Source: Zootoca vivipara (Eukaryota). Taken from it: a DNA stretch of 64,000 nt. A program made the position numbers and the translations under genes. The DNA lies in contig NC_083285.1 of assembly GCF_963506605.1 (NCBI RefSeq), positions 69,626,001-69,690,000 of the forward strand, read 5' to 3'. The notes under the pieces were generated by a model, which was not told where the DNA came from, searched no databases, and saw only the letters and a program-made list of their open reading frames with translations. Positions 1-64,000 of the stretch are shown here, one piece after another (position 1 is the first letter of the stretch; each line of letters opens with the position of its first letter).

Positions 1-14345: not shown

Positions 14346-14760
14346 AGACACACAGGGAAGAAACCATATAAATGTATGGCATGTGGAAGGAACTTCAGTC
14401 AGAGGGGAGCCCTTGATTTAAGTCAAGAAACTTACACAAGAGACAAACCATGTAAATGTCAGGAAAGTAGATAGAGGGTCAGTCCTAGTGGAAGTCCTGT
14501 ATCAACAGACTCATGAGCACGAAGAACTTTAATAGTTTAACCGTACAAACCCATCAACAACTCAAGAGGAGAAGCAGTTTAAATGGAAAGATTTGCAGAA
14601 AGTGCTTTTGTTATAATGGAGTGTTTAAGAAACATCTTGGGACTCTCACAGGGGAGAACCCATTTAGATGTATGGAATGTGGGACATGTTCCTCTCAGAA
14701 TCCCTTCTTTTCTTCACAGCAATGAACTCAGCAGGAAATCAGTCTTCAAAGCATGATGTG

Positions 14761-15416
14761 TAAAAATAAAATAAAAGCACAGCCGAGAGAGGGGCAGACG
14801 CAGACGGCTTTCTCTCCCCTTCGCCCCAAATGCTTTAATTTCCCCTCAAACGCGGCCTGTCTGGACGGAGGAATCGAGGCTCTCGTTCGCTCGCTCGGCT
14901 TTGTGGGCGTTGTAGTTTCCCTTTCCCTCCTCCCTGCGCGGTATTAGAGACGGCTGTGTCGGGACGGGGGGTGGGTGGGCCGTGGCGGGCCAGGAGCGTG
15001 TCCTGCTCAGCTGTGTGTGTGCGTGTGTGTGTGTAAGAGAGAGAGAGCGCGAGCGCGCGCGAAGGGAAAAAGCAGCAGCCGTGAGAGGGGAAAGTTGCGG
15101 CTGCGTTTCCCTCCAGTGACTGCCTGAGATGGTTTGCTGTGGCGACGGGCGGGCGGTTTGTGTGTGTGTGTGTGCGCGAGAGAGAGAGAGAGAGAAGCGC
15201 ACGGGTCTATCCCGCAGCCTCCTCCTTCTCGCACTGCTGCTTAGAAGCGAGTGGTTGGCGACCGCAAACGGTAGGCAGAAGGGTTGGGGGGAGAGAGCGC
15301 GCGCCTGCGTTCCAAGTCTCTGGTCCAATCCATGTATCCCTGGGGTACATGCGCAGTACCCCAGGGACACACGGGACAACTGGACGCAGGGACAACTTGG
15401 ACATTATTATATAGGA
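14761..15416 (-). mobile_element. Helitron 5' half, truncated at a rearrangement junction
   Basis: Matches about 24298-24948. Lacks the CTAG/hairpin end. Confidence 0.88.
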
Positions 15417-16050
15417 TGTGGGACATGTTCCTCTCAGAATCCACTCTTTTCTTCACAGCAATGAACTCAGCAGGAAATCAGTCTTAAAAGCATGATGTGT
15501 ATGTGAAGTTCTTGTGTTTATATGTAAAACTGAACAGTAATGAAATATTGAAGGCAATGTCTCACAATAGGGAGTATAATTTTAGATGTAAGATACCTTT
15601 TGATAGAGAGGGAAAATCTGAATTGCTGGTGGGGAGTGAGGATTAGGGCTGGGCCATATATTAATAGCTCGTCCATACCGGTTTCTAGACCACATCACGA
15701 TAACCTTTGAAAAACAATTGATATGGCAATAAACCACGAATCACAGTGTGTGTTTCTAGGATGTACCTGGAAGCAGCCGGCAGAAAACTTTGCTTCGTGA
15801 AGCCCCTGCACATGCCCAGTTGCTGACTTCCCTCCCAGACGACAGGAAGCGAAACACACACCTCCATTGCCCTGTGTCGTTCCAGCCTCTTTCCTCCCTT
15901 GCTCCCTTCTGCCGGTTTGTGTGCCTGACCTAGATATACTGTGGGTGTATTTTTTTACTGCCAAAACTGGATTTTGTGCCTCACTGGGGACCCACTGAGA
16001 ACTGTATGCTTTGAACCCTCAGTAAACTATAACTGAAGAAGTCCTGCTTC

Positions 16051-16130
<80 letters not shown>

Positions 16131-16220
16131 TGACCTCTGCATGGGAATTGCTCTGCACGTGGCCCCTTCCCCGCTGATACTTAGTTCATGCCCTGGAGTT
16201 GCTGTACTCAAGCATGCAAG

Positions 16221-16268
<48 letters not shown>

Positions 16269-16776
16269 CTGGTTTTTCCACCAAACTCTGTCCCCCCTCC
16301 CCCCACCACATGATCTCCAAACACTGCTTCTTCACTAGAACTTATCCCTGCCTCCTACATATTCTGAAGAAAACTTTAAATTCTGTAATTTAATGGGAGA
16401 TTCCCCGCCCCTAAGCCTAATTGCAAGAGGGGGAAGGAGGGGCTGCAGGTACCAGGGAAGTCTCCGGGGGGGGGTCCATCTTCACTCATGAACCCCATGG
16501 GGCAGCCCCAGAGCTGCTGCTTATTCTGGGGTTTGGGGGTGATAGTACTTTCCCATTGTCCCAGAGGTTTTTATTCTTCCAGCTAGAGGACCACAGTGCA
16601 TATTGTTATTGTACTGATTTTATTGTTGTTGTTGCTGCTGCTGTCATTGACTGGCAGGGTGGAAGGGGGTGGGGAGGCACCAGCTGGGGAAATGACAAGG
16701 GAAGAAGGCTTGGATCCCGGGTGTTGTATGCCCCCAAAGGCTATCAAAACTCCTAACTCTAGGTCTAGCCAGTGTG

Positions 16777-17729
16777 TTGTTGTTTAGTCGTTTAGTCGTG
16801 TCCGACTCTTCGTGACCCCATGGACCAGAGCACGCCAGGCACTCCTGTCTTGCACTGCCTCCCGCAGTTTGGTCAAACTCATGTTCGTAGCTTCGAGAAC
16901 ACTGTCCAACCATCTTGTCCTCTGTCGTCCCCTTCTCCTAGTGCCCTCAATCTTCCCAACATCAGGGTCTTTTCCAAGGATTCTTCTCTTCTCATGAGGT
17001 GGCCAAGGTATTGGAGCCTCAGCTTCACGATCTGTCCTTCCAGGGAGCACTCAGGGCTGATTTCCTTAAGAATGGATAGGTTTGATCTTCTAGCAGTCCA
17101 TGGGACTCTCAAGAGTCTCCTCCAGCACCATAATTCAAAAGCATCAATTCTTCGACGATCAGCCTTCTTTATGGTCCAGCTCTCACTTCCATACATCACT
17201 ACTGGGAAAACCATAGCTTTAACTATACGGACCTTTGTAGGCAAAGTGATGTCTCTGCTTTTTAAGATGCTGTCTAGGTTTGTCATTGCTTTTCTCCCAA
17301 GAAGCAGGCGTCTTTTAATTTCGTGACTGCTGTCACCATCTGCAGTGATCAAGGAGCCCAAGAAAGTAAAATCTCTCACTGCCTCCATTTCTTCCCCTTC
17401 TATTTGCCAGGAGGTGATGGGACCGGTGGCCATGATCTTGGTTTTTTTGATGTTGAGCTTCAGACCATATTTTGCGCTCTCCTCTTTCACCCTCATTAAA
17501 AGGTTCTTTAATTCCTCCTCGCTTTCTGCCATCAAGGTTGTGTCATCTGCATATCTGAGGTTGTTGATATTTCTTCCGGCAATCTTAATTCCGGCTTGGG
17601 ATTCATCTAGTCCAGCCTTTCGCATGATGAATTCTGCATATAAGTTAAATAAGCAGGGAGACAATATACAACCTTGTCGTACTCCTTTCCCAATTTTGAA
17701 CCAATCAGTTGTTCCATATCCAGTTCTAA
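16777..17729 (-). mobile_element. 5'-truncated RTE-BovB LINE (RT C-terminal part and 3' UTR)
   Basis: GVRQGCILSP..NLRYADDTTLMAESEEELK. (CAA)n tail. 12-bp TSD CTAGCCAGTGTG at 16765-16776 and 17730-17741. Confidence 0.95.
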
Positions 17730-17731
17730 CT

Positions 17732-17980
17732 AGCCAGTGTGGTGTAGTGGTTAAGAGCAGTAGACTAGACTCGTAATCTGGGGAATCAGGTTCGAGTCTC
17801 CACTCTTCCACATGCAGCTGCTTGGTGACCTTGGTCTAGTCACACTTCTCTGAAGTCTCTCAGCCTCACTCACCTCACAGAGTGTTTGTTGTGGGGGAGG
17901 AAGGGAAAGGAGAATGTTAGCCGCTTTGAGACTCCTTCAGGTAGTGATAAAGCAGGATATCAAATCCAAAATCCAAACTC
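17732..17980 (+). mobile_element. tRNA-derived SINE with BovB inserted at its 5' end
   Basis: The SINE head forms the BovB TSD. Confidence 0.85.
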
Positions 17981-18423
17981 TAGGTCTGGCCAATAAAAGG
18001 CTGATATGGGAGCGGTTGGGGGCCAGGCTGGTTCTTTCTTTTTCACCTCTCCTCTGGAAAAGTGCTCTTTCTTTTGGGCTTTGATTACTTCTGCCTCCTT
18101 CAGTGCCCACGGCACCATCAACGAGGTACAATACTTTCCTTTGAACTTCTGTAGCCATGTAGGGCTCTCTCTCAGGACCGCTACCCAGGAGTCGGCGTAT
18201 GGAAACTGCTCCCAACATCCAGGGTGTTTTGTCACACTTCGAAAGATCTGGTTGGTTAGGTCCAGGTCCTACGAGCCCTGGGAGAGTGGGGCTGTTTGCA
18301 GGGAGTTCTCAGTCATTTGGGGTTCATCGCTCCACCGTACGTATTTGCGTTTGAATTTGCCAAAATTATTCACCATGCCTTGTAATGGAATCCATTCCTC
18401 CTATGAGTGTGCCCCCCCCCCAT
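17981..18423 (-). pseudogene. Fossil class I (gamma-like) ERV gag N-terminus: matrix and late-domain region
   Basis: Across frameshifts reads MGGAHS*EEWIPLQGMVNNFGKFKRKY-GGAMNPK*LRTPC..DLDLTNQIFRSVTKHPGCWEQFPYADSWVAVLRESPTWL..PPTAPISAFYWPDL. From memory this resembles HERV-E/MLV-type matrix (PLGTMLKNF..KLRTLC..GHPDQFPYIDTW..PPQWL). Confidence 0.75.
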
Positions 18424-18789
18424 TATGCCTCCTGCTTGAGTTGTCAGCCTTCAGTGCCCACGGCACCATCAGTGAGGTACAATTCTGCCCCCCATTCCTG
18501 GTGTTAAGAGCACCAAGACCTAAAACATGGATGGAGCATTCTGAGGTCATGGCGTGGAGTGGGGGAAGGAAGGATTTTGCAATGTAACCATTGTGGGGGG
18601 GGGGGCACTTTGCAGTTGGATTGCTGGGATCAGCCCCTCCCTCGCTCTCCTGATCCCCAGAAGGAAGAGGGGAGGGGGGAAACCTTCCTCTCCGCCCCCC
18701 ACTAAATTCCTCCCCTCCCCTCCTGGAACATCCTTGTCTCACTCCGCCCCTACAACCCCAAATCCCCTCCCCAATATGTTGCTCCTCCT

Positions 18790-19425
18790 CCTCGCCATCC
18801 GGCTTCTGTTCCGGGAATGGGGGGGGGGGAGGAGAGCCCCGTCCCAAACTGCCTGCTTCTCCCGGAAGTGGAGCTTCTACACCGGATTGCTCTTTTGCGC
18901 CGTAGCTCTAAGGGCGCGCGCTTTCGGAAAGGGGAGGAGGGGCGGCAGGGGAAACGCCCCCCCCCGTGGGAAAGAGAATCGGGAGCGAGGACGAAGAGGT
19001 AAAGGGGCCGCGGGGGGGGGGGAGAGAAAGGACCCAGAGACCCCCGCCAGCTCCCCAAAGCGCCATTCGTGGTTCCCGTCCGCATGGTGTCGATCCCTGC
19101 ACGCGTGCTGCGAAGGGGGCTTTCCTTGGTCCCTTAGGCGCCTTGGCGGGGGGGGGGGACATGGGGCGCCCACCCAGGGGGTCCCCACGAGGACCCCCCT
19201 TGCCCCGTTTCCCCCACGCAGGGATCCCTGAGACCCTCTGGTCTCTGCATTGAGAAAGGCGGGCCAGGAAAGGGTTAACGGGAGCGGGGGACGCCTGGAT
19301 AGAGACCCCCCCCTCGTCCCTTCTCTACTCGTCTTGGGGGGGGGGCTCCGGATGGAGAGACAAGGGGTGCGGAGGGGAGACACAGGGAAAGAGAGCGGAG
19401 GGCGAAGAAGTGGGGGGGGAACATC
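18790..19425 (+). promoter_or_regulatory. CpG-island promoter (paralogous copy, 3' part deleted)
   Basis: CCGGAAGTG and the first donor are retained. Confidence 0.62.
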
Positions 19426-19427
19426 CC

Positions 19428-19826
19428 TTATGCATTAAGTTAACTGCAGTACTTGTTCTGGGCAACGTGGCTGCAGTTCTCACTCAGGTCCACAACATGC
19501 AAATGATGGATTGAGAGTGCTGTTCACGGATTGGGTAGCTAGGGGGAGTTTGTTACTGTTGCAAATTACTGAATACTATATAAGACAGTCGGCTAACCAG
19601 TGTTTCCCAACCTTGTGCCTCCAGCTGTTTTTGGACTACAACTCCCATCATCCCTAGCTAGCAAGACCTTGGTCAGGAATGATGGGAATTGTAGTCCGAA
19701 AACAGCTGCAGGCACAAGGTTGGGAAAAACTGGGCTAAGCTACTGTTCAGTCTGGACTCAGAGCTAGAATAAAGAGCTGGCTGTTTTGAGAGCTGTGTCT
19801 TCATCCTTCTTAGCCACTATTCAACA
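19428..19826 (+). mobile_element. Solo LTR, 5' end clipped, MITE inserted
   Basis: Paralog of 9663-9894. Confidence 0.8.
19598..19732. mobile_element. hAT-like MITE (135 bp palindrome)
   Basis: TIRs CAGTGTTTCCCAACCTTGTGCCT / AGGCACAAGGTTGGGAAAAACTG. Flanking GGCTAA is duplicated. Absent from the other LTR copies. Confidence 0.85.
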
Positions 19827-21533
19827 CCAACCATTGGTCCCCCTGGAGAGGAGAGGAAATCCCAAGAGGAAGAGGGGAGGGGAAGCTTCCCGGAAGCGGC
19901 TCTTTGTTTCCACACTCCCACCCAGGAAGCAGCCAGAAGCCTTTCCCTCTCTCTCAGGCTTCCATCTTTAAGTGTCTTTTCCACTGCCTGGTTCATTGAG
20001 GATGAGGATAATGTACACCTGTCATAAGAAACAGGGGTGCAGAGTCCGTGGAAAGACTCTCAGGATTGATATAGAAGTTGCACCTCAAAAGCATTTCTGT
20101 TCCTCTTATTCTTTGGAGACGCAGGTCAGTATATTTGGCATCAGTTTGGCTGCAGGAGTTGCTGGACATCATCCAACGGTCTTAGAGAGGTTCTCCTCCA
20201 GAGCCTTTTCTTCTCCTGAGGATAACCCACGAGGCAGCGAAGGTTTAGGATCCGAGTTTTCCTTCTCAATGGGGTCCCTTCCCCAATTGACGAGCCCCAT
20301 CTTCCCTTCACTTTCCTCTGCAACATGGACAGAATCTGCCTTCTTGACTGAGGGATTCACTATTGTTCTCATCCTCTCCATCCACCAGGGCCTGCCTTCA
20401 CCTGCAGCAGAATTCCCCAACCCACCAAGGATTTGAGACCCATCAGCTATCCTCACCTGGTTTAGCCGGCCAGTTGAAGCCGTTGCTTGGATCACGGCCC
20501 CTGTTGCATACTGACACAGGTGAGCACTCAGTGCAGGGTGGGACCCCCCCCCCCAACATGTCGGCCACCAAAGGTACTACTACTCCCCTAACACCCCAAG
20601 ACATCCTATAATTATGATATTTAAGATGGATCAGGAATAAATTCATGTCCCCAGAAATAACACAACTTCTGGCCATTAATGAATCAATACTACATGTTCA
20701 AGGTTGAAGTTTCCCTTAAGTACAGTTATCCATTTGCCTTTAATATCAAGCTTTTTCAGTGCCAGATTAGGATAGTCCTGCGTCAGAAGAGGGGCACGAG
20801 GTCAGAAGAGGGGCACGAGGTCAGCACTTCATCATTATAAAGAACAATGGGAGTGGGTGTTTCCATCTGGGATTCCCATGTGCCAGCTGCTTTCCTTCCG
20901 CTTCTCCTGGCCTTTCCATGCAATGTGAGGCATGTAGACCACAGTCCCTGGAAAAGACGTAGACCTGGGTCTCACAGAATGGTCCACATGGACCTCCTGA
21001 GGCCAATGGGACTGTGCAGGGGATTCATGAAAATCTAGAGGGGGAAACGGGGGTGAATGGAGGATTATGATGCAGAGGATGGGAAATGTTCAAAGGAATG
21101 ATGAAGTGGAGAAAGAGAGGACCTGTTGATGGACAGAGAGCAGCTGCCTTTCCTGTGAGGAAAGAATAGATTTGAAAAGGCTGTATTCCCAGATCATGCT
21201 GCTTTATTAACGATGATTGAGGACTATGAAAGGTTGCTGGTGCATTACTATCATTTGATGACATTGCATCTTCATTTCCTAAAATCTGGGAACATGGGTG
21301 GAGAATGTAGGAGACATCGCAATAAGAGAGGTTGCTAATGGTGCTTGATGTGTTCTTTTTTTCTTTGTTCTCTTCCTTGAAACCCAAACAGGACTTCTTC
21401 TCAGCCCATTCTGAGGAAAGTGATGGAGAAGAGAAGTCAGAATTTCGGGGGAGGGAGAAACTTTCATTTCACTAGAAAAAAACGTTATAATGTGTGAAAA
21501 GTGGAATATGCTTCACTGAATGAGCACACATAG

Positions 21534-23501
<1,968 letters not shown>

Positions 23502-23807
23502 ATGTATGGCATGTGGAAGGAACTTCAGTCAGAGGGGAGCCCTTGATTTAAGTCAAGAAACTAACACAAGAGACAAACCATACAAATGTCAGGAAAGTAG
23601 ATAGAGGGTCAGTCCTAGTGGAAGTCCTATATCAACAGACTCTTGAGCAGGAAGAACTTTTATAGTTTAACCGTACAAACCCATCAACAACTCAAGAGGA
23701 GAAGCAGTTTAAATGGAAAGATTTGCAGAAAGTGCTTTTGTTATAATGGAGTGTTTAAGAAACATCTTGGGACTCTCACAGGGGAGAACCCATTTAGATA
23801 TATGGAA

Positions 23808-23961
23808 CTAGTGGAATTCAGCCCGTTTAGTAAACGGGCGCTAGCTGGGCGGGAACAGAGGGGAAGCCCTGGGACGGCGCAGGCGTCGCCTCCACCAGCG
23901 GGGATGTGCGTGGAAGACCCCAGGCTCCACCTGGGTGGTTTGCTGTGGCGGCGGGTGGGCG

Positions 23962-24028
<67 letters not shown>

Positions 24029-24948
24029 GAGCGGGGCTTTTCTGGGATGTGCCGCCTGCGCGAGCTAAGTGCGCATTGCAGCCAGGCTGGTGGCAAGTTT
24101 GCACTCAGGGTCACTGTGGAATAGGGAGGACTGAATGTATTGGGGGTGGGAAGGGTGGGGGGGTTGTGTGTGTGTGCGGTATGTGTGTGGAGAGAGATGT
24201 GGTGGTCAAGCCACTCCGGCTCCAGCCTCTTATCAAAAGGTTGCTGTGGATCCCGTTTCCCTAAGCAACACCCAATAAAAGCCTCCATAAAAAATAAAAA
24301 TAAAATAAAAGCACAGCCGAGAGAGGGGCAGACGCAGACGGCTTTCTCTCCCCTTCGCCCCAAATGCTTTAATTTCCCCTCAAACGCGGCCTGTCTGGAC
24401 GGAGGAATCGAGGCTCTCGTTCGCTCGCTCGGCTTTGTGGGCGTTGTAGTTTCCCTTTCCCTCCTCCCTGCGCGGTATTAGAGACGGCTGTGTCGGGACG
24501 GGGGGTGGGTGGGCCGTGGCGGGCCAGGAGCGTGTCCTGCTCAGCTGTGTGTGTGCGTGTGTGTGTAAGAGAGAGAGAGCGCGAGCGCGCGCGAAGGGAA
24601 AAAGCAGCAGCCGTGAGAGGGGAAAGTTGCGGCTGCGTTTCCCTCCAGTGACTGCCTGAGATGGTTTGCTGTGGCGACGGGCGGGCGGTTTGTGTGTGTG
24701 TGTGTGCGCGAGAGAGAGAGAGAGAGAAGCGCACGGGTCTATCCCGCAGCCTCCTCCTTCTCGCACTGCTGCTTAGAAGCGAGTGGTTGGCGACCGCAAA
24801 CGGTAGGCAGAAGGGTTGGGGGGAGAGAGCGCGCGCCTGCGTTCCAAGTCTCTGGTCCAATCCCTGTATCCCTGGGGTACATGCGCAGTACCCCAGGGAC
24901 ACACGGGACAACTGGACGCAGGGACAACTTGGACATTATTATATAGGA
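23808..24948 (-). mobile_element. Non-autonomous Helitron (paralogous copy)
   Basis: Same termini, hairpin and A|T site as 566-1716. Confidence 0.92.
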
Positions 24949-25128
24949 TGTGGGACATGTTCCTCTCAGAATCCACTCTTTTCTTCACAGCAATGAACTC
25001 AGCAGGAAATCAGTCTTAAAAGCATGATGTGTATGTGAAGTTCTTGTGTTTATATGTAAAACTGAACAGTAATGAAATATTGAAGGCAATGTCTCACAAT
25101 AGGGAGTATAATTTTAGATGTAAGATAC

Positions 25129-25556
25129 TGTCACAGTGGCCTGAGTGGACTACTTCAGAGTAACGACGCTACGCAGCTCTGCATTTTATTCTTTTATTGG
25201 TGCTGCGTATTTACAGTGCTCAAGTCATTGCTATTTACACGGAGCGATGTTGTCAGTCGGTTTCAGAACCTCCTAATGGCTTTTGGCGCGTCTTTCTCCA
25301 ACACAAAAGCTTTGGCAGACCCATCCTCTTGCCCCTCCTCTTCCTGCGTAATTCTGGAGTTGGAGGGATGGGTCTTCCCCCCTTGCTTGCCCCTTCCTGT
25401 CCCACCTGGGACCCTGGCTCCTCTACCTTGCCTGAGCCTCGGACACGACTTCCTGCTTCCCCACTGGAATCGGAACTCTCCCTGCTTTCCCCTTTGCTCG
25501 GGGACGGGCTTGAACTCAGGAGGGGAGGGACTTCGCGATATCCCCTGTCCCTCACA
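25129..25556 (-). repeat. 3' LTR of the Gypsy element
   Basis: No differences seen by eye from 30514-30941. Purine-rich PPT (minus strand GGGAGGGGGGTGGA) abuts it at 25557-25570. Confidence 0.95.
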
Positions 25557-28500
25557 TCCACCCCCCTCCCAAGCTCTCCTTCACCCCTCCCCAGGCCCCC
25601 CCCATGTGTCGGTGACGACTGGAAGCCTAAGAACTCAGTGCTCTCCGAGCCCGTTGGTGTGAATACCTCCCCCCAGTCCTGCGAGCCCCCCCCTTCCGCC
25701 TGGGCGGACGGGAATCCCAAAAAGTCCGTGGCGTCAGAGCTGGTGGGGGTAAAAACGTTCTGCCAATCTGCTCCTTCCTCAGACTGGGTGGATCTCGGTG
25801 ACACCCATACCTCATCCTCTGGTTCCTCAAACTCCGCTTCCCAGCGCCATGGTGAGCTGCTCTCCCGTGCCTCCTCCTCCTCCCCCTCCCTTTCCATGTG
25901 CCAGGGCTTGGGTCTGTGGGGAAAGAGGGCGTGAAATTCTTCCACCAAGAATTCCTCCTGTATCTGAGTGGCTGGGACCCATTCATTCTGGGACGGTGGA
26001 GCATCCTCCCATGCCATGAGGTACTCCAGTCCCCCCACCCCCCACCTTGAATCCAGGATGGCCGTGGCCTCATTGAGTTGCTCCCTGCCTTCCCTCTCCC
26101 CCCCTCCCTCGGGGGTTTGTTCGCTGTCTCGGAGCCTGCTGCTTTCCCTGTACGGCGACAGCAGCGATCTATGAAACACTGGATGCACCCTCATGTCCTC
26201 TGGCAGTGCCAGCCTGTATGCCACCGGGTTTACCTGTTGCGTGACCGTGAAGGGGCCCAGCCTTTTGGGTGCCAGCTTTTTGCACCTCCCTCTGGTGGGA
26301 AGGCCCTCCGAGGACAACCACACCTTGTCCCCCACCCTGATGACCTCCCCTTGTCGCCTGTGGCGATCTGCCCCCTTTTTGTACGCTTCCTTGGCCCTCT
26401 CCAAGTGTTCTCTGAGCTGCTGGTGCACCGTCTCCAGTTCCTCTGCCCAATCCTCAGCCTGTGGGCCCTCCTCCTCCTCCTCCTCCCTCTCCCTCTCTGG
26501 GAAAGATCTGAGGTCGCGCCCGTAATTGGCCTTAAAGGGCGACACCCCTGTGGAGACGTGCACTGCATTGTTGTAGGCAAATTCTGCTAGTGGCAAGCGA
26601 TCCACCCAGTCCGTTTGCCGCTGGCTGACGTAGCATCTCAGGTACTGCTGCAGAATGGCGTTGACCCTCTCCGCTTGTCCGTTGGTCTGCGGGTGTCTAG
26701 CCGTCGACAAGCTGACCTCCACCTGCAGGAGGTTCATGAGCCGCCGCCAGAACCTGGAAACAAATTGGCGGCCACGATCCGAAATAACCCTTAAAGGTAA
26801 TCCATGCAGTCTGAAAATGTGATCAACAAACAGTTTGGCTGTCTCTTCTGCCGAGACTGCCCTGGCACACGGTATAAAGTGACACATTTTGGACATAAGG
26901 TCCACCACCACCAACACTGCAGTCTTACCCCTGGACGAAGGCAGATCTGTGATGAAGTCCATGGACACCACTTCCCACGGCCTGTGTGGTGTGGCTAAGG
27001 GCTCCAGCAACCCTGGTGGCGCTGCTCTGACCACCTTCGCCCGCTGGCAGGTGGTACAGCCCCTTACATAGTCTCGAACATCTTCCCGCACCCCTGGCCA
27101 CCAGAAGTGTCTCATGACTAGGTGAGCGGTTTTGTCCCTTCCAAAATGCCCCGCTGTAGGGTTGTCGTGCATCTGCTTGAGGACCGTACGTCGAAGCTGG
27201 GTGGTGGGCAGGTACAGCGCACCCTTGTAGAAAAGCAGCCCTCTGCGTTCTGCAAAGTCTTTTGCCTGCTCCCTCCCCCCTCTCAGTTCTCTGAAGATGC
27301 GGTTGGCAAATTCATCCGCTGCCGTCAGAGCTGTGAGTTCTGCCTCGCTCACCACAGCTGCTCCGCAGGACCATGCCGACGGGGGGAAAATGTGCCTTGG
27401 GGCTGGTGGCGCCTCCTCCTCCATGTACTCTGGCTTGCGGGAGAGGGCATCCGCCCTGACATTCTGCTCCCCCGGGATGTAGTGGATGGAGAAGTTGAAG
27501 TTCGAGAAGAACTCTGCCCACCGTATCTGCCGCTGGTTGAGCACCCTGGCAGTTCTCCAGAACTCCAGGTTCTTGTGGTCTGTGCACACCTGGATGGGGT
27601 GCTTTGCGCCCACCAGGAAGTGTCGCCAGTGCTGGAACGCAGCGTAGATCGCAAGAAGTTCCCTATCAAACACTGTGTAGTTGCGTTCAGGCTGTGTCAG
27701 CTTCCTGGAGAAGAAGGCACAGGGTCTCCACTCCCTGTTGGCGTCCAGTTGCAACAAAATTGCGCCCACAGCTTTTTCAGAAGCATCTGTCTCAATGCGT
27801 AGGGGCGCGTCCTGCACCACATGGAATAGGTTTTGGTCTGAGGCGAACACTCTCTTGAGGCTTTCGAACGCTGCTTGCGCCTCTGGTGTCCACTTGAACT
27901 TCTGCTTGCCTCTCAGGCAGTCCGTGATGGGAGCCGTAACGCGAGAGAAGTTCTTGATGAACTTCCTGTAGAAGTTAGCGAAGCCTAGTAGGCGTTGGGC
28001 ATCTTTGCGCGTCCTGGGGCTGTGCCAGTCCAGGATGGCCTGCACCTTGTCCTTGTCCATCGCCAGCCCCTTGTCTGACAGCTTGTAGCCCAGGAAGTCC
28101 ACCTCTTTGGTGTGAAACTTGCACTTCTCCAGCTTCACATACAGGTGGTTCTCCTTCAGGCGTTGCAACACCTCTCTGACATCTTTCACATGCTGCACTG
28201 GGTCATTCGAGTAGATAAGGATGTCATCTAGGAAGACCAAGCATTTCCTGAAGAGGAGGGACCCCAGGACGTGGTGCATGAAGGCCTGGAAGCATGCTGA
28301 GCCCCCTTGCAAACCGAAGGGCATCACCAGATATTCAAAAGAGCCCAGAGGCGTGAACATCGTGGTTTTCCATTCATCTCCTTCCCGGATCCTGATCAAG
28401 TTGTACGCCCCCCTTAGGTCCAGCTTGGTGAAAATCTTGCCCCTGCGTGCCGCTGTCAGGAGATCATCCACTCTGGGCATGGGGAAAGCCACTGGCTCTG

Positions 28501-29380
28501 TCACCGAATTCAGCCGTCTAAAGTCCACCACAAGACGGCGCTGTTGCGTGTCTTTCTTGTCCACCCAGAAGACCGGGCTGCCCCCTGCTGCCTTGCTTTC
28601 CCTTATGAACCCCCGCTTGAGGTTCTTGTCGATGAAAGCGCGCAGATCCTCCAGCTCCTGGTCTGACATGGCGTACAGCTTGGCTGGGGGTATCGTAGCC
28701 CCTGGCACCAGGTTGATCTGGCAGTCAAAAGGCCTGTGCGGGGGTAGGTGGTCGGACTCCGCTTCGCTGAAGACCTCCTGCAGGTCCCAGTACTGCTTGG
28801 GTATTGCCTCACCCCCTTTGATATGCATGGTGGCCACCGTGGCTATTGGAGGCCCCTCCCCTGGTTGGTGCTGCATGCAATGTTCCAGACAAAAGTCCGA
28901 CCCAAACGTGATGCACCTCTGGTGCCAACTGATGGAGGGGTCGTGGCGCGCCAGCCAGCTCATGCCCAAGACGATGGGGGGGTCTGAGATGGTGGTGACG
29001 TTGAACGCCAGTGTCTCTGAGTGCCTTCCCACCGTCATTCTCATGGGGGGGGTTTGATGTGTGATGGCCCCTCCCAGCAGCTCCCTGCCGTCAATGGTTG
29101 CCACGTGCAGAGGAAAATCCAACTGCAAAAGCTGGATTTGGTGCTCTTCTGCAAAGCTTCTCGAGAAGAAGTTGGCGGACGCCCCACTGTCAATTAAGGC
29201 AAGGACTGTCAGGGGATAGCCATTTGGGAGCGTTAGCGTCACTTCTAGAACCACTCCTGCTCTGGGAGGGGTGGGCTGGCTCTGCACCTCTCTGTGCGGG
29301 TGGGCGGGCTGGGGCTGTTGTCTGCTGACTGTGCCTGGCTGCTGCCCCTTGTCTCCTGCAGCCAGGCTTTCCCGTTTCCC
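25253..29380 (-). CDS. pol: Pol (protease, RT, RNase H, integrase, chromodomain, acidic tail), entered by -1 frameshift
   Basis: LIDSGA; FLDDILIYS; ETDAS; HDNPTAGH..CTTC; DFITDL/SDRG/ERVN; GPF; chromo-like ILDSR..EYLMAWED..NEWV. The frame is open from the slippery site. Confidence 0.95.
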   Translation of the reverse strand, partial: GKRESLAAGDKGQQPGTVSRQQPQPAHPHREVQSQPTPPRAGVVLEVTLTLPNGYPLTVLALIDSGASANFFSRSFAEEHQIQLLQLDFPLHVATIDGRELLGGAITHQTPPMRMTVGRHSETLAFNVTTISDPPIVLGMSWLARHDPSISWHQRCITFGSDFCLEHCMQHQPGEGPPIATVATMHIKGGEAIPKQYWDLQEVFSEAESDHLPPHRPFDCQINLVPGATIPPAKLYAMSDQELEDLRAFIDKNLKRGFIRESKAAGGSPVFWVDKKDTQQRRLVVDFRRLNSVTEPVAFPMPRVDDLLTAARRGKIFTKLDLRGAYNLIRIREGDEWKTTMFTPLGSFEYLVMPFGLQGGSACFQAFMHHVLGSLLFRKCLVFLDDILIYSNDPVQHVKDVREVLQRLKENHLYVKLEKCKFHTKEVDFLGYKLSDKGLAMDKDKVQAILDWHSPRTRKDAQRLLGFANFYRKFIKNFSRVTAPITDCLRGKQKFKWTPEAQAAFESLKRVFASDQNLFHVVQDAPLRIETDASEKAVGAILLQLDANREWRPCAFFSRKLTQPERNYTVFDRELLAIYAAFQHWRHFLVGAKHPIQVCTDHKNLEFWRTARVLNQRQIRWAEFFSNFNFSIHYIPGEQNVRADALSRKPEYMEEEAPPAPRHIFPPSAWSCGAAVVSEAELTALTAADEFANRIFRELRGGREQAKDFAERRGLLFYKGALYLPTTQLRRTVLKQMHDNPTAGHFGRDKTAHLVMRHFWWPGVREDVRDYVRGCTTCQRAKVVRAAPPGLLEPLATPHRPWEVVSMDFITDLPSSRGKTAVLVVVDLMSKMCHFIPCARAVSAEETAKLFVDHIFRLHGLPLRVISDRGRQFVSRFWRRLMNLLQVEVSLSTARHPQTNGQAERVNAILQQYLRCYVSQRQTDWVDRLPLAEFAYNNAVHVSTGVSPFKANYGRDLRSFPEREREEEEEEGPQAEDWAEELETVHQQLREHLERAKEAYKKGADRHRRQGEVIRVGDKVWLSSEGLPTRGRCKKLAPKRLGPFTVTQQVNPVAYRLALPEDMRVHPVFHRSLLSPYRESSRLRDSEQTPEGGGEREGREQLNEATAILDSRWGVGGLEYLMAWEDAPPSQNEWVPATQIQEEFLVEEFHALFPHRPKPWHMEREGEEEEARESSSPWRWEAEFEEPEDEVWVSPRSTQSEEGADWQNVFTPTSSDATDFLGFPSAQAEGGGSQDWGEVFTPTGSESTEFLGFQSSPTHGGGLGRGEGELGRGVDVRDRGYREVPPLLSSSPSPSKGESRESSDSSGEAGSRVRGSGKVEEPGSQVGQEGASKGGRPIPPTPELRRKRRGKRMGLPKLLCWRKTRQKPLGGSETD

Positions 29381-30471
29381 TGCTGTGGTGCTGCGTCAGT
29401 GGGGGAGGGCACCACCGTTCCCGCCTTTCCTTGCCACTCCCTGCGATGTGGGCAGTCTCTGACGAGATGCTGGGGTGAGTTGCAGAGAAAGCAATTCCCG
29501 CCCCTTCCCTCCTTGCGTCTTGGCGCCGCTGGGGTTTGAAAAGCCCGCGCGCGCGCGCTATCAATCTGCAAGGGCTCCTGGTCCTGGCTGGCTCCAGGCG
29601 TGGCTTGAAAGGGTTGTTGAGGGAGTGGCTTCTCCTGCGACCGTGGGAACCAAGCCCGCTTTGCGCGCGTCGCTTGCTTGTCGTTCCACCGGGATTCCTG
29701 CCTCACCCCCACCGCCAGAGCTGCTTTGCTCAGCTGATCCATAGTACTGGGCTTTGGACCTCTCGAGAGTTCATCCTTCACCTCCTCGCTCAAACCCAAG
29801 TAAAACGCAGCTTGCATGGGAGGCGAATCCAAAACCCACCCCAGTCTGTGCACCAGCATGGTGAATTTCGCCCAATATGCGCGAACTGTCATATTTCCTT
29901 GGCGTAAATTATGCAGTTCCTCCTTAGTCTGGTCCAAATGACTATCGGACGAATACATCGTCCTCAAACCTTCTAGAAATTGTTGGACATTTTTCATGCA
30001 AGGATTCTTGGTTGCGATTAATGGTCTTAGCCACTCCCTGGCTGCTCCGGTGAGATGTTCCACAATAAACGCTACTCTGTGCTCATCATCGGGGAACTCA
30101 TTCTGGTGCAGCTCAAGAGCATACACGATCTCAGTCTCAAAGCCCTGAAACTCCTTCGGGTCTCCATTGAACTTGCTTACAAGGGTCCCTGCTCTCCTTC
30201 CTGGCAGCACTTGGACTTGGGGAGCCCCTCCCGCCTTGTTTTTCTCTGCATCCAGCTTGTTTTGGAGGTCTACCGCCACCGCCCTTAAATGCTGCTCTTT
30301 TTCCTGGAGCTCTCTCACCTGTTCCGCAAGTTGTAGCCGGTCGTCCTGGACCTTCTTAGTCTCCTCTTTAGCTGCCTTCAATTCTCCCTGCGCCTGCAGC
30401 GACAGCTGTTGCAGTTCTAGCTGGGCTTGCTCAGCGATCTGCCGCCACTTCTCCGCCTCGGACACGCTCAT
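29245..30471 (-). CDS. gag: Gag (PEG10/sushi-like): coiled coil, capsid and CCHC zinc knuckle
   Basis: First ATG at 30471 (MSVSEAEKW). Motifs KFNGDPKEFQGF, EPLQID and CFLCNSPQHLVRDC. Confidence 0.93.
   Translation of the reverse strand: MSVSEAEKWRQIAEQAQLELQQLSLQAQGELKAAKEETKKVQDDRLQLAEQVRELQEKEQHLRAVAVDLQNKLDAEKNKAGGAPQVQVLPGRRAGTLVSKFNGDPKEFQGFETEIVYALELHQNEFPDDEHRVAFIVEHLTGAAREWLRPLIATKNPCMKNVQQFLEGLRTMYSSDSHLDQTKEELHNLRQGNMTVRAYWAKFTMLVHRLGWVLDSPPMQAAFYLGLSEEVKDELSRGPKPSTMDQLSKAALAVGVRQESRWNDKQATRAKRAWFPRSQEKPLPQQPFQATPGASQDQEPLQIDSARARAFQTPAAPRRKEGRGGNCFLCNSPQHLVRDCPHRREWQGKAGTVVPSPTDAAPQQGNGKAWLQETRGSSQAQSADNSPSPPTRTERCRASPPLPEQEWF
29333..29380 (-). promoter_or_regulatory. -1 programmed ribosomal frameshift signal
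   Basis: G GGA AAC (29380-29374) in the correct gag phase, a 6-nt spacer, then a 10-bp stem GCCTGGCTGC/GCAGCCAGGC. Pol is in the -1 frame. Confidence 0.88.
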
Positions 30472-30478
30472 CCCGGCA

Positions 30479-30662
30479 ACTCCGAAGTAGCCCAAAAAGG
30501 ATTAGGAGGTTGCTGTCACAGTGGCCTGAGTGGACTACTTCAGAGTAACGACGCTACGCAGCTCTGCATTTTATTCTTTTATTGGTGCTGCGTATTTACA
30601 GTGCTCAAGTCATTGCTATTTACACGGAGCGATGTTGTCAGTCGGTTTCAGAACCTCCTAAT
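30479..30662 (-). promoter_or_regulatory. Self-priming PBS and U5-leader stem
   Basis: 11-nt inverted repeat at 30501-30511 and 30652-30662. 16-bp helix between 30479-30494 and 30531-30546. No TGG-type tRNA PBS. Confidence 0.8.
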
Positions 30663-30941
30663 GGCTTTTGGCGCGTCTTTCTCCAACACAAAAGCTTTGG
30701 CAGACCCATCCTCTTGCCCCTCCTCTTCCTGCGTAATTCTGGAGTTGGAGGGATGGGTCTTCCCCCCTTGCTTGCCCCTTCCTGTCCCACCTGGGACCCT
30801 GGCTCCTCTACCTTGCCTGAGCCTCGGACACGACTTCCTGCTTCCCCACTGGAATCGGAACTCTCCCTGCTTTCCCCTTTGCTCGGGGACGGGCTTGAAC
30901 TCAGGAGGGGAGGGACTTCGCGATATCCCCTGTCCCTCACA
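30514..30941 (-). repeat. 5' LTR of the Gypsy element
   Basis: TG...CA ends. Two minus-strand AATAAA signals around 30568-30584. Confidence 0.95.
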
Positions 30942-31400
30942 GATACCTTTTGATAGAGAGGGAAAATCTGAATTGGTGGTGGGGAGTGAGGATTAGGGCT
31001 GGGCGATATATTAATAGCTCGTCCATACCGGTTTCTAGACCACATCACGATAACCTTTGAAAAACAATTGATATGGCAATAAACCACGAATCACAGTGTG
31101 TGTTTCTAGGATGTACCTGGAAGCAGCCGGCAGAAAACTTTGCTTCGTGAAGCCCCTGCACATGCCCAGTTGCTGACTTCCCTCCCAGACGACAGGAAGC
31201 GAAACACACACCTCCATTGCCCTGTGTCGTTCCAGCCTCTTTCCTCCCTTGCTCCCTTCTGCCGGTTTGTGTGCCTGACCTAGATATACTGTGGGTGTAT
31301 TTTTTTACTGCCAAAACTGGATTTTGTGCCTCACTGGGAACCCAATGAGAACTGTATGCTTTGAACCCTCAGTAAACTATAACTGAAGAAGTCCTGCTTC

Positions 31401-31473
<73 letters not shown>

Positions 31474-32090
31474 TGACCTCTGCATGGGAATTGCTCTGCA
31501 CGTGGCCCCTTCCCCGCTGATACTTAAATCATGCCCTGGAGTTGCTGTACTCAAGCATGCAAGATGTGTGTGTGTGTGTGTGTGTGTGACTGGTTTTTCC
31601 ACCAAACTCTGTCCCCCCTCCCCCCACCACATGATCTCCAAACACTGCTTCTTCACTAGAACTTATCCCTGCCTCCTACATATTCTGAAGAAAACTTTAA
31701 ATTCTGTAATTTAATGGGAGATTCCCCGCCCCTAAGCCTAATTGCAAGAGGGGGAAGGAGGGGCTGCAGGTACCAGGGAAGTCTCCGGGGGGGGGGGGTC
31801 CATCTTCACTCATGAACCCCATGGGGCAGCCCCAGAGCTGCTGCTTATTCTGGGGTTTGGGGGTGATAGTACTTTCCCATTGTCCCAGAGGTTTTTATTC
31901 TTCCAGCTAGAGGACCACAGTGCATATTGTTATTGTACTGATTTTATTGTTGTTGCTGCTGCTGCTGTCATTGACTGGCAGGGTGGAAGGGGGTGGGGAG
32001 GCACCAGCTGGGGAAATGACAAGGGAAGAAGGCTTGGATCCCGGGTGTTGTATGCCCCCAAAGGCTATCAAAACTCCTAACTCTAGGTCT

Positions 32091-32338
32091 AGCCAGTGTG
32101 GTGTAGTGGTTAAGAGCAGTAGACTAGACTCGTAATCTGGGGAATCAGGTTCGAGTCTCCACTCTTCCACATGCAGCTGCTTGGTGACCTTGGTCTAGTC
32201 ACACTTCTCTGAAGTCTCTCCGCCTCACTCACCTCACAGAGTGTTTGTTGTGGGAGAGGAAGGGAAAGGAGAATGTTAGCCGCTTTGAGACTCCTTCAGG
32301 TAGTGATAAAGCAGGATATCAAATCCAAAATCCAAACT
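32091..32338 (+). mobile_element. tRNA-derived SINE (paralogous copy)
   Basis: Same sequence. This is the BovB-empty site. Confidence 0.85.
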
Positions 32339-32339
32339 C

Positions 32340-32782
32340 TAGGTCTGGCCAATAAAAGGCTGATATGGGAGCGGTTGGGGGCCAGGCTGGTTCTTTCTTT
32401 TTCACCTCTCCTCTGGGAAAGTGCTCTTTCTTTTGGGCTTTGATTACTTCTGCCTCCTTCAGTGCCCACGGCACCATCAACGAGGTACAATACTTTCCTT
32501 TGAACTTCTGTAGCCATGTAGGGCTCTCTCTCAGGACCGCTACCCAGGAGTCGGCGTATGGAAACTGCTCCCAACATCCAGGGTGTTTTGTCACACTTCG
32601 AAAGATCTGGTTGGTTAGGTCCAGGTCCTACGAGCCCTGGGAGAGTGGGGCTGTTTGCAGGGAGTTCTCAGTCATTTGGGGTTCATCGCTCCACCGTAAG
32701 TATTTGCGTTTGAATTTGCCAAAATTATTCACCATGCCTTGTAATGGAATCCATTCCTCCTATGAGTGTGCCCCCCCCCCAT
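32340..32782 (-). pseudogene. Fossil ERV gag N-terminus (paralogous copy)
   Basis: As 17981-18423. Confidence 0.72.
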
Positions 32783-33149
32783 TATGCCTCCTGCTTGAGT
32801 TGTCAGTCTTCAGTGCCCACGGCACCATCAGTGAGGTACAATTCTGCCCCCCATTCCTGGTGTTAAGAGCACCAAGACCTAAAACATGGATGGAGCATTC
32901 TGAGGTCATGGCGTGGAGTGGGGGAAGGAAGGATTTTGCAATGTAACCATTGTGGGGGGGGCACTTTGCAGTTGGATTGCTGGGATCAGCCCCTCCCTCG
33001 CTCTCCTGATCCCCAGAAGGAAGAGGGGAGGGGGGAAACCTTCCTCTCCGCCCCCCACTAAATTCCTCCCCTCCCCTCCTGGAACATCCTTGTCTCACTC
33101 CGCCCCCTCAACCCCAAATCCCCTCCCCAATATGTTGCTCCTCCTCCTC

Positions 33150-33780
33150 GCCATCCGGCTTCTGTTCCGGGAATGGGGGGGGGGGAGGAGAGCCCCGTCC
33201 CAAACTGCCTGCTTCTCCCGGAAGTGGAGCTTCTACACCGGATTGCTCTTTTGCGCCGTAGCTCTAAGGGCGCGCGCTTTCGGAAAGGGGAGGAGGGGCG
33301 GCAGGGGAAACGCCCCCCCCCGTGGGAAAGAGAATCGGGAGCGAGGACGAAGAGGTAAAGGGGCCGCGGGGGGGGGGGAGAGAAAGGACCCAGAGACCCC
33401 CGCCAGCTCCGCAAAGCGCCATTCGTGGTTCCCGTCCGCATGGTGTCGATCCCTGCACGCGTGCTGCGAAGGGGGCTTTCCTTGGTCCCTTAGGCGCCTT
33501 GGCGGGGGGGGGACATGGGGCGCCCACCCAGGGGGTCCCCACGAGGACCCCCCTTGCCCCGTTTCCCCCACGCAGGGATCCCTGAGACCCTCTGGTCTCT
33601 GCATTGAGAAAGGCGGGCCAGGAAAGGGTTAACGGGAGCGGGGGACGCCTGGATAGAGACCCCCCCCTCGTCCCTTCTCTACTCGTCTTGGGGGGGGGCT
33701 CCGGATGGAGAGACAAGGGGTGCGGAGGGGAGACACAGGGAAAGAGAGCGGAGGGCGAAGAAGTGGGGGGGGGGAACATC
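33150..33780 (+). promoter_or_regulatory. CpG-island promoter (paralogous copy, 3' part deleted)
   Basis: As 18790-19425. Confidence 0.62.
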
Positions 33781-33782
33781 CC

Positions 33783-34181
33783 TTATGCATTAAGTTAACT
33801 GCAGTACTTGTTCTGGGCAACGTGGCTGCAGTTCTCACTCAGGTCCACAACATGCAAATGATAGATTGAGAGTGCTGTTCACGGATTGGGTAGCTAGGGG
33901 GAGTTTGTTACTGTTGCAAATTACTGAATACTATATAAGACAGTCGGCTAACCAGTGTTTCCCAACCTTGTGCCTCCAGCTGTTTTTGGACTACAACTCC
34001 CATCATCCCTAGCTAGCAAGACCTTGGTCAGGAATGATGGGAATTGTAGTCCGAAAACAGCTGCAGGCACAAGGTTGGGAAAAACTGGGCTAAGCTACTG
34101 TTCAGTCTGGACTCAGAGCTAGAATAAAGAGCTGGCTGTTTTGAGAGCTGTGTCTTCATCCTTCTTAGCCACTATTCAACA
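33783..34181 (+). mobile_element. Solo LTR, 5' end clipped, MITE inserted
   Basis: Paralog of 9663-9894. Confidence 0.8.
33953..34087. mobile_element. hAT-like MITE (paralogous copy)
   Basis: Same as 19598-19732. Confidence 0.85.
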
Positions 34182-35960
34182 CCAACCATTGGTCCCCCTG
34201 GAGAGGAGAGGAAATCCCAAGAGGAAGAGGGGAGGGGAAGCTTCCCGGAAGCGGCTCTTTGTTTCCACACTCCCACCCAGGAAGCAGCCAGAAGCCTTTC
34301 CCTCTCTCTCAGGCTTCCATCTTTAAGTGTCTTTTCCACTGCCTGGTTCATTGAGGATGAGGATAATGTACACCTGTCATAAGAAACAGGGGTGCAGAGT
34401 CCGTGGAAAGACTCTCAGGATTGATATAGAAGTTGCACCTCAAAAGCATTTCTGTTCCTCTTATTCTTTGGAGACGCAGGTCAGTATATTTGGCATCAGT
34501 TTGGCTGCAGGAGTTGCTGGACATCATCCAACGGTCTTAGAGAGGTTCTCCTCCAGAGCCTTTTCTTCTCCTGAGGATAACCCACGAGGCAGCGAAGGTT
34601 TAGGATCCGAGTTTTCCTTCTCAATGGGGTCCCTTCCCCAATTGACGAGCCCCACCTTCCCTTCACTTTCCTCTGCAACATGGACAGAATCTGCCTTCTT
34701 GACTGAGGGATTCACTATTGTTCTCATCCTCTCCATCCACCAGGGCCTGCCTTCACCTGCAGCAGAATTCCCCAACCCACCAAGGATTTGAGACCCATCA
34801 GCTATCCTCACCTGGTTTAGCCGGCCAGTTGAAGCCGTTGCTTGGATCACGGCCCCTGTTGCATACTGACACAGGTGAGCACTCAGTGCAGGGTGGGGAC
34901 CCCCCATAACCTGTCGGCCACCAAAGGTACTACTACTCCCCTAACACCCCAAGACATCCTATAATTATGATATTTAAGATGGATCAGGAATAAATTCATG
35001 TCCCCAGAAATAACACAACTTCTGGCCATTAATGAATCAATACTACATGTTCAAGGTTGAAGTTTCCCTTAAGTACAGTTATCCATTTGCCTTTAATATC
35101 AAGCTTTTTCAGTGCCAGATTAGGATAGTCCAGAAGATGGGCACGAGATCAGGCAGCACATCATTATTATAAAGAACAATGGGGGTGGGTGTTTCCGTCT
35201 GGGATCCCCATGTGCCAGTTGCTTTCCTTCGGCTTCTCCTGCTCTTTTCATGCAATGTGAGGCATGTAGACGGAGGTCCATCTCCAAGGACAGGAGCTTC
35301 CCTGAGCACCCATTCAGCTGACCCCAAGCACCAAGCCTTGTAACTACGGTTGTTCTCTGACTGACCCAGACCACAGTCCCTGGAAAAGACGTAGACCTGG
35401 GTCTCACAGAATGGTCCATATGGACCTCCTGAGGCCAATGGGACTGTGCAGGGGATTAATGAAGATCTAGAGGGGGAAACGGGGGTGAATGGAGGATTAT
35501 GATGCAGAGGATGGGAAATGTTCAAAGGAATGATGGAGAAAGAGAGGACCTGTTGATGGACAGAGAGCAGCTGCCTTTCCTGTGAGGAAAGAATAGATTT
35601 GAAAAGGCTGTATTCCCAGATCATGCTGCTTTATTAACGATGATTGAGGACTATGAAAGGTTGCTGGTGCATTACTATCATTTGATGACATTGCATCTTC
35701 ATTTCCTAAAATCTGGGAACATGGGTGGAGAATGTAGGAGACATCGCAATAAGAGAGGTTGCTAATGGTGCTTGATGTGTTCTTTTTTTCTTTGTTCTCT
35801 TCCTTGAAACCCAAACAGGACTTCTTCTCAGCCCATTCTGAGGAAAGTGATGGAGAAGAGAAGTCAGAATTTCGGGGGAGGGAGAAACTTTCATTTCACT
35901 AGAAAAAAACGTTATAATGTGTGAAAAGTGGAATATGCTTCACTGAATGAGCACACATAG

Positions 35961-37928
<1,968 letters not shown>

Positions 37929-64000: not shown

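Follow-up and report, generated by a model that had tools for sequence, protein, structure and literature searches.

The window analyzed here is a 64,000-nt stretch of the Zootoca vivipara genome (GCF_963506605.1, NC_083285.1:69626001-69690000), and all positions are counted from its first letter. A C2H2 zinc-finger (ZNF) ORF and a complete Ty3/gypsy chromovirus on the minus strand were located in it (Table 1). The distance from the end of the ZNF ORF (23501) to the start of the element (25129) was 1.63 kb, in agreement with the 1.6 kb given in a preliminary description of the locus. The element was assigned to the chromoviruses by its LTRs, target-site duplication, gag, and a pol in the order protease, RT, RNase H, integrase (PR-RT-RH-IN) with a C-terminal chromodomain; Pfam searches additionally placed an SH3 domain before the chromodomain and left a 225-aa tail behind it. 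Seven paralogous ZNF repeats elsewhere in the window had the insertion site in its empty state. A slippery-type heptamer preceded the pol ORF, which was read in the -1 frame, suggesting that Pol is produced by a gag/pol frameshift.

Table 1. Features of the chromovirus and its surroundings, in window coordinates.
Feature	Position (nt)	Strand	Details
C2H2 zinc-finger ORF	21534..23501	(+)	Upstream of the insertion; context only
Target-site duplication, 5 bp	25124..25128 (left copy); 30942-30946 (right copy)	(+) (left copy)	
3' LTR	25129..25556	(-)	428 bp; contains the codons for the C-terminal ~100 aa of Pol
pol ORF	25253..29395	(-)	1380 aa stop to stop; stop codon within the 3' LTR
Basic NLS-like stretch, then conserved G-hydrophobic-P-x-L-L-C-W motif	25298..25348	(-)	LTR-encoded
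PPT	25557..25585	(-)	Purine-rich tract directly before the 3' LTR; approximate bounds; translated within pol
TIM-like motif 2	25616..25681	(-)	Layout as motif 1; FLGF at 25633-25622 (Pol aa 1255)
TIM-like motif 1	25706..25771	(-)	W-x-x-V-F, 9-aa Ser/Thr/acidic linker, FLGF at 25723-25712 (Pol aa 1225)
Possible decayed third motif	25805..25843	(-)	Trp followed by Phe and a run of acidic residues, without FxGF
Chromodomain	25931..26068	(-)	aa 1110-1155; Pfam E 3.8e-6; degenerate aromatic cage, group II-like
gag ORF	29245..30501	(-)	418 aa stop to stop; Ty3 capsid, zinc knuckle
Slippery-type heptamer	29374..29380	(-)	G GGA AAC; gag/pol overlap
5' LTR	30514..30941	(-)	428 bp; TG...CA ends; 100% identical to the 3' LTR

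Since the chromodomain ended at aa 1155 of 1380, Pol continued for 225 aa behind it, close to the 220 aa or so reported before. The tail was bipartite. The 120 aa up to the PPT were acidic (27 D/E, 8 K/R), as had been described for the tail as a whole, and the following 100 aa from the 3' LTR were basic (12 D/E, 22 K/R), so that the description held for the first part only. In the acidic part, the previously noted 30-aa unit was found twice, with its FLGF motifs spaced by 30 aa (90 nt) and at exactly the coordinates given for them. The unit was more extensive than FLGF, consisting of [VI]F, an acidic/Ser/Thr linker of 8–9 residues, and FxGF. The window linkers held 2 D/E, 5 S/T, and one CK2-type site per motif. 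When the 120-aa spacer was shuffled 200,000 times, the arrangement [VILM]F-x7-13-FxGF appeared in a fraction of 0.001 of the shuffles and FxGF alone in 0.048, and the acidic form of the motif occurred twice in 1.6 million six-frame residues from 80 genomic flanks.

The two units had 14 residues in common, 12 of them encoded by different codons (codons agreed only at Trp, which has a single codon, and at one Phe), which matched the earlier remark that residues were kept although codons differed. Over the 21-codon core, first, second, and third codon positions were identical at 17/21, 18/21, and 6/21, respectively, and the comparison of the units gave pS 0.88 and pN 0.20, with pN rising to 0.68 in the nine flanking codons. 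As first and second positions were kept and third positions were nearly saturated, this pattern reflects protein-level selection on the tail motif; neither a duplication of recent date nor a signal in the nucleic acid would account for it. The repeat closely precedes the PPT, a region in which duplications are frequent in LTR elements, and could on that ground be taken for a neutral spacer duplication or for a stretch kept for RNA or DNA reasons beside the PPT. Such an origin is scarcely tenable and was largely refuted by the codon pattern and by the retention of the motif residues in relatives at 40–60% identity.

A whole-length search gave one homolog (P0001) in which Leu-Phe, eight residues, and FHGF stood directly behind the chromodomain. 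Its motif-holding post-chromodomain region was used as the query for older, broken loci in this genome (G000), and 21 were found, all 21 with the motif, a count that is biased because the query contained it; 5, 9, and 7 loci had one, two, and three motifs, respectively. They yielded 47 FxGF matches, 44 of which had an upstream [VILM]F at 7–9 residues, and the linker was 8 or 9 residues long in 43 of those 44. Two of the three matches lacking the upstream Phe were another frame over a motif already counted. The x of FxGF was occupied by eight different residues (R14, L13, E7, K3, G2, Q2, V1, and P1, with one stop). Linkers of the older motifs had on average 3.0 D/E and 2.7 S/T (n = 39), and those of the P0001/P0049/P0054 type had no D/E. 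Upstream of motif 1 in the window, a stretch with Trp, Phe, and an acidic run is possibly a decayed third motif, its position matching that of the middle motif of the older loci.

A less biased set was provided by the best 150 of 189 matches in a representative library, which were mostly matched through the chromodomain. Among these, the 10 closest rows by chromodomain score all belonged to one clade, and 9 of the 10 had FxGF in the tail; in the tenth (P0047), a frame change appears to have occurred in the tail. Two further Podarcis proteins had one motif and two motifs, and all named clade members were from Podarcis or Zootoca, both lacertid. Conservation of the FLGF repeats, which the preliminary description had put forward for checking, was seen in diverged relatives as conservation of FxGF, in both the biased and the less biased set. 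The LTR-encoded part of Pol showed a second conserved feature, the basic stretch followed by the LLCW motif, in 11 of the 21 older loci (one match, in L044, was excluded as unrelated sequence), and LLCW after a basic run was also seen in P0048 and P0051.

The tail motifs were compared with the TND-interacting motifs (TIMs) of host proteins. As defined in the accessible part of PMC9987994, a TIM always contains a helix bearing hydrophobic anchors, followed by a linker of 8–16 aa that is acidic, rich in Ser/Thr/Gly, and a substrate of CK2, whereas FxGF is optional; the same text ascribes FxGF to every known LEDGF and HRP2 partner and reports tandem TIMs. In the element, FxGF was present, the linker length was 8–9 residues with an acidity that is low without phosphorylation, and hydrophobic anchors were found in 44 of the 47 older matches. 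A single-sequence model of the chromodomain and tail showed no helix before the linker, at low confidence (pLDDT 53) and with the chromodomain also misfolded. The strict 2015 consensus D/ExExFxGF, as quoted in the part of PMC8022399 that was accessible, was matched by neither window motif, both having Thr at the second Glu position, and by 3 of the 47 older matches, or 29 of 47 when Ser/Thr was allowed to replace the acid. Given the few acidic residues in the window linkers, strong binding would depend on phosphorylation. The resemblance to LEDGF/TND-binding motifs proposed earlier was strengthened, since it extends from FxGF to the whole anchor-linker-FxGF layout. Features shared with the TIM/LEDGF IBM class (JPO2, MLL1, IWS1, PogZ, JIL-1; ELM LIG_LEDGF_IBM_1) are a hydrophobic residue with Phe, an acidic Ser/Thr linker of 8–10 residues, FxGF with a free x, tandem copies, and a low-complexity setting. 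Unlike members of that class, these candidate TIMs are carried by a retrotransposon integrase, and the window linkers are less acidic and have no strict D/ExEx prefix. PogZ is transposase-derived but a host gene, which distinguishes it from the element-borne motif.

The host genome itself contained three motifs of this layout (IF, a linker of 8, 10, or 8 residues, and FxGF) upstream of two PF10497 genes, which we take to be CDCA7L/JPO2 and CDCA7. Their linkers had 4–5 D/E, compared with 2 in the window. To our knowledge, CDCA7 is reported as a non-binder of LEDGF, and with one host motif in the presumed CDCA7 the layout may not suffice for binding. A PF11467 search returned one HRP2-like exon, 97% identical to a Zootoca protein, so the host encodes the HRP2 TND; the same search gave no match for PSIP1/LEDGF, which, its exons being short, is no evidence of absence. 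At least eight TND matches to PF08711 were also obtained. Sequence searches of the PDB produced only one chance beta-propeller match with the two window motifs and no chain at E 10 with a 41-motif profile, by which known TIM peptides were likewise unrecovered. Protein Atlas returned only chromodomain clusters (0.83–0.84).

Other phenylalanine-glycine motifs were considered as well. FxFG is the nucleoporin repeat type and F-G-x-hydrophobic the adaptin-ear motif; both were excluded, since the third residue of the present motifs is always Gly and the second is free. Binding to LC3/Atg8 is defined by W-x-x-V, to the AGC-kinase hydrophobic-motif pocket by F-x-x-F, and to Fbw7/GSK3 by T-P-x-x-S, and both window motifs contain an acidic W-x-x-V and T-P-T-x-S. 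One of these proteins is nevertheless a very improbable partner: the residue four before Phe was Val in 15 of 44 motifs, T-P was replaced in several, Gly was invariant, FxGF was not followed by a third aromatic, and the fixed spacing of 8–9 residues would be left unexplained by any of these partners. The reading we consider probable, judging from the layout and its conservation, is that the tail motifs are TIM mimics that bind the TND of LEDGF and/or HRP2 and tether the integrase to chromatin.

The chromodomain had N/W/A in place of the cage residues Y24/W45/Y48 of HP1 (chain 1kna). It thus departs from group I (HP1-like, H3K9me-reading), which has three cage aromatics, and agrees with group II, in which the first and usually the third are missing, as a descriptive match only. 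The accessible parts of PMC3350952 and PMC3605345 give group II chromodomains (first and third aromatic lost) as confined to plants, and the likeness is probably convergent. A quick tree was built from 156 rows and 65 columns, one of the 157 proteins having been left out as it had no chromodomain match. Among the matches listed, all 10 rows with tail FxGF fell into one 15-row clade (SH-aLRT 100), every row of which had 0–1 cage aromatics, and the 141 outside rows comprised 122 with three aromatics, 15 with two, and 4 with one. Tail FxGF was found in 0 of these 141 listed outside rows, 105 of which had at least 30 tail residues to judge. FxGF was lacking in five clade rows, namely P0047 and four others that are decayed and whose chromodomains are identical. 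All 17 readable older loci also kept 0–1 cage aromatics.

Cage loss and motif gain on one branch count as one event and are no proof of a causal link. H3K9me reading by this chromodomain is unlikely, judging from its residues, and with the cage lost the basis is gone for the dual reading of H3K9me3 and H3K36me3, through chromodomain and LEDGF/TND together, that the preliminary description had suggested. Group I chromoviruses of vertebrates and fungi (MAGGY type) have the same PR-RT-RH-IN-chromodomain order, and fish and frog elements were among the nearest outside relatives in the matches listed; the present element differs from them in having at most one cage aromatic and a long motif-bearing tail.

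In the mechanism that we propose, the tail motifs would imitate host TIMs and bind the TND of LEDGF and/or HRP2, and this putative tether would replace the largely lost methyl-lysine pocket of the chromodomain. Of the two TND pockets, one would be occupied by W-x-x-V-F, folded into a short helix, and the other by FxGF, and the negative charge that the linker lacks would come from phosphorylation of its Ser/Thr. Because the intasome is multimeric and each monomer carries several motifs, avidity would be gained, and the PWWP domains of the readers would bias insertion broadly and not to one gene class.

At least 150 family copies were identical in the tail (all 100% over the 180-aa query; best 150 of 3148 candidates), most of them in 1380-aa open frames, and 30 of 30 fetched copies had 99–100% DNA identity over the tail and LTR. 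The contigs C1–C4 carried 140 copies, which extrapolates to ~420 genome-wide. The family is young and now bursting, and hundreds of fresh insertions are consequently mappable against chromatin marks in one genome.

An insertion preference for ZNF clusters, suggested earlier, was not borne out. ZNF arrays were present in 1/40 insertion flanks and 0/40 random flanks, the KRAB cluster on C2 (0.9–13.7 Mb) held 5 of the 38 C2 copies (4.0 expected, p 0.59), and the ZNF cluster on C4 held 2 of 23 (1.2 expected). In the same comparison of 40 insertion with 40 random flanks, no difference was seen in GC, CpG, strand skew, or repeat cover, which are weak proxies for gene bodies. Copies were concentrated towards chromosome ends: the outer tenth of C1–C3 contained 48 of 117 copies, or 38 of 107 when satellite copies were excluded (p 2e-4), and chromosome ends were GC-richer.

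The motifs might also bind LEDGF/HRP2 or another TND protein for a purpose other than site choice, such as integrase stability, chromatin retention, recruitment of repair, or transcription of the new copy. Such a role would suit the 91% of the 140 C1–C4 copies that lay outside the satellite described below, with sampled flanks resembling random DNA, and the number of PF08711 TND matches in the host. There are also parallels in accessible parts of the literature, as JASPer stabilises JIL-1 via an FxGF contact (10.1101/624023) and recombination repair involves both LEDGF and HRP2 (PMC4797281). We regard it as unlikely, in view of the uneven distribution of the non-satellite copies (with higher GC where they accumulate) and of the appearance of the motif on the branch of histone-pocket decay, as expected for a replacement tether.

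A 146-bp satellite formed an array on each of C1–C4, and the four arrays make up no more than 0.62% of these contigs. It held 13 of the 140 copies, ~15-fold over its share, an enrichment that was found post hoc and recurred across four chromosomes. The insertion site was the same 5-bp stretch, at monomer position 62, in 10 of these 13 copies, which were spread over four chromosomes and of which six pointed one way and four the opposite way. Under general target preference this site was unremarkable, ranking 12th–74th of 292. The enrichment is not predicted by H3K36me3 gene-body tethering. The available text of PMC4797281 reports a preference of HRP2 for marks of silent chromatin and complexes of it with CBX1 and POGZ; given that preference, the satellite share may fit HRP2 tethering, or it may reflect a separate device. 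One such device would be steering of some insertions to a centromere-type satellite by the tail or the altered chromodomain through a non-TND partner, like in plant CRM elements. The position-specific hotspot and the second conserved motif in the LTR-encoded end of Pol are in its favor, as is the report, in the accessible part of PMC3605345, that centromeric elements of plants are marked by CR motifs in ORFs extended into the LTR. It is improbable as an explanation of the tail, accounting for 9% of the copies and not for the TIM-like layout, and the centromeric role of the satellite is a conjecture. Compared by description, with no homology claimed, the element and plant CRM centromeric chromoviruses have in common a Pol ORF entering the 3' LTR, a conserved end motif, and some copies in satellite, and they differ in that most copies here are dispersed.

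Returning to TIM mimicry, a wider scenario may be outlined tentatively, with somewhat less confidence than the binding itself. A lacertid Ty3/gypsy clade would have swapped its targeting device, losing the H3K9me cage and gaining tandem, phospho-tunable TIMs for LEDGF/HRP2. The host cofactor of HIV-1 would thereby have been reached independently by copying a host linear motif, and LEDGF and HRP2 would divide the insertions between active chromosome ends and a centromeric satellite.

Tethering by LEDGF/HRP2 is known as a lentiviral device, in which the integrase binds these proteins through folded domains. The Ty5 targeting motif combines host mimicry with phospho-control. Lentiviral integrases are the only viral mimics of TND binding named in the accessible part of PMC9987994, and the present integrase would share with them its host readers as chromatin tethers; unlike them, it is a Ty3/gypsy integrase with a linear, host-type motif added to its end, and weak flank proxies showed no bias to gene bodies. 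Small C-terminal integrase targeting motifs for host chromatin proteins, to which the motifs here are putatively similar, are described in the available text of PMC7459421 for Ty5 (a hexapeptide, Sir4), Ty1 (AC40), and MLV (BET). The element differs from these in its putative partner, in having the motif 1–3 times, in being a vertebrate Ty3/gypsy element, and in a broad rather than narrow insertion pattern. In the literature covered (at abstract level and mostly open-access), no FxGF/TIM motif or LEDGF/HRP2 binding was found for the integrase of an LTR retrotransposon. Integrase tails with short targeting motifs are already known, and the element here would add the putative TIM type in an LTR retrotransposon.

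If the proposed binding is true, it would be a second, independent route to LEDGF/HRP2, making TND readers a recurring handle for integrating elements, and a natural case of a replaced chromodomain function. Even if the link to LEDGF fails, two findings are reportable: that a vertebrate element has a group II-like chromodomain, and that insertions into the 146-bp satellite have a single-site hotspot.

RNA reads covered the element tail in three of three RNA runs, which were chosen by species label, and no listed joint removed the tail. As a separate observation, the window copy was located inside sequence covered by RNA reads of the 3' end of the ZNF family, at one site and with the caveat that this family is multi-copy.

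The target-site preference of the element was weak. When the first 10 bases of 40 insertion flanks (L057-L096) were compared, A/T was found at position 3 of the 5-bp target-site duplication (TSD) in 35 flanks; in 38, A/T was also the state of the base lying three positions beyond the TSD. A hotspot was seen in a 146-bp satellite (loci L087, L148-L163, L168-L169, and L184-L223 of the lizard genome searched, G000), which forms a single array close to one end of each of the four chromosomes or contigs C1-C4. These arrays are probably centromeric. They contained 13 of the 140 young element copies, and 10 of the 13 had hit an identical 5 bp within the monomer; these 10 included insertions of either orientation and were spread over all four chromosomes.

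Satellite arrays and LINE fragment located in G000 and in the window
Feature	Location	Strand	Source
146-bp satellite array	C1:131.75-132.65 Mb		G000
146-bp satellite array	C2:119.30-119.87 Mb		G000
146-bp satellite array	C3:5.10-5.78 Mb		G000
146-bp satellite array	C4:3.35-4.18 Mb		G000
RT fragment of LINE	window 16879-17835	-	window

The window (1-64000) comprises at least eight near-identical C2H2 zinc-finger (ZNF) gene units in tandem; one carries the retrotransposon, and the insertion site is empty in seven. Within 23502-25128, RNA reads covered 24900-25128, reaching the insertion site itself, and their mate orientation was mostly that of the ZNF 3' end; the element therefore probably lies in 3' UTR sequence of the ZNF family. 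RNA joints skipping ~1.14 kb in the same region lacked GT-AG ends and probably stem from paralogues missing that stretch.

The LTR-encoded end of Pol contains (window 25298-25348, minus strand) a basic run followed by G-hydrophobic-P-x-L-L-C-W. Both were kept in 11 of 21 older, broken loci (L032-L052), and a similar motif was present in the related proteins P0048 and P0051; the surrounding LTR sequence was divergent, the motif being retained nonetheless. In the sub-branch P0001, P0049, P0054, P0196, and P0197, the linker of the FxGF motif had five Ser/Thr and no Asp/Glu, with acidic residues located downstream of FxGF instead; the central Trp of the chromodomain was also lost.

No obvious tRNA primer-binding site was observed by eye after the 5' LTR (window 30470-30513). 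Self-priming, as in Tf1-type elements, is a possible alternative.

The LINE fragment, which we take to be BovB-like, yielded >18,000 first-look candidates in G000. Many matches were 99-100% identical, marking a second very young burst.

Follow-up and report, generated by a model that had tools for sequence, protein, structure and literature searches.

Recurrent mirrored mutations in a predicted primer and its binding site point to self-priming of a chromodomain Ty3/Gypsy retrotransposon in Zootoca vivipara

In the fission-yeast retrotransposon Tf1, the RNA's first 11 bases are reported to pair with the primer-binding site, and RNase H to cut between bases 11 and 12 (PMC7175516). A three-duplex 'pretzel' structure is described as required for this process (bioRxiv 2022.12.06.519325), and the Tf1 primer is reported to be copied into DNA at the end of the cDNA (PMC11042837). 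Self-priming has been proposed for the Tf1/sushi group, with Butler et al. 2001 as the source cited (PMC6317226, PMC4600332, bioRxiv 2022.12.06.519325), and a V-clade is reported to have members in fish, amphibians, and amniotes (PMC2774666). An initial annotation of the DNA analysed here had invoked both Tf1 priming by the first 11 nt and its proposed extension to the Tf1/sushi group, and both agree with what PMC7175516 and the citing papers report. According to these sources, experiments established self-priming in fission yeast, and for vertebrate Tf1/sushi elements it has been a sequence-based inference since 2001. Self-priming is the textbook expectation for the Tf1/sushi group, vertebrates included, and the new part of this work is the recurrence of mirrored mutations, not the mechanism. 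In the open-licence literature, we found neither a vertebrate self-priming experiment nor a population-level test by recurrent mirrored mutation.

Here, we analysed a 64,000-nucleotide stretch of Zootoca vivipara DNA (the window), a tandem array of C2H2 zinc-finger genes with duplicated units up to 99% alike and zinc-finger exons of about 20 fingers at 4793, 12918, 21534, 35961, 44561, 52710, and 60669. Its minus strand carries a 5.8-kb LTR element, a chromodomain Ty3/Gypsy retrotransposon. The 5' LTR (30514..30941, read 30941-30514) and the 3' LTR (25129..25556, read 25556-25129) are identical, each 428 bp long with TG...CA ends, and are flanked by the target-site duplication GTATC (30942..30946 on the 5' side and 25124..25128 on the 3' side, minus strand). 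The element is present at one of the eight paralogous sites of the window, and because the seven empty ones carry GTATC in a single copy, both element ends and the 5-bp target duplication are fixed. The insertion lies about 680 bp from an ACTACAA..CCCA motif at 24450; motifs of this kind, which we take to be ZNF143-type promoter sites, occur at 24450, 38898, 14916, and 1218 (-), and also at 19635, 19695, 33990, and 34050.

The gag ORF (29245..30471, minus strand, ATG at 30471) encodes 408 aa with a capsid domain and a CCHC knuckle (Pfam Retrotrans_gag, Ty3_capsid, and DUF4939), and is overlapped in the -1 frame by pol (25253..29395, minus strand). The latter is open over 1380 codons from stop to stop and encodes protease, reverse transcriptase (RT), RNase H, integrase, SH3, and a chromodomain, matching Pfam RVP_2, RVT_1, RT_RNaseH, rve, SH3_Tf2-1, and Chromo, the last with 27.2 bits against a cut-off of 25.1. 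About 225 codons of the pol frame beyond the chromodomain form an acidic tail, and the frame crosses the polypurine tract (25557..25570, minus strand), which adjoins the 3' LTR, and then about 300 nt of the 3' LTR itself (25253-25556, minus strand). With Gag and Pol open and the LTRs identical, the element is intact, as the initial annotation had read it, recently inserted, and very young. Its label as a lizard Gypsy element also fits the top protein matches, which were 95% identical for Gag, from Zootoca vivipara, and 70% for Pol among single-copy matches, from Podarcis muralis. The Zootoca vivipara protein matching Gag is annotated as lysophospholipase-like protein 1 isoform X1, a label that probably reflects mis-annotation or a chimeric gene model.

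In a quick tree of 33 rows, 25 of them fungal or vertebrate and compared with plant and algal ones, built without Tf1 and sushi-ichi themselves and without two loci that have no RT (L102 and L129), the RT-RNase H segment grouped with fungal and vertebrate chromoviruses, apart from the plant and algal rows (SH-aLRT 99). The nearest named hosts of relatives were Podarcis, Anolis, Gekko, frogs, and fish. With its PR-RT-RNase H-IN order and C-terminal chromodomain, the element belongs to the chromovirus branch of Ty3/Gypsy.

The 5' LTR is followed on the minus strand by a 2-nt GC spacer (30512..30513) and the primer-binding site AACCTCCTAAT (30501..30511), confirming the earlier reading of GC-AACCTCCTAAT without TGG; neither a TGG tRNA-type site nor any other primer site was found after the LTR. 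The exact 11-nt complement of the site, ATTAGGAGGTT, lies within the LTR on the same strand (30652..30662, read 30662-30652), at a distance of 149 nt from the LTR end and upstream of both AATAAA polyadenylation signals (30583-30578 and 30575-30570, minus strand), where the initial annotation had placed it, and recurs in the 3' LTR at 25277-25267. It is the predicted self-primer, the first 11 nt of the RNA. The match is flanked by mismatches at both ends, and the chance of such a complement for a composition-matched 11-mer in the LTR is p about 7e-5, or 3.6e-4 allowing five offsets; at control offsets downstream, none of 200 reached 11 matches and the best had 6.

Against 31 tRNA genes of 10 anticodon types, a partial set, the site matched over 6 nt at most, in keeping with the tRNA-independence claimed earlier, and a conserved tRNA primer is excluded because primer-site sequences vary. 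The partial coverage of that comparison, together with the half-tRNA priming reported in Ty1/copia lineages (PMC6317226), leaves some room for a primer of host origin, either an internal fragment of a tRNA or some other RNA, with the LTR match being incidental. We consider this extremely improbable, given the 6-nt ceiling and a chance of an LTR match of about 1e-4 per family. Moreover, a host primer would keep the site constant, whereas the site follows the LTR through about ten separate changes, as described below.

A second duplex, the U5-leader helix of the initial annotation, joins a U5 arm (30531..30546) to a leader arm (30479..30494, both minus strand). Folding bore out its 16 bp and its preference for the transcribed strand: all 16 positions paired, two as U-G, with an energy of -25.5 kcal/mol for the sense strand vs -17.0 kcal/mol for the antisense strand, that is, 8.5 kcal/mol better on the strand that is transcribed and on which alone the two G:U pairs form. 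Across 32 aligned copies, 97.5% of cells were paired. The corresponding duplex outperformed shuffles in families A, F, and G and in one B copy, and did not do so in families C2, D, and E or in the second B copy. The U5-leader helix and the primer/site helix cross each other in a pseudoknot topology, so a nested fold shows one helix at a time, and the alternative nested folds were near equal (-48.6 vs -48.8 kcal/mol). A third duplex, upstream of the site, was limited to a 3-bp CUG/CAG pairing (97.9% paired, no covariation), and no longer version beat shuffles in any of the 32 copies. Two other candidates were discarded, namely covariation of U5 position 30527 with the site, which breaks in L092, L119, and L127, and a stem enclosing both AATAAA signals (87% paired), whose covariation was not above shuffles.

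The fold bears on whether the primer acts in cis. The same 11-mer could be supplied in trans, for instance by a short capped transcript or a fragment of the second packaged RNA, without any fold-back and RNase H cut in cis. Under such priming, the complementarity and the mirrored mutations are expected to be no different, and the pseudoknot-like shape that the crossing helices impose on a cis fold would not be needed; the weakness of the third Tf1 duplex in the window element also speaks for it. However, copy by copy the primer matches its own site, rare variants in a set of about 1,600 copies included, which fits a primer drawn from the same RNA or locus, and Tf1 itself is reported to work in cis (PMC7175516). 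We therefore regard supply in trans as unlikely.

The family is large enough for the pairing to be followed from copy to copy. An exact 20-letter pattern covering the LTR end and the site retrieved 1,157 genomic copies with the primer site of the window element, and 455 copies with a different base at site position 8, which was G in 96 of the first 100 listed; in all, the genome holds about 1,600 full-length-type 5' ends of the family. Three primer-site matches spaced about 5.4 kb apart at G000:C2:16765332-16776119 suggest a tandem array of the element, and tandem copies of yeast Tf elements are reported to form by an integrase-independent route (PMC11042837).

The 30 top-ranking copies from a DNA search, at 99-100% identity, told nothing about covariation, and changes at the partner positions 30659 and 30504 were first seen in RNA reads from diverged copies. 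When 30 loci were chosen by a G in the site, each of them had C as the LTR partner. For this pair, all 60 T-site copies of a list-order sample were A:T and perfect over 11/11, and in the older subfamily 68 of 70 G-site copies, a sample that includes the 30 loci just mentioned, showed C at the partner position (C:G). Among these 70 copies, 65 were perfect, 3 were defective elsewhere, and 2 had no recognisable primer.

In a second pair, 30661/30502, site position 10 was G in six copies, all of which had C in the LTR. In the reverse direction, a search for C at the 30661 partner yielded 21 LTRs, of which six were 5' LTRs, all with a mirrored site, and five were the 3' LTRs of the same six copies, the remainder being solo or truncated. 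A single clade of the six copies was rejected by the AU test (p 2.7e-5; 58 rows, with both 11-mers omitted, as were L052 and L054 for their long branch in the first tree) and also on the primer-to-site loop alone (p 7e-44); with L124 included, the paired change at nt 2 required six changes on the tree. Since the six copies are scattered over a tree built without the 11-mers, neither descent nor block transfer explains the mirrored change. Further mirrored variants occurred in single copies, L094 (in both LTRs), L124, and L132.

We compared the two helices in an alignment of 32 copies (A2), which was enriched by choice for rare variants, mirrored and unmirrored. Two-sided changes were found in 7 of the 11 primer pairs, while in the U5-leader helix 1 of 16 pairs had changed on both sides and 6 on one. 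The paired fraction was reached by none of 500 shuffles, in rows that are related as well as enriched for variants. Unmirrored changes confined to the site numbered five, at position 9 in two copies and at position 3 in three. Three copies with a changed site keep the old LTR base, likely through CpG decay, and one of these three is in the alignment. Conversely, two copies have primer nt 11 changed in both LTRs and the site unchanged; an excess of strand-transfer errors at this nucleotide is unsupported, as no excess was seen in 130 copies. A genome pattern search found no site variants at positions 5 and 6, and an unpaired U5 control position had 20 variants, a count too rough for a rate comparison. 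Contigs of other organisms returned 8, 4, 0, and 616 records with no listed change in the 11-mers and were likewise uninformative on covariation. Overall, the two 11-mers covary strongly, which, along with the lack of a match beyond 6 nt among the 31 tRNA genes compared, supports the self-priming interpretation of the initial annotation.

The best reading of these data, and one that we hold to be very probable, is Tf1-type self-priming in which the site is re-copied from the primer in each cycle. In the proposed mechanism, the RNA would start at 30662 and its nt 1-11 would serve as the primer, folding onto the site, which the loop of the U5-leader helix would keep open. By analogy with Tf1, the element's RNase H would cut between nt 11 and 12, and RT would then extend from the released 3' end through GC, U5, and R. 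Plus-strand synthesis would re-copy the site from the attached primer, and a mutation in nt 1-11 would be transferred to the site in a single step; retroviral plus-strand sites are likewise reported to be copies of the primer (PMC7472051). Such re-copying would explain why changes in the primer pairs are almost exclusively perfect and mirrored, with no G-U intermediates, and why they contrast with the U5-leader helix, where changes are mostly one-sided and pass through G-U. We further think it likely that the genome records self-priming, with the site overwritten from the element's own RNA 5' end each cycle, in the six matched double changes, that is, in the same change occurring six separate times without intermediates at the site. 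A simple 50:50 resolution is at odds with the nt-2 change, for which some unmirrored 5' LTRs are predicted and 0 of 6 were found; the two copies in which both LTRs carry an nt-11 change that the site does not mirror indicate that the other resolution outcome does occur. The 0 of 6 could stem from biased repair or from selection for matched copies.

The 11-mer pair might instead be purely structural, acting in packaging, translation, or poly(A) control, or be an inverted repeat corrected by template switching, with the element primed in another way. Template switching is a known mutational process that corrects imperfect inverted repeats. Neither version, however, would fix the match at +2 in seven site sequences, and there is no other primer site after the LTR. 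Furthermore, the U5-leader inverted repeat, which is longer and closer, retains its G-U pairs uncorrected. We consequently judge a structural or template-switch origin very unlikely.

The seven site sequences emerged from diverged gag families of the same genome, found by a Pfam DUF4939 search in which 40 of 150 listed places were taken as 10-kb stretches. The 39 scored loci comprise 38 of these and the window element; L100 and L104 were left unscored for want of a located LTR end, and L128, whose apparent LTR is probably another repeat, was counted as a miss. At offset +2, 22 of the 39 loci matched their LTR over 11/11 and 12 over 10/11, and the other five had only 8-9 of 11. Besides the site of the window element there were six other site sequences (AACCTCC..., AATCCGGCACT, ATGACTCATCT, TTGCTGTGGC, TTGGACCCAAT, TTGCAGACACT, and TTGACTCAACT make up the full set of seven), each matching its own LTR at the same 2-nt offset, which is shared by every matching family; the RT domains of the seven groups, where found, were down to 52% identical. 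Across families, the distance from the LTR complement to the LTR end is 128 to 489 nt. The last two bases of every predicted primer are A/U (TT, AA, or AT) and the first is A in nearly all, which may reflect an RNase H cut preference and the initiator. In family B (L097-L100, L115, L116), many copies are short, with about 2.5-2.9 kb between LTR starts and tandem repeats inside the LTR, and are possibly non-autonomous derivatives; most of these short copies keep the self-complementary site, whose distance from the LTR end ranges over 266-489 nt in the family.

We infer a transcription start at 30662, the A of an initiator-like GCCATT (30660..30665, minus strand); the initiator consensus is BBCABW. 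In most families, the primer begins at an initiator-like or pyrimidine-purine step. Aligned on the primer's first base, 12 family representatives, not all independent because four come from the wider family of the window element, showed an A/T peak at -31 to -26, with A/T in 8-11 of 12, compared with mostly 2-7 of 12 elsewhere and isolated positions up to 10. In the related families, we interpret this peak, about 30 nt upstream of the primer, as a putative TATA-like box; at the corresponding position in the window copy (30688..30694, minus strand, -32 to -26 from 30662) the box is degenerate. The RNA data came from three raw runs, about 6% of each being read, with 252, 208, and 534 reads placed, mostly 90-95% alike and in U3, and many continuing into unlike flanks. 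The read ends, which cannot map starts, showed no pile-up at 30662, the nearest listed end being 30681 (5 molecules, one run). In one run, the depth drops at 30550-30570 and 8 molecules begin at 30566, a weak signal near the expected poly(A) site.

A canonical TATA box is absent upstream of 30662 in the window element's family, which would favour another layout, with the conserved TGTAAATA (about 30598-30591) as the TATA box, a start near 30565, and the 11-mer in U3, from where it would be cut from the RNA 3' end. TGTAAATA is invariant in the 32 aligned copies, and a model of the fish Sushi LTR reads an AT-rich stretch as a possible TATA box (PMC3601003). However, in the other families the distance from primer to LTR end ranges from 128 to 489 nt, yet the TATA-like box stays about 30 nt upstream of the primer, and the 11-nt match stops at the initiator-like A. 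The TGTA upstream of AATAAA also fits a poly(A) enhancer, and we consider a start near 30565 highly improbable. The longer CACTGTAAATA (30601-30591, minus strand), just upstream of AATAAA, is invariant in the 32 aligned copies as well, and is probably a poly(A) enhancer.

The family offers a population-level test of self-priming through independently recurring matched mutations, in which a copied helix and a selected helix are contrasted side by side. As a young family of >1,100 copies, it could allow the primer to be caught directly in lizard tissue, and its two subfamilies with different primers in one genome are natural material for doing so without engineering. If the genome does record the overwriting of the site in the six matched double changes, this would amount to genomic proof of self-priming in an amniote, with a primer sequence that drifts freely, as in the seven site sequences of one genome. 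It would also mean that these elements escape silencing by tRNA fragments, which is reported to act on tRNA-primed elements (PMC7472051): lacking a tRNA as primer, they would lie beyond its reach.

Among known systems, Tf1/Tf2 of Schizosaccharomyces pombe (also Tj1, Tosmo1-3, and Tcry1) come closest in what is described of them: like the window element, they are chromodomain Ty3/Gypsy elements whose 11-nt site is the complement of what are predicted to be the first 11 nt of the RNA, and in which a segment adjacent to the site forms a second duplex with part of the LTR. The traits of the Tf1/sushi group seen here include the RT placement, the lack of a tRNA-type site, a site of about 11 nt complementary to the LTR, and the 'pretzel' duplex of an LTR segment with the leader downstream of the site, present with 16 bp. 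The fission-yeast elements differ in being described without CCHC and with one ORF or an in-frame stop, whereas the Gag of the window element has a CCHC knuckle and its gag and pol overlap in the -1 frame. In addition, the Tf1 'pretzel' has three duplexes, two of which are clear in the window element, and priming is experimental in Tf1 and predicted in the window element.

The vertebrate Tf1/sushi elements are, like the window element, vertebrate chromoviruses with a gag-pol -1 overlap; the window family is lacertid, with its roughly 1,600 full-length-type 5' ends, no description of this lacertid family being found in the open-licence literature. A site complementary to the element's own LTR, and self-priming predicted from it, are also reported for the Tcn1 clade (Cryptococcus, mosses) and for TAR copia elements (PMC6317226), of which the former has different hosts and the latter belongs to Ty1/copia, unrelated to the window element. 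Finally, in tRNA-primed retroviruses and ERVs, the site lies 2-4 nt after the LTR and its plus-strand form is likewise reported to copy the primer (PMC7472051). There, copying restores a fixed tRNA sequence at the site; in the window element, the predicted primer is encoded by the element itself, so that the site can drift freely along with it.
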